Positions 1-64,000 of a stretch of DNA of 64,000 bases are shown here, piece after piece (positions within the stretch are counted from its first letter, which is position 1; the number at the start of each line of letters is the position of its first letter). Source of the DNA: an uncultured Actinomycetes bacterium (lineage in GTDB: Bacteria; Actinomycetota; Thermoleophilia; Gaiellales; Gaiellaceae). The stretch spans positions 76,280 through 140,279 of the forward strand of contig CAWITF010000004.1 of the NCBI GenBank assembly GCA_963838985.1, given 5' to 3'. The translations under genes were made by a program, and so were the position numbers. The notes under the pieces are model-generated. The model ran no database searches and was not told where the DNA came from. It saw nothing but the letters and a program-made list of their open reading frames with translations.

Positions 1-205
1 GCGGCCGCGAGACTGCGTCCGCGAGGGCGCCGATGTACAGCGCGGTGCGCGACGAGCTTCTCGTTGCCGAAGAGCTTCGCCGCAAAGCCGAGCGTCGACG
101 ACGCGCCCGCCGAGACCGCCGGTGAAGAAGTACGACGGGGATCTCCCACGTCCACGTCGGCTCCTTGATCACCGGCCGGCCGTAGTACGAGCGCGTCTCG
201 CTCAT
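1..205 (-). pseudogene. NrfD/PsrC-type integral membrane anchor subunit downstream of the FDH genes. Only the N-terminal part is present because the gene runs off the window. The reading frame changes at least twice as given.
   Basis: Own minus-strand translation from ATG 205..203 gives MSETRSYYGRPVIKEPTWTWEIP. It continues in other frames as YFFTGGLGGASSTLGFAAKLFGNEKL and RTALYIGALADAVSRP. Too short to appear in the ORF track. Confidence 0.5.
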
Positions 206-299
206 CGTCTGCCGCCGAGGAAGGCGCCGACGACGCCGAAGAGCAATACGGTCGCGGCAGTCGCCATGTTCGTCCACATCGCTGGGAGGAACTGCGTCG

Positions 300-1087
300 T
301 CACGACTGCGGGTCGGGCGGAAGGCCGTAGACCTCGGGGTCGTCGAGCAGCAGGAAGAACGCGCCGCAGCCGCCGACGCCGTCGTCGGGGTCGCGGCGGT
401 AGAGCTGTGCGCCGTTCCAGCTCTCGGCCTGCAGCTTCGCGAGCCGCGCGTCGGCACGCTCGCGGAGCTCGTCGAGCGGGCCGAACTGGATCGACTTCGT
501 CGGGCACGCCTTCGCGCACGCCGGCTCGTGGCCGCCCTTCAGGCGGTCGTAGCAGAGCGTGCACTTCCAGACGCGGCCGTCCTCCTTCTTGCCGAGCGAC
601 GCGGGCAGGTCGGGCTTGAAGCCGACGTTGGCGTCGGAGGCGATGTGCCGCTTGTCGAGCACGCCGAACGGGCACGCGGGCACGCAGTAGCCGCAGCCGT
701 TGCAGATGTCCTCCTGCACGACGACCGTCCCGAACTCGGTGCGGAAGAGCGAGCCGGTCGGGCACACGTCGAGGCACGCAGCGTGCGTGCAGTGCTTGCA
801 CACGTCCGACTCCATCAGCCAGCGCAAACCAGTCGTTCCGTCGCCGTTCGTGTGTAGGGGCTTCTCCTGCTCGATGAAGGCGACGTGGCGCCACTGTTCG
901 CGTCGAGGTGCCCGGTGTTGTCGTACGAGTGGCCGGTCCAGTCGAGCCCGTCCTCCGGGATGAGGTTCCACTCCTTGCACGCGACCTCGCAGGCCTTGCA
1001 GCCGATGCAGACCGACGTGTCGGTGAAGAAGCCGACGCGCTCCTGCTTTTGCTCCTCGTAGGCTTCCCAACCTGCGGGCGCGCTCAT
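300..1087 (-). pseudogene. Formate dehydrogenase iron-sulfur (beta, FdnH-like) subunit with multiple 4Fe-4S motifs; one frame break near 897
   Basis: ORF 815..1162, from the Met at 1087 (MSAPAGWEAYEEQKQERVGFFTDTSVCIGCKACEVACKEWN), continues in ORF 300..1070 (DVCKHCTHAACLDVCP, CNGCGYCVPACP, CTLCYDR, ACAKACP). The ATG overlaps the alpha-subunit stop (ATGA). Confidence 0.85.
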
Positions 1088-4000
1088 GTCTGCTCCCGCA
1101 GGTCGTCGACGAACTCGGTGAGCGCCTTCCCGCGCGGTCGGCGACCCGGCCGGATCCCGCACGTCGCGGCCTTCACCTCCTGGATGTGCACGTTCGGGTC
1201 GAGCGCCATGTGCATCAGGTCGTTCGCGCTGTCACCCGCACTCAGCAGCCGCTGGCCCCAGTGGTAGGGCAGGCCGACCTGATGCGTCGTTCGCCCGTAC
1301 ACCGTCAACGGCGGGATGCGGTTCGTGACCATCACGCGCGCCTCGATCGCCGAGCGCGTGGTGTAGATCGTCGCCCAGCCGCCGTGCTCGAGCCCGGCCT
1401 CCGCCGCGAGCTCCGGCGAGCACTTCGCAGAACATCGCCGGCTGCAGCTCCGAGAGGTACGGAACCGAGCGCGACATGCCGCCTGCGGTGTGGTGCTCGG
1501 TCAACCGGTAGGTGGTGACGACGTACGGGAAGAGCTCGCTCGCGACCGGGTTGTACGGGTCCTCTTCGAGCTCCGGGTTCTGCTGGCGCGCCGGGTTCGC
1601 GCGCTGCGAGTAGAGCGCGTTCTCGAACGGCGACTCGTGCGGCTCGTAGTGCGCGGGTAAGCGGGCCGTCCTCGAGCCCTTGCGGGACGTAGAGCCACGA
1701 GCGGCCGTCGGCCTGCATGACGAACGGGTGGTCGCCGGCGATCGCGTCCTCCGCCTCGGCGCCGTCGGGCGGCCTGTAGTCGGGGGCCTTCGTCTCCTCG
1801 AAGTCCGGCGTGTCGAGGCCCGTCCACTTCTCGCCGTTCCACCAGACGTACTTCTTGCGCTCCGACCACGGGTCTCCGTCGGGGTCGGCGGATGCCCGGT
1901 TGTAGAGGATGCGCCGGTTGTTCGGCCAGGCCCACGCCCACTCCTGCGCGACGTAGCTCTGCTCCCAGTGCGGCTTCTTGCGGGCAGCCTGGTTGACGCC
2001 GTCCTTGTAGACGCCGCAGTAGATCCAGCAGCCGCAGGCGGTCGTGCCGTCGTCCTTCAACTTCGGATACGCGTCGAGCGGCTCGCCGCTCTCGATCGTG
2101 ACCCCGCCGATCTCCTTCAGAACCTGTTCGGCGCTCGGCTCCTGGAGCGCCGAGTGCGTCTGGTAATCCCACTTCAGCCACTTGACGAGGTCGTCGCGTG
2201 GCTCCTTCGAGTCCTTGAGGAGCGACTTGATGCGCCGGCCGAGGTGGAAGTAGAACCAGAGCTCGGAACGGCAGTCCTCCTTCGGCTCGACTGCCTGCCA
2301 GTGCCATTGCAGAAGACGCTGCGTGTTCGTGAACGAGCCGTCCTTCTCCGTGTGCGCGGCCGCCGGCATGAAGAAGACCTCCGTCGGGATCTCCTTCGTC
2401 ACGAGCTCGCCCGTCTCGATCTCCGGGCTGTCGTACCAGAACGACGCCGACTCGATCTCCACGAGGTCGCGCACGACGAGCCACTCGAGCTTCGCGAGCC
2501 CGAGGCGGTGCGCCTTCCCGTTCGCGTTGCCGACCGCCGGGTTCTCGCCGGCGATCAGGTAGCCCTTCACCTTGCCCTCGAGCATCTGCTGCAGCGTCCA
2601 GTAGACGGAGTTGTCCTCGTCGATGCGCGGCAGCCGGTCGAAGAGCCAGTCGTTGTCGTCGGTGGCGTGCTCGCCGAAGTACGACTTCATCAGGCTGACC
2701 CAGTACGCCGTGAAGTGGCCCCACCAGCCGCTCGGCGCGATGTTCGCCTTCGCGTAGTTGTCGAAGCCGCCGTAGTCCTCGGCCCTCGGCATCGGCAGGT
2801 AGCCGGGCAGCGTGTCGTACAGCGTCGGGATGTCGGTCGAGCCCTGGATCGACGCGTGACCGCGGAGCGCGACGATCCCGCCGCCCGGTCGGCCCATGTT
2901 GCCGAGCAGCTGCTGGATGATCGCGGCGCCGCGGATGTACTGCACGCCGACGGTGTGCTGCGTCCAGCCGACCGAATAGACGAACGCGCTCGTGCGCTCG
3001 CGGCCGGAGTTCTGCACGAGCGACTCGCAGACGTAGAGGAAGTCGTCGACCGAGACGCCGCACGTCTCGGCGACGAGCTCGGGCGTGTAGCGCTGATAGT
3101 GCTTCTTCAGCAGCTGGAAGACGCAGCGGGGATGCGTCAGCGCCGGGTCTTCCGACGGCGGCTCGCCGTGGCTCAGGCCGCCGCCGTGCCCGCCGTGCCC
3201 GGCCTCGTGGCCCTTCGTCTCGCGGTTCCCGGCGGCGCCGTGCGTCTCCATCCCCTCGTACGACCAGCTGTCCTTCTCGTACTTCGACTGCTCGGGATCC
3301 CAGCCGGAGAAGAAACCGTCGAGATCCTCGGTGTCGGCGAACGACTCGTCGATGATCACGGGCGCGTTCGTGTAGTGCTTGACGTACTCCTCGAACCAGA
3401 GGTCGTTCTGCAGGATGTAGTTCGCGATCCCGCCGAGGAACGCGATGTCGCTCCCGGCGCGGATGCCGACCCACTTCGACGCCATTGCCGACGTGCGCGT
3501 GAACCGCGGATCGATGTGGATGACCTTCGCACCCCGCTCGCGCGCTTCCATCACCCACTGGAAGCCGACCGGGTGGTTCTCCGCCATGTTCGAGCCCATG
3601 ATCACGATGCAGTCGGAGTTCTGCAGGTCCTGCTGGAAGTCCGTTGCACCGCCTCGCCCGAACGAGGTTCCCAGACTGGGAACCGTGGAGCTGTGTCATA
3701 TGCGCGCTTGGTTCTCGACCTGGACGATGCCGAGCGCAGTCAGCAGCTTCTTGATCAGGTAGTTCTCTTCGTTGTCGAGCGTCGCGCCGCCGAGATTGCC
3801 GATCGCCATCGTGCGGTTCGCCGGCGCGCCGTCGTCCGTCTCCGCCTGCCAGTTCGCCGCGCGCGTCTCGACGATGCGCTGCGCGATCATGTCCATCGCG
3901 GTCTCGAGCTCGAGCTCCTCCCACGCGTTTCCGTAAGGGCGCCGGTACTTGACCTTGTACTCGCGCAGCGGGCTCTGCACGAAGCTCTTCGACGCACTGC

Positions 4001-4265
4001 CCTTCGGGCAGAGACGGCCGCGCGAGATCGGGCTCGCCGGGTCGCCTTCGATCTGCGTCACCTCGCCGCCTTTGACGTAGACGAGCTGGCCGCAGCCGAC
4101 GGCGCAGTACGGGCAGACCGACTGGACGACGTGCTCGGCGTCGTCGATGCGCGGCTTCAGCGCTTTCGTGCGCGGCGACTGCACCGCCGGCCCGAGCCCG
4201 AGCGGATCGCCCTGGCGGAGTTGCCGCAGGACGGGCCACGAGGCGACCAGCTTGCCGATCTGCAT
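1084..4265 (-). pseudogene. fdnG: Formate dehydrogenase catalytic alpha subunit (molybdopterin enzyme). It contains selenocysteine, encoded by the in-frame TGA at 3696..3698. Two further frame breaks lie near 1658 and 1420.
   Basis: ORF 3696..4475, from MQIGKLVASW at 4265, carries the CPYCAVGCG FeS motif and ends ...VENQARI at a TGA. ORF 1332..3605 is in the same frame and continues HSSTVPSLGTSFGRGGAT...IMGSNMAENHPVGF, the classic FdnG Sec context. The C-terminus is split over ORFs 1232..1504 (LTEHHTAGGMSRSVPYLSELQP) and 1084..1335 (VTNRIPPLTVYGRTTHQVGLPYHWG). Confidence 0.9.
3666..3684 (-). promoter_or_regulatory. Candidate bacterial SECIS stem-loop directly 3' of the fdnG UGA
   Basis: mRNA reads UGA CAC AGC UCC AC GGUUCCCA GUC UGGGAACC. 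This is an 8-bp perfect stem starting 12 nt after the UGA, with G and U at +23/+24 in the apical loop. Confidence 0.7.
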
Positions 4266-4299
4266 GCGCAAGAGGTGGTGCCGCGTGACACACTCCGCT

Positions 4300-4324
4300 A
4301 AACAAATCGTACTACGATATGTTT
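4300..4324. promoter_or_regulatory. 25-nt near-perfect palindrome (AAACAAATCGTA C TACGATATGTTT) in the divergent fdnG / channel-gene promoter region; operator candidate
   Basis: 12-nt arms with one mismatched pair. It is the only A/T-rich stretch in this intergenic region. Coordinates are anchored on the TAA at 4299..4301 and the ATG at 4319 from the ORF track. Confidence 0.55.
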
Positions 4325-4354
4325 CGTACGCCTCGATCGGGGAAATTTCCCTGT

Positions 4355-5116
4355 ATGAGCACAATCGACGAACGGCACGCGCGCGCGTCCGCGGGAGTCG
4401 CGCTCGCAGCCGACACGGATGGGTGGTACGGCGATTTCGCCCGCCCGCGCGTCTACCTGCAGCCGATCGCGGCACCGTCGGTGCTCGGTCTCTTCGGGTT
4501 TGCGGGCGCGACGTTCATCGTCGCCGCCAACATGGCCGGCTGGTACGGCTCTGCCTCCACGCCCGGCTATCTGTTCCCGTTTGCCGCCTTCTTCGGCGGT
4601 CTCGCGCAGTTCCTCGCCGGCATGTGGGCGTATCGCGCTCGCGACGCGGTCGCGACCGCGATGCACGGCATGTGGGGCTCGTTCTGGATGGCGTACGGGT
4701 TGCTACAGCTCCTGCTCGCGACCGGCGTCCTGCATGCGGGCGGCACGCTCGACCATGCGCTCGGCTTCTGGTTCATCGCGCTCTGCGCGATCACCTTCTC
4801 CGGGATGCTCGGCGCGCTTTCCGAAGGCAACCTCGGCGTCACGGCCGTGCTCGGCACGCTTGCGGCCGGCTCGGGTGTCGCAGCGGTTGCGTTCCTGAAC
4901 GGCGGCACCACGATCATGCACACCGCCGGTTGGGTGTTCGTGATCGCGGCGATCCTCGCCTGGTACGTCGCGACCGGGATGATGCTGAAGGCCGCAGCCG
5001 GCAAGATCGTGCTGCCGCTCTTCAAGACCGACATGGAGGCCAACAAGCCGGGCGGCACGCCGACGCGCGCCGTCGAGCTCGCGTGGGGCGAGCCCGGCAT
5101 CAAGAAAGGCCAATAG
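4355..5116 (+). CDS. GPR1/FUN34/YaaH (SatP-type) family membrane channel for small carboxylates such as acetate, succinate or formate
   Basis: ORF 4319..5116. Six hydrophobic helices and the family signature region PIAAPSVLGLFGFAGATF (NPAPLGL-like). The start is taken at the internal MSTIDERH; 4319 is also possible. Confidence 0.7.
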   Translation: MSTIDERHARASAGVALAADTDGWYGDFARPRVYLQPIAAPSVLGLFGFAGATFIVAANMAGWYGSASTPGYLFPFAAFFGGLAQFLAGMWAYRARDAVATAMHGMWGSFWMAYGLLQLLLATGVLHAGGTLDHALGFWFIALCAITFSGMLGALSEGNLGVTAVLGTLAAGSGVAAVAFLNGGTTIMHTAGWVFVIAAILAWYVATGMMLKAAAGKIVLPLFKTDMEANKPGGTPTRAVELAWGEPGIKKGQ

Positions 5117-5120
5117 TCGC

Positions 5121-5166
5121 GCGGCGCGTCGTTTTCTCCGCCTGACGGCGGAAATACGACGCGCCG
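5121..5166 (+). terminator. Long imperfect hairpin between the channel gene and mrpE; terminator or attenuator candidate
   Basis: GCGGCGCGTCGTTTTCTCCGCC TGAC GGCGGAAATACGACGCGCCG, about 20 paired positions. It ends at the GTG of the next gene. Confidence 0.5.
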
Positions 5167-5621
5167 TGAGACACCTGCGGGCGTGGCTCCTCTCGGCATT
5201 CGCGCTCTGGTGGCTGTGGATGCTGCTCGTCGGCGAGTGGAACCACTACGAGTGGATCGCCGCGACCGGCGCTGCTGCGACTGCCGCGTCGATCGGTGAG
5301 CTCGCACGCGTCCGTGCGGACGTTCGGGCGGCGATCCCGAAGCGGTGGCTCGTGCGCGGCTGGTCCGGGCTCCTTGTCGTCTTCAGCGACTTCGCGATCG
5401 TCATGCGTGCGCTCGTGCTGAGCGCGCTGCGGCGTGAAGTCGTGCGCGGATCGTTCCGCTCGCACGAGGACGAGGACATCGGCTCGCCCGGCGTGCGCGT
5501 GTGGCGGAACCTGCTCGCGAACTACAGCCCGAACGCCTACGTGGTCGACCTCGAGCCCGAGCGCGGGCTCGTCCTCCTGCACGATCTCGTCCCGCGACGC
5601 AAGTCCGAAGAGCCGGCGTGA
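5166..5621 (+). CDS. mnhE: Mrp/Mnh cation:proton antiporter subunit E
   Basis: ORF 5166..5621. N-terminal membrane helices, the tail ...NYSPNAYVVDLEPERGLVLLHDL, and its position at the head of the F-G-B-C-D genes. Confidence 0.7.
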   Translation: MRHLRAWLLSAFALWWLWMLLVGEWNHYEWIAATGAAATAASIGELARVRADVRAAIPKRWLVRGWSGLLVVFSDFAIVMRALVLSALRREVVRGSFRSHEDEDIGSPGVRVWRNLLANYSPNAYVVDLEPERGLVLLHDLVPRRKSEEPA

Positions 5622-5869
5622 ACGCGTTCACGATCGCCGCGACCACGCTCCTCCTCGGCTTTCTGCCGCTCGCCGTCGTCGCGCTCCGCTCACGCCCGAT
5701 CGACGGGGTCGTGGCGTTGCAGCTCGGCGGCACGGTCGGGGTGCTCGTCCTGCTCTGCCTCGCGGAGGGCCTGCACCGCTCGTTCATGTACGGCCTGCCG
5801 ATCGTCGCCGCGGTGATGTCGTGGATCGGCGGCCTCGTATTCGTGCGCTTCCTCGGCCGCTGGCTCTGA
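5618..5869 (+). CDS. mnhF: Mrp/Mnh antiporter subunit F
   Basis: In-frame GTG at 5618 in ORF 5501..5869 (VNAFTIAATTLLLGFLPLAVVALRSRPIDGVVALQLGG...). About 83 aa with three TM helices. GTGA overlap with mnhE. Confidence 0.7.
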   Translation: MNAFTIAATTLLLGFLPLAVVALRSRPIDGVVALQLGGTVGVLVLLCLAEGLHRSFMYGLPIVAAVMSWIGGLVFVRFLGRWL

Positions 5870-6192
5870 TGGCGAACGTCGCAGTCGACATCCTGCTCGT
5901 CGCCGGTGTCGCGCTCGAGCTCCTTTGTTGCATCGGGATGCTCGTGATGCGAACGACGTTCGATCGGCTCCACTACGCGTCGGCCGGCATCACCGTGCCC
6001 GCTTTTCTGATCCTGGCGGCGGTGCTCGTGCGCGAGCACGTCTCGGCCGGCGGGCTCGAGGCGATCGCGGCGGTGGCGCTCCTCTTTGTCCTCTATCCCG
6101 TGCTGCTGACCGCGACCGCGCGCGCGGCTCGCCGCATCGACTACGGCGCCGTCTCGTCGCTGCCCGAGGAGAAGGGGCCGCCGGGCGCATGA
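5869..6192 (+). CDS. mnhG: Mrp/Mnh antiporter subunit G
   Basis: ATG at 5869 in ORF 5434..6192 (MANVAVDILLVAGVALELLCCIGMLVMRTTFDRLHYASAGITV...). TGATG overlap with the F gene. Confidence 0.75.
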   Translation: MANVAVDILLVAGVALELLCCIGMLVMRTTFDRLHYASAGITVPAFLILAAVLVREHVSAGGLEAIAAVALLFVLYPVLLTATARAARRIDYGAVSSLPEEKGPPGA

Positions 6193-6458
6193 CGCTCGCC
6201 ACGCTCGTTCCTCTTCAGTCGACGATCCTCGCGCTCGTCGCACTCGGGGCGCCGGCGGTCGTCCTCTCGCGCGACCCCTTGAAGATGATCATCGTCCAGA
6301 GCTTCTACGGCTGGACGCTCGTCATCCTCTTCGTCGTCTTCGGTGCGCCGGACGTCGCGCTCTCGATGCTCGTCGTCGGCACCGTCGGCTATCCGCTCGT
6401 CGTGCTCGTCGCCGTTGCGCGCCTGCGTGCCGGCAGGCCCAAGGACGGGACCGAGTGA
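6189..6458 (+). CDS. Small membrane protein resembling the DUF4040 / MrpA C-terminal segment (MbhD-like)
   Basis: ATG at 6189 in ORF 5925..6458 (MTLATLVPLQSTILALVALGAPAVVLSRDPLKMIIVQSFYGWTLVILFVVFGAPDVALSMLVVG). ATGA overlap with mnhG. Confidence 0.6.
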   Translation: MTLATLVPLQSTILALVALGAPAVVLSRDPLKMIIVQSFYGWTLVILFVVFGAPDVALSMLVVGTVGYPLVVLVAVARLRAGRPKDGTE

Positions 6459-7196
6459 GTCGCCGCACACGCACGGTGATCCTGCTGCCGGCTCTCGGTG
6501 TCTTTGGAGTGCTGCTCGTCTGGGGCCTCGCAGGATTGCCGGACTTCGGCAACTACGTCGGCCCCTACGGCTACCTCCTGAACCACGTTGCGCTACCGGA
6601 GCGGCACATGACGAACGTCGTGACCGCCGTCGTCTTCGACTACCGCGGGTTCGACACGATGGGCGAGGAGTTCATCCTCTTCGCGTCGGTCATGGGCGTC
6701 GTGCTGCTGCTGCGGTCGCAGGACGAGCGTGACAAGGGGGAGAGTCCACGAAGAGGTAGGCAGCGATCTGGTGCGGGTCGTCGGCACGCTGATGGTCGCC
6801 GGTGCGATCCTCGTCGGCCTCTGGCTGATCGCCTTCGGCTTCGTCACCCCGGGTGGCGGCTTCCAGGGCGGCGTGATCGTCGCAGGTGGCGCGCTCCTGC
6901 TGTTTCTCTGTTCGAGCTACCGAGCCTGGGAAGGGATCGGGAACAAGGCTGTGCTCGACCCGCTCGAGAGCGTCGGCGTCGGCGCATACGTGATCGTCGG
7001 TCTTGCGGCCCTCGTATCGGGTGCACCGTTTTTGACGAACGAGCTCGGGCCGGGAGTGCCCGGGACGCTCTGGTCCGGCGGCAGCGCGGCGCTCGTCAAC
7101 TGGGCGACGGGCCTCGAGGTCGCGGCCGCTCTGCTCGTGCTCTTCTCGGAGTTCCTCGAGGAGTACGTCGTTCCCCTCGCACGGGAGCAGGCATGA
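6455..7196 (+). pseudogene. mnhB: Mrp/Mnh antiporter subunit B; one frame break near 6743
   Basis: ORF 6455..7537 is credible through ...VVFDYRGFDTMGEEFILFASVMGVVLLLRSQDERDKGE. The protein then continues in ORF 6729..7196 (...GFVTPGGGFQGGVIVAGGALLLF...). Confidence 0.75.
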
Positions 7197-7537
7197 GCTT
7201 TCTGCCGTACGCCGTGGCCGCCTGGATCTGCTGCATCGGGCTCTACGGGATCGTCACGAGTCGCAACCTGATCCACCTCGCGCTCTGCCTGACAGTGACG
7301 CAGTCGTCGACGTACGTGCTCCTGCTCGCGATCGGTTACGTGAACGGTGGCGGGCCGCCGATCTTCAAGGGCGTCAAGCTGGGGACGACGGCGGTCGACC
7401 CCGTCGTGCAGTCGCTCGTGCTGACGGACGTCGTCGTCAGCGTGACCGTGATCGCGCTGATCCTCGCGCTCGCCTTGCAGGTGCACAAGCACGCCGGCAC
7501 TGTCGACCCGGATGCGATCGCCGAGATGTCAGGATGA
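7193..7537 (+). CDS. mnhC: Mrp/Mnh antiporter subunit C (NuoK-like)
   Basis: ATG at 7193 in the tail of ORF 6455..7537 (MSFLPYAVAAWICCIGLYGIVTSRNLIHLALCLTVTQSSTYVLLLAIGY...). ATGA overlap with the B gene. Confidence 0.8.
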   Translation: MSFLPYAVAAWICCIGLYGIVTSRNLIHLALCLTVTQSSTYVLLLAIGYVNGGGPPIFKGVKLGTTAVDPVVQSLVLTDVVVSVTVIALILALALQVHKHAGTVDPDAIAEMSG

Positions 7538-9354
7538 GCTGGGCGTTGCCATTGCCGGTCGTGATTCCGCTGCTGGCGGCAGCGGTGTGCGCGTTCGGGA
7601 GTCATCTCTTTCCGCGCCGTGTGACCGACGCGATCGCGCTCGCGGCGGTGGCGGCGACCTGCGTATTCGCGGTTCTGATCGCGCTCGCGAGCATGACGCA
7701 CGAGGTCGTGCACTTCTACGGTGGCTGGCGGCCGCGGAGCGGCGTCGTCCTCGGGATCGCGTTCACGGCAGACCCGCTCGGCGCCGGCATGGCGGTGCTC
7801 ATCTCGCTGCTCGTGCTGTTGATGCTGGTCTACTCGCTCCGCTACCTGGCCGATGCAGGCCGCCCGTACAACGTGCTCGTGCTCGTGTTCTGCGGGGCCA
7901 TGTGCGGCTTCGCGCTCAGCGGCGACATCTTCAACATGTTCGTCTGGTTCGAGCTGATGGGCGTCGCCGCATACGCACTTGCGGGCTTCAAGATCGCGGA
8001 GCTCGGGCCGTTGCAGGGGTCGATCAACATGGCGGTGACGAACACCGTCGGCGCATACTTCATCCTGCTCGGGATCGCGCTGCTCTACGGGAGGACCGGC
8101 GCGCTCAACCTCGCTCAGATCGGGCGCACGCTCGCCGGGCAGAAGCCGAGCGGTCTCGTCGTCGTCGCGTTCACGCTGCTCGTCGTCGGGTTCCTGATCA
8201 AAGGTGCGATCGTCCCTTTCCATGCCTGGCTCGCCGATGCGCACGCCGTTGCGCCTGCGCCGGTGTGCGTGCTCTTCTCGGGCGTGATGGTCGAGCTCGG
8301 CCTGCTCGCCGTCGCGCGCATCTACTGGACGGTCTTCGACGCGCCGTTCGGGGCGCACCAACACGCGGTGCGGAACGTCCTGCTCGCGCTCGGGATCGCG
8401 AGCGCGCTGCTCGGCGCCGTCATGTGCTTTCTGCAGGCGCATCTCAAGCGGCTGCTCGCGTACTCCACGATCAGTCACGCGGGGGCGATGCTCGTCGGCA
8501 TCGCCGTCTTGAACACGAAGTCGCTCGCGGGCGTCGCGACGATGGTCGTCGCACACGGCCTGATCAAGGGCGCGCTCTTCCTCTGCTGCGGCGTGCTCCT
8601 CGCCGAACTGGGCGCAGTCGACGAGCTTCGGCTGCACGGAAAGGGCCGGACGCTGCCCGTGCTCGGAGGGCTCTTCGTGCTCGGCGCGGTCGGGCTGATG
8701 GGCTTACCGTACGTCGGGACGTATCTCGGTCACGCGCAGATCGACGAGGGCGCAACGCTGAACCACATCGAATGGGTGCAGCCGCTCCTGATGCTCGCGA
8801 CCGGTGTGTCGGCGGGCGCGATCCTGCGCGCCGGTCTCCGCGTCTTCGCCGGCTGGGGCGCGCGCGAGGACGGCCTGCTCACGCGCCAGCCGCGCGAGGA
8901 CTCGCCGCCGACGCTGCCGGGCAAAGGCCTGCTCGTCACCGTGACGGCCGTCATGCTCGCGCTCGGGCTTGCGATCAGCCTCGTGCCGGGGCTCGGGCAG
9001 CGTGCCGAGTACGGAGCCGAGCGCTTCCGGGATCGCGCGGCCTACGCCGAGCGCGTGCTGCACGGCAAGCCGATGAAGCAGACGGCGGCGCGCCTGCCGT
9101 TCGCAATCACGCCGACGGGGACAGCGAGCCGGCTCTACGGCCTCGCCGGCACGCTGCTCGCACTCGCCGTCGCGGCCTTCGGGCTCTGGCGGCACCGCAT
9201 CCCCGACGCGTGGCGCCGCGGGGCGGCACGGCTCGCAGGCCCGCCGATCGTCGTCCTCAAGGAGGCGCACAGCGGCGTGATCGGCGAGTACGTGCTGTGG
9301 ATCACCGTCGGCACCGCCCTCATCGGCGCGGTTTGGGCATTCACCCTGCGCTAG
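7534..9354 (+). CDS. mnhD: Mrp/Mnh antiporter subunit D (NuoN/NuoM-like proton-conducting membrane transporter), 606 aa
   Basis: ORF 7534..9354. Polytopic, with typical segments FELMGVAAYALAGF, PFHAWLADAHAVAPAPV and LLAYSTISHAG. ATGA overlap with the C gene. Confidence 0.85.
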   Translation: MSWALPLPVVIPLLAAAVCAFGSHLFPRRVTDAIALAAVAATCVFAVLIALASMTHEVVHFYGGWRPRSGVVLGIAFTADPLGAGMAVLISLLVLLMLVYSLRYLADAGRPYNVLVLVFCGAMCGFALSGDIFNMFVWFELMGVAAYALAGFKIAELGPLQGSINMAVTNTVGAYFILLGIALLYGRTGALNLAQIGRTLAGQKPSGLVVVAFTLLVVGFLIKGAIVPFHAWLADAHAVAPAPVCVLFSGVMVELGLLAVARIYWTVFDAPFGAHQHAVRNVLLALGIASALLGAVMCFLQAHLKRLLAYSTISHAGAMLVGIAVLNTKSLAGVATMVVAHGLIKGALFLCCGVLLAELGAVDELRLHGKGRTLPVLGGLFVLGAVGLMGLPYVGTYLGHAQIDEGATLNHIEWVQPLLMLATGVSAGAILRAGLRVFAGWGAREDGLLTRQPREDSPPTLPGKGLLVTVTAVMLALGLAISLVPGLGQRAEYGAERFRDRAAYAERVLHGKPMKQTAARLPFAITPTGTASRLYGLAGTLLALAVAAFGLWRHRIPDAWRRGAARLAGPPIVVLKEAHSGVIGEYVLWITVGTALIGAVWAFTLR

Positions 9355-9367
9355 TGACTACGCTGTA

Positions 9368-9988
9368 GTGGTGCACGTGCTGCTTGCAGTGCTCGCGATC
9401 GTCGCCTCGCCGCCGAACATGCCGAAGCTCGTGCTGACGCCGTCCCAGGTCGGCAGCGGGTACATCCTGCGGCCGCGCATGGACGGGTTCGGCGTCAAGA
9501 GCAACGCGACGCTCGATCTCTGCGGCCGCTCGGGCTATCCGAGCGAGAAGCTGCGTGTCGACCGCCTGCAGGTCGACTACGTGAAGCAGGGCGCGAAGGT
9601 CGGCCTTTCGAACGAGGTCGTCACGTACAAGCACGGCGGCGCCGCGCAGGCCATGCGCGAGGTGATTCGGCACGCCCGTACGTGCCCGCACACTCCGATC
9701 AATCCGGGGCCGGGTCTGCCGCCGCTCCGTTTCACGATGACCCTGCTGAAGGCCCCCGGGCTCCTCAAGGGGTACCTCTACGTGCGCGTGCGCGTGCAGG
9801 GGAAGGTGAAAGGCAAGAAGGTCGATCAGATCTCGTATGCCGTGTATCAGCGCCGCGGCGATGTGCTCTCGGGGACGTACAGCTTCGGAGCCAACACGAA
9901 GGCGCAGCAGCGATTCGCACTGCACGCGGCGCAGCAGAGCGCGCTGAACCTGCTCCGCGGCAAGGCGCTCGGCGGCCCAACCGCTTGA
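9368..9988 (+). CDS. Hypothetical protein with an N-terminal hydrophobic (signal-like) segment
   Basis: ORF 9368..9988. The composition is protein-like (K, Y, N present), unlike the Arg/Ala-rich spurious ORFs. No family recognised. Confidence 0.55.
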   Translation: MVHVLLAVLAIVASPPNMPKLVLTPSQVGSGYILRPRMDGFGVKSNATLDLCGRSGYPSEKLRVDRLQVDYVKQGAKVGLSNEVVTYKHGGAAQAMREVIRHARTCPHTPINPGPGLPPLRFTMTLLKAPGLLKGYLYVRVRVQGKVKGKKVDQISYAVYQRRGDVLSGTYSFGANTKAQQRFALHAAQQSALNLLRGKALGGPTA

Positions 9989-10015
9989 CCTCGTAGCTGC
10001 CGCTACCTTTCCGGC

Positions 10016-10384
10016 GTGGCGGAGGAGGAGCTCCAACTCGGTCGAGCCGGCATCGTCGAGCAGACGGACCCGCACACCGACGAAGAGATCTGGCAGGGCG
10101 AGGACGGCGAGAGCCATGCGGGCTGGTACTGCGTTGCGACCGATCCGTTCCCGTGCCCTGCACCTGGGTGTGGCTTCGTCGCCGAGTTCATGACCGCCGC
10201 GCACCTCGTGCTCGTGTGGCAGGAGCGCGACGACCCGAATCTGCTTCGTCACGCGCAGCGCGCGAAAGAGGTCGGACGGAACCCACGCGTGCTGTCGTAC
10301 GAGCTGCCGTTCGGGCCGAGCGCGTCGTACTACGCATGGGAGGCCGCAGGCCGGCCCGTGCACGGGATCCGCGGCAAGAAGTGA
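10016..10384 (+). CDS. Hypothetical small acidic protein with a Cys cluster (WYCVATDPFPCPAPGC)
   Basis: ORF 10016..10384. Protein-like composition. Its stop overlaps the GTG of the next gene (GTGA). Confidence 0.5.
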   Translation: MAEEELQLGRAGIVEQTDPHTDEEIWQGEDGESHAGWYCVATDPFPCPAPGCGFVAEFMTAAHLVLVWQERDDPNLLRHAQRAKEVGRNPRVLSYELPFGPSASYYAWEAAGRPVHGIRGKK

Positions 10385-11418
10385 TCGAACACCGCTTCGG
10401 CGGATCGTCTCCACTCTCACTCGGCGTCGAGGAGGAGGTGATGATCCTCGACGCGGAGACGTTCGCCCCGATTGCGGCGGTCGACGTCCTCGTTCGCGGC
10501 GCCGCCGAGCTCGAGCTGCCGGGCACGTTGAAGACGGAGCTGCACGCGTCGGTCGTCGAGCTCACGACCGGCATCTGCGAGTCCGTCGCGGAAGCGGTCG
10601 AGTCGCTGCGGGCGCTGCGCGCCGTCGCACAGTCGATCGCTAAGGATCACGGTCTAGTGATCGCGGCGGCCGGGGCGCATCCGACGGCGGCCCTCGATGC
10701 ACTGCCGATCGTGCAGGAGGACCGGTACCTGAAGATGACGCACCGGGTCGGGCGCGCGGCTCTGCGCCAGGGCGTCAACGGCCTGCACGTGCACGTCGGC
10801 GTCGAGAGCCCCGAGCGCTGCTGGGAGCGGCTCGAGTCCGTGCTCCCGTGGCTGCCGGTCGTGCTCGCGCTCTCGGTGAACTCGCCGCTCGTTCACGGGG
10901 AGTCGAGCGGCATGCTCTCGATTCGCGCGGGCATCCTCGCGGAGCTTCCGCGTGCAGCAGCTCCGCCGGTCTTCGCCGACTACGCAGGCTGGGAGGCGTG
11001 GGTCGAACGCCTCGTCGAGCTCGGCGTGATCGAGGATCACACGCGCATCTGGTGGGACATCCGCCCGAATCCACGGCTCGGCACGCTCGAGATCCGGATC
11101 TCGGACCAGCCGACGGCGCTCGAGCGAACGGCCATGCTCGTCGGGCTCATCCGGAAGCTCGTCGCGGAGGCGCCGACTGCGGTTGCCGACCGCGGCCACT
11201 ATCTCCAGAACCGCTGGGCCGCGGCGCGCGCAGGGCTCGACGCGGAGCTGATCCATCCGGACGGTGACCGGCTCGCCACTGCGCGCGAGCTCGCGCGGGA
11301 GCTCCTCGGCGAGGAGCCGCCCGAGCCGGAGGCGCACCTGCAGCTCGCGGCGCCGGACGTCGCAGCAGACATCGTTGCGCGCTCGCGAGTACATCCGTCC
11401 GGAAGTTCCGTGGCTTAA
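10381..11418 (+). CDS. Carboxylate-amine ligase, YbdK / glutamate-cysteine ligase family 2
   Basis: GTG at 10381 in ORF 10153..11418: VIEHRFGGSSPLSLGVEEEVMILD...TELHASVVELTTG...GLHVHVGV...IWWDIRPNPRLGTLEIRISD. Confidence 0.8.
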   Translation: MIEHRFGGSSPLSLGVEEEVMILDAETFAPIAAVDVLVRGAAELELPGTLKTELHASVVELTTGICESVAEAVESLRALRAVAQSIAKDHGLVIAAAGAHPTAALDALPIVQEDRYLKMTHRVGRAALRQGVNGLHVHVGVESPERCWERLESVLPWLPVVLALSVNSPLVHGESSGMLSIRAGILAELPRAAAPPVFADYAGWEAWVERLVELGVIEDHTRIWWDIRPNPRLGTLEIRISDQPTALERTAMLVGLIRKLVAEAPTAVADRGHYLQNRWAAARAGLDAELIHPDGDRLATARELARELLGEEPPEPEAHLQLAAPDVAADIVARSRVHPSGSSVA

Positions 11419-11457
11419 CCGGCGCCCGGCTCGGCGTTCGTGGCAAGGACGCAAGGA

Positions 11458-11483
11458 GCTCGGATAGCTGAAGCTATCCGAGC
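11458..11483 (+). terminator. Perfect 11-bp hairpin (GCTCGGATAGC TGAA GCTATCCGAGC) 40 nt after the ligase gene
   Basis: Read directly from the sequence. There is no U-tract, which is common in GC-rich genomes. Confidence 0.6.
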
Positions 11484-11562
11484 GACTGAGGACGCGGCCA
11501 CGGGCGGCGAGACGCCGCCGGGAAGCGGCCGAACTTTCGGATGGGTGTACTAACCTGAACGC

Positions 11563-11781
11563 ATGGCGACTGTGACGGAGACGATCCAGGTGAGCGGCAT
11601 CCGCTGCGAGCGCTGCGTCAACAGGCTCGCCGGCGCGCTCGGGGGGCATGACGGCCTCGAGGCGGCGAACGCGAATCTGATGGGCCAGGTCACGCTGAGC
11701 TGGGACGACGAGCGCACGTCGCGCGAGCAGCTGCTCGAGGCGATGTCGCAGGCCGGCTTCCGCGAGATCGCATTGGCCTGA
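11563..11781 (+). CDS. Heavy-metal-associated (HMA) domain protein, CopZ-like metallochaperone
   Basis: ORF 11563..11781. QVSGIRCERCVNRL carries the CxxC in the usual GMxCxxC position. 72 aa. Confidence 0.7.
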   Translation: MATVTETIQVSGIRCERCVNRLAGALGGHDGLEAANANLMGQVTLSWDDERTSREQLLEAMSQAGFREIALA

Positions 11782-11782
11782 C

Positions 11783-11808
11783 GGAATGCGCAGCGCGTCT
11801 CGCGCGTT
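11783..11808 (+). promoter_or_regulatory. SigR/SigH-type ECF promoter, GGAAT-N18-GTT, immediately upstream of the sigma gene
   Basis: GGAAT at 11783..11787, exactly 18 nt, then GTT at 11806..11808. The start codon at 11818 follows about 10 nt later, so the transcript would be leaderless or nearly so. Confidence 0.65.
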
Positions 11809-11817
11809 CAAGCCCTA

Positions 11818-12429
11818 ATGATGGCCAGTGGTACTGTGGCCCCGATGGCCGAAGCGCCTCCTGACGCAGAACGCATCGCAACGGAAGCACGCGACCGCGT
11901 GCGTTTCGAGGAGGATGCGCTCGCGCTCTCGGACCAGGTGTTTCGCGTCGCGCGGCATCTCGCGAACTCGCGTGACGAAGCCGAGGATCTCGTGCAGGAG
12001 ACCTACGCGCGTGCGTTCCGGAGCTGGCGCTCGTTTCAGCCCGGCACGAACCTGCGTGCGTGGCTGCTGCGCATCCTCACGAACTTGAACATCGATCGCG
12101 GCCGGCGGAGCCAGAGGGCGCCGCAGACGACCGCGCTCGAGGCGAACGACTACTACCTCTACGACAAGCTCGCGGCTTCCGACGACGGCGTGAGCGACGA
12201 GGAACGCGTTGTCGAGCGACTGTCACAGGACGACATCGTGTCGGCGCTCTCCGCGGTTCCTCACGATTTCCGGGACGTGATCGTGCTCGTGGACATCGGT
12301 GACTTCAGCTATCAGGACGCCGCGCAGATTCTCGACATCCCGATCGGCACGGTGATGTCGCGTCTGCACAGGGGTCGACGCATCCTGAAGCGTGAGCTTG
12401 CCGAGTCCGTTCTGGAGGATGCCTCATGA
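11818..12429 (+). CDS. ECF RNA polymerase sigma factor (sigma-70 regions 2 and 4), SigR/SigH-like
   Basis: ORF 11818..12429: DLVQETYARAFRSWRSFQPGTNLRAWLLRILTNLNIDRGRR (region 2) and SYQDAAQILDIPIGTVMSRLHRGRRILK (region 4). Confidence 0.85.
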   Translation: MMASGTVAPMAEAPPDAERIATEARDRVRFEEDALALSDQVFRVARHLANSRDEAEDLVQETYARAFRSWRSFQPGTNLRAWLLRILTNLNIDRGRRSQRAPQTTALEANDYYLYDKLAASDDGVSDEERVVERLSQDDIVSALSAVPHDFRDVIVLVDIGDFSYQDAAQILDIPIGTVMSRLHRGRRILKRELAESVLEDAS

Positions 12430-12668
12430 ACGATGCTCAGCAAGACCCCTGTGCGCACTGCGAAGAGATGATGCAGCCGTACCTCGATCACATCTTGACC
12501 GAGGCCGAGCGCGTCGAGGCGGAGCTTCACCTCGACGAGTGCGAGTGGTGCAGGCGCCGGTACCGGTTCGAGGAGAGCCTGCGCGTCTACGTGCGGCAGG
12601 TCGTGAGCGAGCCGATGTCGAGCGGGCTCAAGCAGAAGCTCGCGGCGCTGCGGATCCCGCTGAACTAG
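12426..12668 (+). CDS. rsrA: Zinc-binding anti-sigma factor (ZAS), RsrA-like
   Basis: ORF 12426..12668. Contains C9xxC12 and HLDECEWC (H-x3-C-x2-C). ATGA overlap with the sigma gene. Confidence 0.75.
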   Translation: MNDAQQDPCAHCEEMMQPYLDHILTEAERVEAELHLDECEWCRRRYRFEESLRVYVRQVVSEPMSSGLKQKLAALRIPLN

Positions 12669-12705
12669 CGTGCGTAGGCTCGACGGAGCACGCCAAGAGA
12701 GCGGA

Positions 12706-12726
12706 AGCACCGGCTTTGCCGGTGCT
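12706..12726. terminator. Hairpin AGCACCGGC TTT GCCGGTGCT between convergent genes
   Basis: 9-bp perfect stem, read directly from the sequence. Confidence 0.55.
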
Positions 12727-12734
12727 GGAGCGGG

Positions 12735-13424
12735 CTAGTTCCCGGGTCCGCGCTGCGGGCCGACGATCACGACGCAGCGGTGCGGGTCGCTGCCGCCGGG
12801 GAGCGGCTGGACCGGCACGTCGAGCTGCTTCGCGAGCCGCGTGCACACGGGCTCGCCGCCCGGTGGGTAGTACACCTCGGTCTGCAGGTAGTTGAAGCTC
12901 GACGCTCGTCCGACATGCGTGACGCGATACGACAGTGCCTGGATGCGGCTCGCGACGCTGCGCGTGAAGACGATGTCGCCGCTTCCGTTCAGGACGACGA
13001 CCTTGATCTCCCACGGAGCAGGCAGTGCCGCGGCGTTCGCGGCGGACGCGCTCGGCTTCGGCGAGCTGCGCGTCGCGAGCATCACTGTCACTCCGGCGGC
13101 GGCGAGCACGATCAGGAACGCGGCGAGGGCTGCGACGCGGCGCCATGGGCTCGCGGTGAGCGGCGGCGCCTCGAGGCCTGCGAGCTCGAGCGCTTCGCGG
13201 TGCTCGATGTCGAGCGCAGTCGCGACGAGGAGCGCCACGGTGAGCGCTCGGTCGGCGGTCGGGAAGCGGTAGAGGCGGCCCTCCTCGAGCCACTGCACCT
13301 CTTCGGGCGAGACGCTTGCGCGTCGCGCCGTCTCCTCGAGCGTCAGCTGGCGGTGCAGGCGCGCGTGGGCGAGCGGCGACTCGTCGACCGCGACGACTGC
13401 TTCGAGCGTGCGTGCGTGCTCCAT
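12735..13424 (-). CDS. Membrane protein with an N-terminal HTH (RodZ/XRE-like) and a C-terminal LytR_C-type domain
   Basis: ORF 12735..13424. LTLEETARRASVSPEEVQWLEEGR, then one TM helix, then IKVVVLNGSGDIVFTRSVASRIQALSYRV... Confidence 0.65.
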   Translation of the reverse strand: MEHARTLEAVVAVDESPLAHARLHRQLTLEETARRASVSPEEVQWLEEGRLYRFPTADRALTVALLVATALDIEHREALELAGLEAPPLTASPWRRVAALAAFLIVLAAAGVTVMLATRSSPKPSASAANAAALPAPWEIKVVVLNGSGDIVFTRSVASRIQALSYRVTHVGRASSFNYLQTEVYYPPGGEPVCTRLAKQLDVPVQPLPGGSDPHRCVVIVGPQRGPGN

Positions 13425-13471
13425 CCCGACTCTCTCCGTTCGGCGTCCTGCACCGTGACCCTGCCTTCAGC

Positions 13472-13975
13472 TCATCGGCGGAGATCGACGTCGCCTGGAG
13501 GGGTCAGGTCGTCGCAGGGGACGAGGCGGGCCGGGAGCGCGCGGGCGCCCTCGTCGGGGACGAGCGGCCACGCGCTGCGTGCGAGCAGCACGGGGTGGAG
13601 GCGGACGCCGCCGTAGCTCGCCGCGACAACGTCGCCGCCGTCGGCTCGCCACGACTCGACGACGCGGGCGACGGCGCGGGGATCGAGGTCGGGCCCATCG
13701 GCGAGGGCGACGATCGCGGCATCGCAGGTGTGCGGGAGCGCGGCGAGCCCGCAGCGGAGCGACGCGCCGGGCCCGCGCTCCCAGTCGGGGCAGTGCACGC
13801 TGTCGACCTGCACGCTCTCGATTGGCAGCTTGTGGGCGCCCGCGACGACGACGATGCCGTCGAGTGGGCTCCGCTCGAGCGCCGCGAGCACGCGCGGCAG
13901 CAGCTCGACCTGCTTCGGCGGATCGGTGCCGTATCGCGTCGACGCGCCGGCTGCGAGGACGACGCCGTAGATCAC
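13472..13975 (-). CDS. MobA/MocA-like nucleotidyltransferase (molybdenum cofactor cytidylyltransferase candidate)
   Basis: ORF 13472..13975. The N-terminus is VVLAAGASTRYG. It lies in the same strand block as the Cox-type molybdoenzyme genes. Confidence 0.7.
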   Translation of the reverse strand: MIYGVVLAAGASTRYGTDPPKQVELLPRVLAALERSPLDGIVVVAGAHKLPIESVQVDSVHCPDWERGPGASLRCGLAALPHTCDAAIVALADGPDLDPRAVARVVESWRADGGDVVAASYGGVRLHPVLLARSAWPLVPDEGARALPARLVPCDDLTPPGDVDLRR

Positions 13976-13988
13976 GAAGTCAGGTCGC

Positions 13989-14522
13989 TCAGCTGCAGCC
14001 GGCCAACGCCGCCCACCGCTGCTGCACGCGGGCGACGTAGGTGAGCGACTCGTCGTTCGGCGCCCCGCCCGCCCGGTCGACGGCGGTCGGGCCCGCGTTG
14101 TAGGCGGCGAGCGCGAGGTCGGTGCGCGAGAAGTGGTGCAGCATCTGCTCGAGGTAGCGCGCGCCCGCGAGCACGTTCGTCGACGGCTTGTCGACGTTCA
14201 GCCGCAGCTCCGCACCCGTTGACGGGATCACCTGCATCAGCCCGCGCGCGTCGGCTTTCGAGCGCGCGTTCGGCCGGAACTCCGACTCGACCTGCGCGAC
14301 CGCGACGAGCATCGAGAGCTGCAGCCCGCTGTCGCGCGCCGCGCGCACGAACGCCGGACGGAAGCGCTCGGGGATCGGGCAGCGCCCGCTCGGCGCCTCG
14401 TTCTTCGCGGGAATCGCGGGCAGGTGCGTCGCAGCAACGACCGCGTGCGACCGTGCCGCCGCCGCCGAGGCGACCGACGCAAGGCACGTGAGGACGAGGA
14501 GGACGCTGAGCCGCAGAGCCAT
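13989..14522 (-). CDS. Secreted lytic transglycosylase (SLT domain)
   Basis: Tail of ORF 13989..15137 from MALRLSVLLVLTCLASVASA (signal peptide). Motifs AVAQVESEFRPNARSKADARGLMQV and AAYNAGP. Confidence 0.8.
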   Translation of the reverse strand: MALRLSVLLVLTCLASVASAAAARSHAVVAATHLPAIPAKNEAPSGRCPIPERFRPAFVRAARDSGLQLSMLVAVAQVESEFRPNARSKADARGLMQVIPSTGAELRLNVDKPSTNVLAGARYLEQMLHHFSRTDLALAAYNAGPTAVDRAGGAPNDESLTYVARVQQRWAALAGCS

Positions 14523-14536
14523 TGAGCGGGGGATTC

Positions 14537-15373
14537 TACGGAGGATTCGAGCGCGATGGAGGCGCGCCTGACGAGCGCCTTCGCGACCGCCACTTTCCAG
14601 CCGGTGCGCGGCAGCGGCGTCGCCTCGTCGAGTGCCTCGGGAGAGGCCAGAAGCCAGGGAATCGGAGCCACACCGGCGAGCGCGATGCGGGTCTCGCCGC
14701 CGATCCGGGCGGCGGCGACCCCGACCTGCGGGAACGACCAGCGCTTGCGGTCCATCGCCTTCAGGTACGTGCTCGCCTCGACCGCGGGCAGCGCGAGCTC
14801 GAGGATCAGCTCGCCGGGCTCGAGCGCGACGACGTCGCGGTTGCCCTCGTCGGGCAGCCGGTAGAGCTCGGCGAGCGGGAACTCGCGGCGATTCGTCCTG
14901 ACGCGCGCGTCGAGCGCGAGCAGTGCCGCCGCGACGTCGGACGGATGGGCGGACGCGCAGTAGTCGTTCGCGAAGATCGCGTGCTCGCGGTGCTCGCCTT
15001 CGCGCGCGTGACAGCGGTCGCCGCCGTGCAGATGGCAGGGGTACTTGAGGCGCCAGTACCAGCACCGCGTCGCCTGCAGCAGGTTGCCGCCGACCGAGCT
15101 CATGTTCCGCAGCTGCGGAGATGCCGCGAGCCGGCACGCCTCGCGCAGGGCGTCCGGGATCGCGCTGCTGGCCTCGAGCTCGGCGAGCGTCGTCCCCGCG
15201 CCGATCACGTCGCCGCGAACGCCGCGCGGGACGATCCCGCGGATGTCGACGAGCGTGTCCGCCTCGAGGATCCCGTCGCGCAGGAGCGGGACGACCTCGG
15301 TCCCGCCGGCAAGTAACACGTTGTTACTTGCTCCGTCGAGCTCGGCGATGCTAGACGGCCGCAGGAGCTCCAC
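14537..15373 (-). CDS. FAD-binding medium subunit (CoxM/XdhB-like) of a xanthine-dehydrogenase-family enzyme; the 3' end is uncertain
   Basis: ORF 14237..15421 from GTG 15373: VELLRPSSIAEL...LLAGGTEVVPLL...MSSVGGNLLQATRCWY. The family-typical length suggests it ends near 14540-14570, but the open frame runs on to 14237 across the SLT gene. A frame error near 14545-14575 is possible. Confidence 0.7.
15309..15331. repeat. Copy 1 of a 23-nt A/T-rich palindrome family: GCAAGTAACA CGT TGTTACTTGC (perfect 10-bp arms)
   Basis: Read directly from the sequence. It lies 42-64 nt inside the coxM-like CDS and encodes ASNNVLL with atypical A/T-ending codons. Related copies are at 31675 and 53881. Confidence 0.8.
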
Positions 15374-17606
15374 GCTTCTCCTTGCGCTTCGCGGCTTCGA
15401 GCGCGCGCAACATCTCCTCACGCGTGATCGGCAGCTCGTGGACGTCGGCGCCCGTCGCGTCGCGGATCGCGTTCGCGACCGCAGCGGCGAGCGGGATGAT
15501 CGGCGGCTCGCCGAGCCCCTTCGAGCCGAGGTTCGTCAGGTGCTCGTCCGGCACATCGACGAACTCGCAGATGATCTCGGGCACGTCGGCGACGGTCGGC
15601 ATTCGATACGCGTCGAGCGTCGTCGTCAGGATGCGCCCGGTTTCCGGGTCGTGCAGCCGCTGCTCGGAGAGCGTGTGGCCGATGCCCTGGATGATCCCGC
15701 CCTCGACCTGGCTGCGCGCGCCGAGCGGGTTGATGATCCGCCCGACGTCGTGCGCCGCGGCGACGCGCTCGACCTCGACCTCGCCGGTCTCCACGTCGAC
15801 TGCCACCTCGACGACCTGGATCCCGAACGTGAGCACGCTCATGCCGGTCGGGTTCGGGCCGCGGGCGCCCTTGCCGAGGATCTGCGCGTCCTCGAGGATC
15901 TCGAGCAGCTTCTCGAGCGGCGTCGACATGTTGCCGTCGGCCGAGAACACGAGCCCGTCCTTGATGTCGAGGACGCGCTCCTCGAGGTGGTAGCGCTGCG
16001 CGGCGATCTCGATGATCTGCCGCTTCGCGTCGGCGGCAGCCGCACGCACGGCCGGACCGACCGACGGCGTCGTCGAGGAGCCGGCGGAGAGCGTCGCGTA
16101 CGGGCCGCGCGCGCTGTCGCCGAGCACGACGTCGACGCGGTCGAGCGGGACGCCCAGCTCCTCCGCGGCGATCTGCGCCATCGCGGTGCGCGTGCCCGTG
16201 CCGATGTCCTGCATCGCGGTGACCACGGTGATGCGGCCGTCCGAGGTGACGCGCGTCCACGCATACGACGGCGGGCCGCCGCCGCCGTACCAGATCTGCG
16301 AGGCCATGCCGATGCCGTGCTTCCGCGTCTCGGTCGAGCGCGCGCGGACCTCGTCGCGGCGGTCCCAGTGCTTCTGCGCGAGGTCGTAGCACTGCATCAG
16401 GTTCTTCGACGAGTACGGCTTGTCGTCGTTCGAGTCGGCGTAGTTGCGCCTGCGCAGCTCGAGCGGGTCGAGCTCGAGCTTCTCCGCGAGCTCGTCGATC
16501 AGGCACTCGAGCCCGAACGTCCCTTCGACGAAGCCCGGCGCGCGGAACGCCTTCATCGGCGGCGTGTTGATCTTCGCACCGTGCCGGATCGTGCGCACGT
16601 TGTCGCACGCATAGAGCATCGTCATCGGGCCCTCGGTCGTCGCCGACCAGCCGGACGCGCCGACGGCGTTGATGAACTCGCCGCCGAGCGCGACGATCGT
16701 CCCGTCGCTGCGGGCGCCGACCGTCAGCCTCTGAATCGTCGCGTTGCGGTTGCCTGCAGCGGTGTTCTCCTCGCGCCGCGTCAGCGCGCATTTCACCGGC
16801 CTGCCGGTCTGCTTCGCGAACGCGGCGGCGACGAAGGTCTGCTCGTCGGCGCCGTTCTTCGAGCCGAAGCCGCCGCCCATGTACTCGCACACGACACGCA
16901 CCTTGTCGCCGGGAATCCCGAGCTCGGCGGAGATCTGGTTGCGGACGCCCCAGATGTACTGCGTCGAGATGTAGACGTTCAACGTGTCGCCGACCCATTC
17001 GCACACGGCCTGGTGGGTCTCCATCGAGTTGTGCAGCACGACGGACGTGCGATACGTCCCCTCGACGACTACGTCGGCGTCGGCAAGCGCGCGCTCGTAG
17101 TCGCCGCGCTCGGTGCGGACGGAGTCACTCGTGAAGAGCTCGCGCGCGACCGCTTCCTCGGGATCGAGAACCGCCTCGAGCTGCTCCCACTCGACGCGGA
17201 TCGCGTTCAACGCGGCGCGCGCCTGCTCGAGTGTCTCGGCGGCGATCGCTGCGACCGCCTCGCCGGCGTAGGTCGCCTCCTCGACGAGGCCGTTCGCCTC
17301 GCCGGGGCCGAGTGCGCCGCGCACTCCGGGCTGCTCCAGCGCCGCGGTGAAGTCGATCGAAGCGACGCGGGCGTGCGCGTATGGCGAGCGGAGGATCGCC
17401 GCGTGGAGCATCCCGGGCAGCTGGATGTCGGCCGTGTACCGCGCCTCGCCGCGCACGCGCTCGGGTGCGTCCTTGCGAATCGCGTCCCGGCCGACGACCG
17501 CCTGCGGGCCGGCGGGCCACTGCGTCAGCGGATCCTCCTCGATCACGAGCCACACCTCTTCGAAGCGGCCCTCGACCTCTTTCTCGGTGCGGATCAGTCT
17601 CGCCAA
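15351..17606 (-). CDS. Molybdopterin-binding large subunit (CoxL/XdhA-like) of a xanthine-dehydrogenase-family enzyme
   Basis: ORF 15351..17756. GEARYTADIQLPGMLHAAILRSPYAHARV..., and GGGFGSK-type segments. A TTG at 17606 is proposed as the start, giving a 13-nt overlap with coxS. Confidence 0.85.
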   Translation of the reverse strand: MARLIRTEKEVEGRFEEVWLVIEEDPLTQWPAGPQAVVGRDAIRKDAPERVRGEARYTADIQLPGMLHAAILRSPYAHARVASIDFTAALEQPGVRGALGPGEANGLVEEATYAGEAVAAIAAETLEQARAALNAIRVEWEQLEAVLDPEEAVARELFTSDSVRTERGDYERALADADVVVEGTYRTSVVLHNSMETHQAVCEWVGDTLNVYISTQYIWGVRNQISAELGIPGDKVRVVCEYMGGGFGSKNGADEQTFVAAAFAKQTGRPVKCALTRREENTAAGNRNATIQRLTVGARSDGTIVALGGEFINAVGASGWSATTEGPMTMLYACDNVRTIRHGAKINTPPMKAFRAPGFVEGTFGLECLIDELAEKLELDPLELRRRNYADSNDDKPYSSKNLMQCYDLAQKHWDRRDEVRARSTETRKHGIGMASQIWYGGGGPPSYAWTRVTSDGRITVVTAMQDIGTGTRTAMAQIAAEELGVPLDRVDVVLGDSARGPYATLSAGSSTTPSVGPAVRAAAADAKRQIIEIAAQRYHLEERVLDIKDGLVFSADGNMSTPLEKLLEILEDAQILGKGARGPNPTGMSVLTFGIQVVEVAVDVETGEVEVERVAAAHDVGRIINPLGARSQVEGGIIQGIGHTLSEQRLHDPETGRILTTTLDAYRMPTVADVPEIICEFVDVPDEHLTNLGSKGLGEPPIIPLAAAVANAIRDATGADVHELPITREEMLRALEAAKRKEKRGAPAAV

Positions 17607-18034
17607 TGCAGGATCGCCTCCTCGATTCGCGGATAGGTGCCGCAGCGGCAGATGTTGCCCGCCATCTGGTGGCGGATCTCGTCGACGCTCGGGTCGGGGT
17701 TCGCGGCGACGAGCGCGGCGGCGGACACGACCTGACCCGGCGTGCAGAACCCGCACTGCACTGCGTCGGCGCGCACGAACGCGTCGATCAGCGGATGGTC
17801 GCGCAGTCCCTCGATCGTCGTCACCTCACCCTGCACGGTGTGCGCGAGCGTGATGCACGAGAGCGTTGGCGCGCCGTCGATCTGCACGGTGCACGCGCCG
17901 CAATGGCCCTCGTTGCACGCGATCTTCGTGCCGGTGAAGCCCAGCTCTTCGCGCAGCAGCTGCGCAAGGCTGATGCCGATCGGCGCGTCGACGACGTGCG
18001 CGTCGCCGTTGACGACGAGCTCGAGCTCAGGCAC
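17594..18034 (-). CDS. (2Fe-2S)-binding small subunit (CoxS-like)
   Basis: ORF 17594..18034: CNEGHCGACTV and QCGFCTPG...CRCGTY motifs. Confidence 0.9.
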   Translation of the reverse strand: MPELELVVNGDAHVVDAPIGISLAQLLREELGFTGTKIACNEGHCGACTVQIDGAPTLSCITLAHTVQGEVTTIEGLRDHPLIDAFVRADAVQCGFCTPGQVVSAAALVAANPDPSVDEIRHQMAGNICRCGTYPRIEEAILHWRD

Positions 18035-19183
18035 CGGTCGTCACCGCCACGATGTCGGCGAGGTGGATCAATCTCGACGTCGTGCGCGCGACGACGCGAG
18101 CTTCGTCGTCGGAGCTCGCCTCGGGGAGCAGGCGCCACAGCTCGCGCGCCGCGACGAGCAGCTCGCGGATCTGCTCGAGGTCATCGACGTGGCCGTTGCG
18201 CTCGTTCGTCGCGTTCAGCGCGAGCCCGAGCGCACCGAAGGTGTCCTGCTGGCGTGCGAAGAGCATCGGCATCGCCATCGTCAGGTACTGGTGGATGCGC
18301 GCGAGCGCCATCGGCTGCTGGAGGATCTCGGCGCCCTGCGGCTGCGACGGCTCGAGCGGCGGCTCGCCGTCGGCGATCCGGTTCGCGTTGCCGGCGAGGA
18401 GCTCGACGATCTGCGGCTCGGTCAGCCCGGCCGAGCGAGCGGTGCGCAGCGAGAGCAGAAGCGACTGCGGCTGCAGCCCGTACGGGTAGTCGGACGCGTA
18501 GAGAACCTGCTCCGGCGGCACGAGCCGGAAGAAGCTCAGCAGGTCGATCGCGCTCCAGACCGACGTGTCGAAGAAGACGCCCGCTCTGCCGGCGAAATGC
18601 GCCGCGAGGCCTGAGAGGTCGGCGATGCCGGCGTGCGCGATGATCAGCTGCGCGTCGCCGTGACGCTCGACGAGCCGTGCGAGGTTGTCGGCGATCGGCG
18701 GCAGCCCCCGTCCGCCGTGGATCAGGATCGGGACGCGGTGCTCGGCGCTCAGCGCGAAGACCGGGGCGAGGAGCTCGTCGGTGATCTCGAACTTCTGCGC
18801 TCGCGGGTGCAGCTTGATCCCGCGTGCACCGCGCGCGAGGCAGCGCTCCGCTTCCGCCACGGCGCCGTCGGCGAGCAGGTCGAGGCGGACGAAGGGGATC
18901 AGGCGGCCGCCGGCCTGCTCGGCGAACTGCAGCGTGCGGTCGTTCGCCGCGCGGAACGCCGGCACGCGGTCGGGCTCGTCGAGGCAGAACACGTTCGCGC
19001 GCGAGAAGCCGTAGGTGTCGAGCATCGCCGAGCAGCTCCTCGGGGCGGCCGACTCATCCCGTCGATGTCGTTGCCCAGGTGCGTGTGGGCGTCGAAGAGG
19101 TCTGCGCCCGCCGGCAGCTCCTTCTTCACCTCGGCCTCGAAGCCCGCGAAGAGCTCCTGCGCCCGTTCCAACGGCTCGTTCAC
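18027..19183 (-). pseudogene. Amidohydrolase-family (TIM-barrel metal-dependent hydrolase) protein; frame break(s) at about 19025-19055
   Basis: ORF 18899..19183 (MNEPLERAQELFAGFEAEVKKELPAGADLFDAHTHLGNDIDGM) joins ORF 18027..19025 (MLDTYGFSRANVFCLDEP...GIKLHP...ILIHGG...). Confidence 0.7.
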
Positions 19184-19206
19184 CCTCGGAATCTACCCGT
19201 GGGCAG

Positions 19207-19854
19207 CTAGTTGAACGCGGGAGCGAGGATCCGGTCGAAGAAGACCCGCTCGGGCACGGCGCCGTCCCACTGCGGCACGCCGTTCACGACGACGCGCGGG
19301 ACCGACCAGACGTCCATCGAGTCGGCCAGCGCCGGAAACTCCGTCGACTCGATCGCCGACGCGCGGACTCGGGGTGAGGCGAGCGCCGCTTTGTACGCCA
19401 GCAGCACGGCCGGCGGGCAGTGCGGTCAAGTGGGCGTGACGAAGATGTCGATCGCCAGGTCGCGATCGAGCGCCGCGAGCCGTTCGAGCGACTGCTCGGA
19501 GAGCGACGACCTGCGCTTGCCTGCCTCGATCACGGCGCCGATGAGCGACGCGAGCTCGTAGCCCCACGGCAGGCCGTCGTAGCGGACGCCCGCGTCCTCG
19601 CCATCCGGCCGCACGGCGATCGCCGGGTAGCGCTCGAAGCCCGCGGGCTCCTCCTCGACCCTGCAGGTGACCTTGTCGGAGAGCGCGGCGAGCTCCTCGG
19701 CGATGCGCTGCGTCTCCGCGCCGAAGTCGATGTCGCGCGCACCGGGCAGCGGCGTCTCCTCGGGGCCGTGCGCGACGAGCAGCTCGACCGGGCGCTCGAG
19801 CGCGGCGAGGAGCTCGCGCACCTTCTCCTCTTCTTCCGGGCGGAAGAGCGGCAT
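19207..19854 (-). CDS. Glutaredoxin-like protein disulfide oxidoreductase with two thioredoxin folds. An in-frame TGA at 19426..19428 occupies the first position of the CxxC redox motif, making this a candidate selenoprotein (TPT-U-PHC).
   Basis: ORF 19426..19854 ends ...AIDIFVTPT at a TGA. ORF 19207..19407 is in the same frame, 7 codons on. The codons between read P-H-C-P-P-A, giving FVTPT[TGA]PHCPPAVLLAYKAAL. This parallels the FVTPTCPYCP active site of archaeal and bacterial PDO/glutaredoxin-like proteins. GVRYDGLPWGYELASLIG also matches the family. Confidence 0.7.
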
Positions 19855-19882
19855 CGACCATGACTATAGGATCCGCGCTGCC

Positions 19883-21844
<1,962 letters not shown>

Positions 21845-21975
21845 AGGCGCTGTTCGTCTAACCGCGCCGCCCCGCCGTCGTCGCAAGCTGTATCGACGTC
21901 CTCTACGAGAGCGAGCTCGTCGCGGTCGGGGAGTACCACTGCCCTGCCGGCGATTCGTCGTGGCGCGGGCGGAAC

Positions 21976-22728
21976 GTGATCGTCTCGAGCGTCCCGATCG
22001 TCGTCTACCCGGTCGTCCCGGTGCTCGTTCGGCACGGCCCGGCTGCCACGACGCTCTCGAGCCCGAATCTCGCGATGCTCTACAACCCGCAGCAGGTGTT
22101 CGAGCGCGAGCTTCGCGATCCGCGCGGCGACCACTGCCTCGTGATCGAGCTCACGCCGACGGTGTCGGAGGAGCTGCTCGGGAGCCGGCGGTTCACGTCG
22201 ACGCATGCACCCGTGCGGCCTCGGACGTATCTCCGCCGGCATGTGCTCGCTCGGCATCTACGCCGTGAGCAGGTCGACTCGCTCCTCGTCGAGGAGCTGG
22301 CGCTCGACGTGCTCCGCGCCACCGTGACGACGGCGGTCAGCGGAGACCGGCGCGGCCGCACGCGGCGCGCGCACCGCGAGCTCGCGGAGTCACTCAAGGA
22401 CGCGCTGTGGCACCGCGTCGGCGAGAACGTCGGCGTCGGCGAGCTCGCACGCCGCCTGGCGGTGTCGCCCTTCCATCTGATGCGCGTGTTCCGCGAGCAG
22501 ACCGGCTTCGCGATCCACGACTACCGCTTGCAGCTGAGGCTTCGCATAGCACTCGACCGGCTTGCGGACGGGCAGGCGCCCTCGTCGCTCGCCGCCGAGC
22601 TCGGCTTTGCGAGCCACAGCCACTTCACGAGAGCGTTCCGGCAGAGCTTCGGGATCACGCCGTCGCAGGTAAGCGCGCAGGATTGTGCCAGCCTCGTGCC
22701 CGACTGCGGGCTAGCGTCGCCTGCATGA
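21976..22728 (+). CDS. AraC-family transcriptional regulator; the 5' end is uncertain
   Basis: ORF 21976..22728. The C-terminal HTH reads FHLMRVFREQTGFAIHDYRLQLRLRIAL...LGFASHSHFTRAFRQSFGITPSQ. The frame stays open and protein-like about 80 nt further upstream (IDVLYESELVAVGEYHCPAGD) with no ATG, GTG or TTG. Confidence 0.75.
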   Translation: MIVSSVPIVVYPVVPVLVRHGPAATTLSSPNLAMLYNPQQVFERELRDPRGDHCLVIELTPTVSEELLGSRRFTSTHAPVRPRTYLRRHVLARHLRREQVDSLLVEELALDVLRATVTTAVSGDRRGRTRRAHRELAESLKDALWHRVGENVGVGELARRLAVSPFHLMRVFREQTGFAIHDYRLQLRLRIALDRLADGQAPSSLAAELGFASHSHFTRAFRQSFGITPSQVSAQDCASLVPDCGLASPA

Positions 22729-23597
22729 AGCTCGCGTTCGCGCTCGCTGCAGTGCTCGTCTCGACGGCGCCCGTGGCGAAGCTCTCGGTCGGCATCCAGC
22801 CGTTCGGCTCCGTGGAGGCGAACGGGGCACTCTGGGTCGCGCTGATCGGCGACGGCAAACTCGCGAAGGTCGACCCCGCGACGAACAAGGTGCTCGCACG
22901 GGTCAAGGTCGGTTTCTCGCCGTTCGCCGTCGCGTACGGCGCCGGCTCGCTCTGGGTCGCGAACTCGGGCTCGAACACCGTCTCGCGTGTCAACCCGCGG
23001 ACGCGCAAGGTGACGAAGACGATCAAGGTCGGCATCCGCCCGTACGACCTCACCTTCGGCGCGGGCTCGGTCTGGGTCGCGAACAACACGAGTCACGACG
23101 TGACGCGGATCGATCCGAAGCGCAACAAGGTCGTGAAGCGGATCAGGGCAGGCGTGGAGCCGAACGGGCTCGTCGTCGCCTTCGGCTCGCTCTGGGTGGG
23201 CGACCGGCTCGGCAATGCGCTGCTGAAGATCGACCCGGCGACGAACAAGGTCGTCGGCTCGCTGAAGCTGAATGCACCGGACTGGGTGACGCCGGACGCA
23301 ACGGCGCTCTACGTCTCGGAGGAGACCGGCTCGATCGCCAAGGTCGACCCGGCGACGCTCACGGTGCTCGACCGCGTCAAGGTCGGCGCGAACCCGCTCC
23401 ACACGGCGCTCGTCGGCGGCGACCTCTGGGTGCCGAACATCGACGACTCGACGATCTCGATCGTCAACCTGGCCTCGCTGCAGGTGCGCGAGACGATTCC
23501 CGGCCCGAGCGGGGCTATCGCCGTGACGCGGACGCGGAACGGCGGTGTCTGGGTCAGCGGCTCGAACGGCTCCGAGCTCTGGCGCTTCGCCTCGTGA
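22725..23597 (+). CDS. Secreted YVTN/beta-propeller repeat protein
   Basis: Tail of ORF 22407..23597 from MKLAFALAAVLVS. Repeated units of the form ...LWVAN..SNTVSRV(D/N)P.T.KV...I.VG..P. ATGA overlap with the AraC gene. Confidence 0.75.
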   Translation: MKLAFALAAVLVSTAPVAKLSVGIQPFGSVEANGALWVALIGDGKLAKVDPATNKVLARVKVGFSPFAVAYGAGSLWVANSGSNTVSRVNPRTRKVTKTIKVGIRPYDLTFGAGSVWVANNTSHDVTRIDPKRNKVVKRIRAGVEPNGLVVAFGSLWVGDRLGNALLKIDPATNKVVGSLKLNAPDWVTPDATALYVSEETGSIAKVDPATLTVLDRVKVGANPLHTALVGGDLWVPNIDDSTISIVNLASLQVRETIPGPSGAIAVTRTRNGGVWVSGSNGSELWRFAS

Positions 23598-23920
23598 CGA
23601 AAAGCACCTGCAGGGCTTTGCAGCGTCCGTGCCGAATGATTTAGTGGACAACGGACGAACGACGCCGTCGGGTTGAAAGCACTCTGACGGGCGGCCACCG
23701 GGCTCAGGTGCTGACCGGACCGCCGACCTGCAGCGCAAAAACGGCTCGTTCAGTGGGAATCGATTGCGCCGGGCGCCCTACGGGGCGCCCGGCTTTGTCC
23801 CTCGCACCGCTCCGCTTCGCTGCGCTTTCCTGCTCCGATGGCGCCTTTGGCGCACCTGCGAGGTCAGACCTGGTTGAGCCGCGCCCGCGCTTGTCGGTCG
23901 CGGCGACGATTGGTCGCCTG

Positions 23921-25179
23921 TCAGAGCAGCGCTTCGAATCGGGCGGCGTCGTCGAAGGGGCCGATCACGGCGAGGCGCAGCTTCGCGTCGGCGATCAGGT
24001 CCTGTGCGACCCGCTGGACGTCTTCCACCGTGACGGCGTTCAGGCCGTCGAGCACCTCGGCGAGGTCAGGGGCGCGGCCCTCGAGCACCTCACGCCGCAG
24101 GCCGAAGAGGATCAGCCCCTGCGGCGACTCGAGCTGGAGCACGAACCGGCCCTTCGCGAAGCTCCGCGCCTTCTCGAGCTCGTCGGCCGGGACGGCGTCG
24201 GCCGCGATCCCGCGCAGCTCGTCGAGGATCGTCGTCACCGCCTCCTCGATGCGGTTGATGTCGACGCCCGCCTGCGCGTACAGCGAGCCCGCATCGGTGT
24301 AGCTGTGGTTCAGCCCGAAGACGTAGTAGGCGAGGCCGCGCCGCTCGCGCACCTCGGTGAAGAGCCGTGAGGACATCCCGCCGCCGAGCACCGTCGAGAG
24401 CACCTGCAGCGCGTAGCGGTCCGGGTGCGCGAGTGGATAGCTCGGGACGCCGAGGATCACGTGCGCCTGGTCGGACTGCTTCGTGAAGACCTTCACGCGG
24501 CCGTTCGCGTGCGGCTCGACGGAGCCGGGGTCGCCGGTCTCCTGCGCCGGCAGGTCGCCGAGCAGCTCCTGCGCGCGCTCGAGCGCTCCTTCGCCGACCT
24601 TGCCGCCGAGGCCGAGCACCATGCGCTGCGGGTGATACCAGCGGTCGAGGTAGGACGTGAACGTCTCGCGCGTCGCGCCGCGAACCGTCTCCTTGCGGCC
24701 GATGATGTCCCAGCCGAGCGGCTGGTCGCCGTAGAGCAGCTGCTCGTACACGCCGCCGATGTAGTCGCGCGGCGTGTCGAAGTACATGTTCATCTCCTCG
24801 ACGATCACGCCCTTCTCGCGCTCGATCTCCATGGGTCGAAGCGGGAGTTGCGGAGCATGTCGATGATCACGTCGAGCGCGACGTCGCGATGCTCGGCTGC
24901 GCACTTGACGTAGTAGGCGGTGTACTCCTTGCCGGTGAAGGCGTTGAACTCGCCGCCGATCGAGTCGATCTCGCCCGCGATGTCCCGCGCGCTCGGCCGC
25001 CGCTCCGTGCCTTTGAAGAACATGTGCTCGGAGAAGTGCGCGATCCCGTTCGTCTCGGGCGTCTCGTAGCGCGAGCCCGCGGCGAGCATCAGCATGCACG
25101 TGACCGATTGCGCCTCGGGCAGGTTCGCCGTCAGGACGCGCAGGCCGTTGTCGAGGGTGTGGCGGTCGTACGTGCTCAA
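23921..25179 (-). pseudogene. M16-family (pitrilysin/insulinase-like) zinc peptidase; frame break near 24831
   Basis: ORF 24805..25179 (GSRYETPETNGIAHFSEHMFFKGT, the HxxEH zinc motif) continues in ORF 23921..25099 (EIEREKGVIVEEMNMY...). Confidence 0.8.
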
Positions 25180-25562
25180 TTGCTCAGTCTCCTTCGCCAG
25201 CGTTCGGGGATCTCGATGCTTGCGCCGCGCTCGTAGTCGTAGCCGACGAGGACGCTCTTCGCCTCGGCGACGAGCCTGCCGCCGGCGCGCACCTCGTACT
25301 CGAGCTCGAAGCTCTTCGTGCCCAGGCGGCTCGGCCGTACACCGACCTCGACGGTCTCGCCGAAGCGAACGGGCGACCGGAAGTCGATCTCGGTGCGGGC
25401 GAGGATGACATCGCTGAGCGGCAGCTCCTCGTCATCCCCGAACCAGCCGAGGCGCGCCTGCTCGAGGTACGTCGAGAAGACGGCGTTGTTCACGTGTCCC
25501 ATGCCGTCGAGGTCGCGAAAGCGCACCGTCTCACGGTGCACGAACGGGAACGTGTCGGTCAC
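25176..25562 (-). CDS. Hotdog-fold acyl-CoA thioesterase (YbgC/4HBT-like)
   Basis: GTG at 25562 in ORF 25176..25949: VTDTFPFVHRETVRFRDLDGMGHVNNAVFSTYLEQAR... Confidence 0.75.
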   Translation of the reverse strand: MTDTFPFVHRETVRFRDLDGMGHVNNAVFSTYLEQARLGWFGDDEELPLSDVILARTEIDFRSPVRFGETVEVGVRPSRLGTKSFELEYEVRAGGRLVAEAKSVLVGYDYERGASIEIPERWRRRLSN

Positions 25563-26179
25563 GGTGCTTCGACCCTGCCGTTGCGAACGCGCTTCCAGTC
25601 GTAGTCGCTCGGCTCCGCGGCGAGATGCACCGGCACGACCCCGGCCCATGCCGGCAGCTCGAGGTCCTCGGCGTCGTCTTCTTCCGGGCCGGTGCGCACC
25701 TTCGCGCTCGCCTCGTCGAGGGGAAGCGCGAGGATCCACGTCGCCTTCAGCTCCTTGTCCGTCGGCTGCCGCGCTTCGTCCCAGCGGCCCGGCGCGAGCT
25801 GCTCGGTGAGCGCACGGAGCGCTTCCCGCTTCTCGTCGCCGTCGACGAGCGTCGCGGTGCCGAAGACGACGACGGAGCGGTAGTTGACGGAGTGGTTGAA
25901 GACCGAGCGGGCGAGCACGAGCCCGTCGAAGAGCGTGACGGTCGCGCACATGCGCGCGCCCGACGCTGCATGGCGCAGCATCCGGCTCGCGGCGGAGCCG
26001 TGCACGTAGAGGCGGTCGCCGACGCGCGCGTGCAGCGTCGGGATCACGTAGGGCTGGCCGTCGACCTCGAAGCCGAGGTGGCAGAGGAGCGCCTCGTCGA
26101 GGATCGCGTCGATCGTCTCGCGGTCGTAGCGCCCGCGGTGCGGCTCCCGCCGGACACGAAGGCGATCAGGCGGACGCAA
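25559..26179 (-). CDS. Pyridoxamine-5'-phosphate-oxidase-like FMN-binding protein; the TTG start is tentative
   Basis: ORF 25559..26536 tail: RREPHRGRYDRETIDAILDEALLCHLGFEVDGQPYVIPTLHARVGDRLYVHGS... Confidence 0.65.
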   Translation of the reverse strand: MRPPDRLRVRREPHRGRYDRETIDAILDEALLCHLGFEVDGQPYVIPTLHARVGDRLYVHGSAASRMLRHAASGARMCATVTLFDGLVLARSVFNHSVNYRSVVVFGTATLVDGDEKREALRALTEQLAPGRWDEARQPTDKELKATWILALPLDEASAKVRTGPEEDDAEDLELPAWAGVVPVHLAAEPSDYDWKRVRNGRVEAP

Positions 26180-27131
26180 GGAGCTCCTGTTCGCGCTCGA
26201 GCGAGAGCGTCGGCCGGTCGCCCGGCAGCGTGCGATCCCAGGCGAGCGTGTCGACGACGGTCTCCTCGACGGGACGGAAGCGGAGCCCGGCGGCGAGCGC
26301 GCCCGAGATGTCGGCCCGCGCCATGCCGGCGTAGTCCTCGCCCGGGAGCCAGAGCGGGAGCTCCGTCCACGGCTGCACGCCGGCGTCGAGCACCAGCTGC
26401 TCGTCGACCCAGTGGGCGTTCGCGTCGGAGCCGATCGCCTTGCGCGCCCGGTCGAGGAGCTCACCGAGGGTGAGCGGCTCCGCGGGGCCGGTCGCGTTGA
26501 ACGTGCCCCCGGGACCGTCGAGTGCAAGCTGCACAAGCCAGCGCGCGAGATCTCGCGCGTCGACGAACTGCACCGGTGCGCGCGGGTCGCCGGGCGCGAG
26601 CACGTCGCCGCCGGCGGCGATCCGCCGTGGCCAGTACGTGAAGCGGTCGGTCGGGTCGTGCGGGCCGACGATCAGCCCCGCGCGGACCCGCGCGCTGCGC
26701 TCGCCGTAGACCTCCTCGACGACGCGCTCGCATGCTGCCTTGAGCGCGCCGTAGTGCTCCTCGATCGACTCGCTCGCAGGATCGTCGAGCTGCGCGACCG
26801 GCGTCGACTCGGTCACGGGCTCGCTGAAGTCGTCGTAGACGGAGATGCTCGAGACGAAGACGTACCGCTCGACTGCGTCGCGCAAGAGCTCGGCCGACTG
26901 CCGGACGATGCGAGGCACGTATCCGCTCGTGTCGACGACCCCGTCCCAGTCTCGTCCGCGGAGCGAATCGAGGCCGCCGTCGCGGTCGCCGTGAAGGTGC
27001 TCGGCTTCGGGGAAGAGCTCGGGATTCGTCTGCCCGCGCGTGAACGTCGTCACGGCATGGCCTTCTGCGAGCGCATGCTCGACCGCGTGCCGGCCGAGGA
27101 ACTTCGTTCCCCCGAGGACGAGCAGCTTCAT
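26166..27131 (-). CDS. NAD-dependent epimerase/dehydratase-family (SDR-fold) protein
   Basis: Tail of ORF 26166..28142 from MKLLVLGGTKFLGRHAVEHAL (Rossmann GxxGxxG). Confidence 0.75.
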   Translation of the reverse strand: MKLLVLGGTKFLGRHAVEHALAEGHAVTTFTRGQTNPELFPEAEHLHGDRDGGLDSLRGRDWDGVVDTSGYVPRIVRQSAELLRDAVERYVFVSSISVYDDFSEPVTESTPVAQLDDPASESIEEHYGALKAACERVVEEVYGERSARVRAGLIVGPHDPTDRFTYWPRRIAAGGDVLAPGDPRAPVQFVDARDLARWLVQLALDGPGGTFNATGPAEPLTLGELLDRARKAIGSDANAHWVDEQLVLDAGVQPWTELPLWLPGEDYAGMARADISGALAAGLRFRPVEETVVDTLAWDRTLPGDRPTLSLEREQELLASA

Positions 27132-27221
27132 CGGGCGCCACATTATCCGGCGGCCCTGCTTGTACACCGGCCGGAAAGGGGCGTAGATTCCAAGTCTCTT
27201 TTCATACGAAGGGGAGACAAC

Positions 27222-30167
27222 ATGCATCGGAAGCTGGCGCTGGTCGTGCTCGGCGCGGTCGTCGCGCTCGCCGTGATTCTCGGCGTGCTCGGACGATCGA
27301 CCGGATCTCACGACTCGAGTGCAGGAGACGCCGTGGCGGCGGCGACAGAGGAAGCAGACGGCGGGCCGCAAACACCCGCCGACTTCCTGAGGCTCCGTGC
27401 GCTCGGAGGACGGAAGACCGTCACCCGCGCCCAGCTGAACCGCGCGCTGCAGCAGGCGTCGGACATCGACACCACGCCCGGGACGTGGGAGTACGTCGGT
27501 GCGAACAACATCGGCGGCCGCGTCACCGACGTCGTCGTCGATCCTACGCAGCCGAACACGATCTATCTCTCGTCCGCGGGCGGCGGCGTGTGGAAGAGCA
27601 CCGACGCCGGCGCGACGTTCCAGCCTTCGTGGCCGAATGACTACCCGCAGGCGATCGGCTCGCTCGCTCGCGCGTCCGACGGCACGCTCTGGGCGGGCAC
27701 CGGCGAGGCGAACGCCTCCGGCGGCGGCATCACGTATGCCGGCGACGGCGTCTACAAGTCGACCGACGGCGGCGTCACCTGGACGAACATGGGGATCGAC
27801 AACGCCGGGATGATCGGCCGAATCGCGGTCGATCCGACGAACCCGGATCGCGTCTTCGTCGCTGCCGCAGGCGACATCTATGCGCAGGGCGGCAAGCGCG
27901 GTCTCTACCGCACGATCGACGCCGGCGTCCATTGGACACGCGTGCTGACACCGGATCTCGATGCCGCACCGTTCACGGGCGTCGTCGACGTCGCGATCGA
28001 CCCGGTGAACCCGAATCGCGTGTACGCGACGCAGTGGGATCACCATCGCAGCTCGTATCTGCGCCCGTACGGCGGCGTCGGCTCGGGCCTCTACGTGACC
28101 GACAATGCCGACGAGACTCCCGCGTCCGACGTGTCGTGGCAACGCATCGGCAACTCGAATGTGAGCGGACCGCTGCCGACCTATGACGCGTCCCAGTCGG
28201 GTCTCGCGAGCGACGCGAGCCTCGGCCGGATGGGCGTCGCGATCGCGCCGTCAGACCACACGCGCGTCTACCTGATCGTCGGCGAGTCGCTCGGCAACGA
28301 CAAGGGCTTCTACGTCTCGAACAACGGCGACCGCAGCCTCGCCGACGGCGGGCCGACGTTCGCTGCCGGCGGCCGCGCGGGCGGCAACAGCCGCTTCGAG
28401 TGGTGGTTCGGCCGGATCTTCGTCGACCCGGTGAACAAGGATCATCTCTTCAAGACCGACGTCAGCCTCCGCGTGTCGTCGAACGGCGGCACGACCTGGG
28501 GCAACTCCGGGAACCCGCACTCCGACCAGCACGCGATGGCGTGGGACCCGAACGTCGCGAACCGTGTCTACCTTGGCGACGACGGCGGCCTCTACCGCTC
28601 CGACAACAACGGCACGAGCTGGATCCACGGCACGTCGATGCCGTGGCTGCAGGGCTACCACGTCGCCGTATCGCAGACGCGGCCGAACCGGATCGCGGTC
28701 GGCCTGCAGGACAACGGCAGCAACCGGACGTGGACGGGCGTCGGCGACGTCGCCGACCCGGTCGCGACCAACTGGAACTCGTACGGCGGCGGTGACGGCC
28801 ACTACGTCGTCGTCGACCCGTCCGACGACACGTACGCGTACTCGTGCAGCCAGAACGCGGCGTGCAGCGGCATCCACGACCAGTCGTTCACCAACACGAC
28901 CATGTCGACCGCCGCCGCGGTCGGGGCAACGAACGTGAAGCTGGCGAGCGTGACGAGCCTCGCTCCGGGCCAGACGCTCACGATCGACACGGCGGGAGCG
29001 AACCCCGAGACGGTGACGATCGTGACCGTCGGGACGTCGGGTGCCGGTGGCACCGGCGTCACCTTCACGCCGGCGCTCGCATTCGCGCACGCGTCGGGTG
29101 TGACGGTGAGCAAGAACAACGTCCCGACGACGGCGAGCCTCGGCTTCGGGTCACGCGGAAGCGGTCTGCGCTGCACGACCGACGCTCCGCTCGTCACCGA
29201 CCCAACCGCGCCGTCGACGCTCTACATCGGCTGCAACGCCCTGTCGCGGTCGACGAACCGAGGCGCCACCTGGACGACGATCGCTGCGCCCGATCTCCTG
29301 ACCGGGCCGGCTCCGGCCGACGACTCGACGACGAACAACCCGCTCTACGCGGGCCAGTACCCGACGATCTCGGCGATCGCTCCGTCCAAGTCCAACCCGA
29401 GCACCATCTATGTCGGCACCGACAACGGGCGTCTGTGGAAGACGACAGATCTCGGCGTCACGTGGATGCAGTTCGCGAACCCGTTCGACCCGGCGCCGCC
29501 ACGCTGGGTGACCTCGATCGTCGCGGATCCCGTCGACGCGCGGCATGCGTTCGTCGCGTACGGCGGGTTCCGGGAAGGCGTCACCGCCGCGAACGTGTTC
29601 GAGACGACGTCGGCCGGCTCGAACGGCGGGTCGTCCGTGACGTGGAAGAACATCAGCGGCAACCTGCCGAACGCGCCGGTGAACGCGCTGGCGTACGACC
29701 GGCCGAACGGCACGCTGTACGCCGCGACCGACCTCGGCGCCTTCTACATGCAGAACGACGACAAGGTCTGGCATCGCCTCGGCGACAACCTGCCGAACAC
29801 CGCGATGGAGGACATGAAGGTGCAGAAGAGCTCACAGAAGCTCTACATCGCGACGTTCGGCCGCGGCGTCTGGCGCATCCCGCTCGTCTCGGGCACGCCG
29901 CCGTATGACGAGCAGGCCGACGCCGCTCTGGTGTCTCTCGGGAACACGGTCCGCGGCATGGGCCTGTCCGCCGGCATCACGAGCCAGCTGACGAATCAGA
30001 TCGATGCGATCCGTCACACGCTCGAGCGCGGCGACGACGTCTGCGCGGACCTCGAGTCCCTGAAGGGGCAGATCGCCTCGTACGTGACGCGAGGGAAGGT
30101 GACGGCTTCGCAGCAGTCGCAGTTGAACGCTTCGATCGACTCGATCGAAGACGAGCTCGACTGCTGA
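27222..30167 (+). CDS. Large secreted BNR/Asp-box (sortilin/VPS10-like beta-propeller) repeat protein with a C-terminal helical domain
   Basis: ATG at 27222 in ORF 26412..30167 (MHRKLALVVLGAVVALAVILG signal/anchor). Repeated S.D.G.TW motifs (KSTDAGATF, KSTDGGVTW, RTIDAGVHW, SSNGGTTW, SDNNGTSW, STNRGATW, TTDLGVTW). Preceded by GAAGGGGAGA. Confidence 0.8.
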   Translation: MHRKLALVVLGAVVALAVILGVLGRSTGSHDSSAGDAVAAATEEADGGPQTPADFLRLRALGGRKTVTRAQLNRALQQASDIDTTPGTWEYVGANNIGGRVTDVVVDPTQPNTIYLSSAGGGVWKSTDAGATFQPSWPNDYPQAIGSLARASDGTLWAGTGEANASGGGITYAGDGVYKSTDGGVTWTNMGIDNAGMIGRIAVDPTNPDRVFVAAAGDIYAQGGKRGLYRTIDAGVHWTRVLTPDLDAAPFTGVVDVAIDPVNPNRVYATQWDHHRSSYLRPYGGVGSGLYVTDNADETPASDVSWQRIGNSNVSGPLPTYDASQSGLASDASLGRMGVAIAPSDHTRVYLIVGESLGNDKGFYVSNNGDRSLADGGPTFAAGGRAGGNSRFEWWFGRIFVDPVNKDHLFKTDVSLRVSSNGGTTWGNSGNPHSDQHAMAWDPNVANRVYLGDDGGLYRSDNNGTSWIHGTSMPWLQGYHVAVSQTRPNRIAVGLQDNGSNRTWTGVGDVADPVATNWNSYGGGDGHYVVVDPSDDTYAYSCSQNAACSGIHDQSFTNTTMSTAAAVGATNVKLASVTSLAPGQTLTIDTAGANPETVTIVTVGTSGAGGTGVTFTPALAFAHASGVTVSKNNVPTTASLGFGSRGSGLRCTTDAPLVTDPTAPSTLYIGCNALSRSTNRGATWTTIAAPDLLTGPAPADDSTTNNPLYAGQYPTISAIAPSKSNPSTIYVGTDNGRLWKTTDLGVTWMQFANPFDPAPPRWVTSIVADPVDARHAFVAYGGFREGVTAANVFETTSAGSNGGSSVTWKNISGNLPNAPVNALAYDRPNGTLYAATDLGAFYMQNDDKVWHRLGDNLPNTAMEDMKVQKSSQKLYIATFGRGVWRIPLVSGTPPYDEQADAALVSLGNTVRGMGLSAGITSQLTNQIDAIRHTLERGDDVCADLESLKGQIASYVTRGKVTASQQSQLNASIDSIEDELDC

Positions 30168-30178
30168 TCCGAAAGTCC

Positions 30179-30215
30179 GACGGCTCTCGCCGGCTACGCG
30201 CCGGCGAGAGCCGTC
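30179..30215. terminator. 16-bp perfect hairpin at convergent gene ends (GACGGCTCTCGCCGGC TACGC GCCGGCGAGAGCCGTC)
   Basis: Read directly from the sequence. It overlaps the last codons of the minus-strand aminotransferase gene. Confidence 0.6.
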
Positions 30216-31353
30216 AGCGCCTCGAGCAAGCGGTCGACCTCGGCCGCGGTGTTGTAGTGGACGAAGCCGGCGCGCACCGCCCCGGCTTCGCCGAGCCCGA
30301 GTGCCGCCATCAGCTCGACGGCGTAGTAGTCGCCGTCCCAGACCGCGATCCCGCGCTCGCCGAGCGCCTCTGCGACCGAGCGTGGAGACTTACCGTCGAC
30401 GGTGAACGCGAACGTGGGCACGCGGCCGTCGAGCGACGGCAACCCGTAGAGCGTGACGCCGCCGGGTAGCCCGTCGAGGAAGCGCTGCCCGAGTGCGCGC
30501 TCCTGCGCCTGGATCGCCGGCCAGCCGATCGACTCGACGTACTCGACGGCGGCGACGAAGCCGGCGAGCAGCTCGTGCGCGAGGGTTCCGGTCTCGAACG
30601 GATGCGTCGCCGGCCGCACTGTGTAGGTTCGCCACTGCTCTGCGAGCTCGCTGCGGACGTAGGCGAGGCCGAGGTGCGGCCCGAAGAACTTGTACGGCGA
30701 GCAGAGCAGCACGTCGACGCCGAGCTCCGTCACGTCGATCGGCCCGTGTGGCCCGTAGTGCACGGCGTCCGCCCACGCGAGCGCGCCGACGCCGTGCGCG
30801 AGCTCGACGATGCGCGCCGCGTCGGTCGTCGTGCCGACGGCATTCGAGGCGAGCGGGAAGGCAACCACCTTCGTCCGTTCGTTGAGCGACGCGCTCGAGC
30901 TCGTCGTAGTCGAGCGTCGTGTCGCCGCGAACGCCGACGACGTGCACCACCAGCTCGAGGTCGTGAGCGAGCTCGAGCCAGGGGGAGATGTTCCCGTCGT
31001 GGTCGAGCGCCGTCACGACGATCTCGTCGCCGGCCTCGAGCGTACGCGCGACCGCGCGTGACAGCGCGAAGTTGAGCGTCGTCATGTTCGCGCCAAAGCT
31101 CGACTCGCCCGGCTCGCAGCGCAGGAACGATGCAGCCGCGAGACGCGACTGCGCGACGAGCGCGTCCGTGCGGCGGCTCGAGGCGAACGGCGCCGCCGAG
31201 GTTCGCGTTCGAGTCGCGGAGATAGGAGGCGATCGCGTCGACGACGGAGTCGGGCACCTGCGTGCCGCCGGGGCCGTCGAAGAGCACCGCGTCGGACTGC
31301 AGCGCCGAGAAGCGCGCGCGAACGGCGTCGACGTCGAAGGCGACCGTGCTCAT
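30194..31353 (-). pseudogene. Class V aminotransferase-fold PLP enzyme (cysteine desulfurase / selenocysteine lyase-like); frame breaks near 31187 and 30880
   Basis: Three ORFs join end to end: 30730..31353 (MSTVAFDVDAVRARFSALQSDAVLFDGPGGTQVP...), 30390..31085 (MTTLNFALSRAVARTLEAGDEIVVTALDHDGNISPW...) and 30194..30868 (VAFPLASNAVGTTTD...LLCSPYKFFGPHLG...). Confidence 0.75.
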
Positions 31354-31385
31354 CGGCCGTGACGCTACCGGACTACGATCGGGCG

Positions 31386-31679
31386 ATGACCACGTTGACC
31401 CCGCCCCGCGAGGAGCTCGACACCGGCGAGGGAACGGGCCTCGGCAAGCCGTGGCACGTGATCGTCCTGAACGACGACCACAACACGTTCGAAGGCGTCG
31501 CGTTCGCGCTCTCCTCGGTGCTGCCGGCGACGTCGTACGACCAGGGCATGAAGCTCGCGAACCGCATCCACTCGACCGGGCAGGCGATCGTCTGGTCCGG
31601 CGTTCAGGAGCAGGCCGAGCACTACTGGGAGCAGCTGGGCGGGCACGGGCTGACGATGGCGCCGCTCGAAAGCAGCTAG
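31386..31679 (+). CDS. clpS: ATP-dependent Clp protease adaptor ClpS
   Basis: ORF 31359..31679: PWHVIVLNDDHNTFEGVAFAL...A..LA..IH..G.A. The start is taken at the internal ATG 31386, which is preceded by TACGAT plus 6 nt. Confidence 0.8.
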   Translation: MTTLTPPREELDTGEGTGLGKPWHVIVLNDDHNTFEGVAFALSSVLPATSYDQGMKLANRIHSTGQAIVWSGVQEQAEHYWEQLGGHGLTMAPLESS

Positions 31680-31697
31680 TGACAAGTTGTTACTTGT
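31675..31697. repeat. Copy 2 of the 23-nt A/T-rich palindrome family: GCTAGTGACA AGT TGTTACTTGT
   Basis: It spans both stop codons of the convergent clpS (TAG 31677..31679) and osmC-like (TAA 31692..31690) genes. A 17-nt core (AGTGACAAGTTGTTACT) is identical to copy 3. Confidence 0.8.
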
Positions 31698-32091
31698 AGT
31701 GCCACGCGTACGTCGGCTTCACCGTCAGCGACGCGCCGACGAAGCAGTCTTCCTCCGCGTCCGCGAGCAGCTTCGCGGCCTCGTCGTCGCCGGGATGCGG
31801 CGAGAAGCGCACGGTCAGGTCGACGTCGCATTCGACGATCGCGAAGCGGTTGTCGGTGTCGCGGCGCGTGACCATCGCGCGTGCCGAGCCTTTCGCGTCG
31901 GCGACCTCGACGTCCAGTCGTCGCGCGTGGAAGCGAAGGCTCGTCAGCGAGCAGCGGACGAGCGCCGCGAGGAGCAGGTGCTCGGGCGTCCACGCCTGGT
32001 CGACGACGAGCTCGGTGCCGTCCTCGGTGCGCAATGTGCCGCCCTCGTGCAGGTCGATCGCATAGCGGAACTCGCGCGCTTTGACGGGCAC
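31690..32091 (-). CDS. OsmC/Ohr-family peroxiredoxin-like protein
   Basis: ORF 31690..32313, with GTG 32091 proposed as the start: VPVKAREFRYAIDLHEGGTL...PEHLLLAALVRCSLTSL...AEEDCFVGASL. Confidence 0.7.
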   Translation of the reverse strand: MPVKAREFRYAIDLHEGGTLRTEDGTELVVDQAWTPEHLLLAALVRCSLTSLRFHARRLDVEVADAKGSARAMVTRRDTDNRFAIVECDVDLTVRFSPHPGDDEAAKLLADAEEDCFVGASLTVKPTYAWHYK

Positions 32092-32133
32092 GCCGGGGAT
32101 CTTGCCGTCCGCATCGGCTCCTACGCTTCTCCT

Positions 32134-32325
32134 GTGATCCGGCTGCGGACACTCTCCGAGGCGGAAGTCTGGGCCCGCTGCTACGGCAGCTACGACCCGA
32201 CCGTCACCGTCACCCGCGCCGAGCCGCGCCGGCCGCACTACGACCTCGACGTCAGCGGCGAGAGTCTGCGGCAGAGCCTGGAAGCTAGGCTCGACGAACG
32301 GCTGGCAGAGCAAGAAGCGGCATAG
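32134..32325 (+). CDS. Small hypothetical protein (63 aa)
   Basis: Tail of ORF 31687..32325 from GTG 32134 (VIRLRTLSEAEVWARCYGSYDPTVTVTRAEPRRPHYDLDVSGESLRQSLEARLDERLAEQEAA). Protein-like composition and high GC3. No recognisable SD. Confidence 0.4.
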   Translation: MIRLRTLSEAEVWARCYGSYDPTVTVTRAEPRRPHYDLDVSGESLRQSLEARLDERLAEQEAA

Positions 32326-32339
32326 CGACTCCTTCGGCG

Positions 32340-33254
32340 GTGCCCGACGTCCTCGCGCCAGGGCTGCGCGTCGTCTTCGTGGGCATCAATCCCGGCCGCG
32401 TCTCGGCCGCGGCCGGCGCGCACTTCGCGAATCCGCGCAACGACTTCTGGCGGCTGCTGCACGCGGCACGCTTCACGTCGCGGCTCTACGAGCCGAGCGA
32501 GCAGTTCGAGCTGCCGAACGAGGGCATCGGCGTCACGAACGCCGCGTATCGGACGACGCCGGGCTCCGGCGACCTGCGGCGCGGCGACTTCGCCGGCTCG
32601 GCCGAGCGGCTCGAGCAGATCGCGCGCGAGCTGCAGCCGCGATGGCTCGCGTTCGTCGGCAAGGAGGCGTACCGCGGTGCGTTCCGGGAGCGGCCGGAGC
32701 TCGGCGTGCAGGAGCGCCGGCTCGGCGAGACGCAGCTCTTCGTGCTGCCGTCGACGTCACCCGCGAACGCGGCCGTGCCGTGGGACGAGCGGTTGCGCTG
32801 GTTCGCCGAGCTTGCCGGTCGCTCGGTCGGCCTGCCGTGGCGGCTCGGTGTTCGCGCGCTGCTCGTCGACAGTGCGAACCGAGTGCTCCTGATGCGCTAC
32901 GGCAACCAGTACTCGACCTGGTGGGTCACTCCCGGCGGCGGCAAGAACCCCGAGGAGTCGGACGAGCAGGCGCTGCGACGCGAGCTGCGAGAGGAGACGG
33001 GGCTTCGCGACGTCGAGATCGGGCCGCTGCTCTGGAGCCGCGAGCAGTACTTCTGCGACGAGCCCGGGCACTGCGGCCAGCGGGAGAACGTCTACCTGGT
33101 CCGGGTCGACGCGTTCGAGCCGCAGCCGGAGCTCGACCTCGCGGCCGAGGGCTGCCACGAGCAGCGGTGGTTCACGCTCGACGAGCTCGACGGCCTGCCG
33201 ACGAGGCCGGAGGATCTCGCGACGAGGACAGCTAGCTTCGCCAGCGGTTGGTGA
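32340..33254 (+). CDS. Fusion protein: G/U mismatch-specific uracil-DNA glycosylase (Mug) domain plus a C-terminal NUDIX hydrolase domain
   Basis: ORF 32340..33254. The N-terminus [37 protein letters not shown] is Mug-like. The C-terminus carries the Nudix box [24 protein letters not shown]. Confidence 0.75.
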
Positions 33255-34947
33255 TCGGCGTCCGCCGGTCGCGGCCGAACGCCTTCGGCCGCAGCCGCAC
33301 GCCGGGCGGCGCCTGCCGGCGCTTGTACTCGGCGCGGTCGATCAGCGCACGGCGCGCTCGACGACGTCGGGGTCGAAGCCGTCGCTCGAGAGCTCCTCGA
33401 GCGTGCGGTCCTCTTCGACGTAGGCGACGAGCACCGGTCGAGCACCGGGTAGGGCGGCAGCGAGTCCTCGTCGAGCTGGTCGGCGCGAAGCTCGGCGCTC
33501 GGCGCGCGGTCGATGATCGTCTGCGGGATCAGCTCGCGCCCCGCGCGCTCGTTCAGGTGCTTCGAGAGCCGGAAGACGTCGGTCTTGAAGACGTCCTTCA
33601 GCAGCGCAAAGCCGCCTGCCATGTCGCCGTAGAGCGTCGCGTAGCCGACCGACATCTCCGACTTGTTGCCGGTCGCGACGAGCAGCCAGCCGAACTTGTT
33701 CGAGAGCGCCATCAGCAGCACGCCGCGGATGCGCGCCTGCAGGTTCTCCTCGGTCAGGTCGGGCTCGCGTCCTTCGAAGCTCGGCGCGAGCGCGCTGACG
33801 AAGCCCTCGACCATCGGCTCGATCGCGATCTCGCGGAAGTCGCAGCCGAGGTTCTCGGCGAGCCGCTGCGCGTCGCCGCGCGTTCCCTCCGACGAGTAGC
33901 GCGACGGCATCGAGACGCAGTGCACTCGCTCCGGCCCCAGCGCCTCGGCGGCGAGCGCGGCGACGAGCGCCGAGTCGATCCCGCCGGAGACGCCGACGAC
34001 GATCTCGCTGAAGCCGTTCTTGCGCACGTAGTCGCCGAGGCCGAGCTCCAGCGCGAGCCGCATCTGCTCGAGGTCGTCGCAGAACGGCGTCAGCGTCGGC
34101 TCGAGCGTGTCGTCGTGCGAGTGCGGAGCGCCGATGTGCACGACGTCGACCGCACCGAGCTCGCCGCGATCCTGCGCGAGCGCACGCCGGCGCGTGTCGG
34201 TGAGCCGGCGCGACACGACCGACGACGGGTCGATGTCGACGACGAGCAGCTCCTCCGCGAAGCCGCACGCGCGCGCGAGCACGGTGCCCTCGTCGTCGAT
34301 CACGAACGAGTGGCCGTCGAAGATCAGCTCGTCCTGGCCGCCGACCGTGTTGCAGAGCGCGACGAACGACGCGGTGTCGCGCGCGCGTGTGCGGAACATC
34401 TCCTCGCGCTCACGGTCGCGTAGCAAGTGGAACGGCGACGCGGAGATGTTGACGATCAGCTGCGCGCCGGCGAGCGCGAGATCGGTCGCGGGCGGGCCGG
34501 GCTGCCACATGTCCTCGCAGATCGGTCACGCCGACGAGCGTGTCGCCGTGCTCGAAGAGCGTGATGCCGTCGCCCGGCGCGAAGTAGCGGAACTCGTCGA
34601 AGACGCCGTAGTTCGGGAGGAAGCGCTTCTTGACGAACGCCTTCACCTCGCCGCCCGCGCAGACCGCGGCCGCGTTGAAGAGATCGCCGCTCGAAGTGCG
34701 GCGTGCCGACGACCGCGACGATCCCGCGCGCCTCGCGCGCGATCCGCTCGAGCGACGCTTCGGCGGCTCGTACGAAGCCCGGCCTCAGCAAGAGATCCTC
34801 CGGCGGATAGCCGGTCACGGCGAGCTCCGGGAAGAGCGCGATGTCGGCGCCGGCCGCCTTCGCCTCGCCGAGCCGCTCGAGGATGAGCGCGCGATTGCCG
34901 TCGAGATCGCCGACGACGGGGTTGATCTGCGCAAGTGCGATGCGCAT
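33232..34947 (-). pseudogene. nadE: Glutamine-dependent NAD+ synthetase (nitrilase domain plus NAD synthase domain); about four frame breaks, near 34689, 34523, 33436 and 33343
   Basis: Four pieces join: ORF 34456..34947 (MRIALAQINPVVGDLDGN...FPELAVTGYPPEDL), ORF 34410..34646 (KAFVKKRFLPNYGVFDEFRYF), ORF 33092..34510 (ICEDMWQPGP via own reading; VGVSGGIDSALVA; GNKSEMSVGYATLYGD) and ORF 33342..34268 tail ([30 protein letters not shown]). A last segment is from my own translation ([37 protein letters not shown], stop 33234..33232). Confidence 0.8.
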
Positions 34948-34955
34948 CGCTATTC

Positions 34956-36831
34956 CTAGAGTACGCGGCTGATCGCGTCGAGCGATTCAGGGTTCTCGAG
35001 CGACGAGAGGTCGCCCGGATCCTTGCCGAGCACGCGGGCGCGCACGGCGCGGCGGACGATCTTCGCGCTGCGCGTCTTCGGCAGCGCGTCGACCCAGAGG
35101 ATCCGCTCGGGCTTGAACGCCTTCCCGAGCACGTCGGTCACGGCCGAGGCCACCCGCTCGTCCTTCTGCTTCTCGCCTGGCTTCGGGACGCAGAAGATCC
35201 AGGCGACCTCCCCCTTGACCGCGTGCGGCACGCCGATCGCCGCCGCCTCGGCGACGATGCCGCTGCCGATCGCGGCGGACTCGAGCTCGGCCGGCCCGAT
35301 CCGCTTGCCGGCGATGTTCAGCGTGTCGTCGCTCCGGCCGTGCAGGAACCAGTAGCCGTCCTCGTCGATCGACGCCCAGTCGCCGTGCGTCCACACGCCG
35401 GGGAAGCGGCGCCAGTACGTCTCGAGGTAGCGCTCGTCGTCCCCCCAGATCCCGCGCGTCATCCCGGGCCACGGGCTGCGGCAGACGAGCTCGCCGACCT
35501 GCTTGCGGACCGGCCGGCCGAGCTGGTCGACGACGTCCATGTCCATCCCGAGGGCGGGGAAGCCGAGCGCGACCGGCTTGATCGGCTCGGTGATCACCGT
35601 CGTCAGGAAGCACGCGCCGACCTCGGTGCCGCCGCTCACGTTCACGATCGGCGTCGTCGAGCCGCCGACCTCGTCGAAGAGCCAGCGGTACGGGTCGGGG
35701 TTCCACGGCTCGCCGGTCGTGCAGAACGCCTTCAGCGAGGAGAGGTCCTGCGTCGGTGCGCCGTGCGGGATCAGCGCGCGCACGAGTGTGGGCGAGAGGC
35801 CGAGCATCGTCACGCGCTCCGACTCGACGAGCGACCACAAGCGGTCTTCGGGCCAGTCGGGCGCGCCCTCGGCGAAGACGATCGTCGCGCCGGCGGCGCC
35901 TGCCGCCGACGACCGTCCACGGGCCCATGATCCAGCCCATGTCCGTTGCGAAGTGAACCCGGTCTCCGGGCTTCACGTCGGCCTGGTAGACGGCCTCGCG
36001 CACGATCGAGACGAGGAAGCCCGCGGTGACGAGGTTCGCGCCTTTCGGGCGACCGGTCGTCCCCGACGTGTACGCGAGCAGATACGGCGCCTCGGAGTCG
36101 ACCTCGACCGGGGCGAGCGTGCCCGGCTGCCGTGTCACGAGCTCCGGCCATTCGCGCTCGTCCCGCCGCCACACGATCACGTGCTCGAGCGCATGCGGGC
36201 CCGCCTCGGTGAGCGTCTCTGCCATCTCGATCCGCTTTCCGCGCCGCAGTGACCAGTCGGCGCAGATCGCGACCTTCGCCTGCGAGTCCTCGAGCCGCGA
36301 CGCGATCGCAGGCCCCGCGAAGCCGGAGAAGATCGGCACGTGGATCGCGCCGACGTGCGCGCACGCGTGCGCGGCGATCGCCACGGCCGGCGACATCGGC
36401 ATGTAGATCGCGACGCGGTCGCCTTCGACGACCCCGAGCTCGACGAGCGCCTCGGCGAGCTGCGTCACCTGGCGCGATGCCTCCGCGTAGGTGAGCGACT
36501 CGCGTGCTCCGTCCTCGTAGCGGCCGACGAGCGCCTCGTCGCCGGGGCGCTCGGCCGCGAAGCGGTGCAGGCAGACGCGTGCGACGTTCACCCGGCCGCC
36601 GTTGAACCATGTCGTCCACTCCGGGCCGCGCGAGTCGTCGAGGACAGACGTCCACGGCTGCGAGAACTCGATCCCGAGGTCGTCGACGAGCTCGCCCCAG
36701 AAGCGGGCCGGCTCGCGCACCGACAGCGCGTGCAGCTCGGCGTAGTCGGCGACCTCGAAGCGGTGCAGCAGGCGCGTGACGTTCGCCCGGTCGGCCTGCT
36801 CGGGCGTGGGCTGCCAGATGAAGTCGCTCAC
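34956..36831 (-). pseudogene. AMP-dependent acyl-CoA synthetase/ligase (acetoacetyl- or acetyl-CoA synthetase-like); frame break near 35900
   Basis: ORF 34987..36831 (…LLAYTSGTTGRPKG…DMGWIMGPWTVVGG) continues in ORF 34956..35840 (…NVSGGTEVG…SDDTLNIAGKRIGPAELE…LPKTRSAKIVRR). Confidence 0.8.
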
Positions 36832-36850
36832 GTTGCGGAACCCTAGTGCG

Positions 36851-36895
36851 GTCAGCTAACCTAGCGACCACTAACTTAGTGGACACTAACCAGGA
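36851..36895. repeat. Three tandem 15-nt units, each centred on CTAAC, in the divergent ligase/MFS promoter. The middle one sits in a 15-nt palindrome, CCACTAA C TTAGTGG.
   Basis: The units are GTCAGCTAACCTAGC, GACCACTAACTTAGT and GGACACTAACCAGGA. CTAAC occurs at 36856, 36871 and 36886, exactly 15 nt apart. Confidence 0.6.
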
Positions 36896-36901
36896 GCTCG
36901 G

Positions 36902-38347
36902 ATGAAAGCACGGCATTCTCGCCGAGGAGAATCGCAAGTGGTGGACGCTCATGGCCGTCGTCGTTCGGCCTGTTCATGATCATGCTCGACAACACGGTCG
37001 TGAACGTCGCGCTGCCGACGATGGAGAAGGACCTGCACATGTCGATCTCGCGTCGCTCGAGTGGGTCGTCGTCGCCTACGCGCTGACGTTCGCGTCGCTC
37101 ATGATCACCGGCGGCAAGCTCGCGCGACATGTTCGGCCGCGAGAAGATCTTCATCGGTCGGGCTCGCGATCTTCACGCTCGCCTCGCTCGCCTGCGGGCT
37201 CGCCCGACGATCGGCTTCCTGATCGCCGCGCGCGCGGTGCAGGGCGTCGGCGCGGCGCTGATGAACCCGGCGACGCTCTCGATCATCGTGGCGACGTTCC
37301 CGCCGAAGCAGCGCGGCCAGGCGATCGGGATCTGGGCCGGCGTCTCGGCGCTCGCGCTCGCGATCGGCCCGCTCATCGGCGGCCTGATCGCGCAGCAACA
37401 TCAACTGGAACTGGATCTTCTTCATCAACGTCCCGATCGGCGCGCTCGGCATCGTCGTCTCGCAGCTCGTGATCCGCGAGTCGCGCGACACCTCGCACGA
37501 GCAGAGCATCGACCTGCCGGGCCTGCTCACCTCCGGATCGGCTTCCTGCTTCGCGCTGAGCTACGCGCTGATCGAGGGGAACGCGCACGGCTGGGGCTCC
37601 GCCGAGATCCTCGGCCTCTTCGGGCGTCGCGTCGTCTTGCTCGGCGGCGCTTCGTCGTGCTCGAGGCTCCGGCAGCGCCTGCCGATGCTCGACCTCTCGC
37701 TCTTCCGGATCGGCGCGTTCGCCGGCGCGAACATCGTCGCGATGCTCGTCTCGCTCGCGATGTTCGGCGTCTTCTTCTTCGTCTCGCTCTACGTCCAGAA
37801 CATCCTCGGGTACTCGCCGACGAAGGCGGGCGCGATCTTCCTGCCGATGACGGTGCTGATCATCCTCATCGCGCCGCTCGCGGGGCGGTTCTCCGACCGC
37901 GTCGGCTCGCGCTGGCTGATGGGCGCCGGGATGACGCTGCTCGGCATCTCGCTCCTGCTCTACCAGCGGGTCGGCCTGCACTCGAACTTCTGGACGCTGC
38001 TGCCGGCGCTGCTCCTCGGCGGCGTCGGGATGGCGATGACGATGTCGCCGATGACCTCGGCCGCGATGGGCGCGGTGCCGGTCGACAAGGCCGGCGTCGG
38101 CTCGGGCGTCCTCAACAGCTTCCGCCAGGTCGGCGGCTCGCTCGGGATCGCGCGTGATGGGCGCGATCCTCGCGTCGTACGCGCATCCACGCGCCGAAGC
38201 ACGCTCGCCGCGCAGCAGGACTACGTCAACGGCCTGCACGCCGCGCTCGCCGTGAGCGCCGCGATCAGCTTCGGCGCGGCGATCGTCGGCGATCGTGCTC
38301 GTGCGGACGACGGCCGCAGGTCGAGCGGGCGCACGTGGCGGAGGTGA
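36902..38347 (+). pseudogene. MFS drug:H+ antiporter (DHA2/EmrB-QacA type), broken by at least 8 single-base frame changes as given
   Basis: Recognisable segments alternate between all three + frames: NRKWWTLMAVVV / LFMIMLDNTVVNVALPTM (own reading), LEWVVVAYALTFASLMITGGKLA (ORF 36951), MFGREKIFIG and PTIGFLIAARAVQGVGAALMNPATLSIIVATFPPKQRGQAIGIWAG (ORF 37129), and NVPIGALGIV...PMLDLSLFRIGAFAGANIV...GVLNSFRQVGGSLGIA (ORF 37469). Confidence 0.75.
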
Positions 38348-38377
38348 CCGCGTGAGCACGACCGCCGTCGACCGCGC

Positions 38378-38961
38378 ATGGCGGCCGCCGGCGGCGGCGC
38401 GCATCTGCTCGAGACGGCCGCGCGCGTCTTCTCCGACGGCAGCTACCGCGGCACGACGACGGCCGAGATCGCGCGGGCGGCCGGCATCTCCGAGCCGATC
38501 ATCTACCGCCACTTCGCGTCGAAGCGCGACCTCTATCTCGCGGCGCTCGAGCACGTCTGGGAGAAGGCGCGCGCGGGCTGGGAGCAGGCGGTCGGCCGAC
38601 CGACCGACGTCTGCGCCGCGGTCGAGACGATCGGCAAGGGACACGTCACCGTGCGCTCGGCGCAAGCTCCAGCTCGCCGAGCTCTGGGTGCAGGCGCTCG
38701 CGCGAGGCGTCGGAGGATCCGGAGCTGCGCAAGGCAGCTGCGCGGCACATGCGCGAGGTGCACGACTTCGTCGCCGGCCTGATCCGCGACGGCCAGGCGG
38801 AGGGCGTCGATCGTCGCCGAGCGCGACGCCGACGCCGAAGCGTGGATCATGCTCGCGGGCGGCGATCCTCGGCATGGTCGGCCGCCGGATCGGCCTGCTC
38901 GACGACACCGAAGCTCAACCGACGATCCGCCAAGCTCGCCTGGCACTGGCTGACTGCCTGA
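38378..38961 (+). pseudogene. TetR/AcrR-family transcriptional regulator, with several frame breaks
   Basis: ORF 38378..38782 (LLETAARVFSDGSYRGTTTAEIARAAGISEPIIYRHFASKRDLYLAAL) has the TetR HTH. The C-terminal half is spread over ORFs 38295..39152 and 38749..38961 (MREVHDFVAGLIRDGQAEGV...). Confidence 0.7.
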
Positions 38962-39154
38962 GGCGCGTCTGCGCGCCAGGCACCTCCGCGTGCCGGCCCC
39001 GCTTGTCGCCTCGTAAAGGCTCTTTGACGAGCCGCGATCGCGTCGGCGGCGGCCAGACCCCGCTGCTGGCCGCAGCGCACCGCCAGGTGCGCGTCGACCG
39101 ACACGCGCCGCCCTCCCGCGGCGAGCAAAGCGAAGCGGTCGCCCAGCGCTAAAT

Positions 39155-39189
39155 AAAGAGGCCCCGGCTGCGGCTCCGGGGGCCTCTTT
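39155..39189. terminator. Strong bidirectional-looking terminator, AAAGAGGCCCCGG ... CCGGGGGCCTCTTT
   Basis: GC-rich stem flanked by an A-run upstream and a T-run downstream, read directly from the sequence. Confidence 0.7.
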
Positions 39190-39498
39190 CAGAGGGCGCT
39201 ACCGTTCCGTGGCGGCTTCGGAAGCCGGGTCTGCGGCGTCCAGCCGCGCCTCCTGCCCTGCCGCCGGAAGTCTGGCGCGCCCCCTGCAAACCTTCGCCTG
39301 GCGTCCGGCCTGGGCTGCAAGGTGGCCTGACTATAGGCGCGATGTCCTGTAGCAGTCAAGTGGCTCGGTCAAGTGATTCTGCAGCGCGCTACTTCACTGA
39401 AATCCCATGGGTATCCCTGAAAACATGCCCCTTTAGGGGGAGGCTCGAAGAGCCACCTTGCGTTTGGTGAAGCATGCGGTTTCACTTCTAAGCCGCAG

Positions 39499-40861
39499 AT
39501 GACGACCCAAGACACCGCCTTCAACGCCAGCCGCACCGCCGCCCCGAGCGGGCTGCGTCTCGGCGAGCGGCTGCGCCAGCTCCGTGTCGGCCGCCGGGCT
39601 CACGCAGAGCGACCTCGCGGGCGAGCGCTTCTCGAAGGAGTACGTCTCCCAGATCGAGCGCGGCAAGACGCGGCCGACGCGCGAGACGATCGAGTGGCTC
39701 GCGGCGCGGCTCGGCGTCGACGCCGGCTTCCTCGCGAACGGCGTCGCGACCGACGAGCGCGGCCGCCTCGAGGGCGCGCTCGCGCGGGCCGAGGCGCTGA
39801 TCGAGGCCGCGCGACGACGCCGACGCGGCGAACGAGTTCGAGCCGCTCGTCCCGCGGCGCGCGCGACGGGCGTGCCCGAGCTCGAGGTGCGCGCGCTCGT
39901 CGGCGCCGGCCGCACGAAGATGCGCCTCGGCGAGCTCCGCGCAGGCGCTCGAGCTCCTGAACGAGGCGCGGGCGCTCGTCGAGGCGGGATCCTTCTCCGA
40001 TCGTCGAGCGCGCCGAGGTCTTCTCCGCGCTCGGCGGCTGCCGCTACCAGCTGAACAGCGCGCAGTCCGCGATCGCCCTGCTTCGAACGAGGCGCTCGCG
40101 CTCGCCGAGCGCTCCGGCCTGCCGTGCGACGCGCTCAAGGCCGAACATCTTCTCGTGGCGCTCGCGCTGCTGGCGCCGCCAGCGCGACTACGAGGCCGCG
40201 CGCGACGACATCGAGCGCGCGCTCGAGCTCGCGCGAGGACGCGAACGACCCCCGCACGATCGGCGCCGCGTACTTCCAGGCGTCGCTCGTCGCCGACCGC
40301 GAAGGGCACTGGGTGCTCGCGCGCAGCGTACGCCGAGAGCGCGCGCGACGGCGTACGAGGAGCTCGCCGACCGCGTGCACGTCGGCGAGCTGACGAACAA
40401 CCTCGGCGGCCTCAACTTCCTGCTCGGCAAGACGGACGAGGCGATCGCGCCTGCTCAAGGAGGCGTTCGCGCATCGCGCTCGAGACGGGCCGCGACGCCG
40501 ACGCCGCGCAGGCGGTCTCGTCGCTCGCCCAGATCCACCTCCGCACCGGCGACTCGATGCAGGCCGAGGAGCAGGCGCGGCACGCGCTCCGGCTGCTCGA
40601 CGGCCGCGTCAGACTACGTCGACGAGATCGGGAACGCACAGCTCGTGCTCGGCCGCGCGTTGCTCGAGCAGGATCGCCTCGACGAGGCCGAGGCGGCGTT
40701 CGCCGACGCCGAGGTGAGCTTCGGCCAGCTCGGCTCCGGCCAGCCACCGCGCCGCAGCCTGGGTCGCCCGAGGCGATCTCGCCGCGCGGCGCGGCGACGA
40801 CAGGCTTGCAGCACACCTCTACCGCACTGCGGCTGAGGCGCTCCAGGACGTCAGGTTCTAG
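39499..40861 (+). pseudogene. XRE-family HTH plus TPR-repeat regulator (paralog of 59112..60431), broken by many frame changes (at least 8) as given
   Basis: The HTH is split over ORF 39499 (LGERLRQLRV) and ORF 39584 (AAGLTQSDLAGERFSKEYVSQIERGKTRPTRETIEWLAARLGVDAGFL). TPR-like segments appear in ORFs 40124, 40155 and 40375 (ALETGRDADAAQAVSSLAQIHLRTGDSMQAEEQARHALRLLDG; DYVDEIGNAQLVLGRALLEQDRLDEAEAAFADAEVSFGQLG). By my own reading it ends ALQDVRF at TAG 40859..40861. Confidence 0.7.
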
Positions 40862-40882
40862 CGGTCGGAAAGGAGGCTCGAC

Positions 40883-41002
40883 GTGACCAAGGCACGGCTC
40901 TACTCCCTGATCATCTCCGCGCTGCCTCTCGCGCTCTGTTTCGCGAAGTTCGCCCCGGCGCTGCTCCATCCGGGCGGCATGAACGACGGCGGCTACTGGT
41001 AG
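40883..41002 (+). CDS. 39-codon hydrophobic peptide ORF immediately downstream of the XRE-TPR regulator
   Basis: Own translation: VTKARLYSLIISALPLALCFAKFAPALLHPGGMNDGGYW. GTG at 40883, preceded by GGAAAGGAGG at the right distance, and 21 nt after the regulator stop. Below the ORF-track size cutoff. Confidence 0.5.
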   Translation: MTKARLYSLIISALPLALCFAKFAPALLHPGGMNDGGYW

Positions 41003-41145
41003 ACGGCGGATCGGTCTGAGGTGGTCGATTCGCCGCTGCGCGGCCCGGGTGCGGGCACGCGTGGCGGCGGTCGGACCGTCTGGTCGATCGATGCGGATGC
41101 GGCCGCGGCGTTTCCTCCGCGGCCAACGGGGTCATCCTGATCGAT

Positions 41146-42746
41146 GTGGGCGCACGGATAGAGCGTGCTCGGCGCGCGCTGTACGTCACCCGTGTCGCGC
41201 GGCGGAGCGGAATTCGGCGCGTCCTCGCGGAGATCGGCGTTCGCGGGCACCGCGACGCCACTCGCGAGGGCGCGCGCAACTTCCGTGAGGCGCTCGAAGA
41301 GCTCGGGACGACGTACATCAAGCTCGGGCAGCTGCTCTCGTCGCGGCCCGACCTGCTCCCGGATCAGTACATCGAGGAGCTCTCGCAGCTCGTCGACCAC
41401 GCGCCGCCCGTCCCGTTCGTCGACATCCAGGCGGTCGATCCTCGCCGATCTCGGGGACGACGTCTTCACGAGCATCGACCCGGAGCCGCTGGCCGCGGCG
41501 TCCGATTGCGCAGACGCACCGCGCGCTCCTGAAGAGCGGACGCGAGGTCGTCGTCAAGGTGCGGCGGCCCGGCGTCGTCGAGCAGGTCGAGCTCGACCTT
41601 TCCGTGCTCCGCTCGTCGGCGTCCTTCTTTGCGGGCAAGTCGGAGACTGCGCAGCTGCTCCAGATCGAGGCGCTCGCCGACGAGCTCGAGGTTCATCTGC
41701 GTCAGGAGCTCGACTTCGTCGAGGAGGCGTCGAACACCGAGCTGATCGCGAAGCTCGTCGCGGAGTACGAGCGCGTGCTCGTGCCGGAGGTGATCCGCCC
41801 GTACGTGACCGAGCGCGTGCTCGTGCTCGAGTACATCGAAGGCGAGAAGGTCGCCGAGGGCCATCCACTCGCTCCGGACATTGCGCGGGAGCTCGCGCGG
41901 GAGTTCTTCTCGGCCTACGTGCACCAGGTCGTCGTCGAGGGCGTCTACCACGCCGACCCGCACGCGGGGAACATCCTGTTGACGCCGGATGGACGGCTTG
42001 CGCTACTCGACTTCGGGCTGCTCGGCCGCCTCGACGACGACACGCGCCGCGGCCTCTCGCTGCTACTGCTCGCGATCGCGCAGAACCGCGCCGACGATGT
42101 CGCCGATCTCATCCTCTCGCTCTCGCTCACGGGTGTGAAGTCGGATCAGCCGGCGTTCGTGCACGACGTGCGCCGCAAGCTGCCGCGCTTCCACTGGCGC
42201 CCGCTCTCCGGCATCCGCGCGGGCGAGTCGCTCGCCGACCTGCAGCGGATCGCGCTCGAGCATCAGATCGCGCTGCCGACGAGCTTCGCCCTGGTCGGCA
42301 AGACGCTCGCGCAGGCGGATGCGATTGCCCGCGTCCTCGACCCGGAGCTCGACCCGATCGCGCTGATGGAGGAGGAGGCACTCGAGGTGATGGCGATCGA
42401 GGCTGAGCGCCGGCTCGAGCCGAACCGGCTCTTCGCGTATCTCTACACGCAGCTCGACCCGCTGACGCGCATGCCGCGACGAGTCGCGCACGTCCTGAAC
42501 GAGCTCGAGCAGGGCTCGCTGAAGTTCGGCATCGTCCCGACCGGCCTCGAAGAGCTCGAGGCAAACCTCCGCTCGATCGCGAACCGCGTCGGCGCTGCGA
42601 TCATCGTCGGCGCGCTGCTGCTCTCCTCGTCGATCATCGTCCGCGTCCACCGCTTCGAGTGGGTCGGGATCGCCGGCTTCGCACTCGCCGGTGTGCTCGG
42701 CCTCTACATGGTCTGGAAGATCATCCGCACGCCCGGCGAGCTCTGA
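41146..42746 (+). pseudogene. ABC1/UbiB-family atypical kinase with C-terminal TM helices; frame breaks near 41437 and 41505
   Basis: Three pieces join: ORF 41146..41532 (ALEELGTTYIKLGQLLSSRPDLLPDQYIEELSQLVDHAPPVPF), ORF 41165 (ILADLGDDVFTSIDPEPLAAAS) and ORF 41559..42746 (VVKVRRPGV via own reading; EVHLRQELDFVEEASN; YHADPHAGNILL...LALLDFG). Confidence 0.8.
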
Positions 42747-42785
42747 TATGGTCGCTTCAATAGCAAAAGTAATGGGAGGGCCGAC

Positions 42786-43631
42786 GTGGGCGCCAACGGA
42801 TACGCGAAGCAGGTTCTGGTCTCGAGCGACTGGGTCGCGGAGCACCTGAACGACGAGAACGTCGTCGTCGCGGAAGTCGACGAGAACCCCGACGTCTACG
42901 AAGAGGGGCACATCCCCGGCGCGGTGAAGCTGCACTGGAAGGAGGACCTCCAGGATCCCGTCGAGCGCGACCTCGTCGAGAAGGAGCGCTTCGAGCAGCT
43001 CCTCGCCGAGCGCGGCATCTCGAACGACACGACGGTCGTGCTCTACGGCGACAAGAACAACTGGTTCGCCGCCTACGCCTACTGGTATCTGAAGATCTAC
43101 GGCCACGAGGACGTGCGCATCCTCGACGGCGGCCGCCAGAAGTGGATCGACGAGAGCCGCGAGCTCACGACCGAGCCGCCGCAGCCCTCGCCGAAGCAGT
43201 ACTCAGCCAAGGAGCGCGACGAGTCGATTCGCGCGCGCCGCGACCAGGTGCTCGAGTGGATCGGCTCCGGCGAGCGCGCGCTCGTCGACGTGCGCAGCCC
43301 GCAGGAGTACTCCGGCGAGCTGATGGCGCCGCCCGGCTACGAGCAGGAAGGCGCGTCACGCACCGGCCACATCCCGACCGCGCAGTCGATTCCGTGGGCG
43401 CAGGCCGTCGGCGACGACGGCACGTTCAAGTCGGCGGACGTCCTCCGCGAGCTCTACGGCGTCAAGGGCGTGACCGACGACAAGAAGGTGACGGCGTACT
43501 GCCGCATCGGCGAGCGCAGCGCACACACATGGTTCGTGCTGCACGAGCTGCTCGGATTCGGCGACGTGCGCAACTACGACGGCAGCTGGACCGAGTGGGG
43601 CAACCTCGTCGACGTGCCGATCGAACGCTAG
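42786..43631 (+). CDS. Thiosulfate/3-mercaptopyruvate sulfurtransferase (tandem rhodanese domains)
   Basis: ORF 42786..43631: EGHIPGAVKLHW, and the active-site loop YCRIGERSAHTWF. Confidence 0.85.
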   Translation: MGANGYAKQVLVSSDWVAEHLNDENVVVAEVDENPDVYEEGHIPGAVKLHWKEDLQDPVERDLVEKERFEQLLAERGISNDTTVVLYGDKNNWFAAYAYWYLKIYGHEDVRILDGGRQKWIDESRELTTEPPQPSPKQYSAKERDESIRARRDQVLEWIGSGERALVDVRSPQEYSGELMAPPGYEQEGASRTGHIPTAQSIPWAQAVGDDGTFKSADVLRELYGVKGVTDDKKVTAYCRIGERSAHTWFVLHELLGFGDVRNYDGSWTEWGNLVDVPIER

Positions 43632-44335
43632 GCGCCGGACAGCGGCACGTCGCCGTTGCGCGAGCCGGCGCGCTCGATCACGACCTGCGGGACGCGTGCG
43701 CGCGGCGACAGCCGCAGGAGCATACGCACGACCTCGGCGCAATCCTCCGGGCGGATCATCTCGTCGTGCCCCAGGCCGCTCCACTCGGCCATCGGCGTGT
43801 CGACGAAGCCGGGGCAGATCGCGACCGCGCGCACGCCGTCCCCGTCGAGCTCCTCGTTCAGCGAGCGCGTGAGCGAGATCACTGCGGCCTTCGTCGCGCC
43901 GTAGGTGGCGAGGCCGGGCGTCGGGAGCGTGCCCGCGATCGACGCGAGATTGACGATCCAGCCCTGCGACTCGCGCAGCAGCGGGATCGCCGCGCGCGTG
44001 ACGAGGAAGAGCCCGCGCAGGTTGACCGACAGCTGCAGGTCGAAGTGCTTCGGCTGCAGGTCCTCGACCGTCCCGCCGATGCCGATGCCGGCGGAGTTCA
44101 CGAGCATGTCGAGCCTTCCGTGACGCTCGCGATGCTCGGCGACGAGCCGCTCGCAGGCATCCGCATCGCCCACGTCGGCGGCGATCGCGACAGCACCGAG
44201 CTCCTCGGCGGCGGCCTCGACCTTCTCGGCCCGGCGCGACGCGAGCGTGAGTGCGAAGCCCTCGTCGCGGAGCATGCGCGCGATCGCAAGCCCGATGCCG
44301 GAGGAGCCACCTGTGACGAGCGCAGCGCGATCCAT
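43628..44335 (-). CDS. Short-chain dehydrogenase/reductase (SDR) family oxidoreductase
   Basis: ORF 43628..44335: VTGGSSGIGLAIA, NSAG, YGATKAAV. Confidence 0.85.
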   Translation of the reverse strand: MDRAALVTGGSSGIGLAIARMLRDEGFALTLASRRAEKVEAAAEELGAVAIAADVGDADACERLVAEHRERHGRLDMLVNSAGIGIGGTVEDLQPKHFDLQLSVNLRGLFLVTRAAIPLLRESQGWIVNLASIAGTLPTPGLATYGATKAAVISLTRSLNEELDGDGVRAVAICPGFVDTPMAEWSGLGHDEMIRPEDCAEVVRMLLRLSPRARVPQVVIERAGSRNGDVPLSGA

Positions 44336-44422
44336 ATGCGTTACATATCAGGAGGCAACGCGGGACGAGGCGCGAACTCTTCCCGCGAGGGGTGCCCGCT
44401 GGCGCTCTTCACTCTCCCCAAA

Positions 44423-44450
44423 GAAGACGGCGGCCCTGGCCGCCGTCTTC
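44423..44450 (+). promoter_or_regulatory. 13-bp perfect inverted repeat (GAAGACGGCGGCC CT GGCCGCCGTCTTC) ending 13 nt before the selD start codon
   Basis: Read directly from the sequence. A second hairpin (CGCGGGA...TCCCGCG) lies at about 44361-44388. Confidence 0.5.
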
Positions 44451-44463
44451 GTACGATGGCCCC

Positions 44464-45474
44464 ATGACCGCGCTCACGAGCCTCACGGTCGGCGGCGGGT
44501 GCGCCGCGAAGTACTCCGCCGCACGACTCGAGGAGCTGCTCAAGGGCTTCGTCCCGCTCGAGGCCGAGAACCTGCTCGTCGGCCTCGCACCGGCGGACGA
44601 CGCCGCCGTCTACAAGCTCGACGACGACAAGGCGATCGTCTTCACCGTCGACTTCTTTCCACCGCTCGTCGACGATCCCGCGCTCTTCGGCCGGATCGCG
44701 GCGACGAACGCGTTGAACGACGTCTTCGCGATGGGCGGCTCGCCGCTCCTCGCGCTCTCGATCGCCGCCTTCCCCGAGTCGCTGCCCATCGGCGTCCTCG
44801 GCGCGGTGTTCTCCGCCGCCGCGGAGCAGGTGTCCGCAGCCGGTGCGCTGCTCGCCGGCGGCCACACGATCCGCGACGACGAGCCGAAGTACGGACTCGC
44901 GGTCGTCGGCACGGTGCATCCGACCGGGATCTGGACGAAGAGCGCCGCCCAGCCCGGCGACGCGCTCTTCCTGACGAAGCCGCTCGGCACCGGGCTCGTG
45001 CTCGCGGGTCACGGCAAGGAGCTCGTGAGCCGGGACGCTTTCGACGCGGCGACGCGCTGGATGACGACGTTGAACGCCGACGCCGCGACGGCACTGCGCC
45101 CGTTCTCGCCGAACGCCGTGACCGACGTCACCGGCTTCGGCCTCTTCGGGCACGCGCACGAGATGGCCGACCGGAGTGGCGTGCGCATCGTCCTCCACTC
45201 GCTGCCGGCGCTCGACGGCGCGCTCGACGTCGCGCGCGCGGGTGTGCGTACCGGCGGTGACCCGCGCAACCGCGAGTTCGCTCCTGTCGAGGCGGACGGT
45301 GTGAGCGACGAGCTGCTCGCACTCGGCTACGACGCGCAGACCGCAGGCGGCCTGCTCGTCTCGCTCCCGGCCGAGAAGGCGTTGTCGCTCGCGTCGGAGT
45401 TCGCAGCGCGCGGCCTCTATCTGCACCGCGTCGGCTCGGTCGAGTCCGGCGCCGGCGTCGCCGTAGCCGCTTAG
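44464..45474 (+). CDS. selD: Selenide, water dikinase (selenophosphate synthetase), Cys form
   Basis: ORF 44392..45474 from the internal MTALTSLTVGGGCAAKYS (the GxGCxxK active-site loop). Also DDAAVYKL, TVDFFPP, NALNDVFAMGG, VTDVTGFGL. Confidence 0.85.
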   Translation: MTALTSLTVGGGCAAKYSAARLEELLKGFVPLEAENLLVGLAPADDAAVYKLDDDKAIVFTVDFFPPLVDDPALFGRIAATNALNDVFAMGGSPLLALSIAAFPESLPIGVLGAVFSAAAEQVSAAGALLAGGHTIRDDEPKYGLAVVGTVHPTGIWTKSAAQPGDALFLTKPLGTGLVLAGHGKELVSRDAFDAATRWMTTLNADAATALRPFSPNAVTDVTGFGLFGHAHEMADRSGVRIVLHSLPALDGALDVARAGVRTGGDPRNREFAPVEADGVSDELLALGYDAQTAGGLLVSLPAEKALSLASEFAARGLYLHRVGSVESGAGVAVAA

Positions 45475-45634
45475 CGTCCCATCCAGCCACGTCCGGGGCC
45501 AGGCCCTGATACGTGACTGTCACGACTTCGCAACCGAATCCTTGATTCGCCTGCAAACGGCGGCGCGAAGTCGACGCGGAGCCGTTCGCTGTGCCTGGCA
45601 CCGGACGTGTCCGGATGAGCCGTTCTCGCCTGCG

Positions 45635-46051
45635 CTACGCCAGCTCGCGGCGGCGCGCGAGCAGGCGCTTGCGCTTGTCGACGAGCTCGTGCTCGAGCCG
45701 CTCGAGCTCCTGCTTGCGCCGCCGCACGAGCTCGAGCTGCGTGTCGACGTGCGGGAGCGCGGCGTTCACGATGCGCAGGCGCTCCTCGTCGGAGCCGGTC
45801 GCCTCCCAGCGCTTGCGAAGCGCGGCACGTGCTTCCTCCGCTTCGACGAGCTGCTTGAGCTCGTCGAGCGAGAGATTGAGCAGATCGCGCAGGCGCGTCA
45901 GCTCGGCGACGCGCTCGACGTCGGTGTCGATGTAGAGCCGGTGCGATCCCTTCCGGCGCTCGCCGCCGGGTAGCAGCCCGATCTCCTCGTAATACCGGAT
46001 CGTCCGCGGCGTCACGCCGGTTCGCTCGGCGAGCTCGCCGATGCGAATCAT
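45635..46051 (-). CDS. MerR-family transcriptional regulator
   Basis: Tail of ORF 45635..47479: MIRIGELAERTGVTPRTIRYYEEIGLL, followed by a coiled coil. ATGA overlap with the upstream MFS gene. Confidence 0.85.
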   Translation of the reverse strand: MIRIGELAERTGVTPRTIRYYEEIGLLPGGERRKGSHRLYIDTDVERVAELTRLRDLLNLSLDELKQLVEAEEARAALRKRWEATGSDEERLRIVNAALPHVDTQLELVRRRKQELERLEHELVDKRKRLLARRRELA

Positions 46052-47520
46052 GCGGCTGCCTCGAGGAGCTCGTCGTGCTCGACCGGGCGCACGTGCGCGG
46101 GACGGAGCATCGACACGCCCGCGCCGAGCAGCGAGATGCCCGCGAGCACCCAGAGCGCGAGGTGCATGTTCGAGATGAACGGCGAGAGCTGCGCGTTCGA
46201 GAGCCCCGACGTGATCCCGGAGAAGATCTTGAACAGCACGTCCTTGGGCACAGCGGACGTCACGATCGCCATCACGAACGCGATCGAGATCACGGCGCCG
46301 GTGTTCTGCAGCATCACGCGCGCGCCTGCCGCGATCCCGCGCCGGTGCGACGGGACGGATCCCATCATCGCCGCCGTGTTCGGGCTGTTGAACATGCCCG
46401 AGCCGATGCCGACGAGCGCGAGCCAGAGCGCGCTCCAGACGTACGCGGTGTGCGCCTGCAGCATCGTCATGCCCGCGAGCCCGGCGGCGCTCACGACCAT
46501 CCCGAGCGCCGCGAGACCGCGCGAGCCGTGACGGTCGGCGATGTAGCCGGCGATCGGCGACGCGACGAGCATCCCGATCGCGAGCGGCGCGAGCTCGAGC
46601 CCGGCCATGATCGGCGACTGCCCCTGCGGGCCCTGGAAGTAGAAGACGAACAGGAACATCAGCGCGAAGCGCGAGAGGCCGTTGATGAAGGCGGCGCCCG
46701 ACGCGGCGCTGAAGAGCCTGTTCGAGAAGAGCGAGAGGTCGAGCATCGGCGCGCGCCCATGGCGCTCGATCAGCACGAACGCCGGCAGCAGCACGGCCGC
46801 CGCGATCAGGCCGCCGATCACGAGGCTGTTGTTCCAGCCGGAGAGCCCGCCCTTCGACAAGGCGAGCACGAGCCCGGTCAGGCCGACGACGAACGTCGAC
46901 GTCCCGAGCAGGTCGAGCCCGCGCTGCTCGTCGCGGCCGGACATCTCGTGCAGCACGAGCCATGCCCAGATCGAGCCGGCGATCCCGAAGGGCAGGTTGA
47001 ACCAGAAGACCCACGGCCACGAGATCGCGACGAGTGCGCCGCCGAGCACCGGGCCGATCACGAGCCCGACCGCGGCGACCATCGTGTTCGTGCCCATCGC
47101 GAGCCCGAGCTCCTTCTTCGGAAACGCGTCGGTGACGAGCGCCGCGGCGTTCGCGAAGAGGAAGGCGCCACCGACTCCCTGCAGCACGCGCCAGAGGATC
47201 AGCTGCGTGCCGCTGCCTGAGAAGCCGGCGCCGAGCGACGCCGCCGAGAAGAGCAGGAAGCCGAGCACGTAGGCGTTCTTGCGCCCGAAGAGATCGGAGA
47301 GCCGTCCCGCCGTGAGCACGAGCACGGTCGAGACGATCATGTAGACGAGGATCACCCAGACGAGCTGCAGCAGCGTCGTGTGCAGGCTGCGCTCGAGATC
47401 GGGCAGGGCGATGATCAGCGTGCCCGAGTTCACGGTGGCGAGCAGCATCCCGAGGCTCGTGCACGTCAGGACCCACCACTTGTAGTGCTCGCTGTGTCGC
47501 CGTGTCCGAAGAAAGCTCAT
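46048..47520 (-). CDS. MFS transporter, DHA2 (14-TM, EmrB/QacA-like); intact
   Basis: ORF 46048..47520: GRLSDLFGRKNAYVLGF, VLQGVGGAFLFANAAALV, and many TM helices. Confidence 0.85.
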   Translation of the reverse strand: MSFLRTRRHSEHYKWWVLTCTSLGMLLATVNSGTLIIALPDLERSLHTTLLQLVWVILVYMIVSTVLVLTAGRLSDLFGRKNAYVLGFLLFSAASLGAGFSGSGTQLILWRVLQGVGGAFLFANAAALVTDAFPKKELGLAMGTNTMVAAVGLVIGPVLGGALVAISWPWVFWFNLPFGIAGSIWAWLVLHEMSGRDEQRGLDLLGTSTFVVGLTGLVLALSKGGLSGWNNSLVIGGLIAAAVLLPAFVLIERHGRAPMLDLSLFSNRLFSAASGAAFINGLSRFALMFLFVFYFQGPQGQSPIMAGLELAPLAIGMLVASPIAGYIADRHGSRGLAALGMVVSAAGLAGMTMLQAHTAYVWSALWLALVGIGSGMFNSPNTAAMMGSVPSHRRGIAAGARVMLQNTGAVISIAFVMAIVTSAVPKDVLFKIFSGITSGLSNAQLSPFISNMHLALWVLAGISLLGAGVSMLRPAHVRPVEHDELLEAAA

Positions 47521-47566
47521 TCTTACGTCAACGTCAGATTAGCAGAACCGGTCTAGACTCGACGGC

Positions 47567-48502
47567 GTGAACTCCGTCTCGCAGGCGCTGCCCAGGCGCC
47601 TCGTCGCCGAGGTCAGTCCCGAGCGCTTCCGCCGCGTCGCGTTCGCAGCGCTCGCGATGCTGTTGCTGATCATCGCCTCAGGCGCGACGGTGCGGCTGAC
47701 GGGATCGGGCCTCGGGTGCGAGCACTGGCCGGGCTGCCAGCCGGGCGATCCGTTCCCGAAGAAGGGTTACCACTCCTACGTCGAGTTCTCGAATCGCGTC
47801 GTCTCGTTCTTCACGATCGCGGCCACGCTGCTCGCAGCACTCGCGTCGCTTCGCACACCCGGGCTGCGCACGTTTGCGAAGCGCCTCGCGTGGCTCGTCT
47901 TCGCCGGGACGCTCGCGCAGGCGCCACTCGGCGCGTTCACCGTCTACTTCCACCTCAACCCGTACCTCGTCATCTCGCACCTGCTGCTCTCGCTCGCGAT
48001 GATCGGCCTCGGCGTCCTGCTCGTGCTCGAGGCGACGCGGCTCGTGCGCGGGAGCGCGGAGCCGCTACCCGCGATCGCCCGCACCGGCGGCGTGTTCCTG
48101 CTCGCCGCGGCGACTGCGCTCGTCGTCACCGGGACGCTCGCGACGGCGGCCGGCAAGTATCCGGGCAGCTCCGGCGACACGCGCGTGACGCGCCTCGGAT
48201 CGTTCGTGCCGTCGGTCGCGGTGCACGTACGAGTCGTTGCTGCATTCGGGATCGTCTTCCTCGTGCTTGCCGGCTGGGCGTGGCGCGAGCGTCGTCGTTT
48301 CCCGTGGCTGATCCGCGCCTGCGCCGGCCTGCTGACGATCCTCGCCGTGCAGATGGCGATCGGCGAGGTGCAGTACCGGACGTACGACCGCGTGCCCTGG
48401 TGGGTCGTGCTCCTTCACGTCTTCGTCGCCGGGACGCTCTTCGCCTGGACCGTCGGCCTCGTCGCCCGTCTCTGGCGTCCGATTGCGCCGAGACGCGCGT
48501 AG
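47567..48502 (+). CDS. COX15/CtaA-family heme A synthase
   Basis: ORF 47567..48502. Eight TM helices, with GSGLGCEHWPGC and H-containing helices (SHLLLS, VHVRVV, LLHVFVA). Confidence 0.75.
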   Translation: MNSVSQALPRRLVAEVSPERFRRVAFAALAMLLLIIASGATVRLTGSGLGCEHWPGCQPGDPFPKKGYHSYVEFSNRVVSFFTIAATLLAALASLRTPGLRTFAKRLAWLVFAGTLAQAPLGAFTVYFHLNPYLVISHLLLSLAMIGLGVLLVLEATRLVRGSAEPLPAIARTGGVFLLAAATALVVTGTLATAAGKYPGSSGDTRVTRLGSFVPSVAVHVRVVAAFGIVFLVLAGWAWRERRRFPWLIRACAGLLTILAVQMAIGEVQYRTYDRVPWWVVLLHVFVAGTLFAWTVGLVARLWRPIAPRRA

Positions 48503-48511
48503 ACTTCGGAA

Positions 48512-49405
48512 ATGAGCGAGCTGAACGTCACGTTCAGGCCCGAGCTGCGCGACCCGGTCCTCGTCGCCGCCTTCCGCGGCTGGAACGACGGCGGGCAGGG
48601 CGCCTCGCTCGCCGCCGGGTATCTCGCGAAGCAGTGGGGCGGTGAGCGCTTCGCCGAGATCGATCCCGAGGACTTCTACGACTTCCAGGCGACGCGACCG
48701 CACGTCTCGCTCGAAGAGGGTCAGACGCGCAAGCTCGAGTGGCCCGACAACGGCTTCTTCCATGCCGAGATCCCCGGGACGAGCCGGGACGCGATCATCC
48801 TGCTCGGCACCGAGCCGAACCTGCGCTGGAAGACGTTCTCGGAGCTCGTGCTCGGCCTCGCGCGCGACCTCGGCGTCACGCGCGCGGTCACTTTCGGCTC
48901 GCTGCTCGCCGACGTGCCGCACACGCGCCCGGCGCCGGTGACCGCGGCCGCGACCGACGCGACGTTGATGGAGGAGCTCGGCCTCGAGCCGTCGCGCTAC
49001 GAAGGTCCCACCGGGATCGTCGGCGTGCTGCTCGACGCGTGTCGCGCCGCCGACATCTCCTCGCTCAGCCTCTGGGCCGCGGTGCCGCACTACGTGTCGC
49101 TCGCACCGAGCCCGCGCGCCGCGCTCGCACTCGTGCGCCGCTTCGGCGAGCTGATGGACATCGACATCGACGTCACCGAGCTCGAGCAGGCCGCGGACGA
49201 GTACAGCGAGCAGGTCACCGAGGCGGTCTCTGCCGATGCGGACACCGCGGCGTACGTCGAAGAGCTCGAACGGCGCGTCGACATGCTGAGCGCCGAGGAG
49301 GATCTGCCGTCGGGCGACACGCTCGCGGCGGAGCTGACGCGCTTCCTGCGCGAGCGCGAAGAGCAGGACGAGCGCGACGACGGGGCCGAAGGCCCCGCTT
49401 CCTAA
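48512..49405 (+). CDS. PAC2 (proteasome assembly chaperone 2-like) family protein
   Basis: ORF 48512..49405: PVLVAAFRGWNDGGQGAS...ILLGTEPNLRW...YEGPTGIVGVL..., and an acidic C-terminus. Confidence 0.75.
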   Translation: MSELNVTFRPELRDPVLVAAFRGWNDGGQGASLAAGYLAKQWGGERFAEIDPEDFYDFQATRPHVSLEEGQTRKLEWPDNGFFHAEIPGTSRDAIILLGTEPNLRWKTFSELVLGLARDLGVTRAVTFGSLLADVPHTRPAPVTAAATDATLMEELGLEPSRYEGPTGIVGVLLDACRAADISSLSLWAAVPHYVSLAPSPRAALALVRRFGELMDIDIDVTELEQAADEYSEQVTEAVSADADTAAYVEELERRVDMLSAEEDLPSGDTLAAELTRFLREREEQDERDDGAEGPAS

Positions 49406-51912
49406 GCTTCGGTTGCTTCGACTGCAGGCGCCTCGGACGCAGGCGCATCCGCTTCGGCCGGCTTCTTGCGCCGGCGGCGGCGCTTCGGCTTCGCCTCGCC
49501 GTCTGCCGTCGCCTCGGTGGTCGTTGCTGCGCCCTCCGGGGCCGGCGTCTTCTTCTTGCGGCGCCGACGCCTGCGCTTGCTCGTCTGCTGCTTCGGGGCG
49601 GGGAGGTTGTCGGCGAGCGCCGCAGCAACCTCGTGCACCGTCCCGATCTCTTCTCGCGCTTCCTCGATCGACTTCGTCGCGCGCGGCGTGTAGCCCTCGG
49701 CAGATGCGAGCAGCGCGACGCCGACCTGCAGCGGCTGCTCGCGCGCGGTCTTGACGAGCTTCGCGGCGTTCTCCTCATGGCGGTGGCCGCGTGAGTTCGC
49801 GAGTGCGCCGAGCAGGCGCTTCGCCTCCGGGTACTCGCTCGACGCGCGGCGGTCCTGCACCTTGCGCGTCGCGCGTGCGAGCCGCCAGGTCCAGCGCGCG
49901 AGGATCTGGTCGGGCGCGTCGGGCTTCCCGTCGGCGATCGCGCGCAGCAGGACGCGAATGCCCGGCAGCCGTTCCTTCTCCCACGTCGGCGCCTGCGTCA
50001 CGAGCGTGACGAGGTCGTCGAAGTCGGCGCGCTCGACACGCATGGAGACGCGGTCCTGCAGCGCCATCATCCGCAATCGGCGGTTCGGGTTCTCGGCCGC
50101 GCAGGTCGCGAGGAACTGCTCGAGCGCTCCCTTTGACGCACGGCCCTCGGTCAGCTTCATCACGAACGACGCGCGCTCGTCGAAACGGATCTGGCGGCCT
50201 GCGATCGTCGCCCAGTAGCGCTGCTCGTCGTCGTCGAGGAAGCGCGGATCGACGCGCTGCCACTCGCGTTGGATGACGGCGATGCGCCGGCGGACGTCGG
50301 GCGTCACCGGTACGAGCCACGGTGCCGGCGTCAAGCGTCTACGTGCGCGTCGCTGCGAACGGCGGCGTGGGGCGGGCGTGACGCGCGCGCCCTCGCGATA
50401 GAAGTCTGCGTCGAGCAGCGAGTGCAGCGACACGACGCGCTCGTTGTGCGTCGCTCCCTTCGGGACGAAGTCGACGACGATGCCGGCTTCCTTGCGCGGG
50501 TGCAGGCGCATGATGCGGCCGATGCGCTGCTGGTACACGCGCTTCGACGCCGTCGGCGCGAGGTGCATGCACACGGTCGCGCGCGGCGAGTTCCAACCCT
50601 CGGCGAGCAGCTGCGCGTTGATCAGGACGTTGATCTCCCCGCGCTCGTACGCGGCAAGCGTCTCGGCGAGGCGAACCGGCGGCGTGCGGCCCGAGACCGC
50701 CTCCGCCTTGATCCCCGCCGACCGGAACTCCTGCGCGAGGTTGTACGCGTGGTCGACGCCTGCGGCGTAGACGATGCCCGGCGTGTTGTCGAAGCGGTCG
50801 CGGTAGAGGCTCGCGGCGGCCTGGTTCAGCGCCTGGTGGTCGAGCGTCTTCGCGAGGATCTCCTGATCGAAGTCGCCGCCGACGATCGGCACCGAGTTGA
50901 TCGCGGCAACGGGCGGCACGCGCAGGCAGCGAAGCGGCGCGATCAGCCCGCGTCGTGCGGCGTCCTGCAGCGGCAGGTCGTCGACCGATGCCGGGAAGAC
51001 GTCGGAGACCTGCTTCGCGATCAGCTCCTCCGTCGCAGTCATGCCGATGTAGATCGGCTCGGGGAAGGAGCGAATCGCGGCCGATGTCTTCTCGCCGAGC
51101 GCCGTGTGCGCCTCGTCGCAGATCACGAGCTGGTACGCGTCGCGGTTCAGCGAGTCGACGTGCCGCGCGAACCATGCGTAGGTCTGAATCGTCAGCGGGT
51201 TCGGCTTCAACGGCTCCGTGCCGGTCTCGATCGCGTCGTTGTAACGGTCGCCGTAGCCCTCCGTCTTCAGATCGCGGTCGAACTGCGAGACGAGCAGCCG
51301 GCGGTGGGTGAGGATCAGGACGCCGAGTGTGCGAGCGGCATCGACGAAGCCGGCGGCCGCGATCGTCTTGCCGGAAGCGGTCGGGTGGCGGAAGCGATAG
51401 CGCCGCACCGCACCCGGATCCTCCTCCGGTGAGAGCTCCTCCGGCAGCGGCTCCTCGTCGGTCTCGGCCGCTCCCTCCTCGTCCTCGTCCTCCTCGACTT
51501 CGGCCTCGAGCTCCTCGACGGTTGCGTTGCCGTTGCCGTTCCCGTTCTCCTCCTCGCGCTGCGTCGCGGCGATCAGCTCGGTGAGCATCCCCGCGAGCGC
51601 GTCGATCTGGTGGCGGCGGAGCGGCGTGCCGGAGGCGGTGTGCGGCTCGGGGTCGGCGAGCACCCGCTCGAGCCCGAGCATCAGGCCGTACCGCACCTTC
51701 CAGGCGGAGCTCGGCGTCCGCCGGCCGGCGTCGATCTCGGCCTCTGCGTCGTCGAGCGCGCGCCTTCGCGCCGTGCCGGGAGCGAGCACCTGCGCGGGAT
51801 CCTCGCCCTCACGGAGGAATGGCTCGCCCGCCCACGCTTCGGCGCGGAATGCTGCGGCGGCAAGTGGATCCGCCGCCTCGGAAAGGATGGTCGGCTGAGT
51901 TGCTTCTTGCAT
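49402..51912 (-). CDS. SF2 helicase (ResIII/DEAD-DEAH type) with an acidic N-terminal insert, a large C-terminal domain of unknown function and a Lys/Arg-rich tail
   Basis: ORF 49402..52023 from MQEATQPT at 51912. Motifs HPTASGKT (I), VICDEAHTAL (II), MTAT (III) and QRIGRIMR (VI). Confidence 0.8.
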   Translation of the reverse strand: MQEATQPTILSEAADPLAAAAFRAEAWAGEPFLREGEDPAQVLAPGTARRRALDDAEAEIDAGRRTPSSAWKVRYGLMLGLERVLADPEPHTASGTPLRRHQIDALAGMLTELIAATQREEENGNGNGNATVEELEAEVEEDEDEEGAAETDEEPLPEELSPEEDPGAVRRYRFRHPTASGKTIAAAGFVDAARTLGVLILTHRRLLVSQFDRDLKTEGYGDRYNDAIETGTEPLKPNPLTIQTYAWFARHVDSLNRDAYQLVICDEAHTALGEKTSAAIRSFPEPIYIGMTATEELIAKQVSDVFPASVDDLPLQDAARRGLIAPLRCLRVPPVAAINSVPIVGGDFDQEILAKTLDHQALNQAAASLYRDRFDNTPGIVYAAGVDHAYNLAQEFRSAGIKAEAVSGRTPPVRLAETLAAYERGEINVLINAQLLAEGWNSPRATVCMHLAPTASKRVYQQRIGRIMRLHPRKEAGIVVDFVPKGATHNERVVSLHSLLDADFYREGARVTPAPRRRSQRRARRRLTPAPWLVPVTPDVRRRIAVIQREWQRVDPRFLDDDEQRYWATIAGRQIRFDERASFVMKLTEGRASKGALEQFLATCAAENPNRRLRMMALQDRVSMRVERADFDDLVTLVTQAPTWEKERLPGIRVLLRAIADGKPDAPDQILARWTWRLARATRKVQDRRASSEYPEAKRLLGALANSRGHRHEENAAKLVKTAREQPLQVGVALLASAEGYTPRATKSIEEAREEIGTVHEVAAALADNLPAPKQQTSKRRRRRRKKKTPAPEGAATTTEATADGEAKPKRRRRRKKPAEADAPASEAPAVEATEA

Positions 51913-52023
51913 ATGCGCAGCACGTCGTTCGTGCTGCAAAACCTCTAAAGGTGCCGCGCTCGCCGAGTCCCCTGGAGCGAGCAGCGCCGCCAGGAAGCAT
52001 ACCCTGGCGGTCGGAGGCGTCAA

Positions 52024-52629
52024 CTATCCAATAGGGGTTCCTGCGCCGCCCATCCCGCCGAAAACGGCAAAAGGATTCCCTGGGACCGTCTCCCAGACGG
52101 CCTCCCCGCCCGGCTCGACCTCGCCGTGGACGCGGGCCGCGAGCGCTTCGGCGTCCTCCTTCGAGGCGGCGCCGACGATCAGGTACTGCCAGCGGCGCTC
52201 GACGGAGTAGCCCTCCGACTCGAGCGTGTCCGCGAGCGCGCGTGCGTCCGCGTGCGACTTGCACGCCACGCGTACCTCCCAGGGGGCGTAGCCACGGTCG
52301 AGCTGCTCCTCCTCCCAGGTCTCGGTCGGCGGCTCGTCGTCCCAGCGCTCCTCCTCGTCGAGCCAGTGCTCGACCGGCCCCGTGACCGCCGCCGTCTCGT
52401 TGTCGCGGAGCTCCGCCTGGACGACCGACCGCGCCCGCTCGGCCTCCTGGCGCGTGGCGGCGTAGACGAAGATCTGCTCGCCGTCCTGCGACACCGCGAG
52501 GCGACGCGACTCGAGGTCGCGTGCGAGCTCGGAGGCCTCGTCGTTCAGGCCGAGGCCGAGCCGCTCGAGGAAGCCGCGCCCGCCCTCCTCGTCGATGTCG
52601 ATCCGGATCCGGTAGTCGTCGGCGGCCAT
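52024..52629 (-). CDS. Hypothetical acidic protein with two similar alpha/beta repeats
   Basis: Tail of ORF 52024..53157 from MAADDYRIRIDIDEEGG. ATGA overlap with the fadB-like gene. No family recognised. Confidence 0.6.
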   Translation of the reverse strand: MAADDYRIRIDIDEEGGRGFLERLGLGLNDEASELARDLESRRLAVSQDGEQIFVYAATRQEAERARSVVQAELRDNETAAVTGPVEHWLDEEERWDDEPPTETWEEEQLDRGYAPWEVRVACKSHADARALADTLESEGYSVERRWQYLIVGAASKEDAEALAARVHGEVEPGGEAVWETVPGNPFAVFGGMGGAGTPIG

Positions 52630-54515
52630 CAGGCGGGGATCTTGCCGTACTCGGCGATCCCAAGCTGCTCGAGGTGCTTCGTGATGCCACCGAGCAAGAA
52701 CGGGTAGCCGGCCCCGAGGATCAGGCAGGCATCGACGTCGGCCGGGGAACCGACGACGCCCTCGTCGAGCAGATGCCGGATCTCGTCGGCCGCGGCCTCG
52801 AGCACTGCCTGCCGGATCTCGTCGACGGTGCGCGGTGCATCGGCGAGCGGCGCCGGCTCCTCGCCGTTCGCAAGCGCGGCGAGCGCGGGGGAGAGCGGGA
52901 AGCGATCCGGGTACGCCTCGTGCATCGTCTCGAGCACGTGGTTCGCGACTCGCGGGCCGACCATCTGCAGCACGACCGACGGCGCCATCGGCATCCCGAG
53001 CGACAGCATCGCCTCGTCCGTCTCCTCTGCCGTGTTCCCGTGCTCGAGCGCGTCGAGCAACACGCGCGTGACGCGCGTGAGCACGCGGTTGACGACGAAG
53101 CCCGGCGCGTCTGCCACGAAGACGCCGCGCTTCTTCAGGCGCTTGACGACGTCCCACGCAGTCGCGAGCACCTCGTCGCTCGTCTGCGTCGTGCGCACGA
53201 TCTCGACGAGCGGCATCAGCGCGACGGGATTGAAGAAGTGCAAGCCCACATCGGCGCCCATCTCCTCGACCGAGAGCGACGACGTGTTGGTGGCGAGAAT
53301 CGCGCCCGGCGTGACGCGCCGGACCTCGGCGAAGACCTCGCGCTTGACGTCGAGCTCCTCGAACACCGCCTCGAGCACGAGGTCGCAGCCTTCGAACTGC
53401 TCCCAGCCCGTGCCACCGTCGACGATCGTCGCGAGGAACGGCTTCTTCGCGCCGACCTCTTCGCGGATCGTCGCGAGTGCGTCGTCGACACGGCTCTGCT
53501 CGAGGTCGCGCAAGACGACAGGTACTTCGAGGCGACGAAGGAAGAGCGTCGCGAGTTGCGTCGCCATCAGGCCCGCGCCGACGATGCCGACCTTCTGGAT
53601 GCGGCGCGGCTTCGCGTCGGGAAGCTCCGGTGGCCGCTTCGAGCGCCGCTCGACGACCGTGAACGCATACGCAGAGGCCTGCGCCTGTGGGCTGACGAGC
53701 AGCTCGGCCATTGCAGCCTCTTCCTGCGCGTAGCCCTCCTCGATCGTCCAGTCCTTTGCGCCGGCGATCAAGTCGAGTGCAACGTACGGCGCGCGCGTCG
53801 CGCCGTGCACCGCGTCGTCGACGCGCGAACGCGTCTTTCGTAGAACTGTCTCCAGCTCCGACCAGTCGGGCGTCTCCCGAGCAAGTGACAAGTTGTTACT
53901 AGCGACGTCGCGCGCGAACGCCAGGGAATCGTCGACGAACTCGACCGGATCGAGGACGGAGTCGACGATGCCGAGCTCGAGCGCTTCGTCGGCCTTCAGC
54001 AGCTTGTTCTGGCGCAGCGGGTTGAGCACGATCACCTTCGCGGCCGCCTCGGGTCCGATCAGGCGCGGAAGCAGCTGCGTGCCGCCCCACGCCGGGATGA
54101 TCGAGAGCGCGACCTCGGGAAAGCCGATGTGGCGCACGTTCGCGGCGAGCGTCCGGTAGTCGCAGTGCAGCGCGAGCTCGAGCCCGCCGCCGAGCACAGC
54201 GCCGTTGATCGCGGCGACGGTCGGGAACGGCAGCGCGCGGATGCGCGCGAACAGCTCGTGGCCAGCGCGAACGCCCTCGCGCGGATCGGTGACCTTCGCG
54301 AACTCGTCGATGTCGGCGCCGACGCAGAAGACGAACGGCTTGCCGGTGAAGACCGCTGCGGTCCAGTCGCCCCGCTCGAGCTCGTCGAGCACCGAGACGG
54401 CCGACTCGAAGGCCGACCGGCCGAGCGTCGTCGGCTTCCGGTAGTCCTCGCCGTTGTCGATCGTGACGAGCGCGACCGAGCCGGCGGGATTCACGGTGAA
54501 CCTCGTCTCCGCCAT
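52629..54515 (-). CDS. fadB: Fatty-acid oxidation multifunctional protein (enoyl-CoA hydratase plus 3-hydroxyacyl-CoA dehydrogenase), FadB-like
   Basis: ORF 52629..54725 from MAETRFTVNPAGSVALVTIDNGE at 54515. Motifs FCVGADI, AAINGAVLGGGLELAL, VGIVGAGLMATQLA. Confidence 0.85.
   Translation of the reverse strand: MAETRFTVNPAGSVALVTIDNGEDYRKPTTLGRSAFESAVSVLDELERGDWTAAVFTGKPFVFCVGADIDEFAKVTDPREGVRAGHELFARIRALPFPTVAAINGAVLGGGLELALHCDYRTLAANVRHIGFPEVALSIIPAWGGTQLLPRLIGPEAAAKVIVLNPLRQNKLLKADEALELGIVDSVLDPVEFVDDSLAFARDVASNNLSLARETPDWSELETVLRKTRSRVDDAVHGATRAPYVALDLIAGAKDWTIEEGYAQEEAAMAELLVSPQAQASAYAFTVVERRSKRPPELPDAKPRRIQKVGIVGAGLMATQLATLFLRRLEVPVVLRDLEQSRVDDALATIREEVGAKKPFLATIVDGGTGWEQFEGCDLVLEAVFEELDVKREVFAEVRRVTPGAILATNTSSLSVEEMGADVGLHFFNPVALMPLVEIVRTTQTSDEVLATAWDVVKRLKKRGVFVADAPGFVVNRVLTRVTRVLLDALEHGNTAEETDEAMLSLGMPMAPSVVLQMVGPRVANHVLETMHEAYPDRFPLSPALAALANGEEPAPLADAPRTVDEIRQAVLEAAADEIRHLLDEGVVGSPADVDACLILGAGYPFLLGGITKHLEQLGIAEYGKIPA
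53881..53903. repeat. Copy 3 of the 23-nt A/T-rich palindrome family: GCAAGTGACA AGT TGTTACTAGC
   Basis: It lies inside the fadB-like CDS, where it encodes ASNNLSL with atypical A/T-ending codons. This is the same frame relative to the motif as copy 1. Confidence 0.8.
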
Positions 54516-55693
54516 TACTGCGTGTTCTCCCAGAGGATCGCGCAGCCCATGCCCATGCCGATGCAGAGCGCGGTCAGGCCGTAGCGGCCGCCACGCTCGC
54601 GCAAGCCGTACGCGAGCTGCGCGATCAGGCGCACGCCAGTGGCGGCGAGCGGGTGGCCGCAGGCGATCGCGCCGCCGTACGGGTTCAGTCGCGGATCGTC
54701 GGCACGAACCTCGAGCTCGTCGCACCAGGTGAGTACCTGCACCGCGAACGGCTCGTTCAGCTCGAACAGGTCGACGTCTTCGATCGAGATGCCGGCCTGC
54801 TCGAGCACGCGCCGCGTTGCCGGCACCGGGCCGTAGCCCATCAGGTGCGGCTCCACGCCTGCGTAGGCGTAGTTGACGAGGCGGAGCTTCGGCTGCAGCC
54901 CGAGCTCCGCGACGGTGTCCTCCGCGGCGAGGAACGACGCGGTCGCACCGTCGGTGAGCCCAGCGGAGTTGCCGGCGGTGACGCGGCCGCCCGCGCGGAA
55001 CGCCGCCTTCAACCCGGCGAGCGCTTCGAGCGACGTGTCGGGGCGGAGAAACTCGTCGCGCTCGGCGACCTTCCAGCCCTCATCGGTGAAGACCGCCATC
55101 GGCACGACGGTCTCGCGCATGACGCCGTTCTCCCACGCGGCTGCGGCGCGCTGCTGCGACTGCACCGCGAATGCGTCGGCGCGTTCCTTCGTGATCGCCG
55201 GAAAGAGGTCGTGCAGGTTCTCCGCCGTCTGGCCCATCGTCGCAGCCGACTCGTCGATCAATCGCTCGGAGACGAAGCGCGGATTGAAGTCGACGTCCGC
55301 GCCCATCGGGTGGTGGCCCATGTGCTCGATCCCGCCGGCGACCGCGACGTCGACGGCGCCGAGCGCGATCTCGCCCGCAGCTGCGGTCACCGCCGTGAGC
55401 GCGCCGGCGCACATGCGGTCGACCGCGAAGCCCGGCACCGAATCGGGGATCCCGGCGAGGAGCGAGACGTCGCGCCCGAGCGTCAGCCCCTGGTCGCCGA
55501 CCTGCGCGGTCGCGGCGAGCACGACGTCGCCGATCCGCTCCGGGGGGATCTCGGGGTTCCGGCGCAGCAGCTCGCGCACAGCCTTGACGCCCATGTCGTC
55601 CGCGCGCGTCCGCCAGAACTGCCCCTTCGGGCCGGCCTTGCCGAACGCCGTCCGCACGCCGTCGACGAAGTAGACCTCGCGTGCCTCGCGCAT
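54515..55693 (-). CDS. fadA: Acetyl-CoA C-acyltransferase (thiolase), FadA-like
   Basis: ORF 54515..55711. The start is taken at MREAREVYFVDGVRTAFGKAG (55693). Motifs VDRMCAGAL and NPYGGAIACGHPLAATG. TAATG overlap with the fadB-like gene. Confidence 0.9.
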   Translation of the reverse strand: MREAREVYFVDGVRTAFGKAGPKGQFWRTRADDMGVKAVRELLRRNPEIPPERIGDVVLAATAQVGDQGLTLGRDVSLLAGIPDSVPGFAVDRMCAGALTAVTAAAGEIALGAVDVAVAGGIEHMGHHPMGADVDFNPRFVSERLIDESAATMGQTAENLHDLFPAITKERADAFAVQSQQRAAAAWENGVMRETVVPMAVFTDEGWKVAERDEFLRPDTSLEALAGLKAAFRAGGRVTAGNSAGLTDGATASFLAAEDTVAELGLQPKLRLVNYAYAGVEPHLMGYGPVPATRRVLEQAGISIEDVDLFELNEPFAVQVLTWCDELEVRADDPRLNPYGGAIACGHPLAATGVRLIAQLAYGLRERGGRYGLTALCIGMGMGCAILWENTQ

Positions 55694-55714
55694 GCCGCGC
55701 ACGATAGCCACGCC

Positions 55715-55734
55715 TTGACTGACCGGTCAATCAA
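55715..55734. promoter_or_regulatory. 20-nt palindrome TTGACTGACCGGTCAATCAA (one mismatched pair) just upstream of the thiolase gene; operator candidate overlapping a -35-like TTGACC
   Basis: Read directly from the sequence. On the minus strand the order is TTGACC, 18 nt, TATCGT, 4 nt, then ATG 55693. Confidence 0.55.
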
Positions 55735-55748
55735 GCACTTCTAGACTC

Positions 55749-56387
55749 ATGCAGATGAACTGGGCGGAGCGAGCGGAGAACGCGATCGCGCGCTACCGCG
55801 GTGGCGAGACGCGCGGCGCCGACCAGCGGCAGCTGACCCAGCTCGCGAACGCCGCGTGGGCCGCGGGGCTCGCGCTGCTGATGGACGGCCGCCGCGACGA
55901 GGCCGCCGAGTGGCTCCGTCGAGCGGCGGCCCGCTACCGCGAGAGCTGGGACGCCGGCGCTCCCGCCGACTCGTGGGGACGGCCGATCGCGGCGATGAAG
56001 GCGCTCCTCCTCGCGGGCGACGACGCAACCGATGCAGCGCGCTGGGCGCTCGACGCAGGCGCCGACGCCGCCGAGTCGCCGATCGGCCGCTACGCCGCGG
56101 CGCTCGCGCACCTCGTCCTCGGCGAGGACGTCGAGGCTCGCACGCTCGGCTCGACGCTCCGCGGCCGCGACGACTTCCCGGAAGCCGTCGCCGACGCGGT
56201 CGTCACCGTCGCCGCTGCCGACCGCGCCGGCTATCTGCTCGCCGTCGAAGACGTGCTCGAGTCGTTCGAGCGGCGCACGGACTTCCTCGAGGATCTGCCG
56301 GTCGCCGACACGGTGCTCGTCTTCCAGCGCCTCGCAGCGGAGCGCGATGCGGCCGTCGACCTGCCGCCCTCGCCCGTCCTTCCCTAG
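55749..56387 (+). CDS. Hypothetical all-helical (TPR-like?) protein
   Basis: ORF 55749..56387. Protein-like composition. The second ATG, at 55755, sits 7 nt after a TAGACT hexamer and may be the real leaderless start. Confidence 0.55.
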   Translation: MQMNWAERAENAIARYRGGETRGADQRQLTQLANAAWAAGLALLMDGRRDEAAEWLRRAAARYRESWDAGAPADSWGRPIAAMKALLLAGDDATDAARWALDAGADAAESPIGRYAAALAHLVLGEDVEARTLGSTLRGRDDFPEAVADAVVTVAAADRAGYLLAVEDVLESFERRTDFLEDLPVADTVLVFQRLAAERDAAVDLPPSPVLP

Positions 56388-56420
56388 ACGTTCCCCGGAC
56401 ACCGGAGTAGCGTCGCGTCC

Positions 56421-56783
56421 ATGCACGGAGGCTCGCTTCGCATTCTCCACCAGGCGCTCCTCGGCGAGGCGTTGATGACAGGCGGGTCAGCGGTTTTCGT
56501 CAGTGACGACGAGGGCCGGTATCTCGCCGTGAACGACGCCGGGCTCGAGTTGCTCGGCTACACGCGCGAGGAGCTCGCCGGGCTGAACGCGCGCGACGTC
56601 ACCGTGCGCACCGAGGACGAGCTCGCCGAGGTCTACGCGATGTTGAAGCGCAACCGCTCGATCCAGAGCACTGCGCAGCTGCGGCGCAAGGACGGCTCGC
56701 TCGTCACGCTCACGTACGTCGGGCTCGAGGCGACCGTCGGCCGGCTGCCCGTGTACATCGGGATCAGCGAGCCGCTCACCTAG
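56421..56783 (+). CDS. Stand-alone PAS-domain protein
   Basis: ORF 56421..56783: VFVSDDEGRYLAVNDAGLELLGYTREELAGLNARDV...RRKDGSLVTLTY. Confidence 0.65.
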   Translation: MHGGSLRILHQALLGEALMTGGSAVFVSDDEGRYLAVNDAGLELLGYTREELAGLNARDVTVRTEDELAEVYAMLKRNRSIQSTAQLRRKDGSLVTLTYVGLEATVGRLPVYIGISEPLT

Positions 56784-57451
56784 AGCTTCGCGGCGGCTGC
56801 GGCATCGAGCACCGCAGTCGTCTGCCCATCGGTGGCGCGTACGAGGCTGCCCGGGATCGTGCGCGTCGGGTCGCCCGCGAATGCAGCGAGCGCCGCCTCC
56901 GCCTTGTTCGCGCCGGTGACGAGGAACAGCACCTCTCGGGCGCGTCGCAGCATCGGCAGCGTCAGCGTGATCCGGTCGACGTACGGCTCGAGGTGCGCCT
57001 CCGCGCCGACGACGCGCCGCTCGGTCTCGTCGAGCGTCGGCTGCTCCGGGTAGAGCGATGCGACGTGCCCGTCGGGCCCGAGCCCGAGCAGCACGAGGTC
57101 GAAGCGCTCGAGCGAGCCGAGCTCCTGGTCGTAGAGCGTCGCGCCTTCCTCGCGCCCGAGCTCGCCTCGCATCCGGTGCACCTTGCCCGCCTTGACGCGG
57201 TCGAGGAGCGCCGCCTTCGCCATGCCGTAGTTCGATCGCTCGTCGTCCTGCGGCACACAGCGCTCGTCCCCCCACCAGAGCTCGACGGCGGTCCAGTCGT
57301 TCTCGAGCGCCGCCGCTTGCTCGTACGCGATCCGCGGCGAGTCGCCGCCGGTGAGCACGACGTGACCGCCCGCGCGTGCGGCAGCGGCGAGCCGCTCCGC
57401 GACGTTCGCCGCGGGGTCGTCCACGACGACGATGTCGATGTCCCTAGCCAT
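56780..57451 (-). CDS. pgl: 6-phosphogluconolactonase
   Basis: ORF 56780..57451: VLTGGDSPRIAYE, WWGDERCVP, LLGLGPDGHVASL. Confidence 0.85.
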   Translation of the reverse strand: MARDIDIVVVDDPAANVAERLAAAARAGGHVVLTGGDSPRIAYEQAAALENDWTAVELWWGDERCVPQDDERSNYGMAKAALLDRVKAGKVHRMRGELGREEGATLYDQELGSLERFDLVLLGLGPDGHVASLYPEQPTLDETERRVVGAEAHLEPYVDRITLTLPMLRRAREVLFLVTGANKAEAALAAFAGDPTRTIPGSLVRATDGQTTAVLDAAAAAKL

Positions 57452-58245
57452 CTTCCGCGAGCTCTCGTGCCCGCGTCATCGCGGCCTGAATCGCGTTCAG
57501 GAACGCTGCTCGCACCCCGGCCTGCTCGAGCTCGCGAATTGCAGCGATCGTCGTGCCGCCCGGCGAGGTGACGGACTCGCGCAGCTCGACCGGATGCATC
57601 TTCTCGTCGCGCAGCAACGTCGCCGTGCCGAGCATCGTCTGAACGACGAGCGTCGTCGAGATCTCCCGCGAGAGACCGAGCAGGATCCCGGCCTCGATCA
57701 TCGCCTCGGCGAGGAGCGCGAAGTACGCCGGGCCCGGAGCCCGAGACCGCAGTGACCGCGTCCATCGCCGACTCCGGCACCCGCACGACGCGGCCGAGGT
57801 GCGAGAGCACCTCCTCGGCGAGCGCCAGCTGCTCGTCGTCCGCGTGCGAGCCGGCGGCGATGCCTGCCATCCCCTCGTGCACCGTCGACGGCGCGTTCGG
57901 CATCGCGCGCACGACCGGGACGCCCTTTGCGATCCGTTCCTCGATGCGAGCCGTCGTGATCGCCGCGGCGACCGAGAGCACGGTCTGACCGGTCGAGAGG
58001 ATCGAGCCGATCTCCGCGAGCAGCGCGTCGATGTCCTGCGGCTTCACGGCGATGACGACGACTGCGGCGCCCTCGATCGCGTCGGCGTTCACCGTCGTCG
58101 CCTCGACGCCGTACCGCTCGTGCAGCTCAGCCACACGGTCCTCGCTGCGCGCGGTGACGACGAGCTCGCTCCAGCCGGAGCTGAGGAGCCCCGAGAGGAG
58201 GGCTTCGCCGATGCGGCCCCCGCCGATGATCGCGATGCGCTGCAT
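57444..58245 (-). pseudogene. proC: Pyrroline-5-carboxylate reductase; frame break near 57729
   Basis: ORF 56962..58245 (MQRIAIIGGGRIGEAL...VVRAMPNAPSTVHEGMAG...AVSGSGP) continues in ORF 57444..57701 (MIEAGILLGLSREISTTLVVQTMLGTATLL...VTSPGGTTIAAI). Confidence 0.85.
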
Positions 58246-58254
58246 GCGCAGAGG

Positions 58255-59115
58255 TTACGCGGCGCGCGGCGTCGCGACCGGCAAAAGGCCGCGTGCGTAC
58301 CCCGCGAGCATGTACATGCTCGCGAGCCCTGCCCACTCGCCGTACGGCTCGAGCAGCTCTGCCGTCTCCCAGCCTTCGACGGGACGGCCGCGCATCGCGC
58401 GAAGCAGCTTGACGAGCCCGAGGTCGCCGACGAGCCCGAAGTCGTAGCGCCCGAGCCCTTCGAGGCACACGACGCCGACCGACCACGGCCCGAGCCCGCG
58501 CTCGCGATCGAGGCGCGCGACGACCGCGTCGGTCGGCACGTCGTGAAGCCGCTCGAGCTCGATCGTCCTGCACATGCGGACGAGCGACGCCGCACGCCGG
58601 GTGTGCAAGCCGAGCGCGCGAAGCTGCGACGGGGCGAGTGCGGCGAGGTCGCGCGTTGTCGGCGAGACGTGCAGGCGCTCGCCGCCCGGCGTGCAGGTCG
58701 TGCGGATGATCTTCTGCTCCAGGCGCCGCGCGCGCTTCGCCTCGATCAACTGGCCGCAGTACGCGCGGAGCAGCGCCTGCGCGACCGTCGGCAGCCGGAT
58801 CGGCCGCAGGCCGCGGAGCGCGCGCGACGCCGGGCCGAGCATCGGGTCTTTGCGCACCCGCCGCAGGAAGTCGGAGTGGTCGTCGTCGAGCGCGAGGATC
58901 CAGCGCAGCTTCGCCGCGCCGGCCTCCGACTCGGTGCGCAGCTCGACCGTGCCGTCCGGCGCTTGCCACGCCCGTGCGAGCTCGACCTCGTCGCCGATCG
59001 CGAGCACGCACGTGAAGAGCCCGTCGCGAAACGTCCGCGTCGCGTCGCTCGAGAGCCGGGCGGAGAAGGCGAGCGAGAAGGGACCGCGAGGCTTGACCGC
59101 GAGCGCGAAGCTCAA
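58255..59115 (-). CDS. HhH-GPD DNA glycosylase (AlkA-like 3-methyladenine glycosylase II)
   Basis: ORF 58255..59256 with TTG 59115 proposed as the start, overlapping the upstream stop as TTGA. Contains GLGPWSVGVVCLEGLGRYDFGLVGDLGL. Confidence 0.7.
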   Translation of the reverse strand: MSFALAVKPRGPFSLAFSARLSSDATRTFRDGLFTCVLAIGDEVELARAWQAPDGTVELRTESEAGAAKLRWILALDDDHSDFLRRVRKDPMLGPASRALRGLRPIRLPTVAQALLRAYCGQLIEAKRARRLEQKIIRTTCTPGGERLHVSPTTRDLAALAPSQLRALGLHTRRAASLVRMCRTIELERLHDVPTDAVVARLDRERGLGPWSVGVVCLEGLGRYDFGLVGDLGLVKLLRAMRGRPVEGWETAELLEPYGEWAGLASMYMLAGYARGLLPVATPRAA

Positions 59116-60431
59116 CGGTCGGCGCGCGCGGTCTCGGGGACTGCCCGCATCCCGAGATCGGCGGCGCGGTCGAGCACGTCGAGTGCCTCGGACTCGCGAC
59201 CCGCGTCGCGGAGGAGCTTCGCCCATGCGCGCGCGGCCGTCGTCGCCTGGCGCCACCGCGCCAGCTCTTCGAGAATGCCCACCGCCTCAGCGTAGGCGCC
59301 GAGGGCGACGTCGACGTCTCCCTTGAGCGCATTGCCTTCGGCGAGGGCCACGAGCGCGAGCCCGCGGTCGTACGGCGAGTCGTCGGTCAGCTCGAGCGCT
59401 GAGCGGGCGAGCTCGACGGCGCGATCACCCCGGCCGAGGAGCGCCGCGACGCGTGCACGCTGCATCGTGATGTCGAACCGCTCCTGTTTCGGCACGGCGG
59501 GACCGAGCAGCCGTTCCGCCTTCTGCAGGTGCGCCTCGGCTGCATCCGGCTCTTCGCGCGAGACAGTGATGTACGCGGCGAGGATGTGCGCGCGTGCGAG
59601 GTGGAAGGTGTCGTCGGTCGCCTGCAGCAGTGCGATCGCCTTGCGCACGTTCGTGAGCGCAACCGCTTCGCGTCCTTCTGTGTGGGCGAGTCGCGCCATC
59701 GACCAGTAGAGGCGGACGCGCATGTACGGGTCTGCGCTCTCCTCCATCCGGTCGAGCAGGCGCTGCACGACCTCTTCGGCTCGCGCGATCTCGCCCATGT
59801 CGCTGAGCGCGTAGCTCAACATCGTTCCGTAGCGCGCTTCGAGCGTCGCGTCGTCATCGAGCTCGTCCAGGCAGCGCTCGAGGAGCGCGACCGCTTCGTG
59901 CGTGCGACCCGCCGAGGAGTACGCGTGCGCGAGCTCGCCGTAGATGTCTGCGAGCGCGACCGGGTCGAATGTCTCACCGTCGAGCGCGCGCTCGAACTGC
60001 TTGACCGCCTCCGAGTAGGCGCCCCGCTCCTGCTCGATCGCCGCGAGCGCGACCCGTGCGCGCCGCGCCGAGACGCGGTCGCCGGCCGTGTCGGCATCGA
60101 CGACGAGCTCGCGCAACGCAGCTTCGGCATCGCCCGCGTCGCCGCCCAGGCGGATCGACAGCTCGAGGTCGGCGAGCCGGAGCTCCCGTGCCGAGTCTGG
60201 ATCGATCGAGGAGCCGGTCTCGAGGTAGTCGGTCGTGACGCCGAGCTTCGCCGCGAGGCGGCGCAGCGCTTTCACCGACGGCTGCCGCGTCCCTGCCTCG
60301 ATGCGGGAGATGTAGGCGTACGAGACTCCGGGAGCAGCAAGCTCACGCTGAGAGAACCCTCTCTCCAGCCGCAGGCGCTTGAGCCGCTCCCCGATCGTCT
60401 CGCCCGCGGCTGGCGATGCTTCGGGTTGCAC
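59112..60431 (-). CDS. XRE-family HTH plus TPR-repeat regulator; intact
   Basis: ORF 59112..60557 with GTG 60431 proposed as the start: IGERLKRLRLERGFSQRELAAPGVSYAYISRIEAGTRQPSVKALRRLAAKLGV (HTH_3-like), followed by about 370 aa of helical repeats rich in A/L/E/R, with TPR-like spacing. Confidence 0.75.
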   Translation of the reverse strand: MQPEASPAAGETIGERLKRLRLERGFSQRELAAPGVSYAYISRIEAGTRQPSVKALRRLAAKLGVTTDYLETGSSIDPDSARELRLADLELSIRLGGDAGDAEAALRELVVDADTAGDRVSARRARVALAAIEQERGAYSEAVKQFERALDGETFDPVALADIYGELAHAYSSAGRTHEAVALLERCLDELDDDATLEARYGTMLSYALSDMGEIARAEEVVQRLLDRMEESADPYMRVRLYWSMARLAHTEGREAVALTNVRKAIALLQATDDTFHLARAHILAAYITVSREEPDAAEAHLQKAERLLGPAVPKQERFDITMQRARVAALLGRGDRAVELARSALELTDDSPYDRGLALVALAEGNALKGDVDVALGAYAEAVGILEELARWRQATTAARAWAKLLRDAGRESEALDVLDRAADLGMRAVPETARADR

Positions 60432-60517
60432 GCCTCCTATTGTGATCGGTTGCCTCGGGGCCGTCAACCGCTTCCGCTTGACAACGGACAGCGCGCTTGT
60501 TCCATTGCGGAGTGCAC

Positions 60518-60539
60518 GAGTCCCTCGACCGAGGGACTC
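60518..60539 (+). promoter_or_regulatory. 9-bp perfect hairpin (GAGTCCCTC GACC GAGGGACTC) in the leader of the small peptide ORF
   Basis: Read directly from the sequence. It ends about 6 nt before the AAGGGAGGGG Shine-Dalgarno. Confidence 0.5.
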
Positions 60540-60556
60540 CCGACAAGGGAGGGGCA

Positions 60557-60652
60557 ATGCTCCGCACCACGTACGTCCGCGTCGTCCTGATCATCGCCGT
60601 CCTCGCAGCCCTCGGGCTCATGCTCGGCGGCGAGCCCTGGGGCCCGCGGTAG
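60557..60652 (+). CDS. 31-codon hydrophobic peptide ORF, divergent from the XRE-TPR regulator
   Basis: Own translation: MLRTTYVRVVLIIAVLAALGLMLGGEPWGPR. Strong SD (AAGGGAGGGG) 4 nt upstream, and its own terminator 13 nt downstream. Below the ORF-track cutoff. Confidence 0.55.
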   Translation: MLRTTYVRVVLIIAVLAALGLMLGGEPWGPR

Positions 60653-60664
60653 CGAAAAGGCTCG

Positions 60665-60692
60665 GCGGGCGGGGACGCACGTCCCCGCCCGC
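60665..60692 (+). terminator. 13-bp perfect GC hairpin (GCGGGCGGGGACG CA CGTCCCCGCCCGC) after the peptide ORF
   Basis: Read directly from the sequence. Confidence 0.7.
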
Positions 60693-60706
60693 TGTACCCT
60701 CGGCGC

Positions 60707-62183
60707 GTGCCGATCGTTGAGCTCGCTCTCTATGCGCTGCTCCTGGTCGCGGCCGGCACGCTGATCTGGCGCCGCCCGCTCGCCGCCCTCTACGTCTTCG
60801 TCTCCGGGCTCGCGGTGCACAACGCCGTGATGGCGGCGCTCTATGCGGCCGGGGTCCGGGGCTCGACGTTGACGGCGATCACTGCGTGGAAGGAGATCCT
60901 GCTCACCGTCGCGCTCGTCCGTGTCGGCACCGACGCCGCACGCGCGAGGCGGCTTCCGTTCGATCCCGGTGTCGCGGACGTCCTTGCGCTCGCCTTCGCC
61001 GCGCTGACAGTTCTGTACGCGCTGATTCCGCAGTCGGCGCTCGACGGCGCCGCCGGTCACAAGGCAGTCGCGCTCGCACTGCGCCACGACGTCGTGCCCG
61101 TCGGGGCGTACTTCCTCGGCCGTTCGCTCCTCGTCACGCGTGTAGACCTGCGCCGGCTGGCCGTGACGCTGCTCGGCGTCGCGGCGGTCGTCGCCGGAGT
61201 CGGCCTCGTCGACGTCTACGCCGTTTCGATCTCGTGGTGGCGGACGAACGGCGTCATCGACTACTTCCACCGCCACCTCGGCTACGACTACCACGGCACC
61301 GGCGTGCGCACCGAGGCGCACGGCGCGGTCTATGGGCTGCCGGAGAACTTCATCTACAACGTCGGCGGCAACAAGCCGTTCCTGCGCCGGCTCGTGTCGA
61401 CGTTCCTCAGCCCGCTTGCGAGCGGGTATCTCTTCGTCGTCGCGCTGCTCATCGCGACGACGACGCTGCGCCGCCGGCCGGTTGCTCGCCGCCGGCGCGG
61501 TCGCCAGCGCTGGTCTCCTCTGGACGTTCTCGCGGTCGTCGCTCGTCGCGCTTGCCGCCGGGCTCGTCGTGCTCGCGTTCACGCGCCGCGTGCCGAAGGC
61601 TCTTGCTGCCGCCGCGGCTGTGGTCGTGCTCGCGGTCGCCTGGGCGCATCTCTTCCCGAAGCTCGCGCCGACCGGGACCTTCACGAAGGTCGATGTCACG
61701 TACCAGCAGTCGCTCGCGAAGGGGCACAGCGGTGTGAGCTATTCGGCGGTGAACGCGAGCGAGCCGTCGCTGCACTCGCACTGGGCGAGCCTGAAGGACG
61801 GCGCGCGCACGATGGTCGATCATCCGCAGGGCTACGGCCTCGGCAATGTCGGGCAGACGGCGTCGCGCACCGGGACGCCGTTGAAGGCGGGCGAGTCGAA
61901 CTACACGGAGCTCGGCGTCGAGCTCGGCGTGCTCGGCGCGCTCCTCTGGATCGCATGGAACCTCGCGGTGCTCGTCGGCCTCGTGCGCGCTGGTCGCGCA
62001 GATGCGTGGGCGGCCAGCGTCGCGGCTGCGTTCGCCGCGGTGCTCGCGCTCGCGGTGCAGACGGACGTGATCGGCGACCCATGGGTCGCGTATTGCGTGT
62101 GGGGTCTCGGCGGGGCATTGCTCCTGCGCACGCGTCCGCAAGAGCGTCTTGCGCGCGCGGATTCGCCGGCCGTAGCCTCGTAA
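60707..62183 (+). pseudogene. O-antigen ligase/polymerase-like (Wzy_C) polytopic membrane protein; frame break near 61475
   Basis: ORF 60707..62191 is credible to ...YLFVVALLIATTTL. It then continues in ORF 61332..62183 (...LLWTFSRSSLVALAAGLVVLAF...HSHWASLKDGARTMVDHPQGYGLGN...ESNYTELGVELGVLG). Confidence 0.7.
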
Positions 62184-62187
62184 CACC

Positions 62188-62658
62188 GTGACGACATACC
62201 GCGTCCTGCTCACGGCGGCGTTCGCGCTCGCCGTCGTTGCGCTCGCCTTCCACGTCGAGCAGCGTGCAGCCAAGCCGGCCGTCGTCGCAGACCCGGTGCG
62301 TACTCCCGGCGTGCTCAACCCGAACGTCACGCAGTCGAACATCGGCTCGACGATCTGCGTGACGGGCTGGACGCGCACCGTGCGTCCACCCACCGACTAC
62401 ACGAACGCGCTGAAGGTGAAGCAGCTGCGTGCGTACGGGCTGCGCGGGCCGCCGTCCGCGTATCAGGAGGATCACCTGATCAGCCTCGAGCTCGGCGGCG
62501 ATCCCACCGACCCGCGCAACTTGTGGCCCGAGCCGTATCCGCGTGCGGCCCAGGTCGACGTGATCGAGAACGAGCTGAACGCACAGGTGTGCAGCGGCGC
62601 GCTGACGCTCGTGGAAGCGCAGGAGCGCGAGTCCGCGCTCAAGCACAGCCGGGGATGA
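62188..62658 (+). CDS. Small secreted or membrane-anchored HNH/His-Me-finger-like nuclease-family protein
   Basis: ORF 62188..62658. N-terminal TM/signal segment, then TICVTGWTRTVRPP...YQEDHLISLELGGDPTDPRNLWPEP. Confidence 0.55.
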   Translation: MTTYRVLLTAAFALAVVALAFHVEQRAAKPAVVADPVRTPGVLNPNVTQSNIGSTICVTGWTRTVRPPTDYTNALKVKQLRAYGLRGPPSAYQEDHLISLELGGDPTDPRNLWPEPYPRAAQVDVIENELNAQVCSGALTLVEAQERESALKHSRG

Positions 62659-62676
62659 CGGCGCTATCGTCGGTGC

Positions 62677-63534
62677 ATGGAGATTGCCCAGACGGAGATT
62701 GCACCGGCAACACGGATGGGCGCCGTCGAGCTGAGCGTCGCCGACCTGTCGCGCTCGCTCGACTACTGGCAGCGATCGATCGGGCTGCGACTGCTCGCGC
62801 GCGAGAACGGCACTGCGTCCCTCGGCACCGACACCGAGCTTCTGCGCCTCGTCGAGCAGCCGGGGGCGGAGCCCGATCATGGGCACACCGGCCTCTACCA
62901 CGTCGCGCTCCTCGTGCCGGACCGGCCGAGCCTTGCGCGCTGGCTCGCGCACGCGGCGCGCGAGCAGCTGCCGCTGCAGGGTCTCTCCGACCACTTCGTC
63001 AGCGAGGCGATCTATCTCCGCGACCCGGATCATCACGGGATCGAGATCTATGCCGACCGTCCGCGCGAGCTCTGGGAGGGGCAGGTCTTCCAGCGGATGA
63101 CGACGATGCCCCTCGACGTCGAGGATCTGCTGGGCCAGCTGGCCGACCCCGCGACCGAGGCGTTCGACGGGCTGCCCGACGGGACGGCGATGGGCCACGT
63201 GCACCTCCGCGTCGCCGACGTGCCGCAGACGGTCGAGTTCTACAACGGCGTGCTCGGCATGGGCGTGATGGCGCAGCTCGGCCCGGCAGCGGCGTTTCTC
63301 TCGGCCGGCGGCTACCACCATCACGTCGGCGCGAACACGTGGGAGAGCCGAGGAGCGGGCCCGGCCCCGGAGGGCGCGGCGACGCTCCGCTACGCGACGA
63401 TCGTGCTGCCCGACGAGGCCGAGCGCGAACGCGTCGCCGGGCTCGTCGCCGATTCGGGCCAGGAGCCGGAGCAGCACGGCGAGAGCGTGCTCGTCCGCGA
63501 TCCGTCGCAGAACGGCCTCCTGCTGACCGCCTGA
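62677..63534 (+). CDS. VOC-family (glyoxalase / extradiol dioxygenase-like) two-domain protein
   Basis: ORF 62677..63534: MGAVELSVADLSRSLDYW...GLYHVALLVP...SEAIYLRDPDHHGIEIY...MGHVHLRVADV...FY..VLGM. Confidence 0.75.
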   Translation: MEIAQTEIAPATRMGAVELSVADLSRSLDYWQRSIGLRLLARENGTASLGTDTELLRLVEQPGAEPDHGHTGLYHVALLVPDRPSLARWLAHAAREQLPLQGLSDHFVSEAIYLRDPDHHGIEIYADRPRELWEGQVFQRMTTMPLDVEDLLGQLADPATEAFDGLPDGTAMGHVHLRVADVPQTVEFYNGVLGMGVMAQLGPAAAFLSAGGYHHHVGANTWESRGAGPAPEGAATLRYATIVLPDEAERERVAGLVADSGQEPEQHGESVLVRDPSQNGLLLTA

Positions 63535-63561
63535 CGCATCCGCTATACCTGTGACGAGGCA

Positions 63562-64000
63562 GTGAGCAGCAAGCCCGTCGAGCAGCTCTCCCAGGTGATC
63601 GTCCGCTTCGCGGGCGATTCCGGCGACGGCATGCAGCTCACCGGCTCGCAGTTCACCTCCGAGACCGCGCTCCTCGGCAACGACATCTCGACGCTGCCGG
63701 ACTTCCCGGCCGAGATCCGTGCGCCCGCGGGCTCGCTGCCGGGGGTGTCGGGCTTCCAGCTCCACTTCGCCGACCACGACATCCTGACGCCGGGCGATGC
63801 GCCGAACGTGCTCGTCGCGATGAACCCGGCTGCGCTGAAGACGAACATCAAGGACTTGCCGAAGGGCGGCACGCTGATCGTGAACGCCGACGCGTTCAAC
63901 GAGCGCAACCTGCAGAAGGCGGGGTATGCGGCGAACCCGCTCGAGGACGGCTCGCTCGACGAGTTCCAGGTGCACACGGTGCCGCTGACGACGCTCACCG
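63562..64000 (+). CDS. korA: 2-oxoacid:ferredoxin oxidoreductase alpha subunit (KorA-like); 5' part, running off the window end
   Basis: Own translation from GTG 63562: [92 protein letters not shown]... It is not in the ORF track because there is no stop before the window ends. Confidence 0.75.

Follow-up and report, generated by a model that had tools for sequence, protein, structure and literature searches.

Why does a perfect 23-nt palindrome, rich in A and T, lie within a protein-coding gene of a bacterium with a GC-rich genome? The question is raised by positions 15309-15331 of the window, by which we mean the whole 64-kb stretch of Gaiellaceae DNA that was analysed (69.9% GC). The sequence at this position, GCAAGTAACACGTTGTTACTTGC, reads GCAAGTAACA-CGT-TGTTACTTGC and has perfect arms (10+3+10), as the first-pass annotation had described. 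It lies within a YagS/CoxM-like FAD-binding medium-subunit gene (14237-15373, minus strand; Pfam FAD_binding_5, PF00941, residues 4-197) that starts with GTG at 15373, and 19 nt past the TAG stop (15353-15351) of a molybdopterin large-subunit gene of the xanthine dehydrogenase / CO dehydrogenase family (15351-17606, minus strand; Pfam MoCoBD_1, MoCoBD_2 and Ald_Xan_dh_C). The palindrome occupies nt 43-65 of the FAD-subunit gene, where codons 15-22 encode A-S-N-N-V-L-L-A and include the atypical run AGT AAC AAC GTG TTA CTT that the annotation had correctly quoted; its location inside this gene and after the large-subunit stop also stands, with the exact values given here replacing 42-64 and about 20 nt.

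When the window was searched with the annotation's pattern, allowing up to 3 mismatches, only three places matched: 15309-15331 (copy 1), 31675-31697 (copy 2, GCTAGTGACAAGTTGTTACTTGT) and 53881-53903 (copy 3, GCAAGTGACAAGTTGTTACTAGC). The number expected by chance from shuffles is 0.02, and none of 100 shuffles matched the observed three, in agreement with the earlier view that chance recurrence is negligible. Copy 2 (GCTAGTGACA-AGT-TGTTACTTGT) occupies the gap between convergent clpS (31386-31679, plus strand; Pfam ClpS) and OsmC-like (31690-32091, minus strand; Pfam OsmC) genes, and the 3' ends of both genes fall within it: clpS stops on a TAG in the left arm (31677-31679), and the OsmC-like gene on a TAA in the right arm (31690-31692). 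This is the typical, canonical convergent-stop context of the palindrome family. Copy 3 (GCAAGTGACA-AGT-TGTTACTAGC) lies in a FadB-like enoyl-CoA hydratase / 3-hydroxyacyl-CoA dehydrogenase gene (52629-54515, minus strand), in the variable linker between the Pfam domains ECH_1 (residues 13-208) and 3HCDH_N (residues 308-469), and is translated, in the frame also used at copy 1, as ASNNLSLA. It is common to the window genome and its closest relative, L226, and among 120 listed orthologs only one other protein, P0409, has a word-like peptide at this position; the word was gained here recently, in frame, in a linker of the protein. An apparent 60-nt indel at the fadB site relative to L117 was an effect of mis-registered coordinates, the alignment of the 120 orthologous proteins showing a normal variable linker.

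These copies are members of a family of DNA sites, not described before, that spans the order Gaiellales, abundant and almost uncultured soil actinobacteria, and lies mostly at gene ends. What had been seen as a three-member family does have three members in the window, but is order-wide and far larger. The family word is (G)CCAAGTAACA-NNN-TGTTACTTGG(C). At least 118 genome matches (118 of the 120 matches listed) come from Gaiellaceae, Gaiellales or Thermoleophilia, at about 70% GC, and at least 114 metagenome matches (114 of the 120 listed) likewise have high GC, so that a wider pattern search did reveal enrichment beyond the three copies. Shuffles, together with this lineage-restricted recurrence, rule out chance or a codon artefact. 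A literature search by sequence and by lineage plus feature found no description of a Gaiellales palindrome, and to our knowledge no regulatory or architectural DNA motifs have been reported for Gaiellales. Isolated half-sites numbered 0 in 946 kb; since half-sites never stand alone, a signal consisting of one word (a DNA uptake sequence, for instance) can be set aside. A scan of viral sequences gave 8 matches on contigs of 35-63% GC, which are likely chance matches because their GC is below the ~70% of the family, and a phage origin was accordingly rejected.

The type of centre is specific to the genome, with a concordance of 82% within assemblies vs 35% between assemblies. Reading the polarity of the central base as the orientation of a recombination site was rejected, orientations being mixed. 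Copy number appears low, perhaps 10-40 site clusters per genome, an indirect estimate from the 9% of site-bearing stretches that carry the linked gene described below and from the near absence of second clusters in ~900 kb of flanks; 10-40 clusters per genome are too few for a general terminator. Sites cluster locally (the three in the window lie within 39 kb, and in other cases sites are 6-13 kb apart on a shared contig), and sites on one contig can also be 560 kb apart. Sites at orthologous positions are kept across genomes that are 75-80% identical, and junctions also differ among relatives, with sites gained or missing.

Among the genome matches listed, convergent gene pairs flank 60 sites, tandem pairs 51 and divergent pairs 2, and a further 24 sites fall in coding sequence; the metagenome matches listed replicate this distribution (39, 38, 2 and 22, in the same order). 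A TAA or TAG in the arm serves as the stop codon for 56 of 183 adjacent gene ends (~30%), and 21 of the 24 coding copies use the frame S-N-x-L-L-L. Many sites are paired, with spacing peaks at 54-56 bp and ~80 bp; the spacing is kept at orthologous loci, and the spacers are unrelated in sequence and unstructured. We considered a terminator hairpin within the spacer and MITE-like copying of a site-spacer-site unit, and rejected both: the folding of the spacers matches that of shuffles (mean z = 0.03), and spacers differ within one genome. Nor do the sites define a regulon by function: the 111 genes with a site at their end match 152 Pfam families, none of which is represented by more than 3 genes.

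At copy 1, the palindrome stands at the identical place in the orthologous FAD-subunit genes of L030, L024, L139 and L165 (75-81% nucleotide identity). The rare leucine codons TTA and CTT (or CTG) are kept there, and the centre differs, following each genome's own centre type. This conservation upholds the earlier suggestion that the word is selected on top of coding. The encoded peptide is found in 60 of 120 close orthologs and is missing from 59, with ~22 changes on a neighbour-joining (NJ) tree. Because half of the close orthologs do without it, and relatives gain or miss sites at other junctions, the palindrome is dispensable. The annotation had called the protein short at this point; word-bearing FAD subunits are in fact 3 residues longer than the 59 closest word-free orthologs, and the protein is presumably short only by comparison with distant CoxM proteins. 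The window's ORF also extends ~100 codons beyond the point at which its orthologs (272-281 aa) stop. Copy 1 is a gene-end site of the molybdopterin large-subunit gene that lies within the following gene. It occupies FAD codons 15-22 because the FAD-subunit gene overlaps the large-subunit stop, and these codons would offer the sole reading frame that tolerates the palindrome (S-N-x-L/V-L-L). That copy 1, like most family members, is placed relative to the stop codon of the upstream gene had escaped the annotation.

A candidate for the protein that reads the sites is encoded beside some of them. A gene for a helix-turn-helix (HTH) protein of ~97 residues is present in ~9% of site-bearing stretches (11 of 118 genome and 10 of 114 metagenome stretches, among the matches listed), and nearly always has a site on each side. 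One precedes the gene at a constant distance, its end falling 69-72 nt ahead of the conserved APR codon at 12 of 16 loci; the other lies at the stop codon, which it overlaps or shortly follows. Homologs at ~40% identity are likewise flanked, and the synteny of the gene is conserved in one clade. The family has 406 representatives (clusters at 50% identity), nearly all of 80-150 aa and none annotated, and it has no longer relatives. An AlphaFold2 model (pLDDT 77) has three helices at 10-60. Pfam has no family for the protein and gives weak matches to HTH_Tnp_Mu_2 (E = 0.018) and HTH_32; Foldseek gives weak structural matches to TnsB (9bw1_M, probability 0.8 over 50 residues) and MuA I-gamma (2ezi), and the scores for the Mu and Tn7 proteins are all below significance. 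No significant family was found with PDB Foldseek, PDB HMM, NCBIfam or PHROGs, and we discounted GapR (6cfy, E = 0.22) and mycobacterial VapB (19.7 bits vs a cut-off of 60) as noise-level matches. Since the window holds no copy of the HTH gene by tblastn or by profile search of six-frame ORFs, the pairing of protein and site is a prediction for the window genome, in which the covariation described next would place an ER-type family member elsewhere.

Two residues of the predicted recognition helix, immediately after R-P-S-Y, vary in step with the base pair that adjoins the palindrome centre. EQ accompanies ACAG·CTGT (G·C) at 7 loci, to which L033 can be added (EQ, AGGTT centre); QR or EG accompanies ACAC·GTGT (C·G) for 6 distinct proteins; and ER accompanies ACAA·TTGT (A·T) at L055 and L064. 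The specificity switches between close relatives (L003 vs L068, L129 vs L073), and predictions were then confirmed for the QR protein P0043, for P0058 and for the EQ protein P0028. Stretches selected for an A·T centre encoded an ER protein in 10 of 10 cases, vs 45 ER proteins among 216 family members. There are exceptions, the ER proteins of L136 and L137 standing beside sites with other centres, and shared ancestry is a partial confounder of the covariation. Nonetheless, judged from these sequences, the pairing is well supported, and the palindrome is the probable cognate site of the small HTH protein.

We propose that the palindromes form an order-wide family of double-stranded DNA sites that is bound by a homodimer of the ~97-aa Gaiellales HTH protein and marks gene ends; whether this prediction holds as a whole we regard as an even call. 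A recognition helix from each subunit would read one half-site (C-W-A-G-T-R-A-C-A-N), with the two residues that follow the invariant R-P-S-Y touching the base pair beside the centre. The protein probably represses its own gene through the upstream site, because the outward TTG of that site occupies the position of a -35 element. Pairs 55 or ~80 bp apart suggest two cooperating dimers. Genes commonly end on the TAA or TAG within an arm, and we infer that, once bound, the protein may insulate gene ends, since RNA polymerase that reads through from one convergent or tandem unit towards the next would be blocked. Among the roles first suggested was a site for a dimeric DNA-binding protein, and it is the one we favour, given an HTH gene bracketed by sites and a recognition helix that covaries with their centre. 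A more demanding version would be a protein-dependent gene-end system, in which an HTH dimer on or at the stop codon acts as a roadblock terminator or insulator, sites being gained and lost gene by gene and the specificity of the protein co-evolving with all sites of the genome together; this we consider unlikely. In its fixed-distance upstream palindrome and covarying recognition helix, the arrangement resembles, at the level of sequence, a generic autoregulated HTH repressor. BldD of Streptomyces is such a small autoregulated HTH repressor, with the box TNAC-N5-GTNA. The core GTAAC-N5-GTTAC fits this box, and a further likeness is an apparently dimeric HTH protein whose own gene has a site at a set distance upstream. 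On the other hand, no relation of the HTH protein to the BldD or Xre families was detectable, and its sites avoid promoter regions (2 divergent vs 60 convergent) and adjoin genes that share no function. For a transcription factor, sites that avoid promoters are unusual, and this counts against the explanation that we prefer, as do the dispensability of the site and its apparently low copy number.

Much of the same anatomy is found in the REP/RAYT systems of Proteobacteria (REPINs, BIMEs), and the palindromes could be REP-like selfish or semi-mobile 23-nt repeats that occupy safe havens (gene ends and dispensable loops) without a host function, a reading that we find unlikely. The HTH gene might then be an associated, perhaps transposase-derived, factor, by analogy with RAYT genes flanked by REPs. 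Both systems place short palindromes at the 3' ends of genes and in convergent gaps, pair them at fixed spacing and have a single gene with a unit on either side; in both, each genome has its own 'master' sequence, which co-evolves with that gene, and the presence of units varies among relatives. A selfish origin would also suit the patchy distribution of the cox site and an intergenic junction at which L234 and the window (~33232) differ by the clean presence or absence of 23 nt. The only similarities of the HTH protein, weak as they are, are to the end-binding domains of the Mu and Tn7 transposases, and the halves, which read outward begin TGT and end ACA, may resemble the ends of DDE transposons. 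However, the flanked gene encodes a 97-aa HTH protein with no Y1_Tnp Pfam match, no nuclease or HUH motif in the family alignment and no longer relatives among the 406 representatives, and, unlike MuA and TnsB, it comes with no catalytic domain or transposon body. There are no target-site duplications, flanking positions being complementary rather than direct repeats, and no full-length element with half-sites as its ends was found. Insertion of 23 nt does not account for the coding copies, the cox form being 9 nt and the fadB form ~6-12 nt longer than site-free orthologs. The conserved synteny of the HTH gene in one clade and the retention of orthologous positions across 75-80% identity also speak against selfish repeats. 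The unit differs from REP in being a symmetric perfect palindrome without a GTAG or GGAG head, in numbering apparently tens rather than hundreds of copies, and in a mismatch pattern that favours reading as duplex DNA over a single-strand hairpin. That pattern is also a difficulty for an RNA hairpin acting as a 3' stabiliser, processing site or factor-independent terminator, which is very improbable. In favour of a hairpin, the sites are placed on or behind stop codons, the folding energy is -14.6 kcal/mol (z = -5.5) for the consensus and about -13.5 kcal/mol for copy 1, whichever strand is read, and positions 9 and 11 remain complementary. Yet pairing is lost at 64 of the 108 mismatches in the arms, these being A·A or T·T, and transition mismatches give G·U 8 times on the sense strand and 12 times on the antisense strand. 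Copy 3 folds in its own mRNA at -5.3 kcal/mol (z = +0.26), as shuffles do, and Rfam 15 gave 0 matches at the gathering score in the window and five site-bearing loci. The stem of a Rho-independent terminator should be G+C-rich and variable, whereas this one is A/T-rich and fixed in sequence, with no U-tract or enrichment of T downstream. Complementarity ends 1-2 nt outside the conserved core, and this lack of a variable stem extension also led us to reject insertion into pre-existing terminator stems. Because the stem is conserved across the order and covaries with a protein helix, it is the sequence itself that appears to be recognised; the hairpin role raised by the annotation is not supported.

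The sites could also be anchors for chromosome organisation or segregation, like parS/ParB, matS/MatP and NBS/Noc, in which case a few dozen sites would structure the nucleoid and gene ends would be where strong binding harms expression least. The palindromes are perfect, long, nearly invariant across a large clade and few in number, they are tolerated in coding sequence and cluster locally, as in the window, and the protein gene adjoins its own sites, as parB does parS. However, the sequence is unrelated to NBS, to parS (TGTTNCACGTGAAACA) or to matS (GTGAC-RNY-GTCAC), and the HTH protein has no ParB or MatP domains. Sites 560 kb apart on one contig fit such a role poorly, and the bias to gene ends, the embedded stop codons and the fixed 55-bp pairs are foreign to these systems. 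We consider this explanation improbable.

The outcome is an order-wide cis-element, a candidate cognate protein family and a specificity code that relates two residues to one base pair. The palindrome explains the odd TTA/AGT codon islands in Gaiellales proteins and the C-termini that they share (...SNxLLL, and ...VTxCY before the stop), and the word can serve in binning to mark the lineage. Should the sites turn out to be selfish instead, they would represent a REP-like system that works without an HUH transposase. If gene ends are indeed protein-bound boundaries, as we propose, Gaiellales would have an unusual bacterial way to delimit transcription units, and the palindrome would be a clear case of a DNA signal that overrides codon usage, and even protein sequence.

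The three A/T-rich 23-nt palindromes of the window lie exactly where the first-pass annotation placed them, with the sequences it gave. Its view that their recurrence is not due to chance also held: when at most three mismatches are allowed, its degenerate pattern matches these three places alone in 64 kb, against 0.02 expected from dinucleotide-preserving shuffles of the window. They are the sole type of A/T-rich perfect palindrome with arms of at least 9 bp in this sequence of 69.9% GC. Copy 1 (15309-15331) is on the coding strand of a minus-strand operon encoding an amidohydrolase, a 2Fe-2S small subunit, a molybdopterin large subunit (15351-17606), a FAD-binding medium subunit (start GTG at 15373) and a MobA-like protein; it starts 19 nt past the large-subunit TAG and encodes FAD-subunit residues A-S-N-N-V-L-L-A. 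Copy 2 (31675-31697) occupies the gap between the convergent clpS and OsmC-like genes and supplies the stop codon of each, a TAG and, on the opposite strand, a TAA. Copy 3 (53881-53903) encodes A-S-N-N-L-S-L-A in the linker of a FadB-like gene, in the same reading frame as copy 1. Other perfect palindromes of the window, at 58303-58324, 11458-11483, 30179-30215, 44423-44450 and 60665-60692, are unrelated to this family; one non-family palindrome, CGCGAGCATGTACATGCTCGCG, lies towards the 3' end of the coding sequence of the gene adjoining proC, and several are G+C-rich hairpins with stems of 12-16 bp that look like ordinary terminators.

Scanning one genome per species for the exact pattern CWAGTRACANNNTGTYACTWG yielded at least 120 matches. 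Among the 120 listed, 118 are metagenome-assembled genomes of ~70% GC, labelled Gaiellaceae, Gaiellales, Thermoleophilia or unclassified Actinomycetes/Actinomycetota, and the remaining two are A/T-rich chance matches; the palindrome family is order-wide. Its consensus is (G)CCAAGTAACA-NNN-TGTTACTTGG(C). Arm complementarity is at background level two positions beyond the consensus core, which leaves no variable extension of the stem, and no T-run follows the sites. Isolated half-sites are absent from 946 kb; hence, the whole palindrome is the functional unit. Viral contigs gave only eight matches, likely due to chance, since the GC content of these contigs (35-63%) is below the family's ~70%. 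Rfam holds no match, and full-text searches by sequence or by Gaiellales intergenic palindromes returned no published description. A tandem array with a period of 132 nt is present on non-Gaiellales contigs of metagenome sample Ga0247727 with a GC fraction of 0.47-0.52 (L210:3372-4002, also L190:596-1053 and L211; L-numbers denote loci from other genomes or metagenomes). Conserved units of ~95 nt, which include an exact copy of the 23-nt palindrome CCAAGTAACAACTTGTTACTTGG, are separated by ~37 nt of variable sequence. This resembles a CRISPR in layout, albeit with an unusually long repeat, and the palindrome that the array shares with the Gaiellales sites may be a coincidence.

Gene calls around the sites come from a simple method based on GC3 that recovered the Pfam-verified genes of the window. 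For the matches listed, we compared a genome set of 155 sites with a metagenome set of A·T-centre sites: 60 and 39 sites, respectively, lie between convergent gene ends, 51 and 38 between a gene end and the next start, 24 and 22 within coding sequence, and two in each set between divergent starts. In the genome set, the median distance from gene end to site is 15 nt, and a palindrome arm provides the stop codon at 56 of 183 adjacent gene ends (TAA 45, TAG 11). Twenty-one of the 24 coding copies are read as x-S-N-x-L/V-L-L and three as Q-V-T-x-C-Y-L; the third frame gives the stop. Among the 111 genes ending at sites, 152 different Pfam families are represented, none by more than three genes, a spread that rules out a functional regulon. 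Many sites occur in pairs, with a peak of start-to-start spacing at 54-56 bp and other groups at 66-68 and 77-80 bp; the spacing is conserved at orthologous loci despite unrelated spacer sequences, and spacers do not fold better than shuffles (mean z = 0.03). Sites beside a single gene end in the genome set show a polarity at the W position, the gene-distal arm reading ...ACTAG in ~27 cases versus ...ACTTG in ~8. The ...ACTAG arm supplies a TAG stop to ORFs in the Q-V-T-x-C-Y frame, as in the C-terminus ...LVTDCY (stop) shared by L061 and L099.

Every pair of sites 348-399 bp apart encloses a small ORF. The product, of ~97 residues, has the consensus ...APRISRRLLEA.VRLDD...PIAETYRRVG.EAERLGLTRPSYEQIRVLVH..RR... 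and belongs to a family of 406 clusters at the 50% level, whose representatives are, with few exceptions, free-standing proteins of 80-150 aa. The family has no assignment in Pfam, NCBIfam, PHROG or PDB, and shows only sub-threshold similarities to HTH_Tnp_Mu_2 and HTH_32 (Pfam) and to TnsB and MuA I-gamma (Foldseek). An AlphaFold2 model (pLDDT 77) has five helices, the first three predicted to form a helix-turn-helix. Among the matches listed, the small gene occurs in 11 of 118 stretches from genomes and 10 of 114 from metagenomes; it is absent from the window. At loci with both flanks readable, the upstream site ends 69-72 nt ahead of the conserved APR codon in 12 of 16 cases, and the downstream site overlaps the stop codon or follows within 26 nt. 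This two-site flanking is kept in homologs of only ~40% identity (L130, the most divergent small-gene locus) and in a clade where the gene's position within a fatty-acid metabolism cluster is conserved. A second motif, ~GGCACGGTT(T)CGTC ... CGTGAC, recurs in the ~58-nt leader between upstream site and start (L073:1590-1647, L058, L066, L091, L129 and L130), as a candidate promoter, second operator or leader element. A gene for a XerC/D-like tyrosine recombinase directly follows the small gene and its sites at L130:847-1728, and at none of the other loci.

The palindrome centre, with G·C, C·G or A·T at positions 9 and 11, is genome-specific, with a concordance of 82% between separate loci of one assembly versus 35% between assemblies. 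This centre covaries with the two residues that follow an invariant R-P-S-Y where the predicted recognition helix begins: EQ goes with ACAG·CTGT at seven loci (L033, with EQ and an AGGTT centre, is a near fit), QR (once EG) with ACAC·GTGT for six distinct proteins, and ER with ACAA·TTGT at L055 and L064. Residues and centre switch between close relatives (L003, EG, versus L068, EQ; L129, QR, versus L073, EQ), so the covariation does not reflect a single ancestral split. Used as a prediction, the rule led from the QR proteins P0043 and P0058 to ACAC(A/T)GTGT sites, and from the EQ protein P0028 to ACAG(A/T)CTGT sites. A metagenome scan for A·T-centre sites gave, among the matches listed, 10 stretches with the small gene, all 10 encoding ER; the background share of ER is 45 of 216 family members. 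The exceptions are the ER proteins of L136 and L137, fetched by protein look-up, which adjoin other centres; the ER type may therefore be less selective. The centres in the window (CGT, AGT and AGT) are those of the ER group.

At copy 1, the suggestion that the word is selected on top of coding is borne out. The palindrome is aligned column for column in L030, L024, L139 and L165 (75-81% nucleotide identity), with the AGT/GGT-AAC and TTA-CTT/CTG codons retained and the centre varying with each genome's type. The 120 closest FAD-subunit proteins (78-87% identity) include 60 with the site form x-S/G-N/D-x-L/V-L-L-A-G-G-T and 59 with a form three residues shorter, G-G-L/R-x-I/V-H-G-G-T; the corresponding DNA is GGC GGT CTC CCG ATC CAC in the site-free L138 versus GCT GGT AAC AGT CTG TTA CTG GCG in L139. 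On a neighbour-joining tree built from the remainder of the protein, the two forms intermingle (~22 parsimony changes, an upper bound given weak resolution). The site is therefore dispensable and has been repeatedly gained or lost, or exchanged by recombination; where present, it is maintained against codon bias. Because the offset of 19-20 nt from the large-subunit stop is typical of the family, we read copy 1 as a putative gene-end site of the large-subunit gene, accommodated in the FAD-subunit gene. The FAD-subunit ORF of the window has ~100 extra Arg-rich codons (14237-14545, minus strand), extending into a region that holds a separate SLT-domain gene in relatives; all 120 close orthologs end at 272-281 aa, which points to loss of a stop codon, or to a frameshift or misassembly, near 14540.

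Copy 3 is also present in the closest relative, L226 (79-84% identity; CGCAAGTGACAAGTTGTCACTTGCG). Among the 120 FadB orthologs listed, only P0409 has a word-like peptide; in the rest the linker is ordinary and either matches in length or is shorter by 2-4 residues. For copy 2, the orthologous region in L234 could not be aligned. Relatives have sites where the window has none: in L234 a 23-nt palindrome is cleanly inserted between ...AGC and TAGC... (window position ~33232), in L201 a site separates a gene end from the start of proC, and in L117 and L189 a pair follows the ortholog of 55749-56387, where the window instead has a PAS-domain gene. That PAS-like gene (56421-56783, plus strand; 120 aa) is followed by the 6-phosphogluconolactonase gene. 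The proC gene (pyrroline-5-carboxylate reductase) of the window is in two frames on the minus strand (ORF 56962-58245 for the N-terminal part, ORF 57444-57701 for the C-terminal 85 aa), which points to a frameshift near 57700-57760, in a pseudogene or by sequencing error. Some site positions recur across species, the same orthologous junctions being matched at least three times among 116 site clusters, and sites cluster locally at the 5-40 kb scale. An apparently single-copy small gene in 9% of site-bearing stretches, only two second clusters in ~900 kb of flanks, and a 20.8 kb locus, L138, with no sites and L139 with the cox site only, all point indirectly to ~10-40 site clusters per genome; the density in the window (three in 39 kb) is on the high side.

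A role as an RNA hairpin, which the first-pass annotation also raised, is the least supported. Good folding of copy 1 on either strand follows from its being a perfect palindrome. However, A·A or T·T at W positions accounts for 64 of the 108 arm mismatches, such that pairing is destroyed and A/T is kept; transition mismatches at sites with a single transcription direction give G·U on the sense strand in eight cases versus 12 on the antisense strand; and copy 3 folds no better than shuffles in its own mRNA (-5.3 kcal/mol, z = +0.26). A serious rival is that the sites are selfish elements in safe havens, similar to REP/RAYT systems, whose anatomy they share. Nonetheless, the small protein has no catalytic motif, target duplications are absent, and coding copies replace sequence rather than being 23-nt insertions. 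We consider it improbable that the sites organise the chromosome.

The bracketing of the small gene by sites and the covariation of its recognition helix with their centre favour a site for a dimeric DNA-binding protein, another of the roles initially suggested. The best-supported interpretation is that the small helix-turn-helix protein binds the dispersed sites as a homodimer on duplex DNA; the site upstream of its own gene probably serves autoregulation. With modest confidence, we propose that the remaining sites act as protein-bound boundaries that would limit read-through, since promoter regions are strongly avoided, sites lie on or just after the stop codons of both convergent partners, and pairs are at fixed distances.

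Follow-up and report, generated by a model that had tools for sequence, protein, structure and literature searches.

The gene at 19854..19207 on the minus strand of the window (the whole stretch of 64,000 nucleotides that was analysed, from an uncultured member of the Gaiellaceae) very probably encodes one protein of 215 residues, not two, with the UGA at codon 143 being decoded as selenocysteine (Sec). Judged from sequence comparisons, it is a genuine selenoprotein gene, in which the attacking active-site Cys of a two-thioredoxin-fold disulfide oxidoreductase is replaced by UGA-encoded Sec, and selenium incorporation at U143 is what we infer from these comparisons. A preliminary description of the locus had proposed this interpretation, which as a whole is supported by the codons of orthologs, the conserved frame of the UxxC motif, a hairpin specific to TGA-bearing genes and the assignment of the protein family.

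The gene (19207..19854, minus strand) consists of 215 codons and a stop codon, as seen from sequence and translation, and extends from an ATG at 19854..19852 to a TAG at 19209..19207. The Sec-TGA (19426..19428) specifies U143, the attacking first residue of the UPHC redox motif U143-P144-H145-C146 (19417..19428). In translation, the ORF 19854..19426 (minus strand) yields 142 aa with the C-terminal end FVTPT and stops at TGA 19428..19426, which is followed by CCG CAC TGC CCG CCG GCC, encoding PHCPPA, and then by the GTG at 19407, the listed start of a 66-aa ORF (19407..19207) in the same frame as the 142-aa ORF. Coordinates and joined product both confirm that the two ORFs share a frame and are split by the TGA plus six sense codons, as originally described: across the TGA the product reads ...LAIDIFVTPT, then the TGA, then PHCPPAVLLAYKAALASP..., and 19854..19207 contains this one in-frame TGA only.

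Membership in the protein disulfide oxidoreductase (PDO)/glutaredoxin-like family, which had been suggested earlier, is borne out by profile and structure comparisons. With U scored as C, NCBIfam TIGR02187.2 'PDO_seleno_TRX' is matched with E = 1.5e-50 over model positions 3-207 of 209, a full-length match whose score of 171.5 bits lies 13.5 bits under the curated equivalog cutoff of 185, and the PDB entries 1J08 (E = 3e-30, residues 14-211) and 1A8L (E = 2e-28) can likewise be aligned. In both alignments the TGA falls on the leading Cys of the C-terminal CPYC site (Cys146 in 1A8L), in agreement with the initial claim that it occupies the place of the attacking Cys, and Pfam Thioredoxin_3 covers residues 134-210 (E = 1.7e-13). 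A structure model was made for P0002, an 80%-identical Cys homolog, and not for the Sec protein itself; it has a pLDDT of 93.4 and TM-scores of 0.81-0.87 to 1J08, 1A8L, 2YWM and 1ZYN, and positions residue 143, and with it the UxxC site, between strand 133-139 and helix 146-159. By this model and the 1J08 alignment, the Sec protein has two consecutive thioredoxin folds, namely an N-terminal thioredoxin-like fold (residues ~1-115; 19510..19854, minus strand), which according to the 1J08 alignment and the homolog model is without a CxxC, and a C-terminal fold (residues ~120-215; 19210..19497, minus strand), which bears the UxxC. The 1J08 alignment reveals no N-terminal counterpart of the archaeal CQYC, and the sole N-terminal Cys, C64, lies outside any CxxC; the Sec protein therefore resembles the single-site subtype of the AhpF N-terminal domain and not the PfPDO subtype.

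Codon 143 was surveyed in 80 species-representative loci from metagenome-assembled genomes (MAGs) of Gaiellaceae/Thermoleophilia, spanning 48-83% protein identity. It is TGA in 68 of the 80, TGC in 11 and TGT in one, with TAA or TAG in none of them and the downstream frame intact, so that the comparison of orthologs, where a Cys codon or TGA had to be told apart from other stops, gave TGA in 68/80 and a Cys codon in 12/80. In the 68 TGA-bearing relatives, amino acids are conserved on both flanks of the TGA in one frame. A similar division is seen among the best 120 protein clusters, where 59 stop exactly at ...VTPT and 59 continue with Cys as FVTPTCPHC. The Cys homologs are full-length at 215 aa and up to 82% identical to the Sec protein, and C143, P144 and C146 are invariant among Cys-form homologs (n = 30), H145 nearly so. 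Pairs of Sec and Cys homologs reach 81-88% identity, and some of the Cys members harbor a fossil SECIS. One database homolog, P0035, has W at residue 143.

Downstream of the TGA, the coding sequence contains a SECIS-type hairpin (19396..19415, minus strand), which was delineated by MFE folding, RNAalifold, synonymous-site entropy and the bSECIS criteria. Its arms, 5' CGCCGGC at +14..+20 and 3' GCUGGCG at +27..+33, form a perfect 7-bp stem with one G.U pair and enclose the loop CGUGCU at +21..+26 (19408..19403), in which G22 and U23 correspond to 19407 and 19406. The bSECIS model specifies a loop of 3-9 nt, a stem of 4-16 bp, a UGA-to-loop distance of 16-37 nt and an MFE of <= -7.5 kcal/mol, as well as a G at loop position 1 or 2 with G/U as the next base (PMC13188914). 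The hairpin, which begins 10 nt 3' of the TGA, has a 6-nt loop, a 7-bp stem, a UGA-to-loop distance of 17 nt and an energy of -12.4 kcal/mol, all within the published values; checking the sequence 3' of the TGA for a SECIS element, as had been proposed, thus returned a hairpin that fits every published constraint. The 'imperfect stem' of the preliminary description was mis-drawn, the actual conserved helix being the 7 bp between +14..+20 and +27..+33.

Single-sequence folding is too weak a guide in DNA of 70% GC (z = -1.46 against shuffles, with 15/200 shuffles equally stable), and comparative analysis was therefore used instead. Summed over codons +4..+10, third-position entropy is 0.22 bits in 68 TGA genes vs 6.08 bits in 12 Cys genes, while flanking fourfold-degenerate codons in the same TGA genes have ~1-1.6 bits per codon, and no other 7-codon stretch between codons -30 and +44 approaches the low entropy of +4..+10. 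The RNAalifold consensus is exactly the same 7-bp hairpin, its seven pairs being retained by 66-67 of the 67 distinct sequences with TGA. The full helix is present in 68 of 69 TGA sequences (67 distinct 60-mers) at -12.1 to -12.9 kcal/mol, the sole exception missing the closing pair only, and the hairpin is lost in 9 of the 12 Cys genes. Variation within the hairpin of TGA genes is limited to loop positions +24/+25, with G22 and U23 invariant, and the GTG at codon +7 is kept in 67/68 TGA genes. These substitution patterns indicate that the hairpin is under nucleotide-level selection in TGA genes only, and, on the sequences compared, the comparative evidence for it is far beyond chance, whereas thermodynamics alone is not. 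No covariation was found in the upper helix among the TGA sequences, because the helix is invariant, and structural support consists in synonymous-site conservation and not in compensatory changes. The lower stem pairs CCGC/GCGG and UG/CA of the window's MFE fold were unconserved in RNAalifold across the 67 sequences and were excluded from the element. Rfam was uninformative here, as a search of the whole window at gathering thresholds gave no match and a search of 19250..19550 at E <= 10 yielded nothing but a meaningless hit to sroD on the opposite strand. A dispersed repeat was also considered, owing to a look-alike at 46783..46802 (minus strand) with two mutually compensating changes; it lies inside an MFS transporter ORF without in-frame TGA, encodes AAVLLP in preferred codons and was judged a chance product of codon bias.

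The window additionally contains genes related to selenium use, both of which had been named in the preliminary description and were verified. The gene for selenide, water dikinase, selD (44464..45474, plus strand), scores 331 bits with TIGR00476 against a cutoff of 125, is of the Cys type (GGGCAAK) and starts at ATG 44464 with the translation MTALTSLTVGGGCAAK. SelD is the selenium donor enzyme required for Sec synthesis, and selD alone could also serve selenouridine or Se-cofactor pathways. The second is a formate dehydrogenase alpha subunit (FdhA) gene with a Sec-TGA at 3696..3698 (minus strand), where the fragments on either side match NF041513 (actinobacterial formate dehydrogenase) at positions 3-185 and 187-883, so that the TGA corresponds to NF041513 position 186, the canonical site; its context is ...ENQARI, the TGA, and HSSTVPSLGTSFGRGG. 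Here too a SECIS-like hairpin follows (3666..3684, minus strand; +15..+33), composed of GGUUCCCA, GUC and UGGGAACC, with an 8-bp helix in both MFE and centroid folds and a loop that opens with GU at +23/+24, 19 nt 3' of the UGA. ARAGORN found no tRNA genes, including tRNA-Sec, in the 64-kb window, and no match to selA or selB was obtained among the 29 window ORFs scanned with NCBIfam/Pfam, the selD-flanking ORFs included. As a second Sec gene in the window, fdhA speaks indirectly for the presence of this machinery in the genome. Other adjacent ORF pairs in the same frame, with stops at 9986, 42744, 48500, 56385, 62656 and 63532, have no redox motif around the stop.

Three other explanations of the TGA were weighed. 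If it were a true stop, the locus would encode a 142-aa N-terminal protein and a separate 66-aa fragment from GTG 19407, and the conserved nucleotides would reflect coupling of termination and reinitiation. Gene callers annotate the gene in this manner in the 59 clusters, and conservation of the GTG at codon +7 in all but one of the TGA genes could be taken in its favor; however, this GTG sits in the hairpin loop, and a SECIS thus accounts for its conservation. Moreover, the six codons for PHC-PP-A that precede the GTG would go untranslated, yet are conserved as amino acids, the fragment from V150 would lack both the active site and the opening strand of the thioredoxin fold, TGA is the sole stop used (68/68), and close relatives (81-86% identity) carry Cys in one uninterrupted ORF, all of which makes termination at this codon very improbable. 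Even less credit, to the point of being negligible, is given to the idea that a TGC/TGT Cys codon was turned into TGA by an error of sequencing or assembly or by an inactivating mutation (pseudogene). The assembly does have errors or lesions, as the neighbouring amidohydrolase gene is broken by two 1-nt insertions and for several other window genes the match to the family model is partial, but the error type of the window is indels and not substitutions, and the identical TGA occurs in 68 genomes, which were assembled independently and come from many different studies and platforms. With purifying selection on both halves and a conserved hairpin particular to TGA genes, this explanation is effectively refuted by the 80-locus codon survey. 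An indel artefact in particular, already discounted at the outset, is contradicted by the same frame on either side.

The remaining alternative accepts recoding of the UGA, with another residue inserted in place of Sec or alongside it, either by near-cognate read-through with Trp or Cys or by insertion of Cys via tRNA-Sec under selenium scarcity. Other systems are known to insert Cys at Sec-UGA when selenium is limiting, the Trp of P0035 could be cited for a near-cognate event, and of the Sec machinery only selD was verified here. Against this, the SECIS-type hairpin, the spacing that it has in common with the fdhA element of the window, and selD point to the standard SelB pathway, the protein belongs to a catalogued family of UxxC selenoproteins, and nothing indicates that TGA is reassigned in this actinobacterial lineage of 70% GC, where it is an ordinary stop. 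Recoding to an amino acid other than Sec is accordingly considered highly unlikely.

With UGA read as Sec, the hairpin would act as a bacterial SECIS that binds SelB together with its Sec-tRNA(Sec) and delivers the latter to a ribosome that has paused at this codon. The product is a stand-alone PDO of the AhpF-N-terminal-domain or 'glutaredoxin-like' type, with U143-P-H-C146 in the C-terminal fold as its sole redox centre. By analogy to the established chemistry of the thioredoxin fold, from which the catalytic steps are drawn, the selenolate of U143, located where the active-site helix begins, would attack substrate disulfides or sulfenic acids, likely those of peroxiredoxin-type partners or protein disulfides, C146 would resolve the mixed selenenylsulfide, and the Se-S bond would be re-reduced by a thioredoxin-reductase-type flavoenzyme. 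The scheme is presumptive as regards the binding of SelB, the redox partners and the substrate that is used physiologically. The neighbours of the Sec gene in the window are an amidohydrolase and Mo-hydroxylase subunits, the amidohydrolase is tightly syntenic with the oxidoreductase gene (74 of 80 loci), and among the neighbour genes examined neither a thioredoxin reductase nor a peroxiredoxin was identified.

Gaiellaceae are among the most abundant actinobacterial groups in soil. Taken jointly, the data may be read as a Sec form that is dominant across Gaiellaceae, i.e., as an undescribed, systematically mis-annotated and lineage-wide selenium dependency of largely aerobic soil bacteria, a reading that we put forward tentatively as falling just short of an even chance. 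Part of this reading would be a SECIS of 20 nt whose nucleotides have stayed fixed while protein identity ranges over ~50-85%, along with several independent Sec/Cys switches, three of them with a 'fossil' hairpin still present, and the oxidoreductase could have a specific redox role connected with the amidohydrolase and Mo-hydroxylase genes downstream of it. For an uncultured, soil-abundant actinobacterial family, the gene signifies that Sec is used not only in formate dehydrogenase but also in a redox protein of the thiol-disulfide type. Public databases split or truncate the gene: the product from the window is stored as an unnamed 142-aa protein, and the 59 of 120 best clusters that end in ...VTPT are often mislabelled 'AhpF'. 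Many Gaiellaceae annotations would be repaired by a rule built on the invariant hairpin of 20 nt, and the closely related Sec/Cys pairs (81-88% identity) offer a clean natural series for the study of Sec-to-Cys exchange. Knowledge of selenoprotein families and of the decoding mechanism is unchanged by the finding.

Compared to known systems, the hairpin shares with the bSECISearch consensus a stable stem-loop that lies in the ORF 3' of the UGA and has a small apical loop starting with GU (PMC13188914 Fig. 2). The fdhA hairpin of the window has the same layout as the oxidoreductase SECIS. Among experimentally characterized bacterial SECIS elements, that of E. coli fdhF is the best studied, and from it the hairpin differs by the lack of a bulged U and of any sequence similarity. 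The protein resembles the PDOs (PfPDO, 1A8L; Pyrococcus horikoshii, 1J08; Aquifex aeolicus, 2AYT/2YWM; Aeropyrum pernix, 2HLS) in having two fused thioredoxin folds in ~215-230 aa, and the C-terminal FVTPT-C-P-x-C-P site of the archaeal and Aquifex proteins aligns residue for residue; however, these have Cys at the site, and the archaeal ones an additional N-terminal CxxC, whereas the Gaiellaceae protein has UxxC and no N-terminal CxxC. With the AhpF N-terminal domain (1ZYN, 1HYU, 4O5Q, 5H29) it has in common two folds with the redox centre in the second only (TM 0.81-0.86 for the P0002 model), and the analogy suggests a role in passing electrons from a flavoprotein reductase on to a peroxiredoxin, as in AhpF, although the AhpF domain is fused to a thioredoxin-reductase-like module and the protein described here is stand-alone. 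The closest precedent is the PDO selenoprotein family, with ABB15282.1 of Carboxydothermus hydrogenoformans as reference member; further members have been reported from Symbiobacterium thermophilum and from Asgard archaea (PMC13188914, PMC9312934, PMC1794560). The likeness to the family of ABB15282.1 was judged from the NCBIfam model match, just under the equivalog cutoff; common to both are the full-length TIGR02187 match, one Sec in first position of the UxxC and the frequent occurrence of Cys homologs. The difference lies in the lineage, here Gaiellaceae/Thermoleophilia soil Actinomycetota, on whose selenoproteins a literature search found no paper. The PDO selenoprotein family with UxxC has been catalogued since 2004, and the Gaiellaceae gene is a new lineage member of it.

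The candidate selenoprotein gene lies at 19207..19854 on the minus strand, where the sequence and its translation give a single frame of 215 codons, sense or recoded, from an ATG at 19854 to a TAG at 19209..19207. An in-frame TGA (19428..19426) directly follows 142 codons ending in ...LAIDIFVTPT, after which the frame continues as PHCPPAVLLAYKAALASP... up to the TAG. The ORF listing divides the gene into a 142-aa ORF and a 66-aa ORF with a GTG start at 19407, separated by the TGA and a gap of six sense codons (PHCPPA). The in-frame TGA and the two same-frame ORFs of the preliminary description are thereby confirmed, with coordinates and gap matching exactly.

Of the best 120 database clusters, 59 have the full length and the sequence FVTPTCPHC, while 59 end exactly at ...VTPT (131-184 aa, nearly all 142 aa); many of the latter were named 'AhpF' by their source, one (P0037) is identical to the 142-aa ORF, and a U residue is present in none of the 120 entries. 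In a comparison of one genome per GTDB species, 80 loci were found, with products sharing 48-83% identity with the window protein; most bear titles naming Gaiellaceae, Thermoleophilia or just Actinomycetes/Actinomycetota MAGs (L020 is labelled Acidobacteriota). The aligned codon is TGA in 68 loci, TGC in 11 and TGT in one, with TAA or TAG in 0 of the 80, and the downstream frame is intact; this outcome of the ortholog comparison favors the Sec interpretation. The Cys forms are scattered over two singletons (L006 and L012) and one pair (L046 and L054), whose nearest relatives are Sec forms (83-86% and 87-88% identity, respectively), a small clade (L060, L067, L068 and L070) and the most distant group (L075, L076, L078 and L079), and this distribution indicates that Sec/Cys exchange occurred several times. 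A metagenome homolog (P0035, 66% identical) has Trp at this position (VFVTPTWPHC), where the codon is either truly TGG or a TGA rendered as Trp by the gene caller of the source. Two long-read MAG loci (L074 and L080) have the TGA form and an N-terminal domain with frameshifts or stops upstream of ~3300, and P0054 is a read-through product with two frameshifts; indel errors are common in this assembly set.

If the TGA were a genuine stop and the C-terminal fragment were started separately, the conserved active-site PHC would fall in the untranslated gap, and the fragment would be left without the first strand and the redox site; moreover, TGA is the only stop ever used. This reading fails on these three counts. 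Sequencing error or pseudogene formation could be considered given the indel lesions elsewhere in the window, but is excluded by the recurrence of the same TGA in 68 independent assemblies. Recoding of the UGA to a residue other than Sec is unlikely, with nothing in its favor, and the Sec interpretation is supported by the 68 TGA and 12 Cys loci together with a conserved SECIS-type hairpin.

This hairpin (19415..19396, minus strand; -12.4 kcal/mol in the fold of the window sequence) has a 7-bp helix, of which the preliminary description had recorded a misregistered version as an 'imperfect stem'. Counting the U of the UGA as +1, the 5' arm C14-G15-C16-C17-G18-G19-C20 and the 3' arm G27-C28-U29-G30-G31-C32-G33 enclose the loop C21-G22-U23-G24-C25-U26. 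The bacterial SECIS model describes an apical loop of 3-9 nt on a stem of 4-16 bp, a G at loop position 1 or 2 that is usually followed by G or U, a UGA-to-loop distance of 16-37 nt and an MFE of ≤ -7.5 kcal/mol (PMC13188914), and the hairpin agrees with 4/4 published requirements, its UGA-to-loop distance being 17 nt. A shuffle test on the single window sequence gave a weak z-score (-1.46), as expected from the G+C content of the gene region (~70%).

The comparative signal, by sequence conservation, is strong. Third-position entropy over codons +4..+10 (CCG CCG GCC GTG CTG CTG GCG) is 0, 0, 0, 0.11, 0, 0 and 0.11 bits in the 68 TGA genes (sum 0.22), with ~1-1.6 bits at adjacent fourfold-degenerate codons of the same genes, and 0.65-1.25 bits per codon in the 12 Cys genes (sum 6.08). 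RNAalifold on 67 distinct 60-mers returned the same 7-bp helix, all seven pairs being present in 66-67 of 67, and found no conservation of the lower pairs of the window MFE structure. Variation among the TGA genes is confined to the loop (C25->U in seven genes, G24->U in one), where G22 and U23 are invariant; as the helix is invariant, no compensatory covariation can be counted. In the Cys genes the helix is broken in 9 of 12 and kept in three, in codons +4..+10 past the Cys codon (~3440..3460 of each locus), unchanged in L060 and with the loop altered to CGUCUU in L046 and L054, and these three appear to have switched from Sec to Cys recently and to retain the SECIS as a fossil.

A look-alike of the hairpin (CGGCGGC-CGTGCT-GCTGCCG; 46783..46802, minus strand), with the same loop and two mutually compensating stem changes, sits within an MFS transporter ORF and codes for AAVLLP; the only TGA upstream of it, in CTGATC, is out of frame. 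This look-alike was judged a by-product of codon bias.

The supporting genes that had been named in the window hold up, as the Cys-type selD (GGGCAAK; 44464..45474, plus strand) scores 331 bits against TIGR00476 (cutoff 125) and the TGA of fdhA (formate dehydrogenase alpha subunit; 3698..3696, minus strand) lies between flanks matching NF041513 positions 3-185 and 187-883. An 8-bp hairpin, GGUUCCCA-GUC-UGGGAACC, follows the fdhA TGA at +15..+33, its loop starting with GU 19 nt past the UGA, and its layout matches that of the PDO hairpin, as expected if a single SelB serves both. The 64-kb window holds no tRNA genes, the window ORFs tested gave no match to selA or selB, and neither gene adjoins selD (42786..45474 region). 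Near selD are a short-chain dehydrogenase gene (43628..44335, minus strand) and one for a tandem-rhodanese protein (42786..43631, plus strand); a rhodanese so placed may have a part in delivering selenium. The fdhA fragment 3' of the Sec codon matches NF041513 only up to position 883 of 1067 (ORF end 1332) and its end is overlapped by a high-GC3 ORF (1084..1500, minus strand), which suggests another frameshift near the fdhA 3' end (region 1084..3695, minus strand).

An Amidohydro_2 gene (18027..19183, minus strand) begins 23 nt after the selenoprotein gene and is syntenic in 74 of the 80 loci; farther downstream, a xanthine-dehydrogenase/CoxL-type enzyme is represented by its 2Fe-2S and molybdopterin-binding subunits, and an acetyl-CoA synthetase gene is transcribed divergently. 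No reductase or peroxiredoxin gene adjoins the selenoprotein gene. Relative to intact orthologs (L001, L003 and L010), the Amidohydro_2 gene carries two single-base insertions ~30 nt apart, near 19055 and 19027, so that its HxH-bearing N-terminus (GTG 19183) and main body (ATG 19025) are out of frame with each other; either the assembly has an indel error here or the gene is a pseudogene. Partial model matches elsewhere in the window (ORFs 33092..34510 and 34956..35840, minus strand, and 37469..38347, plus strand), with an NAD+ synthase covering only model positions 153-477 of 546, an acetate-CoA ligase paralog only 343-642 of 649 and an EmrB-type MFS protein 180-402 of 485, are consistent with many assembly indel lesions.

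With C substituted for the TGA, the C-terminal half of the joined product matches Pfam Thioredoxin_3. The full-length product matches NCBIfam TIGR02187.2 ('PDO_seleno_TRX, protein disulfide oxidoreductase') across model positions 3-207 of 209, with E = 1.5e-50 and 171.5 bits, 13.5 below the curated cutoff of 185; NCBIfam matches to the AhpF N-terminal domain are weaker. Among solved structures, 1J08, a 'glutaredoxin-like protein' from Pyrococcus horikoshii (E = 3e-30 over residues 14-211), and 1A8L, the PDO of P. furiosus, match best, followed by Aquifex and Aeropyrum PDOs and AhpF. The TGA aligns with the first Cys of CPYC in the C-terminal FVTPT-CPYC-P site of the PDO structures. The family and structure matches together uphold the thioredoxin-fold/PDO assignment of the preliminary description. 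A model of P0002, a Cys homolog 80% identical to the window protein (pLDDT 93.4, pTM 0.91), superposes on 1J08, 1A8L, 2YWM, AhpF-NTD and 2HLS with TM 0.81-0.87, and residue 143 of the model, between strand 133-139 and helix 146-159, occupies the canonical attacking-residue position of the thioredoxin fold.

The data show a UGA under selection, a Sec/Cys pair, a hairpin of SECIS type, the fold and where residue 143 sits in it. Beyond these, a mechanism can be proposed from established bacterial Sec decoding and thioredoxin-fold chemistry. SelB with GTP and Sec-tRNA(Sec) would bind the hairpin and decode the UGA, and the U143 selenolate would attack a disulfide or sulfenate of a client; by analogy with PDO and AhpF-NTD, the most plausible clients are peroxiredoxins or other thiol proteins. 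The Se-S intermediate would be resolved by C146, and a thioredoxin-reductase-like flavoenzyme may recycle the selenoprotein.

The family is credited in reviews to one reference, presumably the 2004 prokaryotic selenoproteome study. A 2006 survey placed it in Carboxydothermus hydrogenoformans and Symbiobacterium thermophilum, and a review notes it in Asgard archaea, hence, also given 'seleno' in the NCBIfam model name, the kind is already known. No paper was found on selenoproteins in Gaiellales or Thermoleophilia, and as the best 120 entries lack U, the occurrence in this lineage appears to be undescribed and systematically mis-annotated. Sequence evidence thus supports assigning the gene to a known selenoprotein family, as its member in a new lineage. 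The clade-wide picture is of some value for annotation and for studies of Sec/Cys evolution: 85% of species representatives use Sec, the SECIS is frozen, fossil elements persist among the Cys forms and the amidohydrolase neighbor is conserved. In contrast to archaeal PDO, whose N-terminal CQYC has no counterpart at the aligned site, the window protein has one redox centre, and in this it resembles the AhpF N-terminal domain.

Follow-up and report, generated by a model that had tools for sequence, protein, structure and literature searches.

A candidate RRNPP-like regulator-peptide cassette on the chromosome of Gaiellaceae (Actinomycetota)

In the NprR-NprX system, a cytoplasmic receptor composed of an XRE-type HTH domain and approximately nine subsequent TPRs is encoded immediately upstream of, and in the same orientation as, its pro-peptide gene, the product of which (NprX, ~40 aa) carries an N-terminal export signal and has its active part located towards the C-terminus. 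The Rgg/ComR receptors encompass ~280-320 aa with about five TPR-like repeats, and the associated peptides (ComS/SHP, 17-24 aa) possess a basic N-terminus and a hydrophobic body, with the active part, often aromatic or Gly-rich, at the extreme C-terminus. The comS gene is located directly downstream of comR, and shp genes are usually transcribed divergently from rgg and continue into the operon under regulation (for ComR-ComS and Rgg-SHP, see also PMC7564271). The AimR-AimP-AimX (arbitrium) system of Bacillus phages combines a TPR/HTH receptor with an adjoining pro-peptide gene, and its regulated output is a small non-coding RNA; aimX is located downstream of aimP on the phage. WhiJ/BldB-type pairs of Streptomyces consist of an XRE regulator, which in the case of WhiJ lacks a long TPR domain, and a soluble DUF397 protein of ~60-80 aa. 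In the PlcR-PapR system, the pro-peptide gene is located just downstream of the gene for the HTH-TPR receptor, with the C-terminal heptapeptide acting as the mature peptide (PMC6568020).

Signalling by peptides that bind TPR receptors in the cytoplasm is regarded as characteristic of Firmicutes, and small-molecule signals have been ascribed to Actinomycetota (PMC10075063, PMC9765709). A search of the full-text literature retrieved no report of such a peptide-receptor system for Actinobacteria, Streptomyces or Gaiella. Here, a stretch of 64,000 nt (the window) from an uncultured member of the Gaiellaceae (Actinomycetota, Thermoleophilia) was analysed, in which a gene for an XRE-HTH/TPR protein (regulator 1) is followed by a small ORF (peptide 1), and which also encodes a second regulator and peptide (pair 2; Table 1). 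Pair 1 is interpreted as a chromosomal RRNPP-like peptide-receptor cassette of the NprR/ComR type, a reading to which we assign a probability of roughly 0.55, with export, processing and peptide binding being inferred.

Table 1. Features of the two regulator-peptide pairs (positions within the window)
Feature	Position	Strand	Description	Basis
Candidate structured sRNA	39152..39323	-	~170 nt; divergent, upstream of regulator 1	Conserved block and covariation
Sigma-70-type promoter-like site for the sRNA	39330..39359	-	TTGACT-18-TATAGT	Promoter scan
Direct repeat	39355..39375	+	GTCAAGTG x2, 13 nt start to start	Repeat search
Regulator 1 gene	39499..40861	+	448-aa XRE-family HTH + TPR protein; ATG at 39499, TAG at 40859-40861	
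Shine-Dalgarno (SD) sequence	40867..40876	+	GGAAAGGAGG; GGAGG-to-GTG gap 6 nt	Sequence
Pre-peptide ORF 1	40883..41002	+	39 codons; GTG at 40883, TAG at 41000-41002	ORF list
C-terminal motif codons	40976..40999	+	GMNDGGYW; candidate mature signalling peptide	Alignment; pN/pS
Regulator 2 gene	59112..60431	-	Intact 439-aa XRE-HTH + TPR paralog	ORF, Pfam
Pre-peptide ORF 2	60557..60652	+	31 codons, divergent from regulator 2: MLRTTYVRVVLIIAVLAALGLMLGGEPWGPR	
Wzy_C-like (O-antigen-ligase-like) polytopic membrane protein gene	60707..62183	+	Directly after peptide 2; frameshifted in assembly	

Regulator 1 and its frameshifted copy in the window

The stitched protein sequence of regulator 1 was found to contain HTH_31 (2.5e-13), HTH_3, TPR_12 (1.8e-23), TPR_2 and TPR_16 domains, all above the Pfam cut-offs. 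The HTH domain occupies approximately residues 20-79 and is followed by 17 helices (~8-9 TPR-like pairs), and the AF2 model (pLDDT 85.5) is all-helical, with five HTH and 17 TPR-type helices. Foldseek returned peptide-binding TPR superhelices (LGN/Pins) as top matches, with generic TPR proteins at ranks 1-32 and NprR, Rap and PlcR at ranks 33-41 (E ~1e-6, TM 0.22-0.40). A profile search against the PDB matched ComR (E=3e-4, the top RRNPP sequence match) and PlcR (E=6e-3) over the HTH only and RapJ at E=0.31, with NprR being absent from its matches. Scanning of both regulators against NCBIfam yielded only sub-threshold generic TPR/HTH matches (HaaT, AfsR, NsdA and RamB-HTH), none of which was accepted as membership, and no Rgg/ComR domain model was matched by regulator 1 in Pfam or NCBIfam scans at E<=0.01. 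At the level of sequence and modelled fold, a specific affinity of regulator 1 to known RRNPP receptors is not apparent, and homology to them is not shown.

Several assignments were considered and dropped. Membership of a known RRNPP subfamily (Rap, Rgg/ComR, NprR, PlcR, PrgX/TraA or AimR) was rejected in view of the HTH-only PDB matches, the low Foldseek ranks and the failure to reach any NCBIfam cut-off; for the Rgg/SHP and ComR/ComS subfamily, the length of 448 aa and the absence of the corresponding domain matches also count against membership. A type II toxin-antitoxin pair with an XRE antitoxin (~70-130 aa) is at odds with the size and TPR domain of the regulator and with the lack of any Pfam or NCBIfam family for the small ORF; HipB/Y4mF-type NCBIfam matches to the regulator cover the HTH only and fall below cut-off. 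A WhiJ/BldB (XRE + DUF397) pair was excluded since peptide 1 has no Pfam match at E<=0.1.

Frameshift-aware alignment with ortholog P0001 revealed 14 frame changes, all of them single-base indels, in the window copy of regulator 1, of which 12 are 1-nt insertions located outside homopolymers. The preliminary description had correctly recognised that the gene is interrupted, put the number of frame changes at a minimum of eight, and left undecided whether the copy is a decayed paralog or lies in a badly sequenced stretch. True decay, by which regulator 1 would be a pseudogene and the cassette inactive in the organism, would accommodate the density of frame changes (14 per 1.36 kb), which exceeds that of the adjacent NAD synthase, Acs, MFS and TetR genes (one to four each). 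Natural gene decay, however, is deletion-biased, in contrast to the predominance of insertions observed here, and the fact that genes of an essential type, such as those for NAD synthase and Acs, are frameshifted as well argues against decay. Furthermore, the frame-corrected protein contains no in-frame stops and is identical to P0001 at 384 of 448 positions (86%), matching the level found between intact orthologs (83-90%). The extra bases at 40450, 40472 and 40738 are missing from the related locus L167 (89% identical), whose peptide ORF and SD are ~98% identical to those adjoining the disrupted gene. Because of the extra single bases, the absence of stops, the ortholog-level identity, the clean L167 sequence and the frameshifted neighbours, the 14 frame changes are, as far as sequence comparison can tell, sequencing or assembly errors, and the gene is predicted to be functional in the organism. 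The explanation of a badly sequenced stretch was thereby upheld, and that of a pseudogene is barely tenable.

The small ORF downstream of regulator 1

Eighty loci were fetched from Gaiellaceae (regulator identity 64-89%), and the regulator end could be located in 79, all of which carry an SD, a start codon and a 31-51-aa ORF past the regulator stop, with a GGAGG-type SD situated 3-15 nt ahead of the start. The synteny comparison with related genomes suggested in the preliminary description was thus carried out with a positive outcome; its placement of an SD and peptide ORF 21 nt after the regulator was confirmed in the window, the SD spacing requiring correction from 5 to 6 nt. Intact homologous ORFs numbered 76, with the N- and C-terminal motifs kept in frame. 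Loci L040, L012, L057 and L070 were flagged in ORF calling and not counted as losses: the ATG frame of L040, read by eye, gives MTDRRLMYLLLIA…, L012 is truncated, and both L057 and L070 retain the N-terminal motif (L057 the C-terminal one as well) but are internally frameshifted, probably owing to long-read errors.

Peptide 1 of the window (VTKARLYSLIISALPLALCFAKFAPALLHPGGMNDGGYW) comprises an n-region (TKAR, +2), a hydrophobic core of ~16-19 aa and the tail KFAPALLHPGGMNDGGYW, in keeping with the layout of its family, which consists of MTKARL, ~19 hydrophobic residues, a variable linker and G[MFL][SN]DGG[YFG][WF]. The whole-ORF pN/pS is high (0.77) and not decisive alone, and coding status was instead judged by region-wise pN/pS, GC3 periodicity and in-frame retention of motifs. 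The GC content at the three codon positions is 0.60/0.47/0.84, with GC3 resembling that of the regulator, whereas intergenic DNA shows a uniform 0.52; the C-terminal motif has a pN/pS of 0.48 and the hydrophobic core one of 0.80, and linker indels are tolerated across the family. By these signatures the ORF is a true, conserved gene that invariably accompanies regulator 1, and its near-free core, constrained tail and tolerant linker are indicative of a leader-like mode of evolution, with export being supported by heuristics only. A database search using an alignment query with a 42-aa first row returned 253 clusters, all of which are designated 'hypothetical protein', and the source assembly already includes the exact peptide 1 sequence among its gene calls. 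Neither peptide of the window was assigned to a family by Pfam or NCBIfam (for peptide 1, Pfam at E<=0.1). Since the C-terminal core is rather uniform across family 1, the pherotype diversification known from many RRNPP systems is hardly in evidence.

The operational criteria of RRNPP_detector include a pro-peptide of 10-100 aa, a receptor of 250-500 aa, the presence of TPRs and adjacency within -60 to 400 bp, in addition to an export signal of the pro-peptide, either Sec/SPI as predicted by SignalP or SHP-type for PptAB (PMC10075063). Pair 1 complies with peptide size (39 aa for the window copy and 31-51 aa among 76 relatives), receptor size (448 aa after correction; more than 100 intact orthologs of 446-475 aa with 80-85% identity), TPRs together with an XRE HTH (Pfam and AF2 model) and adjacency (a gap of 21 nt in the window and of 12-42 nt across 79 loci). 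The signature is thus supported for four of the five criteria, export being backed only by home-made heuristics. These heuristics, applied to 76 peptides, gave an n-region charge of +2, a core with a median of 19 aa (range 15-33) and a tail of ~12 aa, with small residues at -3/-1 near the core end in 64 of the 76.

A core of this length is also sufficient to span the membrane, and the alignment revealed no signal-peptidase motif shared by all family members; the small ORF could accordingly encode a stable single-pass membrane protein that tethers or sequesters the regulator via its tail or modulates some membrane protein, as AcrZ and MgtS are small proteins that modulate membrane proteins. The polytopic Wzy_C-like protein encoded after peptide 2 would provide a possible partner. 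The flank charges of the family (+2 at the N-terminal side, ~0 to -1 at the C-terminal side), however, predict an N-in/C-out orientation, which would put the conserved tail on the extracellular side, apart from the cytoplasmic HTH protein, and leave only ~5 residues facing the cytoplasm. Moreover, constraint is weakest in the membrane segment and linker length is free, as expected of a leader and not of a helix-packing partner, and this alternative is regarded as unlikely. The small ORF product shares with precursors of modified peptides (RiPP, bacteriocin-like or lipopeptide) its short length, a leader and a conserved core rich in Gly and aromatic residues, and a small hydrophobic toxin is also conceivable; in either case the XRE-TPR protein would regulate without sensing. 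The TPR region weakly matches HaaT, the model of a RiPP-associated TPR protein, with 46 bits where the cut-off is 1125, in one clade the hydrophobic core ends in a lipobox-like L-[AG]-C, and peptide 2 genes precede a gene of the Wzy_C family, which includes protein O-glycosyltransferases. Against this, Cys is not family-wide, and none of the loci carries a gene for a modification enzyme, a dedicated ABC exporter/peptidase or immunity beside pair 1.

The neighbours of pair 1 are housekeeping genes (acs, MFS, TetR, SDR, AIR-synthase-like and UbiB), and three further contigs, found from the peptide side, again display the order MFS-TetR-[gap]-XRE_TPR-peptide. All related genomes that were examined contain the candidate cassette. 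The locus is core and syntenic and is interpreted as chromosomal and vertically inherited; as it is not island-like, a precursor or toxin function is decidedly improbable. The peptide-receptor interpretation is itself not without weaknesses, as the 19-residue core may equally act as a stable transmembrane anchor, generic TPR proteins outrank the RRNPP receptors in Foldseek with no NCBIfam model being reached, and no gene for an oligopeptide permease or a dedicated exporter or protease adjoins the cassette in the window.

The divergent candidate sRNA and the second regulator-peptide pair

The region upstream of regulator 1 contains a candidate sRNA in which a 5' hairpin presents the invariant loop GGACGCCAGG and a long-range helix encloses a hairpin with a GCCGCAG loop; its terminator hairpin also displays a GCCGCAG loop and is followed by a U-run. 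The structure, obtained by voting over single-sequence MFE folds, comprises 48 pairs (88.7% paired), 29 of which exhibit compensatory changes, with a covariation of 0.275 as compared with 0.149 in shuffles (0/500); because it was derived from such voting, the slid-partner control is somewhat favourable to it. The covariance model produced a single match in the window (39142-39327, minus strand, 109.8 bits) and matched every pair 1 locus tested and none of 20 pair 2 loci. Rfam contains no family for the sRNA, either in the whole window at the gathering threshold or in the intergenic region at E<=10, where only chance-level matches were obtained, and the unannotated sRNA is put forward as a candidate for a new RNA family.

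The promoter scan identified one site for the sRNA where 0.1 were expected, with -10 and -35 elements that are conserved across loci. The first copy of the direct repeat overlaps this -35, and two GTCAAGT copies are present in 73 of 75 loci; the repeat is a candidate for either a regulator-binding site or a second -35. In both control regions, the conserved GTCAAG/TTGAC elements fall on the -35 boxes of divergent promoters, and no operator could be assigned. Since the whole neighbourhood (acs-MFS-TetR-sRNA) is syntenic, adjacency alone does not prove that the sRNA is a target of the regulator.

Regulators 1 and 2 share 28% identity over 285 aa (E=3e-13) and the same HTH and TPR architecture by Pfam, and are inferred to be distant paralogs, in agreement with the paralogy already claimed for them. 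Regulator 2 has 2386 homologs. An ORF ending in PWGPx* was found upstream of, and divergent from, regulator 2 in all 68 loci, with at least two tandem copies in 17, and the family tail reads LG[NSTG][ED]PWGPx. With the same design of n-region, hydrophobic core and short tail, and an invariant PWGP, pair 2 is, from its sequence features, an independent replication of the arrangement. The Wzy_C-like gene retains its position in relatives (tblastn, 70-82% identity, ~55 loci), and its intact ortholog in L089 (492 aa) matches PF04932 at 3.9e-10. A palindrome upstream of peptide 2 (GAGTCCCTCG-AC-CGAGGGACTC) was dropped as a general element, being present in only 17 of 68 loci by strict pattern.

The layout that had been described as common to both peptides applies to the basic N-terminus, hydrophobic core and short conserved tail, and not to the Gly-Gly, which is confined to family 1 (as DGG). 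The proposed regulator-then-peptide order in both copies does not hold, because peptide 2 is encoded on the plus strand and regulator 2 on the minus strand. The likeness to Rap-Phr, NprR-NprX and PlcR-PapR is consequently retained for the architecture and for the gene layout of pair 1, without placement in any RRNPP subfamily and with pair 2 being divergent.

Proposed mechanism and comparison with known systems

In the peptide-receptor model, the cytoplasmic 448-aa regulator (XRE HTH and TPR superhelix) would be co-transcribed with a pre-peptide of 35-40 aa, whose basic N-terminus and ~19-residue hydrophobic segment would serve as an export or leader signal inserted N-in/C-out. Proteolysis would then free a C-terminal piece bearing G[MFL][SN]DGG[aromatic], which, once sufficiently concentrated, would re-enter the cell and bind the TPR domain, switching the activity of the regulator at the 340-nt divergent control region. 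This region is presumed to drive the regulator operon and, most plausibly, the divergent structured sRNA. Pair 2 would constitute a second, orthogonal pair in the genome (…EPWGPx), with its peptide gene leading into the Wzy_C-like gene. Co-transcription, export, cleavage, re-import, TPR binding and the identity of the controlled promoters are all inferences. The wider proposition that Gaiellaceae use secreted oligopeptides sensed by HTH-TPR receptors, with at least two orthogonal 'languages' per genome and the sRNA as direct output of the first receptor, is offered only tentatively.

If correct, RRNPP-type logic, which in the literature searched has so far been confined to Firmicutes and their mobile elements, would cross a phylum boundary. 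Gaiellaceae are abundant soil Actinomycetota that are almost uncultured, and a native signalling peptide could serve as a probe of cultivation and physiology; the peptides can be synthesised, as they are short and, as encoded, unmodified. The receptor, control region and sRNA promoter are defined to the base and thus directly testable, and the small ORFs, at present termed 'hypothetical protein' or left uncalled, can be annotated as a family.

Among described systems, NprR-NprX resembles pair 1 in receptor size, in the combination of HTH and TPRs and in the downstream, same-strand peptide gene of similar length. The Foldseek match to NprR (5dbk) has an E-value of 1.2e-6 but a TM of only 0.32-0.40, there is no sequence kinship beyond generic HTH_XRE/TPR, and the host belongs to the Bacillota, as opposed to the Actinomycetota here; pair 1 is further distinguished by the unrelated tail GMSDGGYW, the conserved divergent sRNA and the core-chromosomal, syntenic locus. 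PlcR-PapR likewise places a pro-peptide gene after an HTH-TPR receptor, and PlcR was retrieved by Foldseek (3u3w, TM 0.22-0.33), but PlcR is only ~285-297 aa in length and its sequence match is restricted to the HTH. The gene order of ComR-ComS corresponds to that of pair 1, and the divergence of Rgg-SHP to that of pair 2 with its Wzy_C gene, whereas the receptors described here are larger (440-450 aa) and the peptides longer (31-51 aa) with a hydrophilic tail. WhiJ/BldB pairs share the adjoining of an actinobacterial XRE regulator and a small gene, and differ in that the peptides described here are signal-peptide-like without a Pfam match and the regulators carry a long TPR domain. Compared with arbitrium, the sRNA of pair 1 is located upstream, divergent and on the chromosome, no sequence similarity exists, and control of the sRNA by the regulator is not shown; the two systems nevertheless have in common a receptor, a peptide and, for pair 1, an invariably adjacent structured sRNA. 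If the proposed interpretation is correct, regulator 1, its peptide and the sRNA would represent a chromosomal three-part module analogous to AimR-AimP-AimX.

Regulator 1 and the small gene that follows it

The arrangement first noticed from the DNA alone, in which an XRE-HTH/TPR regulator gene (regulator 1) is followed by a 39-codon peptide ORF with a Shine-Dalgarno (SD) sequence, was confirmed. Direct reading, Pfam searches and alignment of both regulators present in the window verified the coordinates, the HTH comparison and the SD of the preliminary description, although the spacing between SD and GTG is 6 nt and not 5 nt.

Features of the two regulator-peptide cassettes and their surroundings
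Feature	Position	Strand	Remarks
sRNA, covariance-model match	39142-39327	-	
sRNA promoter-like site	39359..39330	-	TTGACT-18-TATAGT; promoter scan
sRNA terminal hairpin and U-run	39181..39152	-	intrinsic terminator
GC-rich palindrome/hairpin	39425-39445	+	ATGCCCyTTTwGGGGGA
GCCGCAG heptamer	39491-39497	+	directly 5' of regulator 1 ATG
Regulator 1 gene	39499 (ATG) to 40859-40861 (TAG)	+	direct reading; continuous only through several frames
SD of family-1 peptide	40867-40876	+	GGAAAGGAGG; 5 nt after regulator 1 stop, 6 nt before GTG
Family-1 peptide ORF, 39 codons	40883 (GTG) to 41000-41002 (TAG)	+	product VTKARLYSLIISALPLALCFAKFAPALLHPGGMNDGGYW
Regulator 2 gene	59112..60431	-	intact
Palindrome	60518-60539	+	GAGTCCCTCG-AC-CGAGGGACTC
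Family-2 peptide ORF, 31 aa	60557..60652	+	ends EPWGPR; divergent from regulator 2
Wzy_C-like membrane protein gene	60707..62183	+	frameshifted

The stitched regulator 1 sequence matched HTH_31, HTH_3, TPR_12, TPR_2 and TPR_16 of Pfam, all above cut-offs. More than 100 intact orthologs (446-475 aa, 80-85% identity) were identified, and where a source is named, it is Gaiellaceae or, at a broader level, Actinomycetia. Aligning the window DNA with one of them (P0001) in a manner that allows for frameshifts revealed 14 frame changes, in agreement with the previous estimate of at least eight, consisting of 12 single extra bases and two single missing bases, none of the 14 being located in a homopolymer. 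The corrected gene is free of in-frame stops, and 384 of its 448 residues are identical to P0001, a level equal to that among the intact orthologs themselves (83-90%). A close metagenomic relative (L167, 89% DNA identity) has no additional bases at 40450, 40472 and 40738, and the adjoining NAD synthase, acetyl-CoA synthetase, MFS transporter and TetR genes are frameshifted too (1-4 events each). Because the frame changes are mostly insertions without any other sign of decay, they very probably represent sequencing or assembly errors, as judged from sequence comparison; of the two possibilities left open earlier, bad sequence is thus supported, whereas decay is not.

Many single-base indels, mostly insertions and outside homopolymers, were observed at about 33200-42000 and 60700-62200 of the window, where they break the NAD synthase, Acs, MFS, TetR, regulator 1 (14 events), UbiB and Wzy_C-like genes, a pattern resembling that of long-read data with insufficient polishing. 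No recognisable SD precedes regulator 1, and the heptamer directly 5' of its ATG is represented by GCCGCA in most relatives.

A scan of species-representative genomes yielded 80 loci with relatives of regulator 1 (64-89% identity), all from Gaiellaceae, Thermoleophilia or 'Actinomycetes' MAGs. The regulator-peptide synteny is kept in all 79 loci in which the end of the regulator gene was located, with a GGAGG-type SD, a start codon (33 GTG, 26 TTG and 20 ATG) 12-42 nt past the regulator stop, and a small ORF. Three quarters of the ORFs begin with GTG or TTG despite a near-perfect SD. Leaving out a truncated copy (L012), two internally frameshifted copies from long-read MAGs (L057 and L070) and one mis-called by script (L040), 76 intact ORFs of 31-51 aa were aligned, showing M-T-K-A-R-L at the N-terminus, then a hydrophobic segment and a length-variable linker, and G-[MFL]-[SN]-D-G-G-[YFG]-[WF] at the C-terminus, with clade variants of the latter including DGPR, WDGPL and FDGH. 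Both terminal motifs remain in frame throughout the 20-codon length range, and pN/pS is 0.56 in the N-terminus, 0.80 in the hydrophobic core and 0.48 in the C-terminal motif. GC values at the three codon positions are 0.60/0.47/0.84 in the peptide ORF and similarly 0.77/0.48/0.90 in regulator 1, unlike intergenic DNA, which is flat (0.52).

Furthermore, a profile search retrieved 253 protein clusters, all annotated as 'hypothetical protein' and none with a Pfam domain; where an organism is named, it is Gaiellaceae or Actinomycetota, and two more divergent members were again found in the order MFS, TetR, gap, XRE_TPR, peptide. The window ORF is intact, ~98% identical to that of L167 and already called as a gene (P0361) in the source assembly, where it shares a 226,669-bp contig with the paralog P0121. 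On the comparative sequence data, the 39-codon ORF is a real gene, always linked to regulator 1.

One MAG (CAVPQJ01) carries two full family-1 cassettes, on contigs 4 and 5 (L011 and L014), whose regulators share 83% identity with the query and whose peptides differ (…FRPGGMSDGGFY versus …KHGVGMNDGGYW); therefore, cassette duplication within a genome occurs.

A second cassette and the design of the peptides

Regulator 2 displayed Pfam matches similar to those of regulator 1 (HTH_3, HTH_31, TPR_12 and other TPR models), and the proposed paralogy was substantiated by alignment of the two (28% identity over 285 residues, E=3e-13). Conversely, the regulator-then-peptide order proposed for this pair did not hold, as the peptide ORF is divergent from regulator 2 and not downstream of it. 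Homologs of regulator 2 numbered 2386; in a survey of 80 metagenomic loci, all 68 for which 330 nt or more of upstream sequence was available were shown to carry, upstream of regulator 2, a divergent ORF of ~31 codons ending PWGP-x-stop (x being one variable residue), with the peptide consensus M[SL]R..LYV[RK]LVLL…LG.[ED]PWGPx. At least two such genes occur in tandem at 17 loci, and a conserved gene for a 492-aa Wzy_C-family membrane protein follows in the same direction. The palindrome between the peptide-2 promoter region and SD is shared by only some of the relatives (17/68 by strict pattern) and might serve as an operator or form a hairpin in the mRNA.

The existence of two separate pairs is the strongest argument that peptide and HTH-TPR protein would be functionally coupled, and not chance neighbours, since each of two regulators sharing just 28% identity is accompanied by a small peptide of its own, the design (basic, hydrophobic, short conserved tail) being common to both peptides, even with differing gene orders. 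Family-1 peptides possess an n-region of five residues (+2), a median hydrophobic core of 19 and a median tail of 12 (net charge about 0), the corresponding family-2 values being nine (+2), 17 and six (about -1). According to the positive-inside rule, an N-in/C-out orientation is predicted, and the conserved tail would therefore be extracellular; export itself is inferred, without a dedicated signal-peptide prediction. The main rival reading, which we regard as unlikely, is that such a peptide with its long hydrophobic core stays in the membrane as a stable small protein partner. The unconstrained core, free linker length and 6-12-residue tails are consistent with a leader from which a short C-terminal product is released, and known RRNPP pro-peptides are built likewise (PMC10075063).

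In the L030-L060 clade (regulators 72-75% identical), a lipobox-like L-[AG]-C was observed at the end of the hydrophobic core (e.g. YFLAC|FHH and FILGC|THG), which would point to processing by signal peptidase II and to a short peptide carrying a lipid; conservation of this Cys does not extend to the remaining family-1 peptides, among them the window copy.

A putative structured RNA divergent from regulator 1

Upstream of regulator 1, synteny encompasses acs (minus strand), MFS, TetR and a 340-560-nt gap, while the genes downstream of pair 1 vary (SDR/AIR-synthase-like, or UbiB-rhodanese as in the window). Neither modification enzymes, exporters or opp genes nor signs of mobile elements were found at the pair-1 cassette. 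The gap holds a nearly invariant block, read on the minus strand, for which 68 sequences supported a structure of 48 pairs in six helices (88.7% paired, 29 pairs with compensatory changes). Its covariation score was 0.275, compared with 0.149 for shuffles (0/500 reaching the observed value) and at most 0.107 for slid partners, and many G-U pairs are compatible with the minus strand only. The three invariant apical loops are GGACGCCAGG and, twice, GCCGCAG. The covariance model gave a single hit in the 64-kb window and matched every family-1 locus tested, including loci outside model building; no copy was found in 20 family-2 loci, and Rfam returned no match. The block is accordingly described as a new, unannotated sRNA candidate of ~170 nt associated with pair 1 and supported by covariation.

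A direct repeat (GTCAAGTG, two copies) overlaps the sRNA -35 and is present in 73 of 75 loci. Whether regulator 1 controls this promoter is not known; adjacency alone is no proof, because the whole neighbourhood is syntenic. The GCCGCAG before the regulator 1 ATG is in the same sense as the two sRNA loops, so mutual pairing is impossible, and a shared RNA-binding factor might explain the common motif. The conserved hairpin between the sRNA promoter and the regulator 1 start was called terminator-like by a minus-strand scan.

Receptor fold and relation to known peptide receptors

The RRNPP family is defined by five computable criteria, and peptide signals are regarded as a Firmicutes trait, Actinomycetota typically using small-molecule signals (PMC10075063); Actinobacteria receive no mention in a survey of RRNPPA evolution (PMC9765709). 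Literature searches on RRNPP/RRNPPA in Actinobacteria or Streptomyces and on Gaiella quorum sensing revealed no report of such a system. AlphaFold2 modelling of ortholog P0015 (pLDDT 85.5) gave five HTH helices with 17 TPR-type helices behind them. The best Foldseek matches of this model in the PDB were peptide-binding TPR superhelices (LGN/Pins and designed CTPRs), with NprR (5dbk), pLS20 Rap (6t46), PlcR (3u3w) and RapJ (4gyo) at ranks 33-41 (E about 1e-6, TM 0.22-0.40). A profile search of PDB sequences matched ComR and PlcR over the HTH only (RapJ, E=0.31), and no NCBIfam model reached its cut-off with the regulators.

In the mechanism that we favour slightly (probability roughly 0.55), every step of which is inferred, the pre-peptide would be exported and cleaved, the cleaved peptide would be re-imported and bound by the TPR domain of the regulator, and the regulator would control divergent promoters. 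The match to Rap-Phr, NprR-NprX and PlcR-PapR proposed in the preliminary description stands at the level of analogous architecture and layout, but membership in a known RRNPP subfamily is not demonstrable. By this analogy, the pair-1 locus is filed as a non-Firmicutes receptor/pro-peptide cassette of RRNPP-like type, accompanied by a new sRNA candidate. Neither the sequence searches nor the predicted model demonstrated homology to NprR/PlcR-type receptors; what regulator 1 shares with them is the same architecture.
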